This document shows positions 1 to 64,000 of a stretch of DNA of 64,000 nucleotides, piece after piece. The stretch comes from Desulfurivibrio sp. Lineage in GTDB: Bacteria; Desulfobacterota; Desulfobulbia; Desulfobulbales; SURF-16. Position 1 is the stretch's first letter, and every line of letters starts with the position of its first letter. The position numbers and the translations under genes were made by a program. The stretch lies in NCBI GenBank assembly GCA_003605035.1, contig QZKJ01000053.1:99507-163506 (forward strand), read 5' to 3'. The notes below the pieces were generated by a model. The model saw only the letters and a list, made by a program, of their open reading frames with translations, was not told where the DNA came from and ran no database searches.

Positions 1-13
1 GCCCCAGAACTAG

Positions 14-748
14 ATGCAAGCTGTGCCGCCGGGAGTCCTCCTGATTGATAAGCCTGTTGGCCCTACCTCGTATAAAATGGTACAGTTGGTCAAACGGGCT
101 CTGCAGATAAAGAAGGTGGGTCACACCGGCACCCTGGATCCATTTGCCTCGGGGCTGCTGGTCATCTGCGCCGGCCGTCAGGCCACCCGGCTAATCCCGC
201 AGCTCATGGACGGGGAAAAGGAATACACCGCCACCCTGCGGCTCGGCATAGAGACCGACAGTCAGGATCTGACCGGGGTGGTAGTCGGGCGGCATGAGGT
301 AAGCGGCTTGAGCAGGGCGGCCATTGATGACTGCGTGGCAGGGTTTGCCGGCGAACAGCTGCAGCAGCCGCCCTGTTTTTCTGCTTTGAAATACCAGGGA
401 AAACCCTTGTATTATTATGCGAGAAAGGGCATAAAGGTCGAGAAGGAGCCGAGGCCGGTATTTATCCGGGAGATTGAGACGCTGGCCTGGCAGGATGATC
501 AGCTGCTCATCCGGGTGGTATGCGGCAAGGGCACCTATATCCGCACCCTGGCGGCGGATATCGGCGCCGCGCTGGGCTGCGGTGCTCATCTCGTTGAGCT
601 GCGAAGAACGCGCAACGGTCGTTTTTCCGTACAGGACGCCCTGCCGGGTGACGCCCTGCTGCAGGAACGGCAGGCCGCAAGCGCGCTTTTGTTGGAACAT
701 ATGCTTCCTGTGGATGATCTCATCGCAGGATTTTTGAATAACGTCTGA
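14..748 (+). CDS. truB: tRNA pseudouridine(55) synthase TruB
   Basis: 244-aa ORF with LLIDKPVGPTSY and HTGTLDPFASGLL (catalytic Asp) motifs. It sits in the conserved truB-rpsO-pnp order. Confidence 0.9.
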   Translation: MQAVPPGVLLIDKPVGPTSYKMVQLVKRALQIKKVGHTGTLDPFASGLLVICAGRQATRLIPQLMDGEKEYTATLRLGIETDSQDLTGVVVGRHEVSGLSRAAIDDCVAGFAGEQLQQPPCFSALKYQGKPLYYYARKGIKVEKEPRPVFIREIETLAWQDDQLLIRVVCGKGTYIRTLAADIGAALGCGAHLVELRRTRNGRFSVQDALPGDALLQERQAASALLLEHMLPVDDLIAGFLNNV

Positions 749-796
749 TATGTTAACGTAACGAATGACTATTATTTTTTGTAGGAGGATATAATC

Positions 797-1066
797 GTGT
801 CGCTGGAACCTGCTCAGAAGCAAGAAATTATCGAGAAATTTGCAACCCACAAAGATGATACCGGATCGCCCGAGGTTCAGGTCGCCCTGCTCAGCGCCCG
901 GATTACCTATCTGACCGAGCATTTTCAAACCCATAAGAAGGACCACCATTCCCGCCGTGGTCTGTTGAAGCTGGTCGGACAGAGAAGAAGGCTGCTGAAC
1001 TACCTGAAAGGAAAAAACCTGGACAGATACCGTCAGGTCATTAAGGAACTCGGCATCCGCAAGTAG
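797..1066 (+). CDS. rpsO: 30S ribosomal protein S15
   Basis: 89-aa ORF with a GTG start 8 nt after AGGAGG. Contains the S15 signature [34 protein letters not shown]. Confidence 0.95.
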
Positions 1067-1316
1067 CCGTTGCCGTAAATCAACCTCGCCGTCTGCTTGC
1101 CAGAGACGGCCTTGGGCGCCGCCACGAAATGATCGAGAGGTTCTTTCCAGCGGCTCCTGAACTGTTTGTCGATGCCGCGGTAAATGCCGGCCCGACAAGG
1201 GTGACAATGCGGCTGTTTCTCTGTCCATGAGGCGGGGAGTGGGCTGCGGCAGCGCCAATATTCTGGAGCAATATCTCGGTGATCCGCCAGGCGGCGGATG
1301 CGCGGTATTGCAAATG

Positions 1317-1355
1317 GTCCAGGATTCATCTGAATCCTGGACTTTTATTATTTTT
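1317..1355 (+). terminator. rho-independent terminator, 250 nt downstream of rpsO
   Basis: Perfect 12-bp stem GTCCAGGATTCA/TGAATCCTGGAC with a 2-nt loop, followed by TTTTATTATTTTT. Confidence 0.75.
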
Positions 1356-1359
1356 AACA

Positions 1360-1500
1360 GGATTACGAATTAGGCCTGAGAAATGAAGGGCCGTGCCCGG
1401 GTGTTCCCGGATCAGGCTGGCCGCTGGTCGTCTGTTGCTGCAGGCCATCGATTCCGGGCGCTCAACCTGCTCTTTATTGTTCAGTCGTAGTTCGTAATCC
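1360..1500 (+). promoter_or_regulatory. pnp 5' leader closed by a long-range stem
   Basis: GGATTACGAATTA (1360-1372) pairs with TAGTTCGTAATCC (1488-1500), giving 13 bp including one G.U. The stem encloses ~115 nt and ends 13 nt before the pnp ATG. Confidence 0.45.
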
Positions 1501-1513
1501 GAAAGGTGAAAGC

Positions 1514-3607
1514 ATGTATAAAAAAGTTGAAGTAGAATTGGGCGGACGTACGCTGACCATTGAAACCGGTAAGATCGCCAAGCAGGCCAATGGCTCGGTG
1601 GTTGTTTCCTATGGCGACAGCGTGGTGCTGGTCACGGCAACCGCGGCAAAAGAGGCAAAGGCTGAGGTTGATTTCTTCCCGCTCACCGTGGAATACCAGG
1701 AGCGCTTTTATGCGGTGGGGAGAATTCCCGGCAGTTACTTCCGCCGGGAAATCGGCCGGCCCACCGAGAAGGAAACCTTGACCTGCCGTTTTATTGATCG
1801 GCCGTTGCGGCCTCTTTTTGCCAAAGGCTATACCAATGAAACGCAGATCATTGCCACGGTGCTGTCAGCCGACAAGGAAAATGATCCGGATATCATGTCC
1901 ATGGTGGGCGCCTCCGCAGCCTTGACCGTCTCGGATCTCCCCTTTCTCGGCCCCATTGCCGGGGTACGGGTCGGTTATATTGACGGCGAGTACGTGCTCA
2001 ATCCCTCCAGGGAACAGCTGACCAGCTCCCGCATGGATCTGATCGTGGCCGGCAGCCGCAAAGCGGTGGTCATGGTGGAAGGCGGGACTGACAATCTGTC
2101 CGAGGAGGAGGTGCTGTCCGGTATTTATTTCGGCCACCAGGGGCTGCAGCCGCTGCTTGACATGCAGGAGGCCCTGCGCCAGGAGGTGGGCCGCGAGAAA
2201 ATGCAGACGGCGGTGCCGGAGCTTGATGCTGCGCTGCAGCAGCGGGTCGCCGAGATCGCCGCTGCCGGCATGCAGCAGGTGGTTACCACGGCGGATAAAA
2301 TGCAGCGGGGTGAGCTCTACGACAAGCTGGAGAAGGAGGTTCTGGCCGAACTGGCAAAGAACGAGGACTTTACCAGCCACCGCGCGGCCAAGGAGCTGCT
2401 CCATGACCTGAAAAAAGCCATGATGCGCGATATGATCGTCAAGGAGGGCAAACGCATTGACGGCCGCGGTTTTGCGGATATCCGGCCCATCAACTGCGAA
2501 ATCGCCATCCTGCCCAGGGCCCATGGCTCCGCCCTGTTTACCCGTGGCGAAACCCAGGCCCTGGTCACCACCACCCTGGGCAGCGGCGAGGATGAACAGC
2601 GGGTGGAAACCCTGGGCGGCATGGAAAATCTGCCCTTCATGCTCCACTACAACTTCCCCCCCTTCTGTGTCGGCGAGGTGCGCTTCATGCGCGGCCCCAG
2701 CCGCCGGGACATCGGCCACGGCGCCCTGGCCACCCGGGCCATCCAGGCCGTGCTGCCGGAGGTGGGCAAGTTCCCGTATACCATCCGCATCGTCTCCGAT
2801 GTGATGGAGTCCAACGGTTCCTCCTCCATGGCCACGGTGTGCGGCGGCAGCCTTTCCCTGATGGATGCCGGCGTGCCCGTCAAGCAGGCCGTTTCCGGCA
2901 TAGCCATGGGACTGATCAAGGACGGGGAGACCGTTGCCGTGCTCTCCGATATTTTAGGTGATGAGGATCATCTCGGCGATATGGATTTCAAGGTGTGCGG
3001 CACGGCCGACGGCATCACCGCTCTGCAGATGGATATCAAGATTGAAGGCATCTCCCGGGAGATCATGACCAAGGCTCTGGAGCAGGCCAAAGCCGGCCGG
3101 CTGCATATCCTGGGGAAGATGGCCGAGGCCATCAGGGAGCCGCGGGAGACCCTGCCTGAACATGCGCCGAAGATTTTCTCCATACAGATCAACCCGGACA
3201 AGATCCGCGATCTTATCGGCCCCGGGGGCAAGATGATCAAGGCCATTACCGCTGAATACGGGGTGAAGATCGATGTAGAGGATTCCGGCAAGGTGATGAT
3301 TTTCGCCCCTGACGGCATTGTCGGCCAGCAGGTTTATGACCGGGTGCATGAGATCACGGCAGAGGTGGAAATCGGCAAGATTTACAAAGGAACCGTGCAG
3401 AAGATTGTCGATTTCGGCGCCTTTGTCGAGATTCTGCCCGGCACCGACGGTCTGGTCCATATCTCGGAACTGGAAGACAAGCGGGTGGAGAAGGTGTCGG
3501 ATATCCTGCAGGAAGGCGATGTGGTCATGGTCAAGGTTCTCAACGTGGACCAGCGTGGTAAGATCCGCCTGAGCCGCAAGGCTGCCATGGCGGAAATGGC
3601 GGAATAA
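1514..3607 (+). CDS. pnp: polyribonucleotide nucleotidyltransferase (PNPase)
   Basis: 697-aa ORF with two RNase PH-like halves followed by KH and S1 regions (GKIYKGTVQKIVDFGAFVEILPGTDGLVHISEL). Confidence 0.97.
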   Translation: MYKKVEVELGGRTLTIETGKIAKQANGSVVVSYGDSVVLVTATAAKEAKAEVDFFPLTVEYQERFYAVGRIPGSYFRREIGRPTEKETLTCRFIDRPLRPLFAKGYTNETQIIATVLSADKENDPDIMSMVGASAALTVSDLPFLGPIAGVRVGYIDGEYVLNPSREQLTSSRMDLIVAGSRKAVVMVEGGTDNLSEEEVLSGIYFGHQGLQPLLDMQEALRQEVGREKMQTAVPELDAALQQRVAEIAAAGMQQVVTTADKMQRGELYDKLEKEVLAELAKNEDFTSHRAAKELLHDLKKAMMRDMIVKEGKRIDGRGFADIRPINCEIAILPRAHGSALFTRGETQALVTTTLGSGEDEQRVETLGGMENLPFMLHYNFPPFCVGEVRFMRGPSRRDIGHGALATRAIQAVLPEVGKFPYTIRIVSDVMESNGSSSMATVCGGSLSLMDAGVPVKQAVSGIAMGLIKDGETVAVLSDILGDEDHLGDMDFKVCGTADGITALQMDIKIEGISREIMTKALEQAKAGRLHILGKMAEAIREPRETLPEHAPKIFSIQINPDKIRDLIGPGGKMIKAITAEYGVKIDVEDSGKVMIFAPDGIVGQQVYDRVHEITAEVEIGKIYKGTVQKIVDFGAFVEILPGTDGLVHISELEDKRVEKVSDILQEGDVVMVKVLNVDQRGKIRLSRKAAMAEMAE

Positions 3608-3613
3608 GCGTCC

Positions 3614-4894
3614 TTGCCATCCATGCATCAGAAAACGGGTTTTGCCAATGGGGTGCGCGTGGTCAGCGAGCATATTCCCCATGCCAGGACGGTCTGTGTC
3701 GGCATCTGGGTTGATGTGGGGGCGCGGGACGAGCATGATCTGACCAACGGCTGCTCCCACTTTGTCGAGCATATGCTCTTTAAAGGCACCCCGAGCCGGT
3801 CGGCCAGCCAGATTGCCATGGAGCTCGATGTGCTGGGCGGCATGTCCAATGCCTTTACCAGCAAGGACGCCACCTGCTATTATGGCATGGTGCTGGATAG
3901 TCAGCTGCCGCGGCTGGTCGACCTGTTAGCCGATTTTTTCCTTAACTCGCTCTTTGCCGACGAGGAGATAGAGCGGGAGCGCCAGGTTATCCTGCAGGAA
4001 ATCAGCATGGTGGAGGACACCCCTGAGGAACAGGTGCACGAGCTGTTCGAGGGGCTGCTCTGGGGCCACCATCCCCTGGGCAACACCATCCTGGGGCCGC
4101 TGGAGGTGGTTTCCCGCATGGACAGGCAGAAGCTGCTTGACCATGTGAAAACATTCTATACCCCGGACCGCCTGGTTTTTGCCGCGGCGGGCAATGTGCA
4201 GCACCAGGAGTTCTGTGAACTGCTGGCCGCCTCCTTTGCCTCGCTCAAGCGGCGGGCCGGAAGCGGGTACCGGCGCAGGGAGCCCCAGGAGATGCCGCTG
4301 GTCCGCAGGGTGTACACCAAGCACCTGGAGCAGGTCCATGTGACCATGGGCACCTACGCCATGTCCGTCACCTCCGAGGAACGCTACAAGCTGATGCTGC
4401 TCAATATCCTGCTGGGCGGCAACATGAGTTCCAGGCTCTTTCAGGAGATCAGGGAAAAACGGGGGCTGGCCTATTCGGTGCACTCCTATGTTGATGCCTA
4501 TGCCGACAGCGGTTACCTGGGCATTTACCTGGGGGTCAATGCCGATAACGTCAACCAGTCCCTGGCCGTGATCAGAGACGAACTCGATAAGCTGAGTCAT
4601 GACCCGGTGACGGCTGCCGAACTGGCCAATGCCAAGGATTATGCCACCACCGGTATTTTTCTTGCCGCCGACAACCTGGAACTGCGCATGACTAGGATTG
4701 CCAGAAATGAACTCTATTTCGGCCACAATGTGGATTTTGACGAGGTGGTGGCCGGACTGACCAGGGTGACTGCCTCAGAGGTGCAGCAGCTTGCCGCAAG
4801 CCTCTTTGCCAGGGGCATGACCAGCGCAGTGCTTGGCCCGGTGGCTGACAAGGATGTGCAGTGGCGCCAGCTGGACGCGCGGGCCGCTTCGTAG
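3614..4894 (+). CDS. M16 (insulinase/pitrilysin) family zinc peptidase
   Basis: 426-aa ORF with the inverted zinc motif HFVEH and MLFKGT. It starts 6 nt after pnp, a common pnp-linked position. Confidence 0.85.
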
Positions 4895-4946
4895 CACGCC
4901 CTTCCCGATGAACAGACCCCGGCAATACAGCGGAAAAACAGAGGAG

Positions 4947-5408
4947 ATGATGCAGGCGCCGATTACCCTTTCACTGCGCTGGCTCGATGCTGAGCAGAGC
5001 GCTGATCTGCCTTTGCCGGCTTACCATTCGGAGCTGGCCGCCGGCATGGATGTGGCCAGCGCGCTGCGTGAACCGCTGCACCTGGCCCCGGGGGAGATCA
5101 GTCTGGTGCCCACCGGTTTTGCCGTGGCCATCCCGCCGGGTTTTGAGCTGCAGGTGCGGCCCCGCAGCGGCCTGGCCATCAGGCATGGCATCACGGTGGT
5201 CAACAGCCCCGGCACCATCGATGCCGATTACCGTGGCGAGGTGATGGTGGGCTTGATTAATCTCGGCAGGAAAACATTCACCATCAAGCGGGGTGACCGC
5301 ATTGCCCAGCTGGTGCTGGCCCCGGTCTGCCGGGCCCGGGTGCTGGCGGTGGCGGCCCTGGACGACACCGGGCGGGGCGCCGGCGGTTTCGGCCATTCCG
5401 GCATCTGA
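4947..5408 (+). CDS. dut: dUTP diphosphatase
   Basis: The ORF-track frame 4833..5408 was trimmed to the ATG at 4947, which directly follows GAGGAG. Contains [10 protein letters not shown] and the C-terminal [10 protein letters not shown] dUTPase motifs. Confidence 0.9.
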
Positions 5409-5466
5409 AGGCCGGCAGAACCGTTTTGCGGGCCAGCCGCCCTCTTTGCTCACCAGGGAATGACGG

Positions 5467-6267
5467 ATGCAGTTTTGCGTACTCGGCAGCGGCAGTAAAG
5501 GCAATGCGACCTATGTGGCGGCCCGGGGCAGGGCCCTGCTCATTGACAGCGGCTTTTCCGCGGTGGAGATCGAGCGCAGGCTTGCCGCCATCGGCGTGGA
5601 GGCCGTCAGTCTGGCCGCCATTCTGCTCACCCATGCCCACAGCGATCATATCAAGGGGGCCGCAGTGCTGGCCCGCAAATACCGGCTGCCGATCTATGCC
5701 AATCAGGGCACCCTGGCCGCGGCTGCCAAAAGTCTCGGCGCGGTGCCCGCCATTTTCGAGTTCCAGACCGGCACCAGCTTTTCTCTCCATGATTTCCACA
5801 TCCATCCCTTTGCCGTCTGCCACGATTGCGTTGATCCGGTGGGCTTTGTCATTGAAAACGGCTCCTGTTCCCTTGGCTACTGCACCGACACCGGCATGGT
5901 GTCGCGGCTGATCCGGCATCGGCTGACCGGCTGCAACGGGCTGGTCATCGAATGCAACCATGATCCCGACCTGCTGAAAAGCGGCCCCTACCCGCTGCAC
6001 CTGCAGCAGCGGGTCAGATCCAGCCAGGGCCATCTGGCCAATGAGGAGGCGGCCCGCTTTGTCGCCGATCTCCTGCATGACGGCCTGCAGCATGTGGTGC
6101 TGGCCCACCTCAGCGAAACCAATAATCACCCTGACCTGGCTTTGGCTGCGGTTGCCGCCGCCCTGCGCTCAGGCAATGAGCTGACGACCGGCATCTCGCT
6201 GGCCTGGCAGGACCGGGCCGGGGAACTGATCACTCTGGCGGAATGTGCCGGCCATGGAGCGGATTAA
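5467..6267 (+). CDS. MBL-fold metallo-hydrolase (YycJ-like)
   Basis: 266-aa ORF with LGSGSKGNA and the metallo-beta-lactamase motif THAHSDH. Confidence 0.8.
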   Translation: MQFCVLGSGSKGNATYVAARGRALLIDSGFSAVEIERRLAAIGVEAVSLAAILLTHAHSDHIKGAAVLARKYRLPIYANQGTLAAAAKSLGAVPAIFEFQTGTSFSLHDFHIHPFAVCHDCVDPVGFVIENGSCSLGYCTDTGMVSRLIRHRLTGCNGLVIECNHDPDLLKSGPYPLHLQQRVRSSQGHLANEEAARFVADLLHDGLQHVVLAHLSETNNHPDLALAAVAAALRSGNELTTGISLAWQDRAGELITLAECAGHGAD

Positions 6268-7042
6268 GCCCCGCTACCCGTGGAGGATGGGCGCCACCTC
6301 CTTTGTCATCCCGGCCGCTATTGAAGAGAACGTCCGTTACCTGGCGGAGCGGGTCGATGATATCCAGCTGCTGTTTTTCGAATCCCCCAGTCAATGCCGC
6401 CTGCCGCAAAAAGTCGATATCAACCTGCTGCAGGGACTTGCGCAGGAGCATGATCTCAGTTATACCGTGCATCTGCCCACGGATATCGCGCCCGGCAGCG
6501 ACAGCAGAGTGATCCGCCAGCAGGGGGTTGATGAAATTGTCCGCCTGATGGAGGAGCTTGCGCCGCTTAATCCCCTCTGCCACGATCTGCATCTGGCCTG
6601 GCCGCCGGAGCTTGCCCGGGAGCGCTGGCTGGCGCATATCAGTGATTTCCTCGACAGGCTCAACAAAGAGCTGGGCCGGGCCGGGGCGGTGGTGGCCATA
6701 GAAAATATCGACTACCCTTTCAGCGCTGTGCGGCAACTGGCGCTGGCCCACGGTTTTGCCCTGTGCGCGGATATCGGCCATGGCCTGTTGTCCGGCCAGG
6801 AGCCGGGCGAACTTTTTGCCGATATCCCCCGGGCCGCGCATATTCATTATCACGGGGTGCGGGACAACAGGGACCACCAGGCCCTGGGGGGAGAGCAGCA
6901 GGCATGTTCCAGGCGCCTTGGCGAGGCGCTGCAGGACCATGGCTTTGCCGGGGTGGTCACCCTGGAGCTGTACCGCAGCGCTGATCTCGAGGTCTCATTA
7001 CGGCATCTTGCGGAAATCTGGCTGTCCTATCAACAGGTTTAA
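6245..7042 (+). CDS. xylose-isomerase-like TIM-barrel protein, possibly the cobamide-remodelling phosphodiesterase CbiR
   Basis: 265-aa ORF. The N-terminus RMGATSFVIPAAIEENVRYLAERVDDIQLLFFES resembles the AP-endonuclease-2/TIM-barrel family I recall for CbiR. It lies directly upstream of cobT-cobS. The family assignment is from memory and has not been searched. Confidence 0.5.
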   Translation: MPAMERIKPRYPWRMGATSFVIPAAIEENVRYLAERVDDIQLLFFESPSQCRLPQKVDINLLQGLAQEHDLSYTVHLPTDIAPGSDSRVIRQQGVDEIVRLMEELAPLNPLCHDLHLAWPPELARERWLAHISDFLDRLNKELGRAGAVVAIENIDYPFSAVRQLALAHGFALCADIGHGLLSGQEPGELFADIPRAAHIHYHGVRDNRDHQALGGEQQACSRRLGEALQDHGFAGVVTLELYRSADLEVSLRHLAEIWLSYQQV

Positions 7043-7107
7043 CTTTCTGAGTTGTGATAATGTTGAAATTAAATAAATATTTTCAGTTTGTCCGCAGCTT
7101 GTTTCCA

Positions 7108-7188
7108 GGGAATTCAGAAGCCAGGAGTCAGGAGCCAGAATAAAACGTAATAAAATCGCTCATTCTGATTTCTGTCTTCTGAATTCCC
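7108..7188 (+). other. long imperfect hairpin in the cbiR-like/cobT spacer
   Basis: 13-bp perfect arms GGGAATTCAGAAG / CTTCTGAATTCCC are extended by ~12 further pairs. Three of these are G.U and form only on the plus-strand RNA. Confidence 0.5.
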
Positions 7189-7276
7189 ATGACGGAGATC
7201 AGAGCAGCAACTATGTTACAAAAATACCGTTATTTCGACAAAATAGATCAAGTCAGCAAGTTGAGGTAAAAGGAAT

Positions 7277-8338
7277 ATGGTACTGAGCAGCAGGGATGAT
7301 CTGAAGGCATTAGTCAAGGAAATTCAGCCGGTTAACCGGCTGGTGATGGAGCAGGCCCAGGCCCGCCTCGACAATCTGACCAAGCCGCGCGGCAGCCTCG
7401 GTGAGCTCGAGGTGCTGGCCAGGCGCATCTGCGGCATCCAGGACACGATCAGACCGGCACTGGGCCGCAAGATTATCCTCACCTTTGCCGCAGACCATGG
7501 GGTGGCAATGGAAGGGGTGAGCAGCGTGCCCCAGGCCGTCACCCGGCAGATGGTTGCCAATTTTCTGCGGGGCGGCGCCGGGGTCAATGTGCTGGCGCGT
7601 CATGTGGGCGCCGAGGTATGGGTCATCGATGTCGGCGTGGCGGCGGAGATCAATGAGGCGGGGCTGATCAGCCGCAAGGTGCGGGCTGGCACGGCGAACC
7701 TGGCGCAGGGGCCGGCCATGGAGGTTGCCGAGGCATTGCAGGCCATGGGCGTTGGCGTGGAAACCGCCCGGGCGGCCATCAGCAAGGGGGCCAGGATTCT
7801 CGGCACCGGTGAGATGGGCATAGCCAACACCACGCCTTCGGCCGCCCTGTTTGCCGCCCTGCTTGGCGTCAAGGTAGAGGAGATCACCGGCCGCGGCACC
7901 GGCATCGATGATGCCACCCTCAATCATAAGATTGCGGTGATCAAGAGAGCGCTGGCGATCAATCAGGCCAGTCTCCAGGACCCCCTGGCAAGCCTGGCCG
8001 CCCTGGGGGGCTTTGAGATCGCCGCCATCTGTGGCATGATCCTCGAGTGCGCCCGCAGCCGGGTTGCCGTGGTGGTGGACGGTTTTATCTCCAGCGCCGG
8101 GGCCCTGGTGGCCTTGCAGCTTGCGGAAAATGCGGGGGATTATTGTTTTTTCAGTCATATGTCGGCTGAGCAGGGGCACCGCATCTTTTTTGATAAACTT
8201 GGCCTTTCTCCTCTCCTCCACCTGAATATGCGGCTGGGCGAAGGAACCGGGGCGGCCCTGGCCATGGGCCTCATCGAGGCCGGGGTGAAAATTATCAACG
8301 AGATGGCCACCTTTGCCGAGGCCGGGGTGAGCGCCTGA
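7277..8338 (+). CDS. cobT: nicotinate-nucleotide--dimethylbenzimidazole phosphoribosyltransferase
   Basis: 353-aa ORF with LDNLTKPRGSLGELE, ADHGV and GEMGIANTT CobT motifs. Confidence 0.92.
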   Translation: MVLSSRDDLKALVKEIQPVNRLVMEQAQARLDNLTKPRGSLGELEVLARRICGIQDTIRPALGRKIILTFAADHGVAMEGVSSVPQAVTRQMVANFLRGGAGVNVLARHVGAEVWVIDVGVAAEINEAGLISRKVRAGTANLAQGPAMEVAEALQAMGVGVETARAAISKGARILGTGEMGIANTTPSAALFAALLGVKVEEITGRGTGIDDATLNHKIAVIKRALAINQASLQDPLASLAALGGFEIAAICGMILECARSRVAVVVDGFISSAGALVALQLAENAGDYCFFSHMSAEQGHRIFFDKLGLSPLLHLNMRLGEGTGAALAMGLIEAGVKIINEMATFAEAGVSA

Positions 8339-8367
8339 CAGCCTGCCGGGCGGGACAGGGATGACAC

Positions 8368-9147
8368 ATGCTGCGAGCCATTGCGGTTGCCATATCTTTT
8401 TTGACCGTCATTCCGCTGAAGGTAAGCGGCGTGACCCGGGAAGATGTCGTCAGAAGCGGGGCCTTCTTCCCTTTGGCCGGCTGGCTTATCGGGCTGGCCA
8501 TGGCCGGTTGCGGCTGGCTGCTGCTGGCGGCAGGGCTTGCTCCTTTTGCCTGCGCCGTACTGCTCGTTGCCTTTGAGGCCTGGCTGACCAGGGGGCTGCA
8601 TCTTGACGGGGTGGCGGACCTGTTTGACGGCCTGGGCGGCAGCTTTGAGCCGGAAAAAAGACTGGCCATCATGAAAGATTCGGCCACCGGCGCTTTCGGC
8701 GTGGTGGGTATTGTGCTGGTCCTGCTGTTGAAAACCGCCGGACTTGCCGCCCTGCTCACGCAGGTGCAGACCTGGCAGGATGTTTCCACTGTTGTGCTGT
8801 TGCTCTGTCTGGCCTTTGTGCCGGCTGCGGCCCGCTGGGCCATGCTGACCCTGGCCTGGAAAAGCCGCTATCCCCGGCAAAGCGGCACCGGACAGCTGTT
8901 TGTCGGGCAGCTGACCGCACAGGAGATTCTGGTCGGCTTGTTGTTCCTGCTGCCGGTGCTGGCGGGGGGCGCCCATGCTCGTACCTTGCTCGGTATTGCC
9001 GCGGTGTGGTACATGACCATGCTGCCGTCCTTCTGGCTGCGTTACCGTGCCCATGAATTGCTGGGCGGGGTCACCGGAGATGTGCTGGGGGCAAGCTGCG
9101 AGTTTGGCGAGGCCCTGGGCTGGCTTGCCGTAACCCTTTTCTTTTGA
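8368..9147 (+). CDS. cobS: adenosylcobinamide-GDP ribazoletransferase (cobalamin synthase)
   Basis: 259-aa polytopic membrane ORF with the FLTVIP start, HLDGVADLFDG and GVTGDVLGA motifs typical of CobS/CobV. Confidence 0.9.
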   Translation: MLRAIAVAISFLTVIPLKVSGVTREDVVRSGAFFPLAGWLIGLAMAGCGWLLLAAGLAPFACAVLLVAFEAWLTRGLHLDGVADLFDGLGGSFEPEKRLAIMKDSATGAFGVVGIVLVLLLKTAGLAALLTQVQTWQDVSTVVLLLCLAFVPAAARWAMLTLAWKSRYPRQSGTGQLFVGQLTAQEILVGLLFLLPVLAGGAHARTLLGIAAVWYMTMLPSFWLRYRAHELLGGVTGDVLGASCEFGEALGWLAVTLFF

Positions 9148-9177
9148 GCAGGCCTTCTTCCGAGGGGGAGCGGGGGG

Positions 9178-11214
9178 TCAGAGGAGAATTCTGTGGTCGG
9201 CCGGATCAGTATTTTCAGGCATGATCGGCAGGGTGATGGTAAAGATGCTGCCCTGCTGAAGCTGGGAATTCACGGAGATCGTGCCGCCGTGCTTTTCGAT
9301 GATGCCTAAGGAGACGGCAAGTCCCAGTCCTGTTCCGGCAAGTTCCTGTTTGGTGCTGAAAAAGGGTTTGAATATCTTGCGCAGATGATCCGGTTCAATG
9401 CCGCAGCCGCTGTCTTCGACGCTGATGGCCACCCGTTTGTCGAGCACTTTTGTGCTGATTTTGATGGTCCCGCCGCCGTTCTGGCAGGCATCGCGGGCGT
9501 TGGTCAGGAGATTGAGCAGCACCTGGCAGATCTGGTCTTTCACCACCAGGATCGCCGGCATGCTGGCGGCAAAATCCTTTTCAACCGTGATTTTCCTGTC
9601 GTTGAACTCCTTTTTGCACAGCAGCAGCATGTTGTCGATGGTCTGGTGGATGTCAATGGCTGCGTGCACGCCGGTGGACGGCCGGTTGAAATCCCGCAGG
9701 TTCTGGATGAGCTTCTTCATCCGGTCACATTCCTGAATGGCCAGCTCAAGCATCCGCTCATTCTGCGGGGAAAGGGTCTCGTGCTGCTGCACCCCGACGA
9801 GAATATTGATGATGGCAAAAAGAGGATTGTTGAACTCATGGGCGATGGAGGCGGAGAGCTTGCCGATGGCACTCAGTTTTTCGGCGTGCAGCAGCTGGTG
9901 CTGCGTCTGGAAAAGGGCCTCCTCGGCCTTGATGCGGTTGGAAATTTCGTACTGGAGTTCATCGATAAATCTCTTCAGTACGATGGTTCTTTGCTCGACC
10001 TTCTGCTCCAGTTCCTCATTGGCTTTGTGCAGGGCATTTTCCGCCTGTTTCTGATCCGTGATGTCACGGGCTATATGCACGGAGCCGAAGAGTTCGCCTT
10101 CGCGATTGAACAGCGGTGAGACGGAAATTTCAAAATAAACCCCGAAAAGTTCCATATACTGCACGGTCTTGTGTTCCCGGCGATCAGTGAGCAGCAGGGA
10201 ATGGGGGCAATAGGAGGGGGGGATGTCGGTGCCGTGCATGACCTGGTGACATTTCAAGCCGACGCATTGTTCAACCGGTTTGCCCACCAGTGCCGCCATG
10301 GCCTTGTTAAGCCGGATGATGCGGTGTTCCTTGTCGAGCAGGACAATGGGGTCCGGCACCGCATCAAAGGTCCGCTCCCACTCCTGTTTCGCCCGGCTGA
10401 TGAGATCTTCCGCCCGTTGTTTATCAAGAATCTCCTGCTGCAGCTTGCGGTTGATGGTGAGAATCTTCTGGGCCAGGGCAAAAAACAGCGAGAAGGTGAG
10501 GGTGAAGATGGTACTAAAAATCGCCAGCTCCACCAGCTGGTATTTTCTGGCCAGGCTTTTCTCCTGGATATCCAGTTCATGCAGCCGTTTGGTGTTGATG
10601 AAATAGATGCTGTTGCCCGCCTCGCTGATTTTGTCAAACAGCGGTTCCGTATTCTTGAGAAATCGATGCAGCTCCTGCTGGGCCTGGAACAGGTCGCTGT
10701 TTTGTCCGGCGGCCTGCTGGAGAAGGTCGCGCCGGTGCAGCAGGTTTTCCAGGATCACCACTTTTTCTTCAATCTCGGCCAGCAGGGGATTGACCTCGAG
10801 CAGTTCGATCAGATACCTTTCCTGGTCGGTCTTCAGGTAGGGAATTTCGTCAATCAGTTCATCCTGCTGCGAAGAATGACGGATTGCCTTATGAAACACC
10901 CCGCCGCTTTCAATGACCTTGAGGGCAGTGCGTATATCGGCGAGCTCCTGGTGAATGAGGTGCTGGGTAAAATTGCGTTTTTCTTTGCGTGTTTCAGCGA
11001 GCAGCTGGTAAAACTGGGCGCTTGCCTTATGCAGGTCGCTGACGATCTGCTCCCCGATAATCCGTCGCGCCCTTTCATTGGCCGCGGTTTTTTCCAGCCG
11101 GGTGAGCAGATGGTGGAAATAGAAATGGGTGGACATCAACAGAAAGGCCCCTGACAGCATGACGGCCACCAGGGCAAAAAGGGAGGAGAGGGGATATTGG
11201 CGTGATGATTTCAC
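9178..11214 (-). CDS. PAS-domain sensor histidine kinase
   Basis: 678-aa ORF with two N-terminal TM segments, a PAS region, the H-box SASIAHEFNNPL, and N/G boxes (LLTNARDA, DSGCGI, GTGLGLAVS). Confidence 0.9.
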   Translation of the reverse strand: MKSSRQYPLSSLFALVAVMLSGAFLLMSTHFYFHHLLTRLEKTAANERARRIIGEQIVSDLHKASAQFYQLLAETRKEKRNFTQHLIHQELADIRTALKVIESGGVFHKAIRHSSQQDELIDEIPYLKTDQERYLIELLEVNPLLAEIEEKVVILENLLHRRDLLQQAAGQNSDLFQAQQELHRFLKNTEPLFDKISEAGNSIYFINTKRLHELDIQEKSLARKYQLVELAIFSTIFTLTFSLFFALAQKILTINRKLQQEILDKQRAEDLISRAKQEWERTFDAVPDPIVLLDKEHRIIRLNKAMAALVGKPVEQCVGLKCHQVMHGTDIPPSYCPHSLLLTDRREHKTVQYMELFGVYFEISVSPLFNREGELFGSVHIARDITDQKQAENALHKANEELEQKVEQRTIVLKRFIDELQYEISNRIKAEEALFQTQHQLLHAEKLSAIGKLSASIAHEFNNPLFAIINILVGVQQHETLSPQNERMLELAIQECDRMKKLIQNLRDFNRPSTGVHAAIDIHQTIDNMLLLCKKEFNDRKITVEKDFAASMPAILVVKDQICQVLLNLLTNARDACQNGGGTIKISTKVLDKRVAISVEDSGCGIEPDHLRKIFKPFFSTKQELAGTGLGLAVSLGIIEKHGGTISVNSQLQQGSIFTITLPIMPENTDPADHRILL

Positions 11215-11399
11215 GGCGTTGGCGCAGTTATTTGATTAAAAAAAGACATTGCATGAACAGGGTCTATTCTTGAGGTGAAGCAGGTTCTCTGCCTGAGCTG
11301 AATCTCGCTGTCAGAAATGACTGCGCTTGTTGCTGTCCCAGAACTTACTATAGCAATTACAGATTATTTGGGAAACTTTTTTGCGAACCGGGGAGGGAA

Positions 11400-11424
11400 A
11401 TCAGAGCAGCAGAGCTGCTCTGAT
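11400..11424 (-). terminator. hairpin terminator after the TPR gene
   Basis: 11-bp stem ATCAGAGCAGC/GCTGCTCTGAT with a 3-nt loop, flanked by AAA and TTT. It lies 24 nt past the TPR stop. The U-tail is short. Confidence 0.5.
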
Positions 11425-11447
11425 TTCGGAGAGGGGCTTGCCGGCAA

Positions 11448-12062
11448 TTATTGCTGTGCTTTGATGGAGGTGATGATTTCGGAGACGAGCTGGCCATTGG
11501 GCGCCTTGGCGTCAGGATGAAGTTTCACCAGTTCCTCCCAGGTCTTGATTGCCCCGTCACGGTCTTTCAGGTCGTAGAACTGCACGACGCCCCGGTTGAA
11601 TCTGGCCGTGGCATGGTTCTGGTCAAGCGCGATGGCCCGGTCGAAGGCGGCAATCGCCTCGGTGAAGCTGCCATTGCGGCGATACATGACGCCCAGATCG
11701 GTCAGCACGTCGGCATTGTCCGGTTTCAGGGCAAGGGATTTGTTGTAGGCCTCAATGGCCTTGCCGGGATTGTCGCTGTCAAAATAATAGTTGCCGAGTT
11801 CAATCCATGCCTGGGTGTTGTCCGGATGGGCGATCACCTCTTTTTCCAGGGCCAGGATGGCCTGGGTGATCTGCGGGTCGACAGCCGGGGGCTGGCCTTG
11901 CTGCTGAACGGCCTGCTGACTGACAGGGGCCGGGGGCGGACCTGATTTGTAAACGCTGAAAACAATTCCTGCCAGAAAACCGAAGGCAAGAGCTACCAGG
12001 ACACCGAACCACATTGTTTCTTTTTTTATATAACCGTCAGGGATATTCACGTTGTTTGTCAA
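11448..12062 (-). CDS. membrane-anchored tetratricopeptide-repeat protein
   Basis: 204-aa ORF with one N-terminal TM helix and a Pro/Gln linker, followed by TPR-like repeats (AWIELGNYYF..AIEAYNKSLALKPDNA..). Confidence 0.75.
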   Translation of the reverse strand: MTNNVNIPDGYIKKETMWFGVLVALAFGFLAGIVFSVYKSGPPPAPVSQQAVQQQGQPPAVDPQITQAILALEKEVIAHPDNTQAWIELGNYYFDSDNPGKAIEAYNKSLALKPDNADVLTDLGVMYRRNGSFTEAIAAFDRAIALDQNHATARFNRGVVQFYDLKDRDGAIKTWEELVKLHPDAKAPNGQLVSEIITSIKAQQ

Positions 12063-12325
12063 TGGTCTTACCTCATGCTTGTCGAATGATCAGTTTTGTG
12101 AGCGGCGGAAGGGGATCCGCAGGAAAATTTGCCCAGAGCGGAATATGAAAAAACATTATTATCAATGTGAGTAGCGGTCAAGCTGAAAAGTTCAAATAAT
12201 TGAATCATGCAACAGATCTGCGGTAGAAAAAAATTGATTTGCGTTTGTAGCGGCTGAAGAGGCATGAACGACATTATAACGCGATAACGCCTGCTTGTGA
12301 TCATGCGGCAGAAAAGGCCTGTAAA

Positions 12326-12341
12326 TGGCATACAACTTGTA
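12326..12341 (+). promoter_or_regulatory. weak sigma-54-like -24/-12 element upstream of the NifX-like gene
   Basis: TGGCAT-N5-TTGTA has correct spacing but GT instead of GC at -12. It lies 85 nt upstream of the ATG at 12426. Confidence 0.3.
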
Positions 12342-12425
12342 GTTCAATCAGGCCATCATTGCCACGATTGGAGGGGGTGTTCAGTTCATTTCCCGGACTG
12401 TCAACTCACTGGCCAAGGAGGAGAT

Positions 12426-12725
12426 ATGCGTATAGCCGTTGTGTCGAGCGACAAAAAAATGGTGAACGAACGTTTTGGCAAGGCAAAGAGGTTTTTGATC
12501 TATGAGCAGACCGGCAACGGCCTGCAATTTGTGGGAGAACGGGTTTCTGAGCCGTTTTTCGCCGATTTTTTTGATCAGGATATGTGCGACTGGATCGCCG
12601 ATATTATCAAGGACTGCCAGAAAGTGTATATGGCTACCATCAGTAAGGCTGCGGAGCGGGCGATGACCAGCCGCGGCATCACCCCAGTAATCTATCATGG
12701 TCCGATAGATAAAATTACCCTTTGA
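12426..12725 (+). CDS. NifB/NifX-family (dinitrogenase FeMo-cofactor biosynthesis domain) small protein
   Basis: The ORF-track frame 12297..12725 was trimmed to the ATG at 12426, which follows AAGGAGGAG. MRIAVVSSDKKMVNERFGKAKRFLIYE is the typical start of this domain. Confidence 0.75.
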   Translation: MRIAVVSSDKKMVNERFGKAKRFLIYEQTGNGLQFVGERVSEPFFADFFDQDMCDWIADIIKDCQKVYMATISKAAERAMTSRGITPVIYHGPIDKITL

Positions 12726-13192
12726 AAAAGAAGATATCCAGGCATAAGGGCGGGCTGCCGCAGTTGACGGATGATGATTTTCTTTTCGGCAGTGATTTTC
12801 CGGAAAAGGAGCAGGAGTCCTTTGCCGAGATGTTTGATCCCGCCACTTTTGACCGGGAAGCGCCGGCGCTCATCAACAGCCAGCGGGCGGGCAACCCCGC
12901 CAAAAAACTGATCTATCCCCCTCCCCAGCAATATCTGGACCTGCATGGCCTGACCGGGCAGGAGGCGGAGCGCAAGGTGACGAGTTTTCTGCTGACCGCG
13001 CGGCAAAAAGGGCTCAGGACCGTGGCCGTCATCACCGGCAAGGGCCTTCATTCAGAGGGGCTGCCGGTACTGCGGGATCTGCTGGAAAGCATGGCCAAGG
13101 CCATGAGAGCCGACGGGGAAATCAGAAATTATGTCTGGGAAAACGGGCAGTTGGAGAAAAGCGGGGTCGTTATCCTCTATCTGCAGGAATAG
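12722..13192 (+). CDS. Smr (MutS2 C-terminal-like) domain protein
   Basis: 156-aa ORF with the Smr motif LDLHGLTGQEA...VITGKG. Its TTG start overlaps the upstream stop (TTTGA), which suggests translational coupling. Confidence 0.75.
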   Translation: MKKKISRHKGGLPQLTDDDFLFGSDFPEKEQESFAEMFDPATFDREAPALINSQRAGNPAKKLIYPPPQQYLDLHGLTGQEAERKVTSFLLTARQKGLRTVAVITGKGLHSEGLPVLRDLLESMAKAMRADGEIRNYVWENGQLEKSGVVILYLQE

Positions 13193-14019
13193 CGCAGCAT
13201 CTCCCTGATTTCTGCGAGGATTGCCCTGTCCGGATAAAAGGGCGGTTCCGGGCTCTCCGGCAGCGGGATGTAATGGCTGAGGGCAAAGGGGGTGGAGGCG
13301 ATGTGCAGATTGTAGGCATGGACCAGCAGGGGCTCCAGGTTGACCGCATCGGCTACATTGTAGGCCAACAGGGTTTGCAGGGCCCTGGCATTGCCGCTGC
13401 GGGCAAATTCCTGCCAGAGAAGCACGGCCCAGTAGCCGTCCACCCCGTCCAGGTCCAGCCGGTTGATCCCCAGCTGTCTTTCGCATCCTTTCAGCCCGCC
13501 CCGGTAACCCAGCCTGGCCAGAATGTAGCGCAGATCAATATGCACCTGATTGAGTCTGGTGCGCAGGCATGATTCAATCACCGGCACATCGAAGTTTTTA
13601 CCGCTGTAGGTGACAATAACCTCATAATCATCGATATCATCAACGAACTGCTCCAGGTTGCGGCCCTGCACATAGGTGCGGATTGCCCGGCCGTCGTAAA
13701 GGGCGATGGTGGTGATTTCACACTGGCCCACCTCCTGGCCGTTGGTCTCGATGTCAAGGTAGGCGGTCCGCTCGCGAAAATGCGGGAAAAGCCGCCAGTG
13801 ATGCGCGGGCTGCAGCAGTTTTGCGTAAAAGGCGGCAGAGCCGTCCTGCTGTTCAAGGTAGTGGTCCAGATGATAGGTGACCAGCCTGATCTTTGCCTGG
13901 CTCAGACTGGCGGGAAAGGGCGGCTGCCATTGATCCCAGGTGTGAATGCCGGCCTGCCAGATCTGTCTTTCGGTTTTTTCTCCTATGCCCGGGATGTGGA
14001 TGAAGGTGTTAAGCAGCAT
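13177..14019 (-). CDS. RNase H-like (YprB-type) predicted exonuclease domain protein
   Basis: 280-aa ORF with an HhH-like N-terminus (IPGIGEKTERQIW) and a YLDIETNG DEDD-type motif. Its 3' end overlaps the convergent Smr gene by 16 nt. Confidence 0.7.
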   Translation of the reverse strand: MLLNTFIHIPGIGEKTERQIWQAGIHTWDQWQPPFPASLSQAKIRLVTYHLDHYLEQQDGSAAFYAKLLQPAHHWRLFPHFRERTAYLDIETNGQEVGQCEITTIALYDGRAIRTYVQGRNLEQFVDDIDDYEVIVTYSGKNFDVPVIESCLRTRLNQVHIDLRYILARLGYRGGLKGCERQLGINRLDLDGVDGYWAVLLWQEFARSGNARALQTLLAYNVADAVNLEPLLVHAYNLHIASTPFALSHYIPLPESPEPPFYPDRAILAEIREMLRYSCR

Positions 14020-14205
14020 AGGCGATCAGCGGATGGGGAGAGGTGCATGAGAAAAACCCGGGTTTCTGAGGAAAACCCGGGCCGTTTAACCAGCTTGGCC
14101 TGCCCGCCGGGCGCTGGGCCCGGCGGGAGGAAATGAAACACGTGCCGGCAGCAGAGAGGTTGTTGCCTGTTTTCTCCGCTGCCGTCGGCATTTTGCCGGG
14201 CCGGT

Positions 14206-14243
14206 TGCTGAAAAACAGACGGCAGCCGCAGTTTTTCAGCAAC
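14206..14243 (-). terminator. hairpin 14 nt downstream of glnN
   Basis: Perfect 12-bp arms TTGCTGAAAAAC / GTTTTTCAGCAA with a 14-nt loop. There is no U-tail. Confidence 0.4.
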
Positions 14244-14256
14244 CTGGTGAGGCGGC

Positions 14257-16383
14257 TTACAGCTTGAACAGCATATCGCTGTATACCGGCACCGGCCAGA
14301 GATCGCTGGGCATAAGCACCTCCATGGCGTCAATGTCGGCCCGCAGATCGTTGAGACTCGCCCGTACCTTGTCACGGAAGGCGACCGCCTGTTTGTCCAC
14401 CTTGTCAATGGTCTGGGCCTTGGCGGTCTCGTCTTCGAGTTTCTTGAGTTTCTTGTTTGCCGAAGTGAGCAGACTGCCGATGGTCTCCAGCAGTTCCTTC
14501 TGCACGGAGGCGGATTTGCCGGCCGCGGCGACGGAGCTGCCGAGTTCGGTCATGTAGCGGATGGCCGCCGGCATATACAGTCTGCGCACCATCTGCATGG
14601 CGGTCTGCGCCTCGATATTGAGCTGTTTTGAGAACTGTTCCGTGTAGATGTCGTAGCGGGAATGCATCTCTTCCTTGCTGAGCACGTTGTACTTGGCGAA
14701 CAGCTTGAAGGACTTGGGGGTGATAAAGGACTTCAGCGCGTCAACCGTGGTTTTGACATTGGGCAGCCCTCTTTTTTCCGCTTCCTTCTCCCACTCCGGG
14801 CTGTAGTTGTTGCCGTTGAAGATGATCTTCTCATGGTGCTTCACGGTGTCCTTGATGATATTGAGGATCTCGGCGTTGACGTCCTTGGCCTTCTCCAGGC
14901 GGCCGGCGATTTCATCAAGGGACTCGGCGGCGATGGTGTTCAAGGCCACGTTGGGTCCGGAAATCGACTGGGATGAACCAACCATGCGGAATTCAAATTT
15001 GTTGCCGGTAAAGGCAAAGGGCGAGGTGCGGTTGCGGTCGGTGTTGTCCTTGGGCAGTTCGGGCAGTGAGTCGACGCCGATTTTCAGCATTCTGCAGCCC
15101 GAATCAGAGCAGATTTTCTCCCCCTTGGCCAGGCCGGTAAGGATCCTGGCCAGTTCTTCGCCGAGGAATACGGAAATAATGGCCGGCGGCGCCTCGTTGG
15201 CGCCCAGGCGATGATCGTTGCCGGAACTGCCGCAGGTGGCGCGCATGATGTCGGCATGGGTGTCCACAGCCTTCAGCAGGGCGCAGAGGAAAACGAGAAA
15301 CTGGGCGTTGTCCTCAGGGGTGGTGCCGGGTTCAAGCAGATTGATGCCGTCATCGGTGGAGAGCGACCAGTTGTTGTGCTTGCCGGATCCGTTGACCCCG
15401 GCATAGGGTTTTTCATGCAGCAGGCAGACCATGCCGTGGCGCAGGGCAACCTTCTGCATGGTTTCCATGACCAGCTGGTTGTGATCGGCCGCGATGTTGG
15501 TAGTGGCGAATACAGGGGCCATCTCGTACTGGGCCGGGGCCACCTCGTTATGCTTGGTCTTGGAGGTGATGCCCATTTTCCACAGTTCAATGTCAAGATC
15601 CTTCATGAAGGCGGAAACACGGTCCTTGATGGAGCCGAAATACTGGTCTTCAAGCTCCTGTCCCTTGGGGGCCGGGGCGCCGAAAAGGGTTCTGCCGCAG
15701 GTAAGCAGGTCAAGCCGCTGCAGGTAGTATTCTTTTTCCACCAGGAAATATTCCTGCTCGGAGCCGACGGTGGAGGTGACCCGTCTGGAGGTGGTGTTGC
15801 CGAGGGCCTTCAGAACACGCAGGGCCTGGGTTGATACCGCGGACATGGAGCGCAGCAGCGGCGTTTTTTTGTCCAGGGCCTCGCCCTTGTAAGAGCAGAA
15901 GGCGGTGGGGATGCACAGGGTGACGTTGCCCGCGGCGTCTTCCTTGAGAAAGGCGGGCGAGGTGCAGTCCCAGGCGGTATAGCCCCGGGCCTCAAAGGTG
16001 GCGCGCAGTCCGCCGCTGGGGAAAGAGGAGGCGTCCGGCTCGCCCTGAATGAGCTGTTTGCCGGAGAACTCCATGATCACGCTGCCATCCATGGTCGGCG
16101 CGATAAAGGAGTCATGTTTCTCCGCGGTTGAGCCGGTAAGGGGCTGAAACCAGTGGGTATAATGGGTGGCGCCTTTTTCGATGGCCCAGTCCTTCATGGC
16201 ATTGGCGACCACGGCGGCGATTTCCGGTTTCAACGCAACCCCCATTTTAATCGTTTCCTTCAGATCCTTGTAGGTTTCCTTGGGCAGCCGCTCCTTCATG
16301 ATTTTTTCGCTGAAGACATTGGAGCCGAAAAGCTCCGGCACGTTGAGGTTGGTACATTCAGGGCAGTTACATTCGATACACAT
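14257..16383 (-). CDS. glnN: glutamine synthetase type III
   Basis: The ORF-track frame was trimmed to the ATG at 16383, which follows AAGGAGAA. About 708 aa with the [24 protein letters not shown]-terminus and a length typical of GSIII. Confidence 0.9.
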
Positions 16384-16664
16384 TGTTCTTTTCTCCTTGC
16401 ATAATGATTGCTGAATTATGACTCCCCTGCAGGGAATATTCATGTTTTCAGAATGGTTGCGCGGCAAGTTCTTCTGTCATGCCTTTGCCTGAGGTCTTGC
16501 TCGCATGGTGGCAGTTTTATCACTATCTCCCGCAAATATGCTGACCCGCCCGGCAGCAGGTGAGTAACCGGAGCTTCGCAGGTGCGCAGATTTACACAAC
16601 TGAACGGGCCTTAATTTTCCATATTCCGCCGCCGGAGGCAAGTTTTTTTATTTGTTACAAATTT

Positions 16665-16678
16665 GTAATAATCAAGAC
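16665..16678. promoter_or_regulatory. perfect 14-bp palindrome between glnD and glnN
   Basis: TTACAAATTTGTAA sits in an AT-rich block ~280 nt upstream of the glnN ATG. It overlaps a possible TTGATT -35 on the minus strand. Confidence 0.3.
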
Positions 16679-16704
16679 GTAAATGTATAAATTTTGGTAA
16701 ACCG

Positions 16705-19227
16705 TCAGGCGGCGGCATGCAGCAGGCCGTTTTTTATTTCATTCTTGAAGGCCGGATCTTCAATCTTGAGGCCCTGATGATCCAGCACATAAAAGACATC
16801 CACCACCTGGTCCGCCTTGGTGCCGATTTTGGCGCGGAAGGTGTTGATGCCGAACTCGGACAGGGTGCGGGTAACATCATAAAGCAGGCCCGGTCTGTTT
16901 ACCGCGTAGACCTCGATCACCGTGAAATTGTCGGAGGCGTCCGGGTCGATGATCACCTTGGCCGGCTGCCGCTGGCCCATCTGCGCGGTGGCGGCGCGCA
17001 GAGCGGAAAGTTTCCGGTGGAGCCGGTGGGTGAGGCCGATGCGGAAATGAATCGCCTTGCCCAGGTCATCCTCCAGGGTCTGCCAGTTCTGGTCTTCAAA
17101 CTGATTGTCCAGGGTCGATGTCACATGAAGTATATCAACAATCGTGCCATCAAGCCAGGTGTAGATCTGGGCGGCCAGCACTTTCAGATTATGCAGAGCC
17201 ATCACCCCGCAGATTTTGCTTAAGATGCCGGGCCGGTCCTGGGCCATGATCAGGATCGACCAGTGGCCTTTTTCCTCGCTCGGCTTGACGATCACCTCAT
17301 GGTTCTGCAATTCTTCATGCAGGCGGATATGGCGGACCACCTCGTCAGGCGAGTTGCCGAGCAGGTAGTCGTCCGGCAGGATTTTCAAGGGAAGGGGAGG
17401 GCTGTCGCCGAGCAGGGCGGACACCTGCGTTCTCATCCAGGCGATCTCCTCCCGGGGATCAGGCAGGGTGAGGTCGTCACGGTTTAAGGTGTTGGCTATC
17501 TTCAGGTAGAGTTCCAGCAGCAGCGCCGCCTTCCAGTCCGACCAGGCGGAGGGGCCGGTGGCTTTGGCGTCGGCGATGGTCAACAGATACAGCATGGTCA
17601 GCCGGTCCGGATCATTGAGCTGTTTGGCGCAGCGGAGAATAAGGGCCTCGTCTTCCAGGTCCCGGCGCTGGGCGATTTCCGCTAAAAAAAGGTGTTCGCG
17701 CACCAGAAAGGTGAGGCATTTGATGTCAGCCTCAGGCATGCCCAGCCGTCTGGCGATGTCGCCAGCCAGTTCGGCGCCGTATTCCGAATGGTTCTTCCCG
17801 TGCCCTTTGCCGATATCGTGCAGCAGGGCGGCAAGAAAAAGGATGTAGGGTGAAGCCACGGTGATAAAGAGCGCATGCTCAAGGGTGCGGAGTTGATTGA
17901 CCTCCTCCACCGTCTGCAGCAGGTGGCGGTCCACGGTGAAAACATGATAGATGTCATGCTGGGCCAGGGATTTCAGGTGCAGAAATTCCGGGATAAAGGC
18001 GGTAAGCAGGCCGCTTTCCAGCATGTCGGTAAGGGCCGGCAGCGGGTATGGCCCCTGCAGGGTTTCCAGAAAGGCCTTGTTCATCCTTTTGGCATTGCGT
18101 GTCTTGTCGTTAATCAGCTGCAGATTGCCGCTGATCAGTTTTTTGGTGCGATGGTGCAGGGGGTTGCCGGTCTGGGCAACGTTGGAGAAAACCCGCATCA
18201 GCAGGTGAGGCCGCTTAGCCGCCAGGGCGATATCGCTCAGATGGATGCGCCCCTGGCGCAGGGTGATCCCTTTTTCCAGCTCCTTATCCTGCTGTTTGCC
18301 GGTCTGCGCAAGCCCCAGCACCTCGATGGCATGCTCGAAAAAGAGATCCGTGGTCAGCGCCACTGTCTGCAGCTGGGCATGGATGTCGCGCATGAAGCGC
18401 TCGACGCCGAGCATGCCCTGCTGGTCTTTGTAGCCGAAGGCCTTGGCCATTTCCTCCTGGTGCTCGAAAAAGAGCTGGTCGTTTTTGCGGCCGCTGAGGT
18501 AATGGAGGCGGTTGCGTGTTTTGATCAGGATGTCGCTGGCCTGGACAAAGGCCTGCAGCTCTTCTGTTGATATCAGGCCGGCCCTCTCCAGATCCTGCGG
18601 CTTTTTGAGGTTGAAAAGCACCTGGGCGGACCAGAGCATGGCCTGGATGTCGCGGAAGCCGCCGCGACTTTCCTTGATATGCGGTTCCAGCAGAAAGCTA
18701 TGGTTGCCGAAGCGTTCATGCCGTTTCTGGCGGTGAAAAAGCATGTCCTGCAGAAAGGTTTTGCGCTGGCCTGCCACAAATGTTTTCTCGAAATCCGCCA
18801 GCAGGACGGCGAACAGTTCGCCTGAACCGGCAAGGTGGCGGGCGTCAAGCAGGGAGACCAGCAGAAAAAAATCCTTGCCCGCCTGTTCCATGCAGGTGGC
18901 GGGTGTTCTGACCCCATGCCCCACCTCAAGCCCGGCATCCCAGAGCGGATAGAATATGGCTTCAGCCACCTCGTTGAGCTCTTTTTCCGCCTCCGGCCGA
19001 TACAGCAGCATGAGGTCGATATCCGAGTAGGGGAAGAGTTCTTTGCGGCCGTATCCCCCCAGGGCGACCAGGCACATGTTTTCCGGATCCGCGCCGCTTT
19101 GCCTGAAATACTCCTGCAGTGCCGCATCCATCAGGCTGGTGTGTTTTTCCACCAGGGCATGTCCGGAGAGCCCCTGGCGCCACAAGGTTTCCAGGGCGTC
19201 ACGTCTGGCGCGCAGTTCCGTCACCAT
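16705..19227 (-). CDS. glnD: [protein-PII] uridylyltransferase/uridylyl-removing enzyme
   Basis: 840-aa ORF with a nucleotidyltransferase motif (GGYGRKELFPYSDIDL), an HD domain (LLHDIGKG) and two C-terminal ACT-like regions. Confidence 0.93.
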   Translation of the reverse strand: MVTELRARRDALETLWRQGLSGHALVEKHTSLMDAALQEYFRQSGADPENMCLVALGGYGRKELFPYSDIDLMLLYRPEAEKELNEVAEAIFYPLWDAGLEVGHGVRTPATCMEQAGKDFFLLVSLLDARHLAGSGELFAVLLADFEKTFVAGQRKTFLQDMLFHRQKRHERFGNHSFLLEPHIKESRGGFRDIQAMLWSAQVLFNLKKPQDLERAGLISTEELQAFVQASDILIKTRNRLHYLSGRKNDQLFFEHQEEMAKAFGYKDQQGMLGVERFMRDIHAQLQTVALTTDLFFEHAIEVLGLAQTGKQQDKELEKGITLRQGRIHLSDIALAAKRPHLLMRVFSNVAQTGNPLHHRTKKLISGNLQLINDKTRNAKRMNKAFLETLQGPYPLPALTDMLESGLLTAFIPEFLHLKSLAQHDIYHVFTVDRHLLQTVEEVNQLRTLEHALFITVASPYILFLAALLHDIGKGHGKNHSEYGAELAGDIARRLGMPEADIKCLTFLVREHLFLAEIAQRRDLEDEALILRCAKQLNDPDRLTMLYLLTIADAKATGPSAWSDWKAALLLELYLKIANTLNRDDLTLPDPREEIAWMRTQVSALLGDSPPLPLKILPDDYLLGNSPDEVVRHIRLHEELQNHEVIVKPSEEKGHWSILIMAQDRPGILSKICGVMALHNLKVLAAQIYTWLDGTIVDILHVTSTLDNQFEDQNWQTLEDDLGKAIHFRIGLTHRLHRKLSALRAATAQMGQRQPAKVIIDPDASDNFTVIEVYAVNRPGLLYDVTRTLSEFGINTFRAKIGTKADQVVDVFYVLDHQGLKIEDPAFKNEIKNGLLHAAA

Positions 19228-19228
19228 T

Positions 19229-19648
<420 letters not shown>

Positions 19649-19675
19649 CTAAGTGATTTTTTGGCTGACGCTGCA

Positions 19676-20902
19676 TTACATGTTGTACGCTTTTTCGCTG
19701 TGCGCGCCCTGGTCCAGGCCCAGCACCTCGTTTTCATGGCTCACCCGGAGGCCGCCGCTGATGATGTCGATGATTTTCAACAGGATGAGGCTGACCAGAA
19801 AGGCGTAGGCGCCGACCACTGCCACGCCGAAGACCTGGGTGGTCAGAAATGCGGCATTGCCGGCAAAAAGACCGTCGGCGCCGCTGGGGTTGACGGTTTT
19901 GGTGGCGAAAAGGCCGAGGCAGATAGTGCCGATGATGCCGCCCAGGCCGTGGATGCCGACCACGTCCAGGCTGTCGTCAAAGCCGATCCGGTTTTTCAGG
20001 TTGACGGCCAGATAACAGGAAAAGCCGGCAATGATGCCGATAATGATGGCTGAGTTGGGGGTGATAAAGCCGGCGCCCGGGGTAACGGTGGCAAGGCCGG
20101 CAATGGCCCCGGAGGCGGCGCCGAGGGTGGTCGGTTTTTTGCGGTGCAGCCATTCCACCAGCAGCCACATGCCCATGCCGGCCATGCCGGCCAGATGGGT
20201 GGAGATAAAGGCGGTGGCGGCAATGCCGTTGGCCGCGAGCGCGCTGCCGCCGTTAAAGCCGAACCAGCCGAACCAGAGCAGGCCGGTGCCGAGCAGGGTC
20301 ATGGGCAGGCTGTGGGGCATGAAGCTTTCCCGGCCGAGCCCCTTGCGGGGGCCGAGCACCAGCACCGAGGCCAGGGCGGCCATGCCGGAGGTGAGATGCA
20401 CCACCAGTCCGCCGGCAAAATCAAGCACACCCCGGGCGGCAAGCCAGCCGCCGCTGCCCCAGACCCAGTGACAGACCGGATTGTATACCAGGATGGTCCA
20501 GGCCAGGCTGAAAATGAGAAAAGGGCCGAAGCGCATGCGTTCGGCAAAGGCGCCGGTGATCAGGGCCGGCGTGATGATGGCGAACATGCACTGGTAGATC
20601 ATGAAGACGTTCTGGGGGATGGTGGTGGCGTAAACCGCGCTGGGGGCGCTGGTCACCCCGTTAAGGGAGAAAAAGGACAGATCGCCGATAAATCCGCCGA
20701 TGTCCGGGCCAAAGGCCATGCTGTAGCCGAGGTAAACCCATTCGAGGCTGATGACGGTAATCATGATAAAGGATTGCAGGATGGTGGCGAGAACGTTTTT
20801 GCCGCGCACCATGCCCGCGTAGAAAATAGCCAGTCCCGGGGTCATCAGCAGGACAAGTGCTGCGGAAACAAGGATAAAGGCGGTATCGGCTCCGGAGATC
20901 AT
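19676..20902 (-). CDS. amtB: ammonium transporter
   Basis: The ORF-track frame was trimmed to the ATG at 20902, which follows GGGAGGA. Polytopic Amt signature (DFAGGLVVHLTSG, GIHGLGGIIG). Confidence 0.92.
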   Translation of the reverse strand: MISGADTAFILVSAALVLLMTPGLAIFYAGMVRGKNVLATILQSFIMITVISLEWVYLGYSMAFGPDIGGFIGDLSFFSLNGVTSAPSAVYATTIPQNVFMIYQCMFAIITPALITGAFAERMRFGPFLIFSLAWTILVYNPVCHWVWGSGGWLAARGVLDFAGGLVVHLTSGMAALASVLVLGPRKGLGRESFMPHSLPMTLLGTGLLWFGWFGFNGGSALAANGIAATAFISTHLAGMAGMGMWLLVEWLHRKKPTTLGAASGAIAGLATVTPGAGFITPNSAIIIGIIAGFSCYLAVNLKNRIGFDDSLDVVGIHGLGGIIGTICLGLFATKTVNPSGADGLFAGNAAFLTTQVFGVAVVGAYAFLVSLILLKIIDIISGGLRVSHENEVLGLDQGAHSEKAYNM

Positions 20903-20967
20903 TGTGAAGGTTCCTCCCTGTGAAAATCTCATTATGGGCAAAGATGACGAAAGCGCTTTATCCCGTA

Positions 20968-20983
20968 AGCAAGCTGTGTGCCA
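20968..20983 (-). promoter_or_regulatory. sigma-54 promoter of amtB-glnB-glnD
   Basis: The minus strand reads TGGCAC-ACAGC-TTGCT, a consensus -24/-12 with exact spacing. It lies ~55-65 nt upstream of the amtB ATG. Confidence 0.75.
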
Positions 20984-21046
20984 GAAATTCTTCCCCGTAT
21001 CTCATTGATTTTGTGGCGTAAAAAATGCTTAACATAGTGATGCAGC

Positions 21047-21076
21047 TAATTCTTATTACATATTTGTGATAAGAAT
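21047..21076. promoter_or_regulatory. inverted repeat upstream of the amtB sigma-54 promoter (candidate activator site)
   Basis: AATTCTTAT-N12-ATAAGAATT, centred ~80 bp upstream of the -24 element. Confidence 0.3.
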
Positions 21077-21117
21077 TTCGATTATTTACAAAAATGTATG
21101 ATTGTGGAGGGGGGGGG

Positions 21118-22026
21118 TTAATTGAGGATCTGGTAACGGTCAAACATGATGGAGGCAATGGGATTTTGCGGCCACTCCTTGTGCAGCCAGGATTCAAGGT
21201 TGCGGATCATCTCCCCTCTGGCCAGCGAATAGCGGCGCAGTTCCTCAGGCGGGCGGTTGGCAAAGAACTGAAAAATGGTATCCCGGACAAAAGCTCGTTT
21301 GTCCTCGGGAATATTGGTGCCCGGCTCAAGCAGCAGAATGAGGTTCAGGTCAATTCTGACCAGGAAACCCTCGCTGTTATCCTTGGGCTGCACCGCGATA
21401 AAAAAAGAGTGCATGGGCCATTTCTTTCTGTTTTTCATGGGGGCCGGAGCAGGAGGTTCGGTTTGCCGGAGGGTCGGCTGGGGCGCAGGGGCGATGGCTC
21501 CGGGCTGTGGCTGGACGGCCGGCACGGAGGTGGCAAGCGGCGCGGCCGGGGCAGAGGGCTGCTTCTCCGCCAGCTGCTGGCTGGTGGAGCGGAAAAAAAG
21601 AACAGCGCACAGGGAGAGGATGGCGAGGGCCGCGAGGCTGGGGAAAAGAATTTTCTGATAGCGGGGCCGGGCTTGAAACCAGTCGGCGGCGCGGGCCGGG
21701 ATGGCCGGGAGGGCGGCTGGCAGCAAAGAGGCCAGCCAGGAGATTTGTGGGCTTTGTTCAGGACGTATCTGCTCTGCGGCGGTGACCGGGGAGGCGGGGG
21801 AGACATTTTTGGGTTGCGACGCCTCGCTTTCCAGCAGGGAGGCGAGGTCAATGTCGTCGGCGCCTGGTTTCGCCTCCTGCTCAAAGAAAACCTCGGCCTC
21901 ATCCTCAGGCGTGAGCATGAAATCCTCTGCCTGAAAAGCAGATTCCCAGTCGCCTCCTAAGTCATCGGCCAGTCCTTCCGGCAGCTCGAAATCGAATGGA
22001 TCTTTTGAGTCGGATTCTTTTGCCAT
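21118..22026 (-). CDS. FliL-domain membrane protein with an acidic and proline-rich N-terminal extension
   Basis: 302-aa ORF with an acidic N-terminus, one TM helix (ILFPSLAALAILSLCAVLFF), a Pro/Ala-rich linker and a C-terminal ~100 aa that resembles FliL (FLVRIDLNLILLLE...). It is the last gene after fliA-cheY. Confidence 0.55.
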   Translation of the reverse strand: MAKESDSKDPFDFELPEGLADDLGGDWESAFQAEDFMLTPEDEAEVFFEQEAKPGADDIDLASLLESEASQPKNVSPASPVTAAEQIRPEQSPQISWLASLLPAALPAIPARAADWFQARPRYQKILFPSLAALAILSLCAVLFFRSTSQQLAEKQPSAPAAPLATSVPAVQPQPGAIAPAPQPTLRQTEPPAPAPMKNRKKWPMHSFFIAVQPKDNSEGFLVRIDLNLILLLEPGTNIPEDKRAFVRDTIFQFFANRPPEELRRYSLARGEMIRNLESWLHKEWPQNPIASIMFDRYQILN

Positions 22027-22051
22027 TTATTCCGCATGGGAAAAACAGGGT

Positions 22052-22067
22052 TGCCGCGCAAGTGCCT
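22052..22067 (-). promoter_or_regulatory. weak sigma-54-like element before the FliL-paralog gene
   Basis: The minus strand reads AGGCAC-TTGCG-CGGCA. The GG/GC spacing is correct but the flanks are degenerate. Confidence 0.25.
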
Positions 22068-22113
22068 GCTCGGGATTTCGCTGGCTGGCAGTGGATCATC
22101 GCCTCTGCAGGGA

Positions 22114-22494
22114 TTACTTGCCGAAGACCTTGTTGATTTTTTCGCCAAGTGTTTCAGCGGTGAAGGGTTTGACGATATACTGGCTTACCTTGGCCTTCAC
22201 GGCCAGTATGATGTTGTCCTGCTGCGCCTCGGCCGTCACCATGATAAAGGGAATGTGGGCCAGCTTGGCGTCACCCCGCACTTGTTTGAGCAGGTCAAGA
22301 CCGGTCATTTTTGGCATGTTCCAGTCCGAGATAATCATGTCCACCTTTTCGCTCTTGAGCACATCCAGGGCGGTGGTGCCGTCATCCGCCTCGACAATGT
22401 TTTTATAGCCGAGCTGCACCAGGATGTTTTTGACAATCCTCCTCATGGTGGCAAAATCATCAACGACAAGAACTTTTATACTGGTATCTGCCAT
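22114..22494 (-). CDS. cheY: chemotaxis response regulator CheY
   Basis: The ORF-track frame was trimmed to the ATG at 22494. 126 aa with VLVVDDFATMRR, ISDWNMPKMTG and YIVKPF CheY hallmarks. Confidence 0.9.
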   Translation of the reverse strand: MADTSIKVLVVDDFATMRRIVKNILVQLGYKNIVEADDGTTALDVLKSEKVDMIISDWNMPKMTGLDLLKQVRGDAKLAHIPFIMVTAEAQQDNIILAVKAKVSQYIVKPFTAETLGEKINKVFGK

Positions 22495-22538
22495 ATCATA
22501 CCCCTCAGATGAAAAGACGCTCCAATGTTTTTTTAACA

Positions 22539-22546
22539 GTATCGGC
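22539..22546 (-). promoter_or_regulatory. sigma-28-like -10 element upstream of cheY
   Basis: The minus strand reads GCCGATAC (consensus GCCGATAA), ~45 nt upstream of the cheY ATG. The -35 TAAA is poor (TTAT/TTTA). Confidence 0.35.
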
Positions 22547-22655
22547 AAGCGGCCGCGGTAAATAAATTCCACGGGATATCACTGAACAAAGTGGCTTCCC
22601 GGGAAAAATAATTACCAACAGAATATATGATTTACTAAATTACGCAATGCCCGCA

Positions 22656-23441
22656 TCAACTGGCAAGCGATTTTTTCAGTTTTGTCCGCAGGCGCAGCAT
22701 GGCCTTGCTGTGCATCTGCGAGATGCGCGATTCGGTATAGCCGAGAACATGCCCTATTTCCTTCATGGTGAGCTCATTATAATAGTACAGGGAAACGGTC
22801 AGACGCTCTTTTTCCGGCAGCTCATCAATGGCCCTGGCCACCAGGTCTCTGATCTGGGCGAGATTGATGGCGGAAAACGGATCGGTTTCCGTGCCTGAGA
22901 AGGGCTCGGACAGGCTGTCTGACGGATTGCTCTCGGTTTTTTTCTGGCGGAGCAGCTCGATGTCCAGAAAGGTGATGGCTTTGGTCTCGTCCAGCAGTTT
23001 ATGGAAATTGGGCAGGGTCATCTTTAACTCCTGGGCCATCTCTTCATCGCTTGCCGGCCGTCCCAGTTTTTTTTCCAGTCCCGAGCAGGTATGTTCCAGG
23101 TCGGTGATTTTCCGGCGGATGGAGCGGGGAACCCAGTCAAGGGAGCGGAGTTCGTCGAGCATGGCCCCTTTGATGCGGAATTCCGCATAGGTTTTGAACT
23201 GGACATTTTTGCTCATATCGAATTTATCAATGGCATCGATGAGCCCGATAATGCCGCAGCTGATCAGGTCGTCAAGGCACACCTGGGAAGGCAGGCGGCT
23301 GGCCAGGCGGCTGGCGATGTATTTGATCAGGGGAGTATAGGTCAGGATCAGTTCATTGCGCTTTTCCGGGGAAAGTTCGGAGGAAGGGCTGAAGTAGGCC
23401 TTGGTATAATCCTTGAATTTGGTTGACTGCTGCTTGCTCAT
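22656..23441 (-). CDS. fliA: flagellar sigma factor FliA (sigma-28)
   Basis: 261-aa ORF with sigma-70 regions 2-4 (YAEFRIKGAMLDELR; LSLYYYNELTMKEIGHVLGYTESRISQ). Located after flhF-flhG. Confidence 0.92.
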   Translation of the reverse strand: MSKQQSTKFKDYTKAYFSPSSELSPEKRNELILTYTPLIKYIASRLASRLPSQVCLDDLISCGIIGLIDAIDKFDMSKNVQFKTYAEFRIKGAMLDELRSLDWVPRSIRRKITDLEHTCSGLEKKLGRPASDEEMAQELKMTLPNFHKLLDETKAITFLDIELLRQKKTESNPSDSLSEPFSGTETDPFSAINLAQIRDLVARAIDELPEKERLTVSLYYYNELTMKEIGHVLGYTESRISQMHSKAMLRLRTKLKKSLAS

Positions 23442-23517
23442 GTCGCTGGGTGAGTGGGGTCTCTTGCTGAATGATCTTTCCCGTCAAGACGGCTGAGAGT
23501 TTCGCTCACTTACTATA

Positions 23518-24414
23518 TTATAAATCAAGCAGCCGTTTCCAGAAAAATTTAATATTTCCATCGCTCTGGACGGGTCTTTCCTCTTCGGCAATAAACCTGG
23601 CCAGTTTGTGAAACATGGCGGAGGCCGGACAGTGGGGGGAGAGTTCCGTGACGAGACGCTGGGCCCGCACCGACTGGGGCAGCTTTTTGTCAAAGGGGAT
23701 GTAGCCCAGATAATCAAGGGAAAGGGTGTCCAGGAAACGGTCGGCGACCAGGGTGAGCTGCCGGAAAACGGCCAGCGCCTCCTTTTCCGAATGGGCCGAG
23801 TTGACCAGAATGCGGAATTTTTTGACGTCATGTCTGCTGGAGAGCACCTTGACCATGGCATAGGCGTCGGTGAGGGAGGTGGGTTCCGGCGTCAATACGA
23901 TCACCCGCTCCTCGGCCGCCAGGGTGAAATAGATGACATTTCTGTTGATGCCCGCGGCGGTGTCGATCAGCAGGATATCGATCTCGTCGCCCAGTTCCGC
24001 CATCTCCGCCAGAAAATAGAGTTTCTGCTCCTCGGTCAGGTCGGCGAGTTCGAGGATGCCCGAACTGGCCGGCAGGATAGAGATGCCTCCCGGCCCTTTC
24101 ACCAGGATCTCCCGGAGGGTTTTTTCGCCCAGAAAGACATGGTGCAGATTATAGCGGGGGGTCAGTCCCAGCAGCACGTCCACATTGGCCAGGTTGAGAT
24201 CCGCATCCAGCACCACCACCCTTTTGCCCAGTTGCGTCAGGCTGTAGGCCAGATTGACGACAATGTTGGTTTTTCCCACGCCGCCCTTGCCGCTGGTAAC
24301 ACAGATGACCCTGGGAGCGGTGGCTGCTGCCTGGGCAGAACGTCTGCGCGGCTTGTGGTGCTGATCCATGATTTTTTCCAGGGTATGTGCCTGATGCATA
24401 GGAGATTTCCTCAT
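23518..24414 (-). CDS. flhG: MinD/ParA-family flagellar number regulator FlhG (FleN/YlxH)
   Basis: 298-aa ORF with the deviant Walker A SGKGGVGKT. Its start overlaps the flhF stop (ATGA). Confidence 0.88.
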   Translation of the reverse strand: MRKSPMHQAHTLEKIMDQHHKPRRRSAQAAATAPRVICVTSGKGGVGKTNIVVNLAYSLTQLGKRVVVLDADLNLANVDVLLGLTPRYNLHHVFLGEKTLREILVKGPGGISILPASSGILELADLTEEQKLYFLAEMAELGDEIDILLIDTAAGINRNVIYFTLAAEERVIVLTPEPTSLTDAYAMVKVLSSRHDVKKFRILVNSAHSEKEALAVFRQLTLVADRFLDTLSLDYLGYIPFDKKLPQSVRAQRLVTELSPHCPASAMFHKLARFIAEEERPVQSDGNIKFFWKRLLDL

Positions 24415-25568
24415 GATGAGCAGCCGGCGGCGCAGGAATGTTCATGGCCGAGGGCGGCATTCCATCCCTGTTTGAACAGGGTGGCCAGGAAAGGCTTGGC
24501 GGCGACGAAAAAATCTTCCGGCACCCTTTGTCCGGTGGCGAGATAGGAGATGGGGATGTCAACTCCGGCAATCTGCTGGCAGAGGGCGGCGTATGCCCTT
24601 GTTTCGTCCAGCTTGGTCAGGATAAGACCGGTCGGGCCCAGCGGGGCGTAGGCGTCGATGATGTGTTTCAGATCCTCTTTCTTGGTGGTGGCGCTTAACA
24701 CCAGCTGCGGTTCAATGCCGTCAAGGTCGGCGAACCAGCTGGCCAGTTCCTTGATGTGCGCCGCATCATACGGGCTCTTGCCGGCTGTATCAATGATGAT
24801 GAGATCGCAGTCACGGTGCCGGTCAACCGCCTTGCGCAGTTCAGGCTGGCGGAGCACGATCTCGCAGGGTATCTGCATGATGCGGGCGTAGGTTCTGATC
24901 TGGTCGGTGGCGCCGATGCGGTAGCAGTCCATGGACAGCAGGGCCACCTGGCAGTTTTCCCGTAGTTTGTACCAGGCGGCGATCTTGGCCGAGGTGGTGG
25001 TCTTGCCTACCCCGGTCGGGCCGGTAAGGGCCAGGATCAGCGGTTTCCCGGCCTTGCCTATGGCCGGCGGCCTGATCTGCAGCTGGTCAATGAGCTGATT
25101 GCGCCAGCGGCTGACCTCTTCCGGGTCGGGACGTTTTCTGGGCCTGGGCGCAGGCGCCGGGTCGGGAGCAATGGGCCGGTTCCCGGCAGGCGGTTCAACC
25201 CCCTTTTGCCGCAGCAGGCTGGCAAAACGCTGGCGGAGATCATTGACCTCAAAGGCGATTTCCCGGTTGCCCGCCGCCTGCCGGGATGGCGGCGGGGTGG
25301 CCGGGGGAGAATCGGCTTTTTTCCGGCGGAAGGCTTCATAGCCGTAGGTCGCCGGCCGGCTGTCCGGCGGAGGAACGCAGCTGCTGGCCGCGGCAACGGT
25401 GATGGTTTCCAGATCATAATCCATGGCCGCCACCACCTCGTAACGCTGGTTGGCCGTGCCGGGGTCAAGAATTTTGTTGGCCAGGATAACGGCGTCTTCG
25501 CCAAGTTCTTTTTTCACCATGGCAAAGGCTGTTTTGCTGTCCGGTGCTTCGAATCTTTTGATGCGCAT
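24411..25568 (-). CDS. flhF: flagellar biosynthesis SRP-type GTPase FlhF
   Basis: 385-aa ORF, MRIKRFEAPDSKTAFAMVKKELGEDAVIL, with GPTGVGKTTT, DTAG and TKLDET GTPase motifs. Confidence 0.9.
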   Translation of the reverse strand: MRIKRFEAPDSKTAFAMVKKELGEDAVILANKILDPGTANQRYEVVAAMDYDLETITVAAASSCVPPPDSRPATYGYEAFRRKKADSPPATPPPSRQAAGNREIAFEVNDLRQRFASLLRQKGVEPPAGNRPIAPDPAPAPRPRKRPDPEEVSRWRNQLIDQLQIRPPAIGKAGKPLILALTGPTGVGKTTTSAKIAAWYKLRENCQVALLSMDCYRIGATDQIRTYARIMQIPCEIVLRQPELRKAVDRHRDCDLIIIDTAGKSPYDAAHIKELASWFADLDGIEPQLVLSATTKKEDLKHIIDAYAPLGPTGLILTKLDETRAYAALCQQIAGVDIPISYLATGQRVPEDFFVAAKPFLATLFKQGWNAALGHEHSCAAGCSS

Positions 25569-25610
25569 GGGTGCAGTCGTTTGTTTGGTTTTGTCGGGTT
25601 ATCGGGTTGG

Positions 25611-27719
25611 TTACCGTTTGGTTTTCATATCAACCGTGCCGAGAGACTGGATCTTCGACTGATTGGTCAGTTCATTATGGGACAATACCACCGCCTGGGG
25701 CATGAATCTCTCGATGAGCCGGCGCAGATGACGCCGCACCACCGGGGAGGTGATGATGATCGGCTGATAGCCTTCCTGGGAGATTCTCTCCACATTGGCC
25801 TGGATTGCCTCGATGATCTTCTGGCCCAGATTCGGGTCCAGGGTGAGAAACGACCCCTGCTCCGTGGACTGCACGGATTCCCGGATCAGATCCTCGATCT
25901 GGGTGGTCAGGGTCAGCACGGACAGGGTGCCGGCTTCATCGGTCAGCGTGCTGATGATGGAGCGGGACAATTTCTGCCGCACGTATTCGGTGAGAATTTC
26001 CGGATCTTTGCCCATGGGGGCATAGTCGGCCAGGGTCTCGCAGATGGTCAGCAGATTTCTGATGGACACCCGCTCCCGCAGCAGGTTCTGCAGAACCTTC
26101 TGGACCTTGCCCAGGGCGAGCAGGCCGGGCACCAGCTCTTCCACCACCTTCGGATGATTTTTCGCCAGATTGTCGAGCAGCTTCTGGGTATCCTGACGGC
26201 CCAGCAGCTCGTCGGCGTGGCTGCGCAGCACCTCGGTCAGATGGGTGGCCACCACGGTGGAGGGGTCCACCACCGTATAGCCGGCCAACTGGGCCTCATC
26301 CTTTTTGTCGGCGGCAATCCACAGGGCGGGCAGCCTGAAGGCGGGCTCCACCGTGGGGATGCCGTCAATCACCCGCTTGGCCCCCCCGGAGTCCATGGCC
26401 AGGAAGTAGCCCATCATCAGCTCGCCCCGGGCAATTTCCACCCCTTTGAGCAGCAGCACATATTCATCGGGTTTAATCTGCAGATTGTCCCGCACATGCA
26501 GAGGCGGCACGATCAGACCCATGTCGATGGCAAACTGGCGCCGGATGCCGCGAATGCGTTCCAGCAGATCACCCTCCTGGGATTCATCCACCAGGGGAAT
26601 CAGCCCGTAACCCACCTCGAGCTCAAGGGTGTCGAGGGGCAGCAGGGCTTCCACCGTTTCGGGAGAACCCAGGGGAGGCGCGGTTTCCTTTCTTCTTTCC
26701 GCGGCCATCTCCTCTTCGGTCTGTTCGGCGGCCATGGACTGAAAGGCCAGCCAGGCCAGCCCGCCCATGGCGGTGCCGAGCAGGAGAAAGGGGAGGTGGG
26801 GCAGGCCGGGGATCAGGCCGAAAAGCAGGATGATGCCGGCGGAAACGGCCAGGGCCTGGGGCTGTCTGCTGAACTGCTTGACCAGTTCCTTGCCCATGCT
26901 GTCTTCGGAAGCGGCGCGGCTGACGATGATACCGGCTGAGGTGGAAATGATCAGGGAGGGTATCTGGGAAACCAGGCCGTCACCGATGGTGAGCAGGGTA
27001 TAGGTTTCCGCCGCCTGGCCGATGGCCATGCTCTGGAGAAAAATGCCGATGAACAGGCCGCCCATGATGTTGATGACCATGATGACGATGCTGGCAATCG
27101 CCTCGCCGCGGACAAACTTGCTGGCGCCGTCCATGGCTCCGTAAAACTCGGACTGCTGGCTGATCTCCGCCCTGCGCTTTTTGGCCGTTTCCTCATTGAT
27201 GAGGCCGGCGTTGAGGTCGGCGTCAATGGCCATCTGCTTGCCCGGCATGGCATCCAGGGTGAAGCGGGCTGCCACCTCAGCGATACGGCCGGAGCCCTTG
27301 GTGATGACGATGAAGTTGATGAGCACCATGATGAGAAAGATGATGAGGCCCACCGTATAGTTGCCGCCTACAACGAAGTTGCCGAAGGACTGGATGACCT
27401 TGCCCACGGCGCCGGGTCCTTCATGGCCGTGCAGCAGGATCAGCCGGGTTGAGGCGATATTGAGCGACAGCCGGTAGAGGGTGGTCAGCAGCAGCAGGGA
27501 GGGGAAGGCCGAGAACTCCAGGGGGTCCGTGTTGTACATGGACATCAGCAGAATGACCAGACTCATGGTGATGCCGAGCGACAGCAGCAGGTCAAGCATC
27601 AGGGTGGGCAGCGGCAGGATCATGACCATGAGGATGCCCACCAGCCCGGCCGCCACCATCAGGCTTGACGGTTCGATGTTGATGGCTCCCAGTCCGAGTC
27701 TGTCAGTTTTTTCCGCCAT
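25611..27719 (-). CDS. flhA: flagellar type III export protein FlhA
   Basis: 702-aa ORF with an FHIPEP-family N-terminal membrane domain and a cytoplasmic domain. Confidence 0.97.
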   Translation of the reverse strand: MAEKTDRLGLGAINIEPSSLMVAAGLVGILMVMILPLPTLMLDLLLSLGITMSLVILLMSMYNTDPLEFSAFPSLLLLTTLYRLSLNIASTRLILLHGHEGPGAVGKVIQSFGNFVVGGNYTVGLIIFLIMVLINFIVITKGSGRIAEVAARFTLDAMPGKQMAIDADLNAGLINEETAKKRRAEISQQSEFYGAMDGASKFVRGEAIASIVIMVINIMGGLFIGIFLQSMAIGQAAETYTLLTIGDGLVSQIPSLIISTSAGIIVSRAASEDSMGKELVKQFSRQPQALAVSAGIILLFGLIPGLPHLPFLLLGTAMGGLAWLAFQSMAAEQTEEEMAAERRKETAPPLGSPETVEALLPLDTLELEVGYGLIPLVDESQEGDLLERIRGIRRQFAIDMGLIVPPLHVRDNLQIKPDEYVLLLKGVEIARGELMMGYFLAMDSGGAKRVIDGIPTVEPAFRLPALWIAADKKDEAQLAGYTVVDPSTVVATHLTEVLRSHADELLGRQDTQKLLDNLAKNHPKVVEELVPGLLALGKVQKVLQNLLRERVSIRNLLTICETLADYAPMGKDPEILTEYVRQKLSRSIISTLTDEAGTLSVLTLTTQIEDLIRESVQSTEQGSFLTLDPNLGQKIIEAIQANVERISQEGYQPIIITSPVVRRHLRRLIERFMPQAVVLSHNELTNQSKIQSLGTVDMKTKR

Positions 27720-27788
27720 GGGTTACCTGGTGCTCCGGCTTGAGGTTGTCTGTCCGTAATGCATAAGTGATAAACTCCGCCCGCTTTC

Positions 27789-28859
27789 TCAGGCGCTCTT
27801 CTTCTTCAGCCCGTAAACATAGGCCAGGATCTCGGCCACTGCCTGGAAGAGATTCTCCGGGATCTGCTCATTTATTTCAACCGCTTTGTACAGGGCCTGG
27901 GCCAGCGGCTTATCTTCAATGATCGGGATGTCATGGGCCCGGGCCACTTCCTTGATTTTGCCGGCAATGACCCCCGCGCCCTTGGCAATCACCGTGGGGG
28001 CGGTCATGGTTTCCTTGTCGTAGGTCAGGGCGATGGCCAGGTGGGTCGGGTTGGTGATGATGACATCGGCCCTGGGGACCTCGGTCATCATGCGTTTCCT
28101 GGCCATCTGCATCTGGATGGAGCGGATGCGGCCCTTGACATGGGGGTCGCCCTCGGTCATCTTGGCCTCTTCCTTCACCTCCTGCTTGGTCATCTTCATT
28201 TTCTTCATGAACTGCCAGCGTTGAAAGGCATAGTCCAAGGCGGCCAGCACGGCGATAATCAGCGCCGCTTTCAGAAAAATCCAGAAGGACACCTCGGCGT
28301 AGAAAACCAGGATGGCATAGGCGCCCTGATCCATCAGGGGCAGGAGGCCGTCCATGTTGTTCATGATCTCCCTGAAGGCCACATAGCCGACAATGACCAG
28401 CTTGGCGATGGACTTGATGGTGTTGGCCAGGGTCTGGATGGAAAAGATGCGGCCAAATCCTTTGAGCGGATCGATTTTCTCCAGGGTGGGCGTTATTTTT
28501 TCCGTGGTGTAGAGAAAGCCGACCTGCGCATAGTTGGCCACGAGTGCGGTGATGAACAGCACCAGCATCAGCGGCCCGGTGAGGATGGCCATATGCTTCA
28601 TGGTCTCCCAGGTGAGCATCACCATATTGCCCGGGATGATGTTGATGGTGTGCAGATTGGTCAGATAGTGGCGCAGCAGGTTGAGAAAATTCTCCAGCAG
28701 ATAACCGCTGAGCAGGTAAATGGTCAGCAGGCCCAGCAGCAGCACCGCGGCGGAAGGGATCTCCATGCTTTTGGCCACATCCCCTTTATTGCGGGCGTCC
28801 TGGAGCCTTCTGGAGGTAGGTTCCTCGGTTTTTTCCTGGCCGCTGGTTTCTTCAGCCAT
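27789..28859 (-). CDS. flhB: flagellar type III export protein FlhB
   Basis: 356-aa ORF, EKTEEPTSRRLQDARNKG, with the autocleavage site NPTH. Confidence 0.95.
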   Translation of the reverse strand: MAEETSGQEKTEEPTSRRLQDARNKGDVAKSMEIPSAAVLLLGLLTIYLLSGYLLENFLNLLRHYLTNLHTINIIPGNMVMLTWETMKHMAILTGPLMLVLFITALVANYAQVGFLYTTEKITPTLEKIDPLKGFGRIFSIQTLANTIKSIAKLVIVGYVAFREIMNNMDGLLPLMDQGAYAILVFYAEVSFWIFLKAALIIAVLAALDYAFQRWQFMKKMKMTKQEVKEEAKMTEGDPHVKGRIRSIQMQMARKRMMTEVPRADVIITNPTHLAIALTYDKETMTAPTVIAKGAGVIAGKIKEVARAHDIPIIEDKPLAQALYKAVEINEQIPENLFQAVAEILAYVYGLKKKSA

Positions 28860-28862
28860 CTC

Positions 28863-29654
28863 TTATCCTCCCAGTCCCTGGGCAAGTCTGGGCAGAATTC
28901 TTCCCAGCATGTCGAACTGGCTGAGCATAAGGGGAAGAAAATAGACGAGCGACAGGCCGACAAAGATAAAACCCACCCCGATATTGAGCGGCATGCCCAC
29001 TATGAGAATGGGGATCTGCGGCACGGTTTTGGCGATGATGCCCATGGCGACATGGGAAAAGAAAACCGCGGCCGAGGCCGGGGCCATGATCTTGACCGAC
29101 ATGAGAAACATCTGTCCGGTGCCCTGCATCAGCCCCTCAAAGGTGGCCTGGCTGACATGCAGGGTGCCGGGGGCAACCCAGGTGAAGCTCTCCTGCAGGG
29201 TTTTGATAAAGAGATGATGCCCGTCAATGGCCAGAAAGATGAGAATGGCAATGAGGTTCCAGAACTGGCCGACCAGCGAGGTCTGGGTGCCGAACTGGGG
29301 GTCGATGACCCCGGCCATGCCGATGCCCATCTGGATGCCCACCATCTGGCCGGCAATCTGGACGGCGTCAAAAATCAGACGGGTGAAAACAGCCAGAATG
29401 CCGGCAAAACAGACCTCGCTGAGGACAAAGATGAGAAAGCCGAGGGTGGTGGTCGGCAGCTGGCCGGCATGCACCGGCACGACCGGCAGCAGCACCAGGG
29501 CGGTGGCCACCGTCATGAGCATCTTGACCTGGGAGGGGACGTTACGGGATCCGGTGACCGGCATGAAAAAGAGCAGGGGTCCTACTCTGATCATGATTAT
29601 GACCAGGGCCAGAAATTGATTCAGGGTCCAGTTCAGCAGTTTGGCGTCAACCAT
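28863..29654 (-). CDS. fliR: flagellar export protein FliR
   Basis: 263-aa polytopic ORF located between fliQ and flhB. Confidence 0.9.
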   Translation of the reverse strand: MVDAKLLNWTLNQFLALVIIMIRVGPLLFFMPVTGSRNVPSQVKMLMTVATALVLLPVVPVHAGQLPTTTLGFLIFVLSEVCFAGILAVFTRLIFDAVQIAGQMVGIQMGIGMAGVIDPQFGTQTSLVGQFWNLIAILIFLAIDGHHLFIKTLQESFTWVAPGTLHVSQATFEGLMQGTGQMFLMSVKIMAPASAAVFFSHVAMGIIAKTVPQIPILIVGMPLNIGVGFIFVGLSLVYFLPLMLSQFDMLGRILPRLAQGLGG

Positions 29655-29667
29655 CCTTGTCTCCCTG

Positions 29668-29937
29668 TCATCTGATCAGATTGGGGATGCTGAGAAAGAG
29701 TTCGTTGGTGTAATCGGTCATTTTTATCAGCATCCAGGAGGAAAAAAAGAGCAGGGCCAGGGTGACGGCCACGATCTTGGGCACAAAGGTCAGGGTCATT
29801 TCCTGGATCTGGGTGGTGGCCTGAAAGATGGAGACCAGCAGGCCCACCGCCATGCCGATCAGCAGCAGCGGGGCGGAAAGCAGCAGGGTGATGGTGATCG
29901 CATTCTGACCGAGGGTGACAGCTTCCATGGGTACCAT
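29668..29937 (-). CDS. fliQ: flagellar export protein FliQ
   Basis: 89-aa ORF with two TM helices, located after fliP. Confidence 0.93.
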   Translation of the reverse strand: MVPMEAVTLGQNAITITLLLSAPLLLIGMAVGLLVSIFQATTQIQEMTLTFVPKIVAVTLALLFFSSWMLIKMTDYTNELFLSIPNLIR

Positions 29938-29939
29938 GA

Positions 29940-30692
29940 CTAGACTCCAAAGCTTTTGACCAGCGAACCGACGATGAGATACCAGCCGTCCACCAGCACA
30001 AAGAGCAGCAGTTTAAAGGGCAGTGAAACCATGACCGGCGGCAGCATCATCATGCCCATGGAGAGCAGGACGCTGGACACCACCATGTCGATGACCAGAA
30101 AGGGCAGAAAGAGAATGAAGCCGATCTGGAAGGCGGTTTTCAGCTCGCTGATGACAAAGGCCGGCACCAGGATGGTGGTGGGGACCTCATCCTTGTTGGC
30201 CGGCTTCTGCCATTTGGCGATGCCGAGAAAAAGGGCCAGGTCCTTTTCCCTGGTCTGCTTGAACATGAAGGCCCGCAGGGGTTTGATGCCTTCGCCGAAG
30301 GCCTGCTGCAGATCAATCTGCTGACTCATGTAGGGCTTGACCGCCGTATCGTTCATTTCCTTCAGCACCGGGGTCATGATAAAAATGGTGAGAAACAGGG
30401 AAAGTCCGATGAGCAGCTGGGGCGGCGGCATCTGCTGGGTGCCCAGGGCGTTGCGCAGAAAGGAAAAGGTGACGACCAGCCTGGTGAAGCAGGTGGTCAT
30501 CAGCAGGATGGCCGGGGCAATGGACAAAACAGTGAAGATGAGCAGGATTTCGATGAGCACGGAAACCTGTTTCGGGTCATTGGTGTCCGCCAGACCGACC
30601 TGCACGGTCGGCAGGGTGACGGCCAGGCAGTCCGGAACTGCCAGGAACAGCGGGAACAGAAAGGGGGTAAGGGTCAGCAGAAATTTTTTCAT
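29940..30692 (-). CDS. fliP: flagellar export protein FliP
   Basis: 250-aa ORF with a signal peptide and conserved FliP blocks (TSFTRLVV-like CFTRLVVTFSFLRNALG; FLPFLVIDMVV). Confidence 0.95.
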   Translation of the reverse strand: MKKFLLTLTPFLFPLFLAVPDCLAVTLPTVQVGLADTNDPKQVSVLIEILLIFTVLSIAPAILLMTTCFTRLVVTFSFLRNALGTQQMPPPQLLIGLSLFLTIFIMTPVLKEMNDTAVKPYMSQQIDLQQAFGEGIKPLRAFMFKQTREKDLALFLGIAKWQKPANKDEVPTTILVPAFVISELKTAFQIGFILFLPFLVIDMVVSSVLLSMGMMMLPPVMVSLPFKLLLFVLVDGWYLIVGSLVKSFGV

Positions 30693-31204
30693 TGGCCGTC
30701 CCTCTTGACCAGCCTGCCGAGCAGGGCGGCGAAAGTCGTCTGCGGCGGGTTCTCCGCCGGGCTCTCCTGTTCCTGGGCTACGCCGGGCTCCAGCCTGGTC
30801 AGCATGGTGATCTGCTGGTCGGTAATGCCAAGGGCCAGGGTCTCATTGGCCACCTGCACCACGGCGACATACTTTTTCGGGGCGATCATCCTGGTGTCGA
30901 TGACGCTGATCAGCCTGCCCTGCCGCAACCCTGGGCGGCTCAGACCGATTTTTCTCAGCCAGACGGCAAGCAGCAGCATGAGCCCCACGGTCAGCAGCAG
31001 GGCGCCCATGACCTTCATGATGGTAACGGCCAGGGAGGTGGTCTGGGCCAGATCAAGCACCGGCTCGGTCACCGAACCAGAACCCGCGGCCGGCGCCTCG
31101 GCCCCGGCCCGGGCCGGCATGGCGGCAAACGCCATGAACACCAGCCCCGCCCGGTAAAGCCGGGCCGCTGTCTGTGCTGATCTGTGCAGAAGGGAGCCTT
31201 TCAT
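30689..31204 (-). CDS. fliO: flagellar biosynthesis protein FliO/FliZ
   Basis: 171-aa single-TM ORF directly upstream of fliP, overlapping it by 4 nt. Called on position and topology only. Confidence 0.6.
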   Translation of the reverse strand: MKGSLLHRSAQTAARLYRAGLVFMAFAAMPARAGAEAPAAGSGSVTEPVLDLAQTTSLAVTIMKVMGALLLTVGLMLLLAVWLRKIGLSRPGLRQGRLISVIDTRMIAPKKYVAVVQVANETLALGITDQQITMLTRLEPGVAQEQESPAENPPQTTFAALLGRLVKRDGQ

Positions 31205-31254
31205 CAGTCTTTACTCGGTAAACTCATTCATGTTTTGTCTGGCAGGCATGTGGG

Positions 31255-31698
31255 TCAGCCCATGTTCTTGATGCGGTCCGCCTGGCTGATGATTTCCGTG
31301 ATCCGCACGCCGAAGCGGTCATTGACCACAATCACCTCGCCTTTGCCCAGAAGCTTGCGGTTGACATAGATTTCCACCGGTTCGCCGGCCGCCTTTTCCA
31401 GTTCCACCACCGATCCCTGCGTCAACTGCAGCATCCTGTCGATGATCATGCTGGTGCGGCCCAGCTCCACCGTGACATCCAGCGGGATATCCAGCAGGAA
31501 ATCAAGGTTGTGGCTGGAGGCATGCGGAGCGCCGCCACTCTCTTCCAGTTCGTTGAAGCTGGCCGGCCGCGATCCAGCCCCGTTTTTGGCCAGGGAATCC
31601 CAGTCGTCGCCGCCGGCCTCGTTAGCCGCTCCGTTTTTCTTCGGCTTCGCCTCTTCCAGGGCGCTGGCCCAAGCATCATCCAAAGATTCATCAGCCAT
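31255..31698 (-). CDS. fliN: flagellar motor switch protein FliN
   Basis: 147-aa ORF with a SpoA C-terminal domain (LDIPLDVTVELGRTSMII..LLQLTQGSVVELEK..GEPVEIYVN). Confidence 0.9.
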   Translation of the reverse strand: MADESLDDAWASALEEAKPKKNGAANEAGGDDWDSLAKNGAGSRPASFNELEESGGAPHASSHNLDFLLDIPLDVTVELGRTSMIIDRMLQLTQGSVVELEKAAGEPVEIYVNRKLLGKGEVIVVNDRFGVRITEIISQADRIKNMG

Positions 31699-31712
31699 TT
31701 TCTGTTTCTCCG

Positions 31713-32702
31713 TTAATCCCTTTCCTGGTCAAAGACCTTGCGTTTGATTAAAAAGGCTTTGTTGCCCCGGTGAATTCCGGGTGATCCCATATATTTTCTG
31801 ATGCCGCCGACAAAGGCGGGCAGCATTTCGTCCTTTCTCTTGTCCAGCTGGATGATATCCCCCACCTCCAGGCTGAGAATGTCGCCGGCCGGCAGCACCG
31901 TCCTGCCCAGTTCGGCCCGGAAATCAACGGAAACATTCTTGATGTTTTCGGTGAGAATCCGCTTGAGACTGATGTCCTCGTCGCTCTGCTCCCGCTGGAA
32001 AGTGGTCATCAGCTTCTGTTTGACCGATTCCAGGTTGGTGACCGGAATGCAGGAGGTGATGCTGCCCACGGCCCGGTCCATATCCACCTCGTAGCGGTTG
32101 ATGATGACCACGTCTTCCGGTTCGCAGATCTTGGCGAACTGGGGGTTGATTTCGCTGCGGATGTGCTGAACCTTGATGGGCTGCAGGGAGTACCAGGCCT
32201 TTTCCAGGTCGCTTAGGATCAGGTTGACGATGCGCTGGATCAGCCGCTGTTCAATGCCGGTGAAATCGCGGCCTTCGATCCTGACGTTTCTGGTGCCGCT
32301 GCCGCCCAGGAAGCTTTCCACAAAGGCGAAGACCAGTTTCGGCTCGATGACGAACAGGGCATGACCGCGAAACGGCTCCATCTTGAAAATCTGCAGACTG
32401 CTGGGCACCGGCAGGGTGCGGACAAAGGCGCCGAAGCGTTCCAGTTCCATGGGTACCGCGGTGATATCCAGGATGCGCCGCAGCGAGGCGGAGATCGATG
32501 AGCGGATGGAACGTAGAAACACGTCATTGATGGCCTCCATGGCCGGCATCTTGACCTGGACGATGCGTTCCTGCCGGCTGAAATCATAGGAAGAGTATTC
32601 GAGGGCCTCCTCGACAAGCTGCTCTTCCGGTTCTTCAATGTCGCCCCCTGCAATTCCCTTTAACAGGGCGTCAACTTCGTCTTGGCTGAGGATTTGTTCC
32701 AT
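31713..32702 (-). CDS. fliM: flagellar motor switch protein FliM
   Basis: 329-aa ORF with the N-terminal CheY-P binding motif LSQDEVDALL. Confidence 0.93.
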   Translation of the reverse strand: MEQILSQDEVDALLKGIAGGDIEEPEEQLVEEALEYSSYDFSRQERIVQVKMPAMEAINDVFLRSIRSSISASLRRILDITAVPMELERFGAFVRTLPVPSSLQIFKMEPFRGHALFVIEPKLVFAFVESFLGGSGTRNVRIEGRDFTGIEQRLIQRIVNLILSDLEKAWYSLQPIKVQHIRSEINPQFAKICEPEDVVIINRYEVDMDRAVGSITSCIPVTNLESVKQKLMTTFQREQSDEDISLKRILTENIKNVSVDFRAELGRTVLPAGDILSLEVGDIIQLDKRKDEMLPAFVGGIRKYMGSPGIHRGNKAFLIKRKVFDQERD

Positions 32703-32722
32703 GGAGATCTATAGTTTCAGTT

Positions 32723-32774
32723 AGGAGCCGTTACGAAATAACCTCTTCATTTTGAGTATTTCGTTACGGCTCCT
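32723..32774 (-). other. strong intercistronic hairpin between fliL and fliM
   Basis: 18-nt arms AGGAGCCGTTACGAAATA / TATTTCGTTACGGCTCCT with one central mismatch and a 16-nt loop. It ends 20 nt before the fliM ATG, which has no obvious SD. Confidence 0.6.
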
Positions 32775-32856
32775 TATGCCGTCACTGACAACCGGACGGC
32801 GATGTTATTTTATTGCAACGGCTTAGTGGCAAAATGCCCGTGCCGTCGCGCAGTTG

Positions 32857-33372
32857 TTACTGGACCACGAATTCGGAAAAGTAGATGCTTTTGATCTTGT
32901 CGGGGCGGGTCACCCGGTTGAATCGTTCGAGCAGTTCATCCCTGATGCGCAGTTTGCCCTCAGGCGTCATCACCTCTTCAAAGGAGAGGCTGGTCAGCAT
33001 CATGATGACGATATCCCGCAGTTTGGGGGTCACCTTCTGCGCTCTGTCCGCCGCCTCCAGCGTTTCAAGCTCCAGGCTGATTTTCATCTTCAGGTAGCGG
33101 TTCCCTTTCGGGTCGGCCAGATTGACCACAAAAGGATCCAGGGTGACAATTTCGCCCACCGTTTCCGGCAGGTCCGCAGGGTTGACCGACGCCTGGGGAA
33201 TCGGCTCGGGTTTAGGGGCCAGGAACTTGGTGTAGGCGAAAAAGCCGCCGCCGCCTAAAAGGAGGATGGCCACCCCCAGGATAATAAAGAGAATTTTCTT
33301 TGACTTCTTGGCGGGTTCCGCCGTCCCTTCCCCGGCCTTGGCCTGCTCATCTGCCATTGTCTTGTCTCCCAA
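32857..33372 (-). CDS. fliL: flagellar basal-body-associated protein FliL
   Basis: 171-aa ORF with one TM helix (ILFIILGVAILLLGGGGFFAY) and a FliL core (VVNLADPKGNRYLKMKISLE). It is the first gene of the operon. Confidence 0.85.
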   Translation of the reverse strand: MGDKTMADEQAKAGEGTAEPAKKSKKILFIILGVAILLLGGGGFFAYTKFLAPKPEPIPQASVNPADLPETVGEIVTLDPFVVNLADPKGNRYLKMKISLELETLEAADRAQKVTPKLRDIVIMMLTSLSFEEVMTPEGKLRIRDELLERFNRVTRPDKIKSIYFSEFVVQ

Positions 33373-33412
33373 AAGAAAAAATCAACTGGTATACTTGTCT
33401 GCCCATGCTCTC

Positions 33413-33428
33413 TGCGAGTATTATGCCA
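33413..33428 (-). promoter_or_regulatory. sigma-54 promoter of the fliL...flhA...fliA operon
   Basis: The minus strand reads TGGCAT-AATAC-TCGCA with exact -24/-12 spacing, ~40 nt upstream of the fliL ATG. Confidence 0.7.
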
Positions 33429-33709
33429 CACTTGCCGGCAATAGTAAATCAAGGGGCAACAGGCTGTTTTCATTGAATTAGCCTGTGAGGCCCCGGCGTG
33501 ATTTTTTTGATGGAGCCGCCCGCCGCAGCCCCTAATGGTCATTTTTCTGACTCCCCGCAGGGCCTGAAGTCAAAAAAATGAAGGCTTCGCCCAGCAGGCG
33601 CAGCAGGGGCGATGACAAAGATGACCTTTTATGGTAAAGGGCAACGATATTTTATGAAACCTAATCTTCGACAATCAAGAGAATCAGGAAAATAACAGGA
33701 GTTGAGCAA

Positions 33710-35629
33710 ATGGGTAAAACCGTTACGGAAAAAATACTGGCAGCTCACCTGGTGGAAGGTGAGATGATAAAGGGCAGGGAGATCGGCATCCGCATTGATC
33801 AGACCCTGACCCAGGATGCGACTGGGACCATGGCCTACCTGGAGTTTGAATCCATCGGCATCCCGCGGGTGCAGACCGAGTGTTCCGTCTGTTACGTTGA
33901 CCACAATCTGCTGCAGTCGGATTTCAAGAACGCCGATGACCATCGTTTTCTGCAGTCCATTGCCAGAAAATACGGCCTCTATTTTTCCCCGCCGGGCAAC
34001 GGCATTTCCCATCAGATCAATCTGGAGCGCTTCGGCAAACCGGGCAAGACCCTGCTCGGCTCGGACAGCCATACCCCCACCGGCGGCGGGCTCGGCATGC
34101 TGGCCATCGGCGCCGGCGGCCTCGATGTGGCCATGGCCATGGCCGGCAAGCCTTTTTATCTGGTCATGCCCAGAATTTACGGGGTGAAGCTGACCGGCAA
34201 ACTGTCTCCCTGGGTGTCGGCCCGCGACGTGCTGCTGGAATTGCTGCGCCGGCTGACCGTCAAGGGCGGGGTGGGCTATATTTTCGAATATTTCGGTCCG
34301 GGGGTCAAAGAGCTTTCCGCCACCGACCGGGCCTCGATCACCAATTTCGGGGCCGAGCTCGGGGCCACCACCTCGGTGTTTCCTTCGGACGAGAATACTC
34401 TGAAATTCCTCAGAAGCCAGGGCCGGGAAGACTGCTGGGTGGAGATCGTCGCCGATGCCGATGCCCAATATGACGAAATTACGGAAGTTGACCTGTCCAC
34501 CCTGGAGCCCATGATCGCCTGCCCCTCCTCGCCGGATAACGTGGTGAAGGTGAGCGAGGTGGCCGGCCGGCCGGTTGCCCAGGTGCTGGTCGGCTCCTGC
34601 TCCAACTCCTCCCTGCGGGATCTGCTGGTGGTGGCCAAAACCCTGGCAGGCAGGCAGGTGAGCAACGAGGTGAGTTTCGAGATCAACCCCGGCAGCCGCC
34701 AGGTGCTGGAGAATCTCACCGCCCTGGGCGAGATGCTGCCCCTCATTCACGCCGGCGCCAGGGTGCACCAGGCCGGCTGTCTCGGCTGTATCGGCATGGG
34801 CCAGGCCCCGGCCACCGGCACCATCTCTCTGCGCACCTTTCCGCGCAACTTTCCCGGCCGCAGCGGCACGGTGAGCGATCAGGTCTATCTCTGCAGCCCG
34901 GAGGTGGCCGTTGCCTCAGCCATTACCGGCAAAATCACCGATCCCCGCGACCTGGGGGATTATCCGGCCTTTACCCTGCCGGATAAATATCTGCCCGGCG
35001 ACTCCCGCATCGAGCCGCCGCTGGCCGACGGCAGCGGGGTGACGATCATCCGCGGCCCCAATATCGCCCCCTTCCCGAGCTTCGCCCCCATGCCGGAGAC
35101 CTGGCAGGGCACGGTGCTGCTCAAGGCCGGCGACAACATCACCACGGACCATATCATGCCGGCCGGGGCCCAGATCCTGCCCCTGCGCAGCAATATTCCG
35201 GCGATCAGCGAATTTGTGTTCCGGGCGCTCGACGAGCATTTCAGCCAGCATGCCAGGGAGGCGGGCAGCGGCATGATTGTCGGCGGCGAGAATTACGGAC
35301 AGGGTTCTTCCCGGGAACACGCGGCCCTGGCCCCCCGCTATCTCGGGGTGGAGGTGAAGCTGGTGAAAAGTTTTGCCCGCATCCATAAGGCCAATCTGAT
35401 CAACTTCGGCATCCTGCCCCTGACCTTTGCCCATCCCGCTGATTATGACCGGGTCAGGCAGGGCGCTAAAGTGGTCATCCCCGGCCTGCGCCAGGCCCTG
35501 GCCAGCGGAGCGCAGGCCATTACCGTGGAGATCGGCGGCCAGGCGGTGCAGGCGGTGCTCGATGTTTCCGAGCGGCACCGCCAGATCCTGCTGGCCGGCG
35601 GCCTGCTCAACTGGGCCAAGGGAAATTGA
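33710..35629 (+). CDS. aconitate hydratase (short ~640-aa form)
   Basis: 639-aa ORF with IRIDQTLTQDATG, GSDSHT, CSNSS and CLGCIG Fe-S ligand blocks, plus a swivel domain with GENYGQGSSREHAA. Confidence 0.9.
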   Translation: MGKTVTEKILAAHLVEGEMIKGREIGIRIDQTLTQDATGTMAYLEFESIGIPRVQTECSVCYVDHNLLQSDFKNADDHRFLQSIARKYGLYFSPPGNGISHQINLERFGKPGKTLLGSDSHTPTGGGLGMLAIGAGGLDVAMAMAGKPFYLVMPRIYGVKLTGKLSPWVSARDVLLELLRRLTVKGGVGYIFEYFGPGVKELSATDRASITNFGAELGATTSVFPSDENTLKFLRSQGREDCWVEIVADADAQYDEITEVDLSTLEPMIACPSSPDNVVKVSEVAGRPVAQVLVGSCSNSSLRDLLVVAKTLAGRQVSNEVSFEINPGSRQVLENLTALGEMLPLIHAGARVHQAGCLGCIGMGQAPATGTISLRTFPRNFPGRSGTVSDQVYLCSPEVAVASAITGKITDPRDLGDYPAFTLPDKYLPGDSRIEPPLADGSGVTIIRGPNIAPFPSFAPMPETWQGTVLLKAGDNITTDHIMPAGAQILPLRSNIPAISEFVFRALDEHFSQHAREAGSGMIVGGENYGQGSSREHAALAPRYLGVEVKLVKSFARIHKANLINFGILPLTFAHPADYDRVRQGAKVVIPGLRQALASGAQAITVEIGGQAVQAVLDVSERHRQILLAGGLLNWAKGN

Positions 35630-35807
35630 AAAAAAACTGGTAACTATTGAAGCGGCAACGCATCTGCTTTGTCATCGGGCCTGGCCGCATACCATATGCA
35701 GGGCGGCCAGGGCTTTCCCGGTGTCTGCGCTTACCGGCGCATCTGCGGCACTGCTCCAATATTGCTGCACCGGGCGAGCGAACGTTTTTCGTCCCAAGCC
35801 GGGTAAT

Positions 35808-35821
35808 TACAAAAAATTGTA
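35808..35821. promoter_or_regulatory. candidate enhancer (UAS) site 1
   Basis: TACAAAAAATTGTA (half-sites TACAA / TTGTA, 4-nt A spacer), ~270 bp upstream of the 36076 sigma-54 promoter. Confidence 0.5.
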
Positions 35822-35897
35822 CTTTGGCGCCGCACCTGCTGGGCAAGTAAGAGCATGATGCTGGTTTTTCTGCGGCAGCAACGGGGGACAGGGTCGG

Positions 35898-35911
35898 TAC
35901 AAAAAATTGGA
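35898..35911. promoter_or_regulatory. candidate enhancer (UAS) site 2
   Basis: TACAAAAAATTGGA, 90 bp after site 1. It shares the flanks GGGT..TAC and TTTGG with site 1. Confidence 0.45.
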
Positions 35912-35973
35912 TTTGGCTTAATGTTGTGATTTTGTTTAATAATTTCATTATACCCAGGGAAAAGGGCGGGGAG

Positions 35974-35987
35974 TATAAAAAATTGTA
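35974..35987. promoter_or_regulatory. candidate enhancer (UAS) site 3
   Basis: TATAAAAAATTGTA, 76 bp after site 2 and ~100 bp upstream of the -24 element. Confidence 0.45.
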
Positions 35988-36075
35988 TTTATTGAGGATG
36001 GATTCATTTTTGAGAAAAAATCCTATTCCCTTATGCCACAAGGGATTGAGAAGAAATTTTTTTTTCTGAGCTATT

Positions 36076-36091
36076 TGGCACGCCAGTTGCT
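36076..36091 (+). promoter_or_regulatory. sigma-54 promoter
   Basis: TGGCAC-GCCAG-TTGCT, a consensus -24/-12 with exact spacing. The predicted TSS is near 36102. Confidence 0.8.
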
Positions 36092-36101
36092 TTTACACCA
36101 A

Positions 36102-36178
36102 AGCAAGATAACAACTCTTATCTCCTTTCTCCAGAAAAAGGCTGGTCCTGTCCCCCCAGGATCGGCCTTTTTCGTTTT
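36102..36178 (+). ncRNA. candidate ~77-nt sigma-54-dependent small RNA, or a terminating leader of the DUF362 operon
   Basis: Runs from the predicted TSS to the terminator. It has a 6-bp hairpin AGATAA/TTATCT (36106-36123), an unpaired CCTTTCTCC (36124-36132, anti-SD-like), and then a GC-rich terminator hairpin plus U-run. Confidence 0.4.
36139..36178 (+). terminator. rho-independent terminator 50 nt upstream of the DUF362 ATG
   Basis: 12-bp stem AGGCTGGTCCTG / CAGGATCGGCCT (two G.U pairs) with a 6-nt loop, followed by TTTTTCGTTTT. An A-run precedes it. Confidence 0.7.
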
Positions 36179-36227
36179 GTGGCGCCAGGCATCTTCCCAT
36201 CCTCCCTGTTTTTTCCGCTGACAAGCC

Positions 36228-37163
36228 ATGGAAATTTCATCACAAGAAGTAGGCATCCTGCGCTGCCCCGCCTATGGCCGGCAGGCGCTTAAGGAGCAGG
36301 TGGCCATCATTGCCGCGGCCCTTGGTTTTCACCTGCCGGCCGGCAGCCAGGTACTGCTGAAACCGAACCTGGTGGCCGGGCGAGGCCACAACGGCCTGGC
36401 CTGCACCCACCCGGAGTTTGTCGCCGCGGTGGCCGAGTGGTGCCTGGACTGCGGGGCCAGGGTGGCCATCGGCGATTCCCCCGCCTTTGGCCGGGCGCCT
36501 GCCGTGATGCGGGCCTGCGGCTTTGCCGAAAGCCTCAGGGGGCTGCCGGTTGCGTTGATTCATTTCGGCACGGCCCGGCAGGTCAGGCTTGCCTGCGGCG
36601 AGCGCATCACGCTGGCCGCCGAGGCGCTGGACTGCGATGTGCTGATCAATCTCCCCAAGTGCAAGGCCCATTCCCAGACCTTCATTTCCCTTGCGGTGAA
36701 AAATTGTTTCGGCACGGTGAAAGGCCTGGGCAAGGCCCTGCTCCATCAGAAACTGGGAGAGGATGAGCAGGCTTTCTGCCGGCTGCTGGTGGATCTGCTG
36801 GCGGTGCTGCCGGCTGGGATCAATTTTATTGATGGGGTGCAGGCCATGCACCGGAAAGGCCCGATGCGCGGGGAGATGTTCCCCCTGGGGGTGATGGCTG
36901 GCTCGGTCAATCCCGTGGCCCTGGATACCGCCATGCTGCTCATGCTTGGTGTCGCCCCGGAGCAGAGCATGATCTGGCGGGAGACGGCGAGACAGAGGCT
37001 TGCCGGCGCCCGACCGGAGGAGCTTGTCTTCCCGTTGCTGCAGCCGCGGGATATCCCGGCCGATGGCTTTGTCCTGCCGTCGGAATTGCAACCGATCCCG
37101 TTTAAGCCCCTGCAGGTTATCAGCAGCCTGGTCAAGCGGGTGCGGCTGCTGTTGCATTCGTAA
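36228..37163 (+). CDS. DUF362 domain protein
   Basis: 311-aa ORF. VGILRCPAY...VLLKPNLV...INLPKCKAHSQT match my recollection of DUF362. There is no obvious Shine-Dalgarno sequence before the ATG. Confidence 0.7.
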   Translation: MEISSQEVGILRCPAYGRQALKEQVAIIAAALGFHLPAGSQVLLKPNLVAGRGHNGLACTHPEFVAAVAEWCLDCGARVAIGDSPAFGRAPAVMRACGFAESLRGLPVALIHFGTARQVRLACGERITLAAEALDCDVLINLPKCKAHSQTFISLAVKNCFGTVKGLGKALLHQKLGEDEQAFCRLLVDLLAVLPAGINFIDGVQAMHRKGPMRGEMFPLGVMAGSVNPVALDTAMLLMLGVAPEQSMIWRETARQRLAGARPEELVFPLLQPRDIPADGFVLPSELQPIPFKPLQVISSLVKRVRLLLHS

Positions 37164-37245
37164 AAAAAAAGAAGTCCAGGGGGCTGAAGCAGGAGAGGGT
37201 CTTTTTACTTTAGCACCTCCCAACGCATCCAAGGAAACCAACATC

Positions 37246-38445
37246 ATGGCCGGCACACGATTCATAGTAGCGGGAAGCTTTATTGACGGCAGCGGCGCCC
37301 CTGTGCGCAGGAATGTCTTTCTGGCAGTGAAGGACGGCATGATTAGCGCCATTGGCTCCGCAGCAGACCTTAGCCGCCAGGACAGGTCCGCCATCGATGA
37401 CTTTTCGCACTGCACCATTTTGCCGGCGCTGGTTGACTGCAGCGTCTTCCTGTCGCGCTCGCCCGCCGTGGACAGCGGAATGGGGTCAGCCGTTGAAGAG
37501 GCCGGCCTTGCGCAAAAGGCAGCCATGCTGGCGCGGCATCTCCGTTACTGCCATATACACGGGGTGCTGGGAGTGGCCGAAAACGATGATATAGGCGACC
37601 TGCTGGAACGTTATCACGAGGGGAGGTGGCAGGGGAGCATGATTGACCTGCGAACCTCCGCCGGTCTTTGCCGGAGCCGGCAGGATTGCGCAGCCGGCAA
37701 CCCGGCAGGCGGCGCTTTTCTCAAGATCGCTTATTCCGGCAATATTGAGGACGGGCAAGCCCCGGGGCCTCGGCTCAGCTATGAAGACCTGTGCGGCATT
37801 CTGCGGCACAGAGGCGGCAAAAAAGCGGTCGTGGTGGCTAATGGCATGCAACAGGTGGGGGAGGCGCTGGCGGCCGGTTGTGATGCCATTGAACAGGGCT
37901 ACGCTATGGGCGAGGACAATCTCAGGAAAATGGCGGAGAAGGGCGTGCTGTGGATCCCCGGCATCCTGCGGGCAAAGAATGCATTGGACAGTGCGGGCAG
38001 CGGCGGGGATGTGTGCTGCCGATTCTCCCAGCGTTATGTGGCGCCGGGGAAGCCGGTTCCCGGCGCGGAGGCTTTTTGGAAAAAGATGCTCGCCGAACAA
38101 CTCGCGCAACTGCGTTTTGCCAGAAAAGTGGGGGTGACAACGGCAGTGGGAACAGGGGCCGGCAGTGTTGGCATACTCCATGGCGAGTCGGTGGTCGAGG
38201 AGATGAAATTGTTCATCAAGGCCGGCTATTTGCTTGCGGAGACCATCCGCTGCGCCTCGGAAAATGGCGCCAGATTCTTCGGAATGGAGAAGCTGGGAGC
38301 GCTTGCTGTCGGGCGGCACGCGATATTTCTGATTGCCAGGGGCACGGTGACGCAGCTGCCAAGAAAACTCTCCTACCTGGAAGGCATCTATGTCAACGGG
38401 GTGCCCAGCAGCATCTATCGTAAAAATCCTGTCAAGACGGCGTGA
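37246..38445 (+). CDS. amidohydrolase-superfamily protein
   Basis: The ORF-track frame 37000..38445 was trimmed to the ATG at 37246. About 399 aa, with a FIDGSG..V..G.I N-terminus and a C-terminal GxLxxGxxADxxxx pattern (GALAVGRHAIFLI) of metal-dependent amidohydrolases. Confidence 0.7.
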   Translation: MAGTRFIVAGSFIDGSGAPVRRNVFLAVKDGMISAIGSAADLSRQDRSAIDDFSHCTILPALVDCSVFLSRSPAVDSGMGSAVEEAGLAQKAAMLARHLRYCHIHGVLGVAENDDIGDLLERYHEGRWQGSMIDLRTSAGLCRSRQDCAAGNPAGGAFLKIAYSGNIEDGQAPGPRLSYEDLCGILRHRGGKKAVVVANGMQQVGEALAAGCDAIEQGYAMGEDNLRKMAEKGVLWIPGILRAKNALDSAGSGGDVCCRFSQRYVAPGKPVPGAEAFWKKMLAEQLAQLRFARKVGVTTAVGTGAGSVGILHGESVVEEMKLFIKAGYLLAETIRCASENGARFFGMEKLGALAVGRHAIFLIARGTVTQLPRKLSYLEGIYVNGVPSSIYRKNPVKTA

Positions 38446-38658
38446 CGGATCCCTTTGCCCCGCCGGCAGAAAATTCCCGCCCTGTCTTGGAATTCTGGAG
38501 CATGGCCCCATAAGCCGTTGCGCAGAAACAAGTTGAACTTTCAGTCAGGCAAGACGGCATACGGAGCCGTAAAGGCGAGGCAAATCGTACAAGTTATTTT
38601 CGCGCGGCAAGGGACTCGGATTACCGGAAATAGCAGGAGGGGGGCGCCCACCTTTTCT

Positions 38659-39819
38659 CTAGAATACAGACACGTAGAAGAGATATTCCTGGTATCTGAA
38701 AATAACGCCATCAGTTGAAATCTCAGCCACTTTGAGATCCGGAGCAAGCATCTGCCCTTCCCGCAATATTTTGCCGTTAATGCTTGCAAAGCGCGCGGCC
38801 GGTTTATCTTTGTAAAAGAGGTGCGCACTGATGTGAATGTCCGGCAGTTGCTCTCTTATAGCCTCGGGAAGCTGATCAATGTGCATGGCTTTTTTCGTTG
38901 AACCGGCTTCCGGCTCAAGGGGGCTGGAATCTGCCGTTTCGGAAAGACCGGAGCGCTGCGGCTGATCCTGCTCCGGTTTTTCGTCATATTCTTCAGGAGG
39001 AGTGGGCGCTGCCGGGGCTACGGACTCGTCGGCAATGGCCACATCTTCGCGGGGAGCGCTCTGGTTCGCCACTTCTGACCCGCTCACCCATGCATCCTCT
39101 GCCTGCGCATCTTCCCGCGGTTGCGGGCCTGCTGCTGTTGCCGCTGTTTCTCCAGGAGACATGGGTGCAGCTGCGGCGGGATCCAGCCGGGAGGCAGCAT
39201 CATCTTCCGCCATACTGGCCACAGTGCTGTTATCCTCTGCGTCGGCAGGTTCGGATTGGCGGGGCTCGCGGCTCGCAGGCGAGAGCCCCGGCGTTGCTTG
39301 CGGAGCGCTCTTGTTCGCCACCTCCGGCACGCTCTCCCCGGTATCCTCTGCCTGTGCCTCTTCCCGCGGTTGCGGCCCGGCTGCTGTTTCTCCAGAAGAC
39401 ATGGGTGCAGCTGCGGCGGGATCCTGCCGGGAGGCAGTATCATCTTCCGCCATGCCTGCCACCGTGCCTTCCTCCTCTGCTGCGGCGGGTTCGGATTGGC
39501 GGGGCGCGCGGCTCGCAGGCGAGGGTTCCGGCGGTGCTTGCGGAGCGACCGCCTGCTGTCTCTGCTGAACCGTTTCCTGTGACGCCTGATCAGAGCTGGG
39601 GACAATGGTCTGCTTTTCCGTGGCCGGCTGATTGCGGAGCATCACAAAAAAGAGGATGAAAATCATATTCACCAGCACAATCGCCGCCAAGGGGATGGGC
39701 CACGAGGCTTTTTTCCTTTTTGGCGGGGCAAGTTCGAGCTGGACGGTGTTCAGGTCAGGAACGCGCGTCTGCTGCCGCTGCTTATCCGACTTCTTAAGGG
39801 CGTCGAGAATATAGGACAT
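38659..39819 (-). CDS. GspB/ExeB-like protein with an internal ~80-aa tandem duplication
   Basis: 386-aa ORF. It has the N-terminus MSYILDALKKSDKQRQ, one TM helix, a repetitive acidic/Pro linker, and a C-terminal domain (FASINGKILREGQMLAPDLKVAEISTDGVIFRYQ). It is coupled to the ExeA-like gene with a 1-nt gap. Confidence 0.6.
   Translation of the reverse strand: MSYILDALKKSDKQRQQTRVPDLNTVQLELAPPKRKKASWPIPLAAIVLVNMIFILFFVMLRNQPATEKQTIVPSSDQASQETVQQRQQAVAPQAPPEPSPASRAPRQSEPAAAEEEGTVAGMAEDDTASRQDPAAAAPMSSGETAAGPQPREEAQAEDTGESVPEVANKSAPQATPGLSPASREPRQSEPADAEDNSTVASMAEDDAASRLDPAAAAPMSPGETAATAAGPQPREDAQAEDAWVSGSEVANQSAPREDVAIADESVAPAAPTPPEEYDEKPEQDQPQRSGLSETADSSPLEPEAGSTKKAMHIDQLPEAIREQLPDIHISAHLFYKDKPAARFASINGKILREGQMLAPDLKVAEISTDGVIFRYQEYLFYVSVF
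39046..39522 (-). repeat. in-frame tandem duplication (~240-249 bp x2) inside the GspB-like gene
   Basis: ATGGGTGCAGCTGCGGCGGGATCC recurs at 39161 and 39401, and CTTCCCGCGG at 39111 and 39360 (a 9-nt indel separates the offsets). The encoded ~80-aa units are SPASR.PRQSEPA.AE...TVA.MAEDD.ASR.DPAAAAPMS.GETAA..GPQPRE.AQAED. Confidence 0.85.
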
Positions 39820-39820
39820 G

Positions 39821-41731
39821 TTAATTCTCCTCGCTCATGGTGATTAATCTGGGCACTTTGCTGTCATATGCCGAATTAAGATGAATGATTGTCAGTGGGC
39901 CGACGATACCGTCCGGGACAAGGTTTCTCTCAAACTGGAACTGCTTTACCTGACTGACCAGAACGTCATCATAGCGGACAGGTGTCTTGTCGCTGGCTGG
40001 CCGTTTCTGGATAAGGGCAAGTTTCTTATCCAGCCACTCCACCCTGGCGGCATGATTTTCCGGTTTGATGGCCGCGACATATTCTTCCGGTTTTTCCCAC
40101 AACAGGCAATATTCGCCTTTCCAGTGTGTTTTTAAATCTTCGATGGAGACACGTTTGTGTTCAGTCCCGAAGGCCAACTCGACGGACTGGCCGTCGAAAG
40201 AGAGGATGGTTGCGTAAAAGCGTTCACCATGATTGTCATACAAGGTTAATATCGCAGGGCTATTGATCTCAAGAAGACTGTTGAAGCTGCCTTCTTGATA
40301 GAGGTATCGTAAGTTCTGTGCTTCAGCCATGGCATTGGCGGAAGCGAGATCTCTGGGAACATGAGCAATCCCCCAACTGGCTAAAAGTGCCTGGTAGGCC
40401 ATCACCTTGTTGGCGGCAGGGGGCACACCCTCAGGCCTCGTCAGTGGGGAAAGTGCCAGTGGCGGTGTGTTGTTGGCCGTGGCATCGGTTTCTTCTGCCA
40501 GGGCGCCCTCATCAGGGGCAGCACTGTGCTGAGAAACCATCTTGATGTCCTCAGCCGGTGGCGCCTCGCTCAGCTGAGGAACCACCTTGATCTCCTCAGC
40601 CAGTGGCTCCTCGCTCAGCCGGGGAACCACCTTGATCTCCTCAGCCAGTGGCTCCTCGCTCAGCCGGGCAACCGCCTTGATCTCCTCAGTCTGTGTTGCC
40701 TCCTGCGCCTGCCGGGGAGATGGAAGCGATGCTGTTGCCCTCCGTGCGACGTCTTCCTCCGGTTGGGTAATTTCGACCAGTCGCGCCATCAGGCCCTGCA
40801 CAGATAAAGGGTCTGGTCTTTGCTTAAGATAGGCTGCCGCCAATACGGAGCCGCCCAAGAGAAGAATAAGTCCTGCTACGATCATCCCTGATTTTTTCCC
40901 TCTTTGCGCCGGCCGGTCAGCGGTTTCGCCAAAAACTTCGCGCGCCGCCTTTTTAATGGTCGCGATGTCCACCACGTCCTGATCCTGCACGTACGCTCCA
41001 AGCAGCGACCTGTCGCAAATGATATTGAGCAGGCGCGGGGTGCCGTTGGTTAACTTGAAAAGGGTTTTAATGGTTGATTCCGGGAAGATTTTTCTGCGGC
41101 CGCCGTTTATTGCCAGTCGGTGGTCAATATAAGAGCCTACTTCGCTTTCGGAAAGCGGGGTAAGGTGATACCTGGCGGTGATCCGTTGCGCGAGCTGGCG
41201 CAAACCCGGCTGCTCCAGCATCTTGATAAGTTCCGGCTGGCCCAGCAGGATGATCTGCAGAAGTTTTCGCTTATTGGTTTCCAGGTTGGTAAGCAGGCGG
41301 ATCTGCTCAAGCACATCGGTGCTGAGATTCTGGGCTTCATCAATAATGAGCACAGCCTTCCTGCCGTTTGCATGGGAATGGAGCAGGAAGCTGTTTAGGT
41401 GATCAACATAAAATTTAATACTGTTTTGTTCTTTTTGGTGGTGGATGCCGAATTCATCGCAGATTGTCGCCAGCAGTTCTTCAACCGTGAGTTTGGGATT
41501 GAAAATAAAGGCTATGTCCGTATTTTCAGGAACCTGTTCGAGCAGACAGCGGCAGATGGTTGTTTTTCCCGTGCCCACTTCACCGGTGAGCATGACAAAG
41601 CCGCCATCAACCCGCATGCCATAGAAAAGATGCGCCAGGGCCTCCTTATGGCGTTCGCTCATATAGAGGCTGTGCGGGTCCGGGGCAATGGAAAAAGGAG
41701 CTGCGGTAAAACCAAAATGTTCTTGATACAT
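39821..41731 (-). CDS. ExeA/GspA-like AAA ATPase with a C-terminal peptidoglycan-binding domain
   Basis: 636-aa ORF, MYQEHFGFTAAPFSIAPDP, with Walker A GEVGTGKT and Walker B LIIDEAQ. It also has one TM helix, 15-aa repeats and a PG_binding_1-like end (QVKQFQFERNLVPDGIVGPLT). Confidence 0.85.
   Translation of the reverse strand: MYQEHFGFTAAPFSIAPDPHSLYMSERHKEALAHLFYGMRVDGGFVMLTGEVGTGKTTICRCLLEQVPENTDIAFIFNPKLTVEELLATICDEFGIHHQKEQNSIKFYVDHLNSFLLHSHANGRKAVLIIDEAQNLSTDVLEQIRLLTNLETNKRKLLQIILLGQPELIKMLEQPGLRQLAQRITARYHLTPLSESEVGSYIDHRLAINGGRRKIFPESTIKTLFKLTNGTPRLLNIICDRSLLGAYVQDQDVVDIATIKKAAREVFGETADRPAQRGKKSGMIVAGLILLLGGSVLAAAYLKQRPDPLSVQGLMARLVEITQPEEDVARRATASLPSPRQAQEATQTEEIKAVARLSEEPLAEEIKVVPRLSEEPLAEEIKVVPQLSEAPPAEDIKMVSQHSAAPDEGALAEETDATANNTPPLALSPLTRPEGVPPAANKVMAYQALLASWGIAHVPRDLASANAMAEAQNLRYLYQEGSFNSLLEINSPAILTLYDNHGERFYATILSFDGQSVELAFGTEHKRVSIEDLKTHWKGEYCLLWEKPEEYVAAIKPENHAARVEWLDKKLALIQKRPASDKTPVRYDDVLVSQVKQFQFERNLVPDGIVGPLTIIHLNSAYDSKVPRLITMSEEN
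40535..40689 (-). repeat. in-frame 45-bp tandem repeat (~3.4 copies) inside the ExeA-like gene
   Basis: Units start at 40535, 40580, 40625 and 40670 (AACCACCTTGATCTCCTCAGCCAGTGGCTCCTCGCTCAGCCGGGG). They encode EEIKVVPRLSEEPLA repeats. Confidence 0.9.
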
Positions 41732-41959
41732 ATGCGCTGTTCAACCAAAGGGGTTTTTATTGGAACTTACTCACTGGTGATGCTGGTTACTTTTAACTCT
41801 ATTAGAAGATGATAGGGAGATCGACCTGATATTTTTACAACAAGAACCCAAAGAGGATTTACCCCCCTTTGGTCCTGTTTCTTTTTCAGGAACCATTCTG
41901 GCCTTGACCATCCAGTAGCTACACTTCGGCATCGCCCAACCCCGTTAAGCCCAATGCGT

Positions 41960-42544
41960 TTAACGCAGTTCTTCCAGACGCAATAAACAACGATTGAGGC
42001 TTGGCGCATTCAGCCTAGCCCTTGTAGGCTCCCAGTCACCCTGAATAAATCGGCTGATCTCCGACGTATAAAGGCGTCCGACCTGTGCGGTTGAACCGGG
42101 GTTGGGAACAAGCCCTGCCCTGACGGAAGGATATCGTGATTGACGGGCCAGATTCACCAAGGTCTGCTTTGGATCTGGCTGCAATTCTGGCCTTTGCGGA
42201 ATCCTTCCAATCGCCACACTAAGAAAACCGGCCAGTCCTTCTCGATCAGCCATTATCCAGCTCTCCAATTCCCTGACCACCACTCGGAAGAGCATTCCCG
42301 GATGCCTACGCGGCAGAAAACGACTCACGACCTGCGGCGGGCATGTCAGGCCGGTATCCATAAAATCCAATAGTGTCAGGACAGGAATCGAAGATGACAG
42401 CCCATTAAAGTCCTTAACGTGCTTCTTTATCCAGACACAACCTTTTTTACCAAAACAGGTCGTAATCTGGTGTCCGGTTGCTGATGCCAGACGGTGGGTC
42501 ATTGCTTCATCGGTGGGGCCTTCCACCAAAGCGTAAAGAATCAT
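41960..42544 (-). CDS. small Toprim-like / DUF4276-like protein, partner of the upstream ABC ATPase
   Basis: 194-aa ORF starting 9 nt after the ATPase stop. Contains an N-terminal ALVEGPTDE (Toprim-type Glu), LLDFMD acidic residues, and RELESWIMAD. The DUF4276 assignment is from memory and needs an HMM check. Confidence 0.55.
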   Translation of the reverse strand: MILYALVEGPTDEAMTHRLASATGHQITTCFGKKGCVWIKKHVKDFNGLSSSIPVLTLLDFMDTGLTCPPQVVSRFLPRRHPGMLFRVVVRELESWIMADREGLAGFLSVAIGRIPQRPELQPDPKQTLVNLARQSRYPSVRAGLVPNPGSTAQVGRLYTSEISRFIQGDWEPTRARLNAPSLNRCLLRLEELR

Positions 42545-42553
42545 GTGTAGCTC

Positions 42554-43696
42554 TTAGAACAGCGATAGTTGGTGTGCCTTGGGTGGGGCGGAACGGGGAA
42601 GTAGTACATCCGCCACGGAAAGACCCTGTTTGAGCAGTTTGGTTTCATTTTCGTCGGGTGGCTGAAAGCGTGTTCCATCTTCACCTGGCTCGAGCCGCAC
42701 CACTTCTTCTCCCCCAATTCCCTTATCCGTAAGCATTTCCTCCGAATGGGTGCTCATAATGATCTGACGCCGGGTCTTTCGCAGTTTCTGTAACCGCTCA
42801 AACATCTGCGGTAGATGCCTGACCACTTCACTGTGAAGTGAAAGTTCCGGTTCTTCCAGAAGGAGGGGGCCGTTTCCTTCAAATACCGTCCACAGCAGTC
42901 CGAACAAGCGCAACGTGCCGTCCGAAAGCTGGCTTTCATTCTGAAATGCTCCCTGAGCACGCCAGTGATCATAGCGGCCATTGAGATGCGGCACGCCCTG
43001 TTTGTCATCCATGACGACTGCAAGCTCTTGAAGATGTGGAACCGCGACTTTCAGGGCACTCGAAATCCTTTTCAACCTGGCATTTCTTGTTTTTTGGGAC
43101 GTGTTCCACAGGCGCAGAAGAAAATCACGGCCAAAGGGGTCCTCATGGACCTGCACAGGAGAGAACCCTTTTGGGTCGCGCACTACCTGAGGAATGATGT
43201 GTTGGTAGGAGATAGTCTTAAAAAAATCGGCGATCTCACGAAATTCCCTGTTGGCGTTCACCTGCTCAAGGTCTGTCTGGGTCAGCCGCACCGGATCATC
43301 TTTGTCCTCCTGCCTTGGACGACTCAGGAGGTCAGGCCCTTTTTTTTTCAGGTCTGAGACACTTTCTTTCTTGACAATCGGACGTTGTCTGTTGTCCTGA
43401 TTGAATACAATACAATACAGCCAGGCATCAGCACCGGAATCGTCGGCGAGGGTCACTGCCACGTCTATATCCGAATAGCGACGGGCCGAAAGACAGCGCA
43501 AGGCGGAAACACCGCCGCGCCTGATGACCGCCGCTTCCAGACCGTCATTGGCCAAGTCGCGTAGAAAACGGAAGGCATCCAACAGATTCGATTTACCCGA
43601 GGCGTTGGGACCGATCAGAAAAGTCCGCCCAGAAAGGGCGGTAGCGGCGTCGCCGAAGTTTTTCCAGTTTCTGAGCCTGATATTAGTAATATACAT
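42554..43696 (-). CDS. compact ABC/SMC-like (AAA_21-type) ATPase
   Basis: 380-aa ORF with Walker A GPNASGKS, a signature-like LSDGTLR, Walker B LLLEEPE, D-loop SLH and H-loop STHS. Confidence 0.85.
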   Translation of the reverse strand: MYITNIRLRNWKNFGDAATALSGRTFLIGPNASGKSNLLDAFRFLRDLANDGLEAAVIRRGGVSALRCLSARRYSDIDVAVTLADDSGADAWLYCIVFNQDNRQRPIVKKESVSDLKKKGPDLLSRPRQEDKDDPVRLTQTDLEQVNANREFREIADFFKTISYQHIIPQVVRDPKGFSPVQVHEDPFGRDFLLRLWNTSQKTRNARLKRISSALKVAVPHLQELAVVMDDKQGVPHLNGRYDHWRAQGAFQNESQLSDGTLRLFGLLWTVFEGNGPLLLEEPELSLHSEVVRHLPQMFERLQKLRKTRRQIIMSTHSEEMLTDKGIGGEEVVRLEPGEDGTRFQPPDENETKLLKQGLSVADVLLPRSAPPKAHQLSLF

Positions 43697-43969
43697 CGTT
43701 CATTTTCTCCATGGCTGTTATCGAACGAGCAGCACTATACTGCGGTCATTATGTGGGCATGTATTGCGCAACCAGAGGGTCTTGAAATACTTTTTGCCGT
43801 TATTCACGAGTCACCATATTTCCACAAGTCATTAACCGGGAAAATATTGATTCGACACGTTACTTGCTGGTCTCGCTACCAATATGGATATCCATTGCAG
43901 CACATTTTCCGCTAGGCATGAACAGCTCATGCCTCGGCATACTAAAAATCTCATCCTAAAGCTGCCCCC

Positions 43970-44071
43970 TCACTGTTCGTGAAAACGACCTTTGAAGGCA
44001 TGCAGGAGCGGCAGCAAGGCAGGAATATCCTGTTCGATGATGTTCCACAGGATATCGTTGTCAATGCCATT
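43970..44071 (-). pseudogene. C-terminal remnant of a HEPN (DUF86) toxin gene
   Basis: My own translation of the minus strand just after the MNT stop gives NGIDNDILWNIIEQDIPALLPLLHAFKGRFHEQ*. This matches only the tail of DUF86 proteins. No start codon and no Rx4-6H motif remain. Confidence 0.55.
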
Positions 44072-44076
44072 CGCGT

Positions 44077-44427
44077 TCAGGCATTGACCGCCTCCTGTTC
44101 AATGAAAGGACGCAGCTCCGGGCGCAGGGCCTTTTCGGTCACCAGATCAACCGGGCAGCCAAGGGCGTCCTCCAGATAGAACTGCACGCCAAAATATCGC
44201 TGTGAGGTGGCTGGTCCATTGAACGACACGACGATATCCACGTCACTGCCAGGGTGGGCTGCGTCCTGTGCCATGGAACCGAACAAGGCCAGCCGGACAA
44301 CCCCGAAACGTCTTGCCAGTTCGGGTTTTGACCGAGCAAGCACCTGGAGCACCTCCTTTCGATTCATGATTGCACCCTCCTTTCCATTTCTTCTCACCGG
44401 AAAGTCTGGCACAAGTTGCGGACTCAC
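44077..44427 (-). CDS. MNT-type nucleotidyltransferase (antitoxin of MNT/HEPN pairs)
   Basis: 116-aa ORF with the minimal nucleotidyltransferase motif LFGSMAQD..GSDVDIVV. Confidence 0.85.
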   Translation of the reverse strand: MSPQLVPDFPVRRNGKEGAIMNRKEVLQVLARSKPELARRFGVVRLALFGSMAQDAAHPGSDVDIVVSFNGPATSQRYFGVQFYLEDALGCPVDLVTEKALRPELRPFIEQEAVNA

Positions 44428-44703
44428 ATCAATTTTCTGCGGTTAGTGTCTTTTATGCCCTATCTTATAGGGAAAAGCAGCGTCAACACGGTATTCGATG
44501 AAGTTCTCTCTCCAAGCAAATAAGCCGAGCCCGGCAAGTTGGGTTATCTTTCTCGGGCAAGCGTGCCTTCGCCTATTTTTGGGGCAAAACCGATTTTTTT
44601 CTTCCTGCAATCTGTTGTTAAAACGATACGGATTGAATCCGCAAGAAAAATCAATTTTCTCTTCTTTTATCCATTTTATCCGGCATCGGCATGCCGTAGC
44701 TGC

Positions 44704-44883
44704 TGCCGAATTGCCCTGGCCAAGCTGGAGCAGGGCAACCGGCGCGCCCCCATGGACGTCAACCCGGCCACGGCCCAGATGTATATCGTTAATCCCCTTT
44801 CCGGCGGCCAGCTCGCCGGTCTGTTCGCCACCCATCCGCCCATCCGGGAGCGCATTGACCGCCTGCTCTCCCGCCGTACTTGA
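44704..44883 (+). pseudogene. htpX: 5'-truncated htpX-like M48 protease (last ~59 codons only)
   Basis: The frame of ORF 44539..44883 ends in [41 protein letters not shown], the conserved HtpX C-terminus. The upstream part of the frame is nonsense and has no HExxH. Confidence 0.65.
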
Positions 44884-44936
44884 TCACAGGTTGCTAGCCC
44901 TGCCGGCACGGAGAAACCGGGGGGCGCGAACCGCCC

Positions 44937-45440
44937 CTACGGGGATTCCTTCAGCACAATGGCCCGGGAGGTAAAGGAAATGCCCTGCTGCATCTTGGTG
45001 CCGATCATCACGGTTTCCACCAGCGGGGCATTGACCGTTTTATCCGCCTGCCAGCGCACCAGGAATTTCGCTCCCAGTCCACCCTTGGTGTCCGACTCCT
45101 TCACAATGAACTGGGAGGAGGAGAAAGGGGCGAGGGTCACGGGCTTGTCCAGGAATTTCTTGACCAGCCTGCCATCGGCATCGTAATAGTCGACCTGGAT
45201 AAAGGTGATGGGAGACCCCTGGTCCGTGTTGCGCAGGCTGAGGATGGCGGTAAGGTAGAATTCATACCCCTCTGCCTTGTCTCCCCCATAGATGTGTGAA
45301 TAAACCGGGACATAGAGGAGCTGTCCCCTGGAAAGAATGCCCTCGCTGCCGGCCAGGCCCAGGCCTGCCGTGCCCAGGATCAGCATGAAAAGAAGAGCCG
45401 CCAGCAGAAGGTGTTGTCGTTTTCTCGGAATTTTCCCCAT
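44937..45440 (-). CDS. DUF3124-like secreted/lipoprotein-type protein
   Basis: 167-aa ORF with a signal-like N-terminus. LYVPVYSHIY...FLVRW match my recollection of DUF3124. Confidence 0.65.
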   Translation of the reverse strand: MGKIPRKRQHLLLAALLFMLILGTAGLGLAGSEGILSRGQLLYVPVYSHIYGGDKAEGYEFYLTAILSLRNTDQGSPITFIQVDYYDADGRLVKKFLDKPVTLAPFSSSQFIVKESDTKGGLGAKFLVRWQADKTVNAPLVETVMIGTKMQQGISFTSRAIVLKESP

Positions 45441-45570
45441 GGTTTTTCCTAACAGTTATGATATATGCCAGATGAATCGTGAAGATATCTTTACAATCTT
45501 TCATGGAAATCTTATCATTTTATTTTCTGAAAATCATTAAGCAATCCCGTAAATGAAGGAGTCTTTCTAA

Positions 45571-46323
45571 ATGTATGATCTTGAAGGTAAGGTTGCCCTG
45601 GTAACCGGCAGCTCCCGCGGCATCGGCCGGGCCATTGCCAAACGTTTTGCCGAAAACGGCATCAATCTGGTGGTAAACTATGTCCGCCATAAGCGGGACG
45701 CCGAGGAGACGGCGGAAGAGATAGAAAAGGCCGGGGTAAAATGTCTGGTGGTCAAGGCCAACGTGGCCAATGACGAGGATGTGCTGACCATGTTCGAGCG
45801 CATCAGGGAGGAGTTCGGCCGGCTCGATATTCTGGTGAGCAATGCCGCCTCCGGGGTGCTGAAGCCGGTCATGGAGCTGAACACCCGCCACTGGAACTGG
45901 GCCATGGATATCAATGCCAGGGCCCTGCTTACCCTGGCCCAGCAGGCCGTGCCCCTGATGCCCCAGGGCGGGCGGATACTGGCGGTGTCCAGCCTCGGTT
46001 CCGTCAGGGCGGTGGAGAATTACACGGCAGTGGGGGCCTCCAAGGCGGCCCTGGAATCCCTGGTCCGCCATCTGGCCGTGGAGCTTGGCCCGCGCAGGAT
46101 TACGGTGAATACCATTAGCGCCGGCGCAGTGGATACCGAGGCCCTGAAAAAATTCCCCAACCGCTCGCAGATCCTGGAAACCGCCCTGCAGCGCACCCCG
46201 CTGGGCTGCCTGACCACGCCGGAGGATGTGGCGGATCTGGCCTTGTTTCTCTGCAGTGATCATGCGAAAATGATTCATGGCCAGACCCTGGTGGTGGATG
46301 GCGGCTATGCTATCAGGGCCTGA
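45571..46323 (+). CDS. fabL: enoyl-[acyl-carrier-protein] reductase FabL (SDR family)
   Basis: 250-aa ORF, collinear by eye with B. subtilis FabL (ALVTGSSRGIG..VNY.R.K..A.ETAEEIEK.GVK.LVVKANV..NAASGVL.PVMEL...HW.W). Confidence 0.85.
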   Translation: MYDLEGKVALVTGSSRGIGRAIAKRFAENGINLVVNYVRHKRDAEETAEEIEKAGVKCLVVKANVANDEDVLTMFERIREEFGRLDILVSNAASGVLKPVMELNTRHWNWAMDINARALLTLAQQAVPLMPQGGRILAVSSLGSVRAVENYTAVGASKAALESLVRHLAVELGPRRITVNTISAGAVDTEALKKFPNRSQILETALQRTPLGCLTTPEDVADLALFLCSDHAKMIHGQTLVVDGGYAIRA

Positions 46324-46384
46324 GGCGGTTGCGGCGGACCCGCGGCCGGCAGCGCCGCTGCGTGGGCCTGCCGGGGGAAAAACC

Positions 46385-46987
46385 ATGCCCGGCGGTTTTC
46401 ATACCAGCTGCCCGCTGATCCTGGCCTCGGCTTCACCCAGGCGGCAGCGCTTTCTGCGGGAGCTTGGCCTGGATTTTACGGTGGCGCCGGCCGCGGTGAA
46501 TGAACAGCACCGTCCCGGCGAGAGCCCGCGGGAGTATGTGCTGCGGCTGGCCGGGGAAAAGGCCCTGGCCGTTGCCGCCAGCCGCCGCGACGCCGCTGTG
46601 CTCGCGGCAGATACCATCGTGGTGCTGGCTGGTGAGATTCTCGGCAAGCCTGCTGACCCTGCCCATGCCGAGGCAATGCTTGCCAGCATGTCCGGCAGGT
46701 GGCACGAGGTGTGGACCGCCTACTGCCTGTGCCGGCAGGCGGATGACCTGCTGGTCAAGCAGGCGGTGCAGACCCGGGTGCTGTTCAGGCCCCTTACCGC
46801 TGAACTCTGCCGGGCCTATGTCCTTACCGGCGAGCCGCTGGACAAGGCGGGCAGCTATGGGTTACAGGGCAGGGGCGGTTTTCTGGTGGAAAGGATCGAG
46901 GGCTCCTACAGCAATGTGATCGGCCTGCCGGTGGCTGAGGTGATAACGGATCTGCTCCGTTTCGGCATCATCGCCCCGCATATTTAA
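46385..46987 (+). CDS. maf: Maf-family nucleoside triphosphate pyrophosphatase
   Basis: The ORF-track frame was trimmed to the ATG at 46385. Contains LILASASPRRQRFL, ADTIV and KAGSYGLQG motifs. Confidence 0.9.
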   Translation: MPGGFHTSCPLILASASPRRQRFLRELGLDFTVAPAAVNEQHRPGESPREYVLRLAGEKALAVAASRRDAAVLAADTIVVLAGEILGKPADPAHAEAMLASMSGRWHEVWTAYCLCRQADDLLVKQAVQTRVLFRPLTAELCRAYVLTGEPLDKAGSYGLQGRGGFLVERIEGSYSNVIGLPVAEVITDLLRFGIIAPHI

Positions 46988-47006
46988 CGGCAAGCAGCCG
47001 CAAAGG

Positions 47007-47717
47007 TTGGAATGGCGGACAGACATGGATGAAAAGATATTTGATCAGGGCATACGCCTGGCGCTGGAACTGGGGATTCGGCTCAAAATTGAGCTTGAGG
47101 GGGTGGATATCCCGCTGGAGAGCACCTTCTGCGGTTTTGTGGACAACTACATCATCATCACCCCGCCGTCCCCCTATCACCAGGTGCAGCATAAGCTGTT
47201 TGGCGGCGCGGAGATGGTGGTGCGCTATTTCTACCACGGCACCATCTATGCCTTCCAGACCAAGCTTTTCTCCCTGATTGATCAGCCGGTGCGGCTTCTT
47301 TTCATCTATTACCCGAAGCTTATCCAGAAAAGCGAGCTGCGCAGCGAAAAACGCTCTTTCTGCTATATCCCGGCGGTGATCAAGGTGGGCGACAATGAAA
47401 ACAACGGCACCATTGTCGATATCGCCAAATCAGGCTGCCATTGCCTGGTGCGCGGCAAGAACAACAAAAGGCTCATTTTTTTCAAGCTGGGCGACCAGGT
47501 CAAGCTGAACTGCAAGTTCCCGGGGGTCAAGCAGACCCTGGAAATCATCGGGGTGGTGAAAAACCTGCGCACCAGCAAATATGAAGCAAATGTCGGCCTG
47601 CAGTTCCACGAACATACCCCGGATGTCACCCAGAAAATAATCAGCTGGTATATTTCCACTATCGAGAAATTTGTCCCGGCCCAGGAGATCAAGCTCGACA
47701 TCAGTGAGAAAGATTGA
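47007..47717 (+). CDS. PilZ-domain protein (YcgR-like flagellar brake architecture)
   Basis: 236-aa ORF with a YcgR-N-like first half followed by a PilZ motif (RSEKRSF...DIAKSGC). Confidence 0.7.
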   Translation: MEWRTDMDEKIFDQGIRLALELGIRLKIELEGVDIPLESTFCGFVDNYIIITPPSPYHQVQHKLFGGAEMVVRYFYHGTIYAFQTKLFSLIDQPVRLLFIYYPKLIQKSELRSEKRSFCYIPAVIKVGDNENNGTIVDIAKSGCHCLVRGKNNKRLIFFKLGDQVKLNCKFPGVKQTLEIIGVVKNLRTSKYEANVGLQFHEHTPDVTQKIISWYISTIEKFVPAQEIKLDISEKD

Positions 47718-47726
47718 GGCATCCTT

Positions 47727-49280
47727 TTATTTCCCCGCGGCGATCTCGGCGGAAATCACTTTCACCTCCAGATTGTGCAGGTACTTTACCGGCACCCCGG
47801 ACGTATCCAGCGGCAGCAAAACGCTCTTTGCCGGCTGCAGGGTGGCGGAAACCCGCAGCGGGATCTGCTTGATTGATCCCTGGTCATCAAGATAGCCGGC
47901 CGCAAGCACGATATTATAAACCGCCAGCGGGGTCGGGTTGCTCACCCTGATCCTGAGCTGGCCGTCCTCTGTTTTTTCCGGGCGGGCGCTGAGGTATCTG
48001 CCGGCATTTTCCGGCAGATCAAGCCTGACAAAAGAGGCAAGGGCCTCTTTGCCGACCTCCGACTTGGAGGATGAGGCTGCCTGGAAAAAATTCTTGGCCT
48101 CGCTCAGCTTCCCGGAGGCCAGGGCATAATCCCCCAGTTTCTTGTAGGCCGTGGCCGTGGGCAGGAGGCTGGCGCTTCTGGTCAGATCCTGGCGGGCTCC
48201 CTGGAGATCGCCGAGCTTTTCCCTGGTCAGTCCGCGCTGGGCGTAGAAATGAAAGAAGCTGGCATTGCGTTGAATGGCCTGATCATAACTGGCCAGGGCC
48301 TTATTGAAGTTCTGGCGGGTGAAAAAGATGTCTCCCCGCAGGCCGTGAAAGAGGGCCTCCCTGGGCTCGCTGGCCAAGGCCTTGTCCACCAGGGCCAGGG
48401 CCTTGCCGCTGTCCCCCTTTTGCAGGGCCAGGCCAGCCTCGTCGTAGGCCTGGTAGGCCGGCGCGGTTTGCCGCAGGCGGTTGATCTGCTCGGCGTAGCG
48501 CATTTCCCCCAGTTCGCCGCCCGGCGGCAGACTCAGGGCGGTTTTGCGATTTGCCTCAACCCGTTCCCGGGAAGGGGGGTGGCTGGCAAAGAGACCTTCA
48601 AGCCAGTTGGCGTCGCGGCCCTCGGAGAGACGGACAAAGGTCTGCTGCAGCTGCACCGCGCTCTGGGGATCGTATCCTGCCCGGGACAGGTAGTGCATGC
48701 CGTAGAAGTCGGCTTCCAGTTCGGCCTCGCGGCTGTATTTCTGGGTGATGAGGGCCGCGGCCGCCTGGGCGCCGCCCACTGCCAGCGGCGCATAGTCGTT
48801 GCCGGCGGTTGCCAGGGAAGTGGCCAGCAGGGCTCCCTGCAGCAGCATGCCCTTTTCCATGCTTTTCGCGCCATGCCGGGCCGCGGCATGGACGATTTCA
48901 TGGCTGATGACCGCGGCCAGTTCCGCTTCGTTATTGAGTTCCAGCAGCAGGCCGCGGTTCACCACGATCTTGCCGCCGGGCAGGGCCCAGGCGTTGGGGG
49001 TCGAGTTGTTCAGGACCTTGAATTCGTAGGGCAGGGGCCGATCGCTGACCGCGGCCAGTTTCTGGCCGACCGTGTTGACATAGGCCGCCAGCGCCGGGTC
49101 GGCCAGGTAGTCGCCGCCCTGCATCTGCCGGGCCGGTTCATACTGCTTGCTGCCGATGGCAATTTCCTGCTCCTGGCCGACCAGGCTCAGTTCCCGCTGG
49201 CCGGTGACCGGGTTGATGGCGCAGCCGGCCAACAGGAACCAGGCCAGGCAGAGAAAAAACAGTGCTGGTGCTGTTTTCAT
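47727..49280 (-). CDS. M48-family metallopeptidase lipoprotein with C-terminal TPR repeats (BepA-like)
   Basis: The ORF-track frame was trimmed to the ATG at 49280, which follows GGAGAA. Contains a lipobox LLAGC, HEIVHAAARH, and TPR repeats. Confidence 0.85.
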   Translation of the reverse strand: MKTAPALFFLCLAWFLLAGCAINPVTGQRELSLVGQEQEIAIGSKQYEPARQMQGGDYLADPALAAYVNTVGQKLAAVSDRPLPYEFKVLNNSTPNAWALPGGKIVVNRGLLLELNNEAELAAVISHEIVHAAARHGAKSMEKGMLLQGALLATSLATAGNDYAPLAVGGAQAAAALITQKYSREAELEADFYGMHYLSRAGYDPQSAVQLQQTFVRLSEGRDANWLEGLFASHPPSRERVEANRKTALSLPPGGELGEMRYAEQINRLRQTAPAYQAYDEAGLALQKGDSGKALALVDKALASEPREALFHGLRGDIFFTRQNFNKALASYDQAIQRNASFFHFYAQRGLTREKLGDLQGARQDLTRSASLLPTATAYKKLGDYALASGKLSEAKNFFQAASSSKSEVGKEALASFVRLDLPENAGRYLSARPEKTEDGQLRIRVSNPTPLAVYNIVLAAGYLDDQGSIKQIPLRVSATLQPAKSVLLPLDTSGVPVKYLHNLEVKVISAEIAAGK

Positions 49281-49426
49281 TGGTTTTCTCCTCTGGTATC
49301 CCCGCAGCTCCGCCTTGCCGGCCGCACGTCGCCTGCCGGCAAGACGTGATGGGTCCATGCGCCAGACAATAAAAAAGGCCGCTGGCAAAGCGGCCTTCGT
49401 CTCTTGCAAGGGTGGCGGGCCTTTGC

Positions 49427-50095
49427 TCAGATGGTCAGATCATCCCGCAGGGTTTTGCGGGGGCCGCCATGGCCGGCCGTGCTCCAGTCGCGGATCGGGG
49501 CAATGACGTTCATCGCTTCGGCATTGCCGATTCTGCCCAGACGATCATGGATTGACTGCCAGATGCATTCCACGTCGGGGTGGATTTCGCAGCGGCCATT
49601 GACCGAACCGCCGCAGGGGCCGTTCATCAGGCTCTTGGCGCAGCGGGCCACCGGGCAGAGGCCGCCGGTCAGGTGCAGCACGCAGTTGCCGCAGCCGGCG
49701 CACTGCTCCTTCCACACCCCCTGCTCGGCGGAGCCGCCGAAGAAGCTGGTGTTCACCGCGGGATAAACCCTGGTGGTCGGGCGGAGATTGGCGATGAAAT
49801 TGACCCCCACGCCGCAGGCCATGGAGACGATGGCATCGTACTGGCCGTCCCACTCGTCAATGGCATCGATATATTCCTTGTCGCACTGTCTGACCAGGGT
49901 GCCTTCGATGGTTTCGATCTGCTTGCCCTGTTTCTGCATGCCCAGCCGGATCAGCGAGGCCAGGATCTCCACCTCGCGCTCACCGCCGGCGGAGCAGACC
50001 GTGACGCAGCCCCGGCAGCCGAGGACCAGAACTTTCCTGGCATCGCTTACCATGCCTATTATTTCATCCACAGGTTTTCGTTCGGCGATAATCAT
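49427..50095 (-). CDS. methylenetetrahydrofolate reductase C-terminal-domain (MetV-like) Cys-rich protein
   Basis: 222-aa ORF with Cys clusters LGCRGCVTVC, CAGCGNCVL..GGLCPVARCAKSL.NGPCGG, as in MetV/MTHFR_C proteins. Confidence 0.65.
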   Translation of the reverse strand: MIIAERKPVDEIIGMVSDARKVLVLGCRGCVTVCSAGGEREVEILASLIRLGMQKQGKQIETIEGTLVRQCDKEYIDAIDEWDGQYDAIVSMACGVGVNFIANLRPTTRVYPAVNTSFFGGSAEQGVWKEQCAGCGNCVLHLTGGLCPVARCAKSLMNGPCGGSVNGRCEIHPDVECIWQSIHDRLGRIGNAEAMNVIAPIRDWSTAGHGGPRKTLRDDLTI

Positions 50096-50526
50096 TGTGC
50101 TTCCCCCTTAAACGGGCACGGGCCTAATTCGGTGATTCTCTTGTTCATGAACCGGGCGGCTTCGACAAATTCCGGGTGGAAGCCTCTTTCCAGGTGAAAC
50201 ATTTCTATTCTTTCCGGTTCCACGGCCAGCTCGGCCAGGGCCTTTTTGATGGCGTCGACCCGCTTGGCCGCCCGCTGGCTGCCTTTGACGTTGTGGCATT
50301 TGTCGGCCGGACAGCCGACCACATAGACCCCGTCAGCGCCCTCTTCAAAGGCCTTGAGCAGGGTGCTCACCTGCAGTTTGCCGGTGCAGACCACCCGGTT
50401 GAAGGTGACATTTTCCGGCAGGCCGTCTTGTTTCAGGCCCTCTTTTCCCTCGGCAATGGTCTGCTGGGAGGTGTAATGGCAACAGAATGCTTGGATATCA
50501 GGAGTAAAAGTCATGCGTTTCTCCAC
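50092..50526 (-). CDS. MvhD-like hydrogenase/heterodisulfide-reductase-associated iron-sulfur subunit
   Basis: 144-aa ORF with FCCHYT...RVVCTGKL...GADGVYVVGCPADKCH, the MvhD (FlpD) pattern. It overlaps the downstream gene by 4 nt. Confidence 0.8.
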   Translation of the reverse strand: MEKRMTFTPDIQAFCCHYTSQQTIAEGKEGLKQDGLPENVTFNRVVCTGKLQVSTLLKAFEEGADGVYVVGCPADKCHNVKGSQRAAKRVDAIKKALAELAVEPERIEMFHLERGFHPEFVEAARFMNKRITELGPCPFKGEAQ

Positions 50527-50532
50527 TCGGCT

Positions 50533-51093
50533 TTAAACGCCGCAGGCGGCGATCAGTTTCTCGTCTTCGGACTCATTGAGCCGGATGGCCTGAGCCGGAC
50601 ATTCAGCAACGCAGATCCCGCAGCCTCTGCAGGTTCTGGCATTGATATCGGCAACCCCCTGCCGGTCAATCTTCGGGATCTCCCACGGGCAGACCCGCAC
50701 GCAGGTCAGACAGGAGACGCAGAGATCCCGTTCCACCCAGGCGGCCTTGCCCTTTTCCCGCAGGTTTTCCTCGGTAATGATGCCTTCCTGCATGGCCAGC
50801 TCCCGCAGGGCGGACATGATATCGGCGAAACGGACATCCTGGGGGCAGACGAAGACGCAGCTGCGGCAGCGTGAGCAGAACCAGAGCACCTCGGAGTTGA
50901 GCAGCCGGTCCTTTAATCCCATGCGGACCATGTGAATGATTTTCCGCGGATCAAAATCAGGGATGGCCTGACTCACGGGGCAGATGCCGCTGCAGGCCCC
51001 ACAGGAAAAACAGCGATTCAGATATTCACCGCCTGGGATATTGGTCACCTCAGCGCTGAAGGCTGAACTGATTTCTTTACTGGTGATTCCCAT
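50533..51093 (-). CDS. HdrC-like plus ferredoxin-like 4Fe-4S cluster protein
   Basis: 186-aa ORF with four CxxCxxCxxxCP-type motifs (CFSCGACSGICP, CSRCRSCVFVCP, CVSCLTCVRVCP, CRGCGICVAECP). Confidence 0.8.
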   Translation of the reverse strand: MGITSKEISSAFSAEVTNIPGGEYLNRCFSCGACSGICPVSQAIPDFDPRKIIHMVRMGLKDRLLNSEVLWFCSRCRSCVFVCPQDVRFADIMSALRELAMQEGIITEENLREKGKAAWVERDLCVSCLTCVRVCPWEIPKIDRQGVADINARTCRGCGICVAECPAQAIRLNESEDEKLIAACGV

Positions 51094-51322
51094 TGTTAAC
51101 CTCTTGTTTGTAAGTATAAAAAGGGCATTCTGGCGTGAAATGCGTTTCGATCATAAAAAAATACGAATCGAATGCTAACCAAAAGCAGCAGGTTTGTCAA
51201 TATGGCTTGAACCGCAAAAGAGAAATAACCTGTTGGTATTATAGGTATTTCTACTGGTGCCTGGCTGGCTGGGAGCGGGTGTGCGCGCAAACGATTAAAC
51301 GCTGAACAGTGGAACGTTCTTT

Positions 51323-52300
51323 CTACACCAGCAGGCGGAACTCCCCTTTGCCAAGCAGATCATGCAGATGCAGCATGCCTGCCAGCAGGCCGGCCTTGTT
51401 CAGCACGGGCAGGATGGTCACTTCATGGCGCTGCATGATGCTCAGGGCGTCGGCGGCCAGCAGATCCTCTTCTATGGTCTTGGGCGATGGCGTCATCAGC
51501 TCCCTGACCTGCAGGCGATCAAGATCCAGGGGTTTGCTGAGGCTGAGCTGGCGGCGCAGGTCGCCGTCGGTGATAATGCCGCAGAGCCTGCGGTTGTCGT
51601 CAGCGATGATCACCGCACCCAGATTCTTCTCGTTCAGAATAGTAATGGCTTCCCGCATGGTGGCATCCGGTGTGGTGAGGGGGATCAGCGGGCCGGTGAT
51701 CATCACCTCCTGCACCCTGGTTTTCAGCCGTTCGCCCAGGCTGCCGCCGGGATGGTTCTTGCGGAAGTCACTGGCCGCGAATTTCTTTTTTTCAATCAGC
51801 ACCACGGCCAGGGCGTCGCCGAGGGCCAGGGCCGCGGTGGTGCTCGCCGTGGGAGCCAGGCCCAGCGGACAGGCCTCCCGCGGCACCCGGGCCGACAGCA
51901 CCACGTCGGCAAAGGAGGCCAGGGTGGAATTCTTGTTGCCGGTCAGGGCGATGGTCTTCACCCCCCGCTTTTTGAGGACCGGCAGCAGCATGTTGAGTTC
52001 CGTGGTTTCACCGCTGTAGGACAGAGCCAGCACCACATCGTGATGATCGACAATGCCCAGGTCGCCGTGCATCGCCTCCACCGGATGGAGAAAAAAGGAC
52101 GGAGTCCCGGTGCTGTTCAAGGTGGCGGAGATCTTCTGGCCGATGATGCCTGATTTGCCGATGCCCGTAATGATAATGCGGCTGGGGCAGTTCATGATCA
52201 GGGAAACGGCGCGGTCAAAATCGGCGTCAAGCTGCTCGATGACGGCCTGGATGCCGTCCGCTTCAATCTGCAGAACCTCTTTGGCCAGGGTAAGTGACAT
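51323..52300 (-). CDS. kdsD: KpsF/GutQ-family arabinose-5-phosphate isomerase (SIS + CBS)
   Basis: 325-aa ORF with a SIS domain (ITGIGKSGIIGQKISATL) and two CBS repeats. Confidence 0.9.
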   Translation of the reverse strand: MSLTLAKEVLQIEADGIQAVIEQLDADFDRAVSLIMNCPSRIIITGIGKSGIIGQKISATLNSTGTPSFFLHPVEAMHGDLGIVDHHDVVLALSYSGETTELNMLLPVLKKRGVKTIALTGNKNSTLASFADVVLSARVPREACPLGLAPTASTTAALALGDALAVVLIEKKKFAASDFRKNHPGGSLGERLKTRVQEVMITGPLIPLTTPDATMREAITILNEKNLGAVIIADDNRRLCGIITDGDLRRQLSLSKPLDLDRLQVRELMTPSPKTIEEDLLAADALSIMQRHEVTILPVLNKAGLLAGMLHLHDLLGKGEFRLLV

Positions 52301-52324
52301 GATCGGTGTCCATTTTTCCCGGCA

Positions 52325-53731
52325 TCAGCCGAGGGCCAGCTTGTGGAAGGCGGTGTCCGGCTCCACCGGATAAATATTGTTGAAGCAGGCCAGGCAGAAT
52401 GAGGCGGCGGGCATGCCGGTTGCTTCCACCAGGCCTTCCAGGCTCAGATAGTGCAGGGTGTCCAGATGGAGAAAATCGCGGATCTCGGCAATGGATTTCT
52501 TGGCGGCGATCAACTGGTCCTGGGAGGGAAAATCAATGCCGTAATAGCAGGGGTAGCGGGTGGGCGGGCAGCTGACCAGCATGTGCACCTCCTTGACTCC
52601 GGAGGCACGCAGGGAGCGGATGCGACTGCGGCCGGTGGTGCCGCGAATAATGGAATCCTCGATGATCACCACCCGTTTTCCCTTGAGAAACGAACGAACC
52701 GGGTTCAGTTTAACCCGCACGGAAAAGTCGCGCATGGACTGGGTCGGCTGGATAAAGGTGCGGCCGACATAGTGGTTGCGGATCACCCCCATTTCCAGGG
52801 GGATGCCGGAGGCCTGGGAAAAGCCGATGGCCGCATAGTTGCCCGAGTCGGGAAAGGGCATGACAAAGTCAGCCTCGATATTGGTCTCCCTGGCCAGAAT
52901 CTGGCCCATTCTCTTGCGGCAGGAGTAAACGTTGAGGCCGAAAATATCACTGTCCGGCCGGGCAAAGTAGACATGCTCAAAAATACAGAAGCTGGGCGAT
53001 CTTTTTTCCTGGGGGAAGAAGGAATCCAGCCCGTTCTGGTCGATGATCAACACCTCGCCCGGTTCCACGTCACGGATATAATGGGCTTCAATCAGGTCAA
53101 GGGCGCAGGTTTCCGAGGCAACCACGTAGGCGCCGTTGGAGATTTTGCCGAGACAGAGGGGCCTGAAGCCGTTGGGGTCGCGAATGGCCACCAGTTTGCC
53201 ATGGGTCAGAATCAGGATGGAGTAGGCGCCCTTGATCTGCTTGAAGGTCTCGGTGATGGCCTCCTTAAAGGGGAGGTGGCTGAAGGAGGCCAGCAGATGG
53301 ACCACTACTTCGCTGTCCATGGTGGACTGAAAGATGGAGCCTTTATTTTCCAGCTCATCGCGCAACTGCCGGATATTGACCAGATTGCCGTTATGGGCCA
53401 CGGCGAAAAACTGATCACGGTGGCGGGCGGTGAACGGCTGAGCGTTGAGAATGTTGGAAGCGCCGGTGGTGGAGTAGCGGACATGCCCTACGGAGAGGGT
53501 GCCCTGCAAACGCTGCAGATCCTTTTCGCTGAAAACTTCGGAGACGAGCCCCATGGCTTTATGTTCAAAAACCTGGTTGCCGTCCGTGGTGACGATGCCG
53601 GCGCTTTCCTGGCCGCGGTGCTGGAGGGCGTAGAGGCCGAAATAGGTCAATTTGGCAGAATCCGGGTGACCGTAAATACCGCAGATTCCGCATTCTTCGC
53701 GGGGGCGTAATGAGGCTTTTTGTGATGCCAT
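52325..53731 (-). CDS. purF: amidophosphoribosyltransferase
   Basis: 468-aa ORF with the CGICGIYG Ntn nucleophile, LQHRGQESAGI, and a PRTase motif (VVIIEDSIIRGTT). Confidence 0.95.
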   Translation of the reverse strand: MASQKASLRPREECGICGIYGHPDSAKLTYFGLYALQHRGQESAGIVTTDGNQVFEHKAMGLVSEVFSEKDLQRLQGTLSVGHVRYSTTGASNILNAQPFTARHRDQFFAVAHNGNLVNIRQLRDELENKGSIFQSTMDSEVVVHLLASFSHLPFKEAITETFKQIKGAYSILILTHGKLVAIRDPNGFRPLCLGKISNGAYVVASETCALDLIEAHYIRDVEPGEVLIIDQNGLDSFFPQEKRSPSFCIFEHVYFARPDSDIFGLNVYSCRKRMGQILARETNIEADFVMPFPDSGNYAAIGFSQASGIPLEMGVIRNHYVGRTFIQPTQSMRDFSVRVKLNPVRSFLKGKRVVIIEDSIIRGTTGRSRIRSLRASGVKEVHMLVSCPPTRYPCYYGIDFPSQDQLIAAKKSIAEIRDFLHLDTLHYLSLEGLVEATGMPAASFCLACFNNIYPVEPDTAFHKLALG

Positions 53732-53925
53732 GTGTTGTCCTCTTGTAAAACCTGATAAAGCACCTTGGTAAATTCCGTCAACTGGCTATGCATGGAGTGG
53801 CAGCGACGGTTAGCAGATGCTGTAAAAAAAAGAAGCCATTCTACCATTTTTTTAAAAAAAAGGAATTTTTTTTTGGCGCCCTCTGGGGGCAGGCAGACAG
53901 CAAAAAGGTAACAGGGGTATGGGAA

Positions 53926-55311
53926 TTATTCCTGAATGTTTCTATTGACCTCGATCTGGTATTTTTTTAAGTATTTCCAAAGAGTTACTCTACTGATGCC
54001 CATAAGGCGGGCAGCTTCGGATTTATTGCCGCCGGCAGCCTTCAGGGCCTTGACCAGGCGTTGCCGTTCGTCTTCCGTTTTGCTCAACTGCGATTTGAGG
54101 ACCGGAAAATTCAACATTTTCAGTTGCGTGGCAAAATGAGGGGGGAGATGCTCAGGGAGAATTTCGTCGCCTGCGCAGAGGACAAAGGCGTAGTCCATGG
54201 CATTGATCAGTTCCCGCACGTTGCCAGGCCAGTTGTATTGAGAAATCAGTTCCAGGGCCTCTTTGCTTATCCTATTGATTTTCTTGCCTGTTTTGATGCT
54301 GTTGTTGCCGATGAAAAATTCAACCAGGGCCGGGATGTCATCTTTTCTTTCCCTGAGGGGAGGGAGAGTGATGGGGATGACCCCGATGCGGTAATAAAGG
54401 TCCTCCCTGAAGCGCCCTTCCTTGATAAGTTTCGGCAGATTCTTATTGGTGGCGGCAATAATGCGGATCCGCAGGGGAACGGCAGGGTGGTCGACTGCCC
54501 CGGGGATTTCATGCTCCTGGAGAACGCGAAGCAGTTTGAGCTGCAGAGCAGGGGGCATATCGCCGATTTCGTCCAGAAAAAGGTCGCCGCCGTTGGCCGC
54601 TTCCAGTCGGCTGACCGCCCCTGCAGCGGAGCCAGTAGAGGCTCCTTGTATCTGGCCGAACAGTTCTCTTTCCAGCAGCTCCTCGTTAAGGGCCGCACAG
54701 TTGACTTTGACAAAGGGGCCTTCCCGCCTGCCACCGAGCCGGTGCAGGGCGGCGGCGACAAGCTCTTTGCCGGTGCCGCTCTCTCCATAAATGATAACCG
54801 GCGCATGAGAATGGGCAGCGCTCCTGGTAAGGTCAAACATCCTGCGCATGACCTCGGAGCTGCCGATCAGTCCCTGAAAGCCGTCTTCATAAGTAATATG
54901 CCGCTTGAGGCGGTTGATAATCCTGTCTTTTTCCTCAAGGGAACTCAGGTCGGTCAGATTTTCAACAGCCGCCACCACCGTATCTGTTTCATCGGTCAAG
55001 GTTGTCGCGTTCTTCAAGACGGTGACCACCGTTCCATCCTTGCGGCGGAAGCTGCAGCGCAGATTTTTTTCCTCGCCATGTTGGAACAGGCTGCAGTCCC
55101 TGGGTCTTCCTCTTCTTTTTGCCCTGTCGCAGCTGTCACATTCCAGAATGTCACAGCTTTTGCCGATAAGTTCGTTTCTCTTGTAGCGTAACAGTTCTTC
55201 CAGGGCGTTATTGACATAAAGAATTTTGCCGGACGGGTTAACCAGCATCAGTCCATCGGTCATGGTTTCGATGATTTTGTGACCACTTTTGGCTAAGATT
55301 TGTTCCAGCAT
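53926..55311 (-). CDS. PAS-domain sigma-54-type enhancer-binding protein with a variant GAFTGA loop
   Basis: 461-aa ORF with a PAS region, AAA+ domain (GESGTGKE, DLFLDEIGDM) and a Fis-type HTH (EAARLMGISRVTLWKYLKK). The GAFTGA position reads GASTGS. Confidence 0.9.
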   Translation of the reverse strand: MLEQILAKSGHKIIETMTDGLMLVNPSGKILYVNNALEELLRYKRNELIGKSCDILECDSCDRAKRRGRPRDCSLFQHGEEKNLRCSFRRKDGTVVTVLKNATTLTDETDTVVAAVENLTDLSSLEEKDRIINRLKRHITYEDGFQGLIGSSEVMRRMFDLTRSAAHSHAPVIIYGESGTGKELVAAALHRLGGRREGPFVKVNCAALNEELLERELFGQIQGASTGSAAGAVSRLEAANGGDLFLDEIGDMPPALQLKLLRVLQEHEIPGAVDHPAVPLRIRIIAATNKNLPKLIKEGRFREDLYYRIGVIPITLPPLRERKDDIPALVEFFIGNNSIKTGKKINRISKEALELISQYNWPGNVRELINAMDYAFVLCAGDEILPEHLPPHFATQLKMLNFPVLKSQLSKTEDERQRLVKALKAAGGNKSEAARLMGISRVTLWKYLKKYQIEVNRNIQE

Positions 55312-55452
55312 GATATTTTCGCTCCATTTATTTCCAAGGTATCTGTTATCTCATCTTAGCATATGTAAACGGTTAATGCATGTTTTAAAGCGTGTTTCTT
55401 GATGTAAAGAAAAGGGGTGTCCGGCGCTTGACGGCGGCTATGCTTGACAGGC

Positions 55453-55533
55453 GGGCGAGGGGGAGGAGGGAAGTGTCTGGGGCGGGCGGAGACGGACGGG
55501 ATCGGGTGGGCAGTTTCCCAGGGTGGCGCAGGG
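55453..55533 (+). other. G-tract cluster (G-quadruplex-prone) in the divergent spacer
   Basis: Ten runs of 3 or more G within 81 nt on the plus strand, between the sigma-54 activator gene (starts at 55311, minus strand) and the small ORF at 55689. Confidence 0.6.
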
Positions 55534-55688
55534 ATAATGACAAAACGTTCAGTCAGCCAAAAAAAATAATTTTATTTTTCGCGTTGACTGCTAAGATAGG
55601 GCCGGGTTTGTCCAGGCGGCAAATCCGGCTGTTCATGGATGACCTCAAAAAAAGAGGCAATACGAATAAATCAGACAGGAAGGGAGCG

Positions 55689-55970
55689 ATGGCTGAGAAT
55701 ATTGACGAAATTTCAATTAATTATGAAGAGGACGGCGTTTTGCTTGTCAAGGAGCTTGATAAGGTTGTGCTGTCCAAGGGGGCCTGGTCGACCATCATCT
55801 TCCGTTATCAGCAATGGGACGGCAAGGCCAATGCTTATGGGCCGGACCGCTATACCATCCGCCGTTACCGCAAGATGAAAGGGGTCTATCAGGCCCAGGG
55901 CAAATTTAATATTTCCAGCAAGGAACAGGCGCAGAAAATTGCGGATGCCCTGCTGGGCTGGATCTCCTGA
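55689..55970 (+). CDS. hypothetical small protein
   Basis: 93 codons starting at the ATG that follows AAGGGAG. The composition is protein-like (MAENIDEISINYEEDGVLLVKELDK...). I do not recognise a family. The longer ORF-track N-terminus is G-rich nonsense. Confidence 0.5.
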   Translation: MAENIDEISINYEEDGVLLVKELDKVVLSKGAWSTIIFRYQQWDGKANAYGPDRYTIRRYRKMKGVYQAQGKFNISSKEQAQKIADALLGWIS

Positions 55971-56183
55971 GTTGACTGATTGAGGGGCATGGCTCGTCCT
56001 CCGCGGGGGAGGTTTTGCTGAAAAAATCTCACCTGACCTCTGGAATATCTTGATAAAGAGAATTATACTGTAACAGAGATGAGACAGTCCGCGCCGTAAG
56101 CGTCGAGCTGCAAAACCAGGCAGGTAATGCTGCCGGCAAGGCGCCAGGCGGAAACGCCCTGGTCTGGGGGGAATAAGCACGAC

Positions 56184-56393
56184 ATGAAGTTTGATTTCAA
56201 GATCGATTATATCAGCCAGACCGCCGCTCATTTTACCACATTCAGCCTGACGGAACAGAGCCGCCGCATTCTGGAGGCGAATCTGCATGATCTGGCGGAC
56301 CGGGCCAGGCAAACGCAGGCCGACATCGGCGGCAGGGCATGGGATAAAGCGGTGGCGCGGATGAAGGGCGGTAAGGTGAATACGGTCGGTTAG
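56184..56393 (+). CDS. hypothetical small protein (weak)
   Basis: 69 codons from an internal ATG of ORF 56127..56393 (MKFDFKIDYISQ...). No recognisable motif. Confidence 0.3.
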   Translation: MKFDFKIDYISQTAAHFTTFSLTEQSRRILEANLHDLADRARQTQADIGGRAWDKAVARMKGGKVNTVG

Positions 56394-56494
56394 CCTTGCC
56401 GCGGTTACGCGGCTTTTTGCTTGACAGAGCGCCGGGCAAAAATTAATTAAGTAATGCAATTTCAGTCAACAGCGGAAATGGCATACAGGAAGGT

Positions 56495-56815
56495 TTGGCA
56501 ATGAAGTTCTGGTGGTCGAAAAAAAAGTGTGCCCATCATGGCGGCCCGCAGTGCAGCAAGGCGCCGTCGTGCAGGGAAAAATGCCGGCTGCTCAGTGACA
56601 TTACCCCCGGCAGCTGTGTCTGCGTGAAAAGGCACAACTCCTGCGGTGCGGTGCGGCAACGGCTGCTCGATCTGGGCATTACCCCTTTGGCCAGGATTGC
56701 GGTGGTCAACCGGGCCCCCCTTGGCGGCGCTATCCAGTTGCGTGTAGGTGAATCGAATCTCGTTTTGAGCAAGTCCGAAGCTGATCAGATTGAAGTTGAC
56801 CTTGTCATGCCGTAG
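56495..56815 (+). CDS. FeoA-domain protein with a Cys-rich N-terminal extension
   Basis: 106-aa ORF. Its C-terminal ~70 aa show the FeoA/SH3-like pattern (RLLDLGITPLARIAVVNRAPLGGAIQLRVGESNLVLSKSEADQIEV). No feoB is nearby. Confidence 0.65.
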   Translation: MAMKFWWSKKKCAHHGGPQCSKAPSCREKCRLLSDITPGSCVCVKRHNSCGAVRQRLLDLGITPLARIAVVNRAPLGGAIQLRVGESNLVLSKSEADQIEVDLVMP

Positions 56816-56964
56816 TTCCTTCCGATTTCCTTCCCACCCCGGCTTTTTTTCTGCGAAAAAACGTTTAGTTTGCATAGGTTGTGTGGTATTCTCTGGCTGA
56901 AACTGATAATTGTTGACATCCCTGCGCGCTGTGAAAACGGCAGGAATTTTCCGTAAACGAGTGT

Positions 56965-57873
56965 TTGCCAGAGTTCGGAGATATTTTTATGACAGGAGTT
57001 GCCGCAGAACAGGAACTGTACCGCGCCTGCCGCATTATTTTCGGGCCCGATTTAACGGTATCGCGGGAATTTCTCGAATATATCCAGTCTTCCGGAGTAA
57101 AAAGCGCCTTTCGCAAAAAGGCCATGGAAACCCATCCGGACCGCCTGCCCGACCTCGATGAGCTGGCAAGAAAGAGAAGCGCCCGCCTGTTTCTTACTGT
57201 GCAGCAGGCCTATGAACAACTGATGCAATACCTTGAGGCCCGTGAAAAGGGCTTTCGTTTTCATGGCCGGGGACCCTCTGCCGCCGCCACCTTCTGCGCG
57301 GTCAGACGCAGCCCCTTTCAGGCCAGGCCGCAGAACGGCAAAGCAACTGCGGCGGCAGATAAAGTTGCCGAACCGGCCGGCGGCTGGCAGAAGAAGGGCG
57401 GGACAGGGAAATTTTGCCGGCAGGAGGAGGGGCAAAGGCCTTTTTATGCCCAGGATCTCTATCGCGGGCCTATACCTGAGCGGCGGCTGCTCTTCGGGCA
57501 CTATCTCTACTATGCCGGCCAGGTCAGCTGGCAGAGTGTTATCAAGGCATTATCCTGGCAGAAGGCACAGCGGCCGCGGCTGGGGGAAATCGCCCGGGCC
57601 CGGGGCTTGCTCAGCGGTGACGACATTTTCGTCGTGTTAAAGGGCTGTGTCAGCTCGTCGCTGCCCTTTGGCCAGCAGGCCCTGCAGCAGGGATTGCTGA
57701 CCAGGACCCAGCTTCTCGCCCTGTTGTTTGAACAGCGGCGCCGGCATAAGAAAATCGGTGAGTTTTTCGTTATACAGAATATACTGACCTCCCGTCAGCT
57801 GCAGCAGCAGCTTGCCCTTTTTCAGCGCCATAATGCAAGGCTTGCCCGCACGCGTCCCGCCTGGCCAAGATAG
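56965..57873 (+). CDS. J-domain (DnaJ-like) protein
   Basis: 302-aa ORF (an alternative ATG lies at 56989) with a J-domain containing HPD (FRKKAMETHPDRL...QQAYEQL). The C-terminal half has repeated LGEI..G.L....L motifs. Confidence 0.7.
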   Translation: MPEFGDIFMTGVAAEQELYRACRIIFGPDLTVSREFLEYIQSSGVKSAFRKKAMETHPDRLPDLDELARKRSARLFLTVQQAYEQLMQYLEAREKGFRFHGRGPSAAATFCAVRRSPFQARPQNGKATAAADKVAEPAGGWQKKGGTGKFCRQEEGQRPFYAQDLYRGPIPERRLLFGHYLYYAGQVSWQSVIKALSWQKAQRPRLGEIARARGLLSGDDIFVVLKGCVSSSLPFGQQALQQGLLTRTQLLALLFEQRRRHKKIGEFFVIQNILTSRQLQQQLALFQRHNARLARTRPAWPR

Positions 57874-59678
57874 TGATTTATAACAATCTCATATATCTTG
57901 TCGTTGTCATTTTTATCCTCTCAACCAACAGCATCCCGGATGCGCCGCTGCTGGGCGCAGGTTTCACCTCCCTGATCTTTGTGCTGAAGGCCGCCTTTTT
58001 TTTTCTGCTGGTGCGCTTCACCTATGGCGGAAAGCGGGTAACCCAGGCTGCCGACTATTTCTCCGCTGAACTCAAACTCTCCATCCTGGCTATTATTTCT
58101 CTGGCCATCGATGTCTATTTTCTCGACTGTCAATATTATTTCGCCCGGCTGCCCGGCACGCACAGCCTGCCGGTGCTGACCAGCCTGGCCGGCATTCTGC
58201 TTTTTTTCTTCTATCTCTGTCTGATCTGGTACGGAGCCAGAAAGAGCTACGGCACGGTTTTCGGCCGGCAGCACGCCGGTTTTACCTTTATCAAAACCAA
58301 TCTGAAAAATAATCTCCCCATTATCCTGCCATGGCTGACCCTGTCACTGCTGGCGGATATCCTGCTGCTGCTGCCCTTTCCCGCCGTTAAGAAATTTTTC
58401 CAGTCATCCTGGGGAGAACCGCTTTTTTTCCTCATCTTCTTTATCCTGCTGGCCGTGGCCTTTCCGGAGATCATCAGGCGTCTGTGGGGCTGCCGGCCCA
58501 TGCCGCCGGGACTGGTGCGCAGCCATATCGAGAACTTCTGCAGCAGACAGGGGTTGAAATATGCCGATATCCTCGTCTGGCCCCTGTTTGAGGGGCTGGT
58601 GCTGACCGCCGGCATCATGGGGCTGATCCGGCGTTTTCGCTATATCCTCTTCACCCCTGCCCTGTTGCGGAATCTGACCGTTGAGGAGGTTGACGCGGTA
58701 ATGGCCCATGAAATCGGCCATGTGAAACGCTACCATCTCCAGCTGTATATCGTCCTGTTGCTGGGTTTCAGTCTCATCGCCCAACTCGGCTCCTATCTTT
58801 TCATGTATGTGCTGCTGAAATCCGATCATTTTTACGAACTCAGCGCCCTCCTGGGCAAGAAGACGGATACGGTCCTGATCTTTGTCAGCACCATTGCCCT
58901 GCTGCTGCTGCTGATTTTTTATTTCCGCATCGTCTTCGGCTTTTTCATGCGCAATTTTGAGCGGCAGGCAGACCTGCATGCCATGGAAAGCATGGGGAGC
59001 AGCCAGGGTATTGTCAATGCCTTGGAAAAGGTGGCCTGGCTCAGCGGCAATATCCGCGAGCTGCCCAGCTGGCATCACTTCGGCATTGCCGAGCGGGTCG
59101 ATTTCCTCAGCCGCTGCCAGCAGGACCGGGTGCAGATCGGCAGACATCACCGCAAGGTCTATGGGGCGCTGCTGCTCTATATTTTTGTCCTGGCCGGTAC
59201 GGGCTTCACCCTGTGGAAGATGCCGGATGATCTGCTGCAGCGGGCGCCCCTGGACCATCTGACCAGGCTCTACCAGGAAAAGGCCGGCGAAGAGCCGAAT
59301 AATGCTCTCTGGTATCAGTTGCTCGGCGACCTGCACCAGGGCAGGAAATTCTATGCCCAGGCAATTGCTTCCTATGAAAAGGGGCTGCAGATTGCCCCGG
59401 ACCACCCGGAGATCATGAACAATCTCGCCTGGATTCTGCTCACGGCCGAGGATGCACAAATTGCTGATCCGGCCAGAGCGCTCATGCTGGCCAGGAAGGC
59501 GGTGGAGGAAAAACCGGCGGGCTATATCTTTGATACCCTGGCCCTGGCCTTTTGGCTGAATGGTTTTACCGAGCGGGCCCGGCAGGCGGAAGAACGAGCG
59601 ATCGCCCTTGATCCGGAAAACCGGGATTATTATCGGAAACAGCTGGAGAAATTCAGCGCGACCCGGCAGATGAACTGA
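57873..59678 (+). CDS. polytopic M48-family zinc metalloprotease with C-terminal TPR repeats
   Basis: 601-aa ORF whose GTG start overlaps the J-domain gene stop by 1 nt. It has more than 6 TM helices, HEIGHVKRYH, and TPR repeats at the C-terminus. Confidence 0.85.
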   Translation: MIYNNLIYLVVVIFILSTNSIPDAPLLGAGFTSLIFVLKAAFFFLLVRFTYGGKRVTQAADYFSAELKLSILAIISLAIDVYFLDCQYYFARLPGTHSLPVLTSLAGILLFFFYLCLIWYGARKSYGTVFGRQHAGFTFIKTNLKNNLPIILPWLTLSLLADILLLLPFPAVKKFFQSSWGEPLFFLIFFILLAVAFPEIIRRLWGCRPMPPGLVRSHIENFCSRQGLKYADILVWPLFEGLVLTAGIMGLIRRFRYILFTPALLRNLTVEEVDAVMAHEIGHVKRYHLQLYIVLLLGFSLIAQLGSYLFMYVLLKSDHFYELSALLGKKTDTVLIFVSTIALLLLLIFYFRIVFGFFMRNFERQADLHAMESMGSSQGIVNALEKVAWLSGNIRELPSWHHFGIAERVDFLSRCQQDRVQIGRHHRKVYGALLLYIFVLAGTGFTLWKMPDDLLQRAPLDHLTRLYQEKAGEEPNNALWYQLLGDLHQGRKFYAQAIASYEKGLQIAPDHPEIMNNLAWILLTAEDAQIADPARALMLARKAVEEKPAGYIFDTLALAFWLNGFTERARQAEERAIALDPENRDYYRKQLEKFSATRQMN

Positions 59679-59680
59679 CC

Positions 59681-60229
59681 ATGACTGACCAACAGGGAAA
59701 CGAGAGAGCGCGCCGCGGCCTGGTCCTGCTGCATACCGGCGACGGCAAGGGAAAATCGACGGCCGCCTTCGGCCAGGCGCTGCGAGCGGCGGGCCAGGGG
59801 CTCAAGGTATGCATAATCCAGTTCATCAAGGCCCAGACCGGCACCGGTGAAGCCCGGGCGTTTCAGGCCCTGGCCGGCCAGGTGGAGTTTCATGTCAAGG
59901 GCAGCGGCTTCACCTGGCAGCAGAAAAATAAGGACGAAGTGATCCGGGTCGCCAGGCAGGCCTTTGCCTTTGCCCGGGAAAAGATCATGAGCGGCCGTTA
60001 TGACATGGTGGTGCTGGATGAATTGACCTATCTGCTCTCCTACGGCATGGTGGCCGAGGAAGAGGTGCTTGAGCTGATCAGGCAGCGGCCGGCCAGCCTG
60101 CATCTGGTGATCACCGGCCGCGATGCCGGTGAGAAACTGGTGGCGGCCGCGGACCTGGTGTCCGAGGTGCGGATGATCAAGCACCCTTACGCAGCCGGGG
60201 TGAAGGCGCAGAAGGGGATTGAATTTTAG
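59681..60229 (+). CDS. cobO: cob(I)yrinic acid a,c-diamide adenosyltransferase
   Basis: 182-aa ORF with a P-loop TGDGKGKSTAAFG, IQFIK, LDELTY, and the ending IKHPY..G..AQKGIEF. Confidence 0.9.
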   Translation: MTDQQGNERARRGLVLLHTGDGKGKSTAAFGQALRAAGQGLKVCIIQFIKAQTGTGEARAFQALAGQVEFHVKGSGFTWQQKNKDEVIRVARQAFAFAREKIMSGRYDMVVLDELTYLLSYGMVAEEEVLELIRQRPASLHLVITGRDAGEKLVAAADLVSEVRMIKHPYAAGVKAQKGIEF

Positions 60230-60936
60230 CCTGTCTGGCTGTCCCCGCCCCGGCTGATGGCCAGCGGGGTCTGGAAATCGAGGGCGCTCAGATCCCTGCC
60301 CGCGATCAGCGCCTCACCAAGCATGACACCAAAGCGGCAGGCCTCTTCCAACTGCTTTTTTTCATGGCCGTACCTGGGGTAATATCTGCCGATGAGTCGC
60401 GATCGCTCCGGAGACCTGCCGGCCAGCTTCAAAAACACCCCGATGGTGCGCCAGGGCTCTTTGCTGGGATGGGTAAAGATAATGCGGTTGACTACCGAGG
60501 CCCCGTGTTTTTTCAGCAGGGCGGCTAAACCGAACCAGTGCATCCGCCAGTAGCCCCGGCAGGAAATGAGGGTGATTACCCTCTGTCGGGCAAAAAGGGT
60601 GCTGCCGTCGCGGTCAAAAAGTGAGAGGATGGGGCCGCTCGGATGATAGGACCAGGTGGGGCCGGCGAGGATGATGAGATCATGGCAGCCCTTGCATTTA
60701 TCTGATAATGGTGCTATGGGAATGCGCTTTCGGAAAAAGGTGAGCAGCATCATGAGCACGGTTGCCCGGATGGAACCGAAGGGAAAGCGCAGAGGCTTCA
60801 GCGGGCGCAGCCTTTCGATGGTTACCGTGACGCCGGCCGATTCCAGCCCGATGGTCAGTCTGGCCAGCAGGTTGCTCGTCTGGCCGCTCAATGAGTAACA
60901 GATAATTAATATTTTCTTTGCTGCAGCTGTATCCAT
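60226..60936 (-). CDS. hypothetical protein with a flavodoxin-like N-terminus
   Basis: 236-aa ORF. KKILIICYSLSGQTSNL resembles a flavodoxin-fold start, and the rest is unrecognised. It is divergent from hemY. Confidence 0.45.
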   Translation of the reverse strand: MDTAAAKKILIICYSLSGQTSNLLARLTIGLESAGVTVTIERLRPLKPLRFPFGSIRATVLMMLLTFFRKRIPIAPLSDKCKGCHDLIILAGPTWSYHPSGPILSLFDRDGSTLFARQRVITLISCRGYWRMHWFGLAALLKKHGASVVNRIIFTHPSKEPWRTIGVFLKLAGRSPERSRLIGRYYPRYGHEKKQLEEACRFGVMLGEALIAGRDLSALDFQTPLAISRGGDSQTG

Positions 60937-60974
60937 GAGGCTTCATTTTACCTCATGAAAAGGAATTTTTCATT

Positions 60975-62351
60975 ATGGAAAAGATTTCGGATGTGATCAT
61001 CATCGGCGCCGGTATTTCCGGCCTTGCCGCTGCCCATTTCCTCAAAAAATCAGCTCCGGGCCTGGAGGTCATGCTGCTTGAGGCAAGCGGGCGGGCCGGC
61101 GGGGCGATCCAGTCCTTTCATCAGGAGGGTTTCCTGGCGGAATGGGGTCCCCACGGTTTTCTGGACAATGCGGAGGAGAGCCGGGAAATTCTGGAGGATA
61201 CCGGCCTTTACCGTGAGGCGCAGCAGGCGCCGTTAGGGGATTTTCACCGCTATGTCTGCCACCGGGGCAGGCTCGTGCAGATCCCGCAGAGACCGGGCAA
61301 GATCCTCTCCACCCCGCTGCTGCCTTTCTGGGGGAAACTGCGGGTGCTGGCTGATCTGTGGATCAAGCCCGATCCCCGGGACCAGTCTTTGGGGCAATGG
61401 GCCGGCCGGCGCTTCGGCAGGAGCGTGCTGCCCCTGGTCGATGCGGCGGTGACCGGCAGCTATTCCGGCGATTACAACCTGCTCAGCATTGATTCGGTCA
61501 TGCCGGGTCTGCGCAGGCTGGAGCAGGAGCATGGCTCGGTCATCCGCGCCCTGCTGCGCAAGATGAAAGAGAAGAAGGGGTCGGTCAGGAAAAGACTGCC
61601 GGCCATGAACAATTTCCCCCAGGGACTTGATCGGCTGGTGGAGGTGCTGGAGCAGGGGAAAAATATTGCCTTTGCCAGTCCTGTCACCGCGGTCGGCCGG
61701 GAGAACGGCACGTGGCGGATCACCACGGCAAAAGGGGTGTTTTCAGCAAGAAACATCGTGATGGCCCTGCCGGTGAACAGTGCCCTGCAACTCCTGCCGG
61801 CCCTCCGCAAGCCGCCGCTTGCCCGGATCCCGGTGTCCAAGATCTGCAACGTGGCGCTGGGTTTTGCCGACAGCGCCAGGGTGCCCTATGGTTTCGGCTA
61901 TCTGGCGCCGGAACGCGAGCAGCGTTTTACCCTTGGGGTGCTCTTCTCCTCCCATATGTTTCCCAACCGGGCGCCGGCGGGCAAGGTGCTGCTGGAGGCC
62001 CTGGTGGGCGGCCGCCGGCATCCTGAACGGCTGGAGCTGGCCGACAAGGATATCATCTCCCTGGTGTGCCAGGATATCCGGCAGCTGATGGAGCTGCCGG
62101 AAAAACCGCTGTTTGCCAAAGTGCTGCGTCCGGCCAGCGCCATCCCCCAACTGGAGATGGATCATCCGAAGATGCTTGCCTACCGGGCAGGGCTTGAGCA
62201 GGACCATAAGGGCTTGTATATCTGTGGCTTTGGCTGGGACGGGGTGGGTATCAACGACATGGTGAAATCCGCCCGTAAGGCGGCGGTGGCTATCAGTGCT
62301 GGCGGCAGAGGCGATGAGGCCGCTGCCGCGGTCAAACCTGTTTATTTCTGA
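60975..62351 (+). CDS. hemY: protoporphyrinogen/coproporphyrinogen oxidase (HemY family, FAD-dependent)
   Basis: 458-aa ORF with the dinucleotide fold VIIIGAGISGLAAA and a length and C-terminus (YICGFGWDGVGINDMV) typical of HemY. Confidence 0.8.
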   Translation: MEKISDVIIIGAGISGLAAAHFLKKSAPGLEVMLLEASGRAGGAIQSFHQEGFLAEWGPHGFLDNAEESREILEDTGLYREAQQAPLGDFHRYVCHRGRLVQIPQRPGKILSTPLLPFWGKLRVLADLWIKPDPRDQSLGQWAGRRFGRSVLPLVDAAVTGSYSGDYNLLSIDSVMPGLRRLEQEHGSVIRALLRKMKEKKGSVRKRLPAMNNFPQGLDRLVEVLEQGKNIAFASPVTAVGRENGTWRITTAKGVFSARNIVMALPVNSALQLLPALRKPPLARIPVSKICNVALGFADSARVPYGFGYLAPEREQRFTLGVLFSSHMFPNRAPAGKVLLEALVGGRRHPERLELADKDIISLVCQDIRQLMELPEKPLFAKVLRPASAIPQLEMDHPKMLAYRAGLEQDHKGLYICGFGWDGVGINDMVKSARKAAVAISAGGRGDEAAAAVKPVYF

Positions 62352-62356
62352 TATTT

Positions 62357-63694
62357 TTACAGAAATTTCTTTTCCAACTTATCTTCCAGAAATTCCACCT
62401 GGCGGTGGATGCTGGTGTTGCGGGTCCGCTTATCGGTAATGACCCTGATGGCGTGCACCACGGTTGAATGATCCCGGTTAAAGGCTTTGCCGATATCGGC
62501 CAGGGGCATGTCGGTATATTTGCGTGACAGGTACATGGCTATCTGCCTGGGAAAGGCCAGTGACTGTTTGCGGGATTTTGACTGCAGTTCCGCCACGTCA
62601 AGCTTGAACTGGCCGGCGATGAAATCCCTGATGACCACTGGTGAAAGCTGCCGGCTGTTGCCGATGATGTTTGCCAGTGTTTCCTTGATCATGGTGAAAT
62701 CAGGGGTGGCCTGCATCAGGGCGCACTGGGCCTTGAGGCTGATGATGGTGCTCTCCACCTGCCGGATGTCGCCTTTGATGTTTTCCGCCAGGTAGAGGAT
62801 ATGCTCCTCCTTTAAATCCAGGCAGTTGATAACCGCTTTTCGGCGGATTATTTTTACCCTGGTTTCCAGATTGGGCGGGTTGATGGTGGTAATGATGCCG
62901 GATGACAGCCTGGAGCGGATGGAGGAATCGATATCCGGGATCTCCCGCGGCCCCATGGAACTGGTGAAAATGATTTTTTTGCCGTTTTCAAGAAGAATAT
63001 CAAGAGTTTCTGATAGTTCAGCCTGGGTTTTCAGCCTGCCGGCCAAGGTATGGATGTCCTCGATGAGCAGGACATCGCACTGTTTGTGGTATTTGTTTTT
63101 GAAATGGCTCATGGTGTTGTTTTTGATGTTTTTCACCATTTCAGCGGTCAGTTGCTGGGCGGTCAGATAATTAAGCCTGGTGGCCGGCTTATGCCCGATG
63201 ATGTGATTGGCTACGGCGTGGGTGAGGTGGCTTTTGCCCAGCCCTGTTCCTGCTTTCAGATACACGCAGGAGCCGGCGGTCGAATCATTCATGGCAATAT
63301 CGGAGCAGGCGGAGTGGGCCAGGATATTACAGCTGCCGACAATGAACTCATCAAAGGTGAAGCGGGGGTGCAGCGTTCTGATTGATGACTTCACCTTCGG
63401 GATATCCGGCAGCCGCTGCGGTTCCTGCGGGGCGGCAAGAAGTGGCTGGGATACGCTGCCGCCGGACTTGGTCCGGAAAACAATGCGCATGTCACTCCGC
63501 CGGAGTGCATGGAGGGCTTCCTGCATGGCGCCAAGATATTTCTCCGTTACCCAGGTGCAGAAGAAAGCATCCGGGCAGGCAACTTCAAGGGTATCGTTGT
63601 CATTCTCTTTGGCGGATAATGGGTTGATCCAGAGTGAATATGCGCTTTCCGGGAGTTTATCTGCAAGAATTTCTTTAATATTGTGCCAGAGCAT
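62357..63694 (-). CDS. dnaA: chromosomal replication initiator protein DnaA
   Basis: 445-aa ORF with AAA+ motifs GTGLGKSHL and LLIEDIH, and domain IV (AFPRQIAMYLSRKYT..PLADIGKAFNRDHSTVVHA). Confidence 0.95.
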   Translation of the reverse strand: MLWHNIKEILADKLPESAYSLWINPLSAKENDNDTLEVACPDAFFCTWVTEKYLGAMQEALHALRRSDMRIVFRTKSGGSVSQPLLAAPQEPQRLPDIPKVKSSIRTLHPRFTFDEFIVGSCNILAHSACSDIAMNDSTAGSCVYLKAGTGLGKSHLTHAVANHIIGHKPATRLNYLTAQQLTAEMVKNIKNNTMSHFKNKYHKQCDVLLIEDIHTLAGRLKTQAELSETLDILLENGKKIIFTSSMGPREIPDIDSSIRSRLSSGIITTINPPNLETRVKIIRRKAVINCLDLKEEHILYLAENIKGDIRQVESTIISLKAQCALMQATPDFTMIKETLANIIGNSRQLSPVVIRDFIAGQFKLDVAELQSKSRKQSLAFPRQIAMYLSRKYTDMPLADIGKAFNRDHSTVVHAIRVITDKRTRNTSIHRQVEFLEDKLEKKFL

Positions 63695-63793
63695 GGATGA
63701 TCCTGATATGGGTGAAATTTGGAATAGTAATAAGGATTCGCATTAAGATCATATTAAGAGAACGTTTGGATTCTGTTTGCTTGTATTAAAAAA

Positions 63794-63816
63794 GACCGTC
63801 TCCTGTCAAAGACGGT
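63794..63816 (-). terminator. minus-strand rho-independent terminator upstream of dnaA
   Basis: The minus strand reads AACCGTCT-TTGACAGG-AGACGGTT followed by TTTTTT. This implies a minus-strand transcript coming from beyond, or near, the window end. Confidence 0.5.
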
Positions 63817-63856
63817 TATCCCCGATTTTAAAAAATAAATGCCCAAGTTATCAACA
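63816..63856. promoter_or_regulatory. two DnaA-box-like 9-mers upstream of dnaA
   Basis: TTATCCCCG (63816-63824) and TTATCAACA (63848-63856), compared with the consensus TTATCCACA. An AT-rich stretch lies between them. Confidence 0.35.
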
Positions 63857-64000
63857 GTCTTTGTTCCCTTGCGCGGCGCGGAAGCGGAAGCGGAGCGAAT
63901 CTAACGGGCTAGAAAAACGCGCTTTTTAACCCATGAAGCGAAAGCCCATGAAATCAGGGGCTAGTCACGGGTGCAAGGTGTTTTTTCTGTATTTAATTGA

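Follow-up and report, generated by a model that had tools for sequence, protein, structure and literature searches.

We found that the spacer upstream of a DUF362 gene in a 64,000-nucleotide stretch of Desulfurivibrio sp. DNA (hereafter the window) probably holds a free-standing small RNA gene, predicted to have its own sigma-54 promoter and its own terminator (Table 1). The best reading is that this sRNA acts in trans and depends on sigma-54 together with an activator protein (EBP). Comparisons among relatives support the view that the unit is real and under selection. It recurs in more than 60 environmental and genome contigs and has no match in Rfam, which makes the RNA a good candidate for a new family of regulatory RNAs. 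We favour an sRNA over a cis-acting leader, as the presence of the same RNA in front of unrelated genes fits the former better. Literature searches by seed sequence and by topic returned no papers describing this RNA.

Table 1. Features of the RNA locus, in positions of the window (strand marked. where none applies)
Feature	Position	Strand	Basis or remark
UAS1, distal palindrome TTACAAAAAATTGTAC (core TACAAAAAATTGTA, 35808-35821)	35807-35822	.	imperfect palindrome
UAS2, middle palindrome GTACAAAAAATTGGAT (core TACAAAAAATTGGA, 35898-35911)	35897-35912	.	starts ~178 bp upstream of the promoter
UAS3, promoter-proximal palindrome GTATAAAAAATTGTAT (core TATAAAAAATTGTA, 35974-35987)	35973-35988	.	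conserved in most subgroups
Inverted repeat TCCCTT-N7-AAGGGA	36025-36043	.	between UAS3 and the promoter
T9 tract	36057-36065	.	just upstream of the promoter
Sigma-54 promoter TGGCACGCCAGTTGCT	36076-36091	+	exact -24/-12 consensus; predicted start near 36102
Small RNA (predicted), ~77-79 nt	36102-36180	+	fold, conservation, covariance model
5' hairpin AGAUAA/UUAUCU, 6 bp	36106-36123	+	fold
CU-rich core CUCUUAUCUCCUUUCUCC, 18 nt	36115-36132	+	predicted single-stranded; conserved
Intrinsic terminator	36134-36179	+	17-bp stem-loop at 36134-36173, then GUUUUG
DUF362 gene	36228-37163	+	downstream of the RNA; likely read-through product

An earlier note, made from the window alone, had proposed a complete sigma-54 enhancer-promoter unit driving a terminated RNA of ~77 nt, and the pattern of conservation supports this. 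Against four related genomes (L001-L004), positions 36104-36180 are 96.8% identical, a block whose first position lies 2 nt past the transcription start that the -12 element predicts and whose end is the U-run, so that it coincides with the predicted start and terminator. Identity is 71% in the 12 nt before the block, 70% in the spacer after it and 72% in the enhancer region, and the neighbouring coding DNA (DUF362) is 83-88% identical. The promoter itself, correctly placed by the earlier note, matches the consensus exactly; the window contains two such exact matches where 0.20 would be expected, the second of them in front of amtB-glnK-glnD, which is a classic sigma-54 operon. Within the window, amtB and fliL each have an exact or near-consensus sigma-54 promoter ahead of them, a sign that sigma-54 is in use here. 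The promoter match is kept in all four related genomes and in 62 of 62 hits of the family scan described below (in the scan hits by construction), with the -24 GG and -12 GC at fixed spacing in the consensus TGGCACG-N4-TTGCW.

Upstream of the promoter, the three palindromes reported at 35808, 35898 and 35974, spaced 90 and 76 bp apart, were found again as described. With up to two mismatches allowed, the palindrome has four matches in the window against 0.09 expected. UAS3 is the copy kept across most subgroups (consensus GTACAA-W4-TTGTAC, 16 bp) and is the putative EBP binding site; it starts 102 bp upstream of TGGCAC and is centred ~121 bp upstream of the predicted start. The position of UAS2 is conserved in the window's clade and in two further loci (L027 and L046), and UAS1 is degenerate in relatives (TTAAAAAAATTGTA), where it adjoins the aconitase stop codon. 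In most subgroups of the family the palindrome lies 100-104 bp upstream of TGGCAC, as seen in the majority of window-like, marine and L023/L053 members; the remaining subgroups carry variants with A/T-swapped spacers. Within ~500 kb of loci, every match to GTWYAAWWWWTTRWAC was upstream of a family promoter and nowhere else. The arms of the inverted repeat that follows UAS3 are kept in the window's clade while its loop varies, and an IHF-like match on the minus strand (36039-36051, one mismatch) overlaps it. A/T runs occupy the place of the T9 tract in many family members, so this tract may be a bending or IHF region; a search for IHF sites gave only one-mismatch matches, and for that reason any IHF site here is putative.

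When 36102-36182 was folded, the predicted RNA formed a 6-bp hairpin, left the CU-rich stretch unpaired and ended in a long terminator hairpin; the energy was -31 kcal/mol (z = -5.1), which none of 200 shuffles matched. This agrees with the hairpin and the unpaired stretch that had been proposed downstream of the predicted start, though among family variants the 5' hairpin is optional, being present in 24 of 49 and differing in register among subgroups. A G+C-rich terminator hairpin of 12 bp with a U-run had also been described; the terminator is there, but its stem has 17 pairs (36134-36173, eight of them G-C, followed by GTTTTG), and the 12 bp are only its G+C-rich core. An A-tract precedes the stem and gives the terminator a bidirectional appearance.

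The relatives were collected with a scan pattern that combines the sigma-54 promoter with part of the CU-rich core (TGGCACG-N4-TTGC-N15-45-CTCCTTTCTCC). It matched 62 metagenome contigs, in 60 of which a terminator follows directly after the motif, and all 49 distinct variants fold into a terminator of 12-19 bp. The layout recurs in 60 metagenome contigs and four genomes of sulfate-reducer-type bacteria. Terminator stems differ in sequence yet stay paired: measured on a covariance-model alignment, 93.9% of cells are paired as against 39-62% in slid controls, 15 of 17 pairs show compensatory changes on both sides, and double-change cells number 124 versus 27.9 in shuffles. An attempt with MAFFT and RNAalifold on the raw alignment misaligned the stems, gave a poor consensus and was replaced by the covariance model, whose match in the window spans 36102-36178 at 84.8 bits.

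Most members of the family conserve CUCUUAUCUCCUUUCUCC, which is predicted to be a single-stranded seed, and its upstream part, CUCUUAU, is common to most of them. The invariance of the seed among scan hits arises partly by construction, since the search pattern itself prescribed the final 11 nt (36122-36132); conservation around the seed and weak covariance-model matches in three further loci (L007-L009) stand outside that construction. Across the 49 distinct variants the 11 nt have a mean unpaired probability of 0.88. The core contains CUCCUUUCU, as does the 3' tail of 16S rRNA (the anti-Shine-Dalgarno), and is a putative seed for pairing with Shine-Dalgarno regions. Such a seed would pair with any strong Shine-Dalgarno sequence and is too generic to explain specificity, which counts against a trans-acting sRNA. 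A duplex scan of the seed (RNAduplex, both strands) turned up G-rich sites within genes but no convincing one near a start codon; it covered the 64-kb window alone, a scope that makes it uninformative short of the whole genome.

The family stands apart from described RNAs. The whole window has no match in Rfam 15 at the gathering threshold, including Qrr (RF00378), GlmY/GlmZ, Pxr and CrcZ, a permissive scan of 35600-36300 gave chance-level matches only (at most 18.7 bits), and ten divergent loci yielded tRNAs only. Where its neighbours are concerned, the scan and the genome set together include 25 loci, from several RNA subgroups, with DUF362 directly downstream, and the gene also follows a diverged RNA in two Desulfobulbaceae MAGs (L008 and L009). 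The RNA core stays the same among loci whose DUF362 proteins have drifted to 46-53% identity, and a diverged homologue of the RNA is present in cultured Desulfogranum japonicum DSM 18378, where it is predicted at 3402-3467 of locus L007 (roughly 138,630-138,700 of NZ_KE386995.1). In the window the DUF362 ATG stands ~50 nt past the U-run behind a pyrimidine-rich 48-nt leader, in keeping with the distance and missing Shine-Dalgarno sequence reported for it, and in all linked lineages the gene is likewise SD-less with a pyrimidine-rich leader. The DUF362-amidohydrolase operon that had been suggested is an arrangement specific to the window, as the gene after DUF362 differs in relatives. Upstream genes across the loci include aconitase, fliL, an MCP, an ABC transporter and rsmG. 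A role in iron homeostasis, prompted by the aconitase, DUF362 and fur/feoA neighbours, was left as speculation because the other gene contexts do not fit.

These neighbourhoods are where the possibility of a cis-acting leader has to be weighed, in which the promoter's real product would be the mRNA of DUF362 or another downstream gene, the terminator a conditional stop whose read-through is set by a protein or RNA binding the exposed CU-rich stretch, and the short RNA a by-product. The tight, repeated DUF362 linkage, which holds even for the diverged versions in Desulfobulbus-type MAGs, could mean that the main role of the RNA is in cis, and this counts against a trans-acting sRNA: in most linked loci the ATG follows the terminator by ~45-50 nt (more at loci with an insertion), the gene shows no evident promoter of its own, and a co-oriented gene lies downstream in every context found. 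However, some of those genes are unrelated to DUF362 (dusB at ~250 nt, maf, a fur/feoA-like gene), the RNA of Desulfogranum japonicum is ~420 nt from DUF362, and insertions of 30-100 nt are tolerated between terminator and ATG. In two loci whose DUF362 is 50% identical (L005 and L006), aconitase abuts DUF362 with no RNA unit between them, and this absence together with the varied neighbours supports a free-standing RNA over a simple leader. Nor does the fold suit a leader, since no competing antiterminator appeared and the terminator was intact in both the minimum free energy and centroid structures of 81-nt and 159-nt folds, no riboswitch or leader family matched, and the most conserved part is an unstructured 18-mer rather than a pocket-forming fold; the 30 nt 5' of the terminator are variable or unstructured, with no riboswitch or attenuator fold among them. 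Of the two options that the earlier note had offered, an sRNA or an attenuated leader, the unrelated downstream genes thus strengthen the sRNA, and the leader loses ground for want of an antiterminator fold or known riboswitch. We consider a leader rather unlikely, though at the DUF362-linked loci it is conceivable, as is an attenuator acting through a factor-dependent mechanism.

The CU-rich core might instead serve as a decoy that titrates a CU-preferring RNA-binding protein, such as ribosomal protein S1 or a cold-shock-type protein. Its length of 18 nt, its predicted single-strandedness and its identity in most members would suit this, as would the failure to find a specific mRNA target in the window. 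Known protein-binding sponge RNAs carry many repeats, whereas each RNA here has one binding stretch; in addition, sequence identity to the anti-Shine-Dalgarno tail of 16S rRNA suggests SD pairing on general knowledge, and no candidate protein is linked to the locus, so we hold a decoy to be improbable. Least credible to us is that the conserved block is an unexpressed DNA-level element (a protein site or mobile-element remnant) or a small protein-coding gene, and we give it very little weight. Open reading frames do span the region (36033-36221 on the plus strand and 36071-36256 on the minus strand), and when set beside L005 and L006 the unit has the look of an insertion between aconitase and DUF362. 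Yet the stem positions covary as RNA pairs, every member keeps its consensus sigma-54 promoter at a fixed distance, and no mobile-element terminal repeats turned up. The small-ORF version was rejected, as the plus-strand frame already begins before the promoter and is broken in one related genome (L003, ATGGCATAA), and the varying lengths of the terminator loop and stem would break any reading frame.

A free-standing sRNA of this kind calls for an activator, and none is encoded close by: the only EBP-like gene in the window lies 18 kb away (53926-55311), consistent with the earlier remark that no activator gene is adjacent, and no EBP signature was detected within 5 kb of the RNA in 67 loci. 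The window's EBP-like protein (PAS-AAA-HTH) was set aside as a candidate, as its motif reads GASTGS instead of GAFTGA. As family promoters were the only places where the palindrome was seen, activator and sRNA possibly form a dedicated pair, as in Vibrio LuxO-Qrr. The comparison with Qrr, also made in the earlier note, holds as an analogy but not as membership in Qrr, GlmY/GlmZ or any other Rfam family. Like Qrr, this is a short terminated sRNA predicted from a sigma-54 promoter, with an activator palindrome ~100-130 bp upstream, an exposed conserved seed and an activator gene that need not adjoin. Unlike Qrr, which has four stem-loops, it consists of one optional hairpin and a terminator, occurs as a single copy per locus and belongs to Desulfobulbales-type Thermodesulfobacteriota, and its palindrome (GTACAA-W4-TTGTAC) differs from the LuxO site (TTGCA-W3-TGCAA). 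The Firmicutes RNAs RsaE/RoxS and FsrA, C/U-rich seed sRNAs that mask Shine-Dalgarno sequences, share two traits with it: an exposed seed, rich in pyrimidines and complementary to ribosome-binding sites, and a terminator hairpin after the seed. They are made from sigma-70-type promoters controlled by repressors or two-component regulators, and they contain several C-rich loops, whereas the RNA here has a single linear CU stretch of 18 nt, a sigma-54 promoter and no counterpart in Rfam.

Closer in phylogeny, at the level of the same phylum group, are the sigma-54-dependent ncRNAs of Desulfovibrio vulgaris targeted by DVU0653, DVU0679, DVU1419 and DVU2359 (Rajeev 2011, PMC3333781; Kazakov 2015, PMC4641369). 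There too an EBP has as its main or only target a small ncRNA, whose sigma-54 promoter is preceded by palindromic sites, in some cases three of them. The upstream motifs of those ncRNAs (TGTCCGCGATCGCGGACA, CGTGCGATATCGCACG, TGTGCA-N6-TGCACA and TTACGAAATTTCGTAA; Kazakov 2015, PMC4641369) all differ from GTACAA-W4-TTGTAC, a distinction drawn on published motifs. An EBP gene adjoins three of the four D. vulgaris ncRNAs (Kazakov 2015, PMC4641369), unlike the loci here. The nearest published look-alike of our palindrome is the site of the ZraR-type EBP DVU3381, TGTAYA-N5-TRTACA (Kazakov 2015 supplement, PMC4641369), which is likewise an A/T-spaced palindrome with GTAC-type half sites, set 1 bp closer (GTAC-N7-GWAC vs GTAC-N8-GTAC). 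The known targets of DVU3381 are zraP-type envelope-stress genes and no RNA (Kazakov 2015), and we take the resemblance as a lead to the activator family, not as an identification.

Taken as an sRNA gene, the locus suggests the following mechanism. An EBP encoded elsewhere would bind the palindromes, the key one of which starts 102 bp before the promoter with one or two more farther upstream, and would activate sigma-54 RNA polymerase at TGGCACGCCAGTTGCT. Judging from sequence and conservation, transcription would begin near 36102 and mostly end at the strong intrinsic terminator, yielding a product of ~77 nt that is predicted by folding to have the optional 5' hairpin, then CUCUUAUCUCCUUUCUCC as an exposed CU-rich stretch and last, past a short A-rich linker, the U-tailed terminator hairpin. 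The exposed stretch may mimic the anti-Shine-Dalgarno end of 16S rRNA and pair in trans with the purine-rich ribosome-binding sites of target mRNAs, blocking their translation. A fraction of transcripts probably reads through the terminator into the mRNA of the SD-less DUF362 gene, which would then answer to the same signal in those lineages where it lies downstream of the RNA.

Sulfate reducers and their relatives have unusually many sigma-54 activators, most of them with unknown targets. Here a complete regulatory module of palindrome, promoter, RNA and terminator can be read from sequence alone, and it has stayed conserved in lineages where neighbouring proteins are down to ~50% identity. 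Its upstream site is apparently used nowhere else nearby, as expected of a dedicated pair like LuxO-Qrr, and the homologue in a cultured species, Desulfogranum japonicum DSM 18378, makes the prediction checkable in the laboratory. A bolder idea, which we rate as a long shot, is that the RNA is a sigma-54-triggered anti-Shine-Dalgarno mimic by which one signal broadly damps translation of SD-led mRNAs while DUF362 escapes, having lost its SD and carrying a pyrimidine-rich leader in every linked lineage. If true, a one-promoter switch would couple global translational down-tuning to SD-independent protein expression. Should the activator and its signal be found, the sigma-54 network of Desulfobulbales-type bacteria would be extended by a post-transcriptional branch, and the RNA would offer a function-linked handle on the uncharacterised DUF362 protein.

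The earlier note had described a sigma-54 enhancer-promoter unit leading to a short, terminated RNA, and inspection of the window sequence confirmed that observation as a whole. Three TACAA-AAAA-TTGTA-type palindromes start at 35808, 35898 and 35974 as claimed (four matches in the window at two or fewer mismatches vs 0.09 expected), followed by the promoter TGGCACGCCAGTTGCT, an exact match to the sigma-54 consensus (two in the window vs 0.20 expected). Counting from the -12 GC agrees with a predicted start of transcription near 36102, and in the predicted fold of the 81-nt RNA from this point a 6-bp hairpin comes first, then CU-rich sequence left unpaired, and last a terminator hairpin of 17 bp with GUUUUG after it (-31 kcal/mol, z = -5.1); the note's 12-bp hairpin is the G+C-rich core of that stem. 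The DUF362 ATG at 36228 does lack a Shine-Dalgarno sequence. Between the promoter and UAS3, the promoter-proximal palindrome, is an inverted repeat, TCCCTT-N7-AAGGGA, which could be a second protein site; its arms are kept and its loop varies in the window's clade, and a 1-mismatch IHF-like match overlaps it.

A protein-guided scan, taking one genome per species, gathered ten DUF362 loci, and the same spacer was present in four MAGs (L001-L004; DUF362 protein identity 82-86%). In these the RNA block is better conserved than its flanks and the surrounding protein genes, its differences are confined to three positions in the terminator 5' arm, and its edges coincide with the start expected from the promoter and the end expected at the terminator. 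Between its aconitase stop and its first palindrome the window has a G+C-rich segment of about 175 bp, apparently inserted into an A-run; it is missing in the four MAGs, where the aconitase stop abuts the palindrome. We found no RNA unit between aconitase and DUF362 in two further loci (L005 and L006, 50% identity), where only ~15-20 nt separate the two genes, so the unit is no obligatory part of this pair.

Features of the window and of related loci, with identity of the spacer segments to the window in the four MAGs
Feature	Position (strand)	Identity, L001-L004
Enhancer region	35806-35990	72%
UAS3-to-promoter segment	35991-36075	82%
Sigma-54 promoter	36076-36091	92%
Promoter-to-start gap	12 nt	71%
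RNA block	36104-36180	96.8%
Terminator-to-ATG gap	47 nt	70%
DUF362 coding DNA		83-88%
Covariance-model match (84.8 bits)	36102-36178	
G+C-rich segment	35630-35805	
Inverted repeat	36025-36043	
Sigma-54 promoter of amtB-glnK-glnD	20968-20983 (-)	
ACA-N4-TGT type sites	21040-21100	
Sigma-54-type promoter of fliL	33428-33413 (-)	
GspA/GspB-like genes	38659-41731	
AAA_21/AAA_15 ATPase gene	41960-43696 (-)	
PAS-AAA+-HTH protein gene	53926-55311 (-)	
Diverged homologue, locus L007	3402-3467	
Diverged homologue, locus L008	3785-3847	
Diverged homologue, locus L009	3791-3856	
Second CU-rich candidate, contig L057	6701-6784 (-)	
Second CU-rich candidate, contig L071	431-501 (+)	

Scanning a metagenome collection for TGGCACG-N4-TTGC, a 15-45-nt gap and then CTCCTTTCTCC, with both hairpins left unconstrained, returned 62 contigs. 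A Rho-independent terminator lay immediately 3' of the motif in 60; the other two resemble chance matches, about the number estimated for chance. When the 49 distinct RNA variants were folded individually, all had a terminator of 12-19 bp, 24 had a 5' hairpin whose register varies by subgroup, and the 11-nt core, itself set by the scan pattern, had a mean unpaired probability of 0.88; most variants share the longer core CUCUUAUCUCCUUUCUCC. In a covariance-model alignment of 64 members, 93.9% of terminator cells formed standard pairs (slid controls, only 39-62%), 15 of 17 pairs changed on both sides, and double-change cells numbered 124 vs 27.9 in shuffles, figures somewhat inflated because the alignment was fitted to structure; the single-sequence folds, free of this bias, agree with the terminator pairing. 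The covariance model found one copy in the window and weaker full-length matches 5' of DUF362 in the cultured Desulfogranum japonicum DSM 18378, a Desulfobulbus propionicus MAG and a Desulfobulbaceae MAG (L007-L009). By eye, these have sigma-54-like promoters with ATGCA or GTGCA as -12 element, a terminator and the core CAUCUCUUCUCUCCUUUUCC, so the exact-seed scan underestimates family size. Two marine contigs also hold a different CU-rich candidate 6.5-8.7 kb from the first RNA; its promoter, TGGCACGGTTTGTGAA, is sigma-54-like, and it has the stretch CUCUUCUUUUUUUUACUUCCUCUUCC and a terminator, with a different palindrome, GGGTAAAAATTACCC, upstream. This candidate may represent a sibling RNA under an activator of its own.

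The proximal palindrome, with the consensus GTACAA-W4-TTGTAC across most subgroups, begins 100-104 bp 5' of TGGCAC in most window-like, marine and several other members, where it frequently takes the perfect 16-mer form GTACAAAAAATTGTAC; remaining subgroups have variants such as GTTCAAAATTTTGTAC or, in the termite-gut subgroup, GGTACAAATTATTGGAT. Further copies begin ~178 and ~266-269 bp upstream in the window's clade, the most distal being only a half-site in the window's relatives; another subgroup has a second copy ~280 bp upstream. The palindrome looks like a site bound by a helix-turn-helix dimer of an enhancer-binding protein (EBP), and its restriction to these promoters (all matches to GTWYAAWWWWTTRWAC in ~500 kb of fetched loci lie 5' of one of them) suggests a dedicated activator. 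No EBP gene occurs within 5 kb of the RNA in any locus. The only EBP-like gene of the window encodes a PAS-AAA+-HTH protein in which GASTGS replaces the GAFTGA loop, making it a poor candidate that may not activate sigma-54. The window's second exact sigma-54 promoter precedes amtB-glnK-glnD, a textbook sigma-54 operon, and then a type III glutamine synthetase gene; upstream of it, ACA-N4-TGT type sites (e.g. TCACAAATATGTAAT) are similar to the motif published for DVU1949, a nitrogen regulator of Desulfovibrio. For fliL, the sigma-54-type promoter TGGCATAATACTCGCA is 41 nt upstream, at a place where L005 and L006 have consensus sigma-54 promoters. Elsewhere in the window, the AAA_21/AAA_15 ATPase gene adjoins a weak DUF4276 match in what looks like a defence-type pair, beside GspA/GspB-like genes.

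The most likely mechanism, judged from sequence, is an EBP-activated, terminated small RNA that pairs with ribosome-binding sites. An EBP on the palindromes would switch on sigma-54 polymerase, yielding a terminated RNA of ~77 nt whose exposed CU stretch would base-pair with purine-rich ribosome-binding sites and repress translation. We propose this seed because the stretch includes CUCCUUUCU, a sequence that many bacteria have at their 16S rRNA 3' end; a rival reading would make the RNA a protein decoy, and another would place a non-RNA element at the conserved block. The RNA might instead be a cis-acting leader. RNA, promoter and palindrome stay constant as neighbours change, which argues for an independent gene: other contexts include a divergent MCP gene with dusB ~250 nt downstream, a divergent ABC-transporter gene with maf downstream, and rsmG upstream with a fur/feoA-like gene downstream. 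The amidohydrolase 3' of DUF362 is found in this window only. In 25 loci, spread over several RNA subgroups, the gene after the RNA is nevertheless DUF362, its proteins diverged to 46-53% identity, and this linkage argues that read-through matters too in those lineages, where a small fraction of transcripts passing the terminator would express DUF362. The ATG usually lies ~45-50 nt past the terminator, with 30-100 nt inserted in some loci, and all 25 genes have a pyrimidine-rich leader (window 36181-36227) and no Shine-Dalgarno sequence; clear AGGAG or GGGAG sites do occur at other window genes, among them those for aconitase and FliL.

The predicted mode of working is that of Qrr, GlmY and other sigma-54-dependent sRNAs, but the RNA belongs to no Rfam family, and literature searches by seed sequence and topic text returned no description of this RNA. 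Four sigma-54-dependent ncRNAs and their EBPs are known in Desulfovibrio vulgaris, but the published EBP motifs are unlike the palindrome found here (PMC3333781, PMC4641369); the closest look-alike, that of ZraR-type DVU3381, has a spacing one base shorter. The comparative evidence supports the earlier interpretation of the element, which is a predicted sigma-54-dependent small RNA, and the predicted unit has a wide distribution, covering Desulfobulbales-type bacteria and other uncultured ones. As a module it is clean and conserved and lends itself to direct testing, though it should not surprise specialists.
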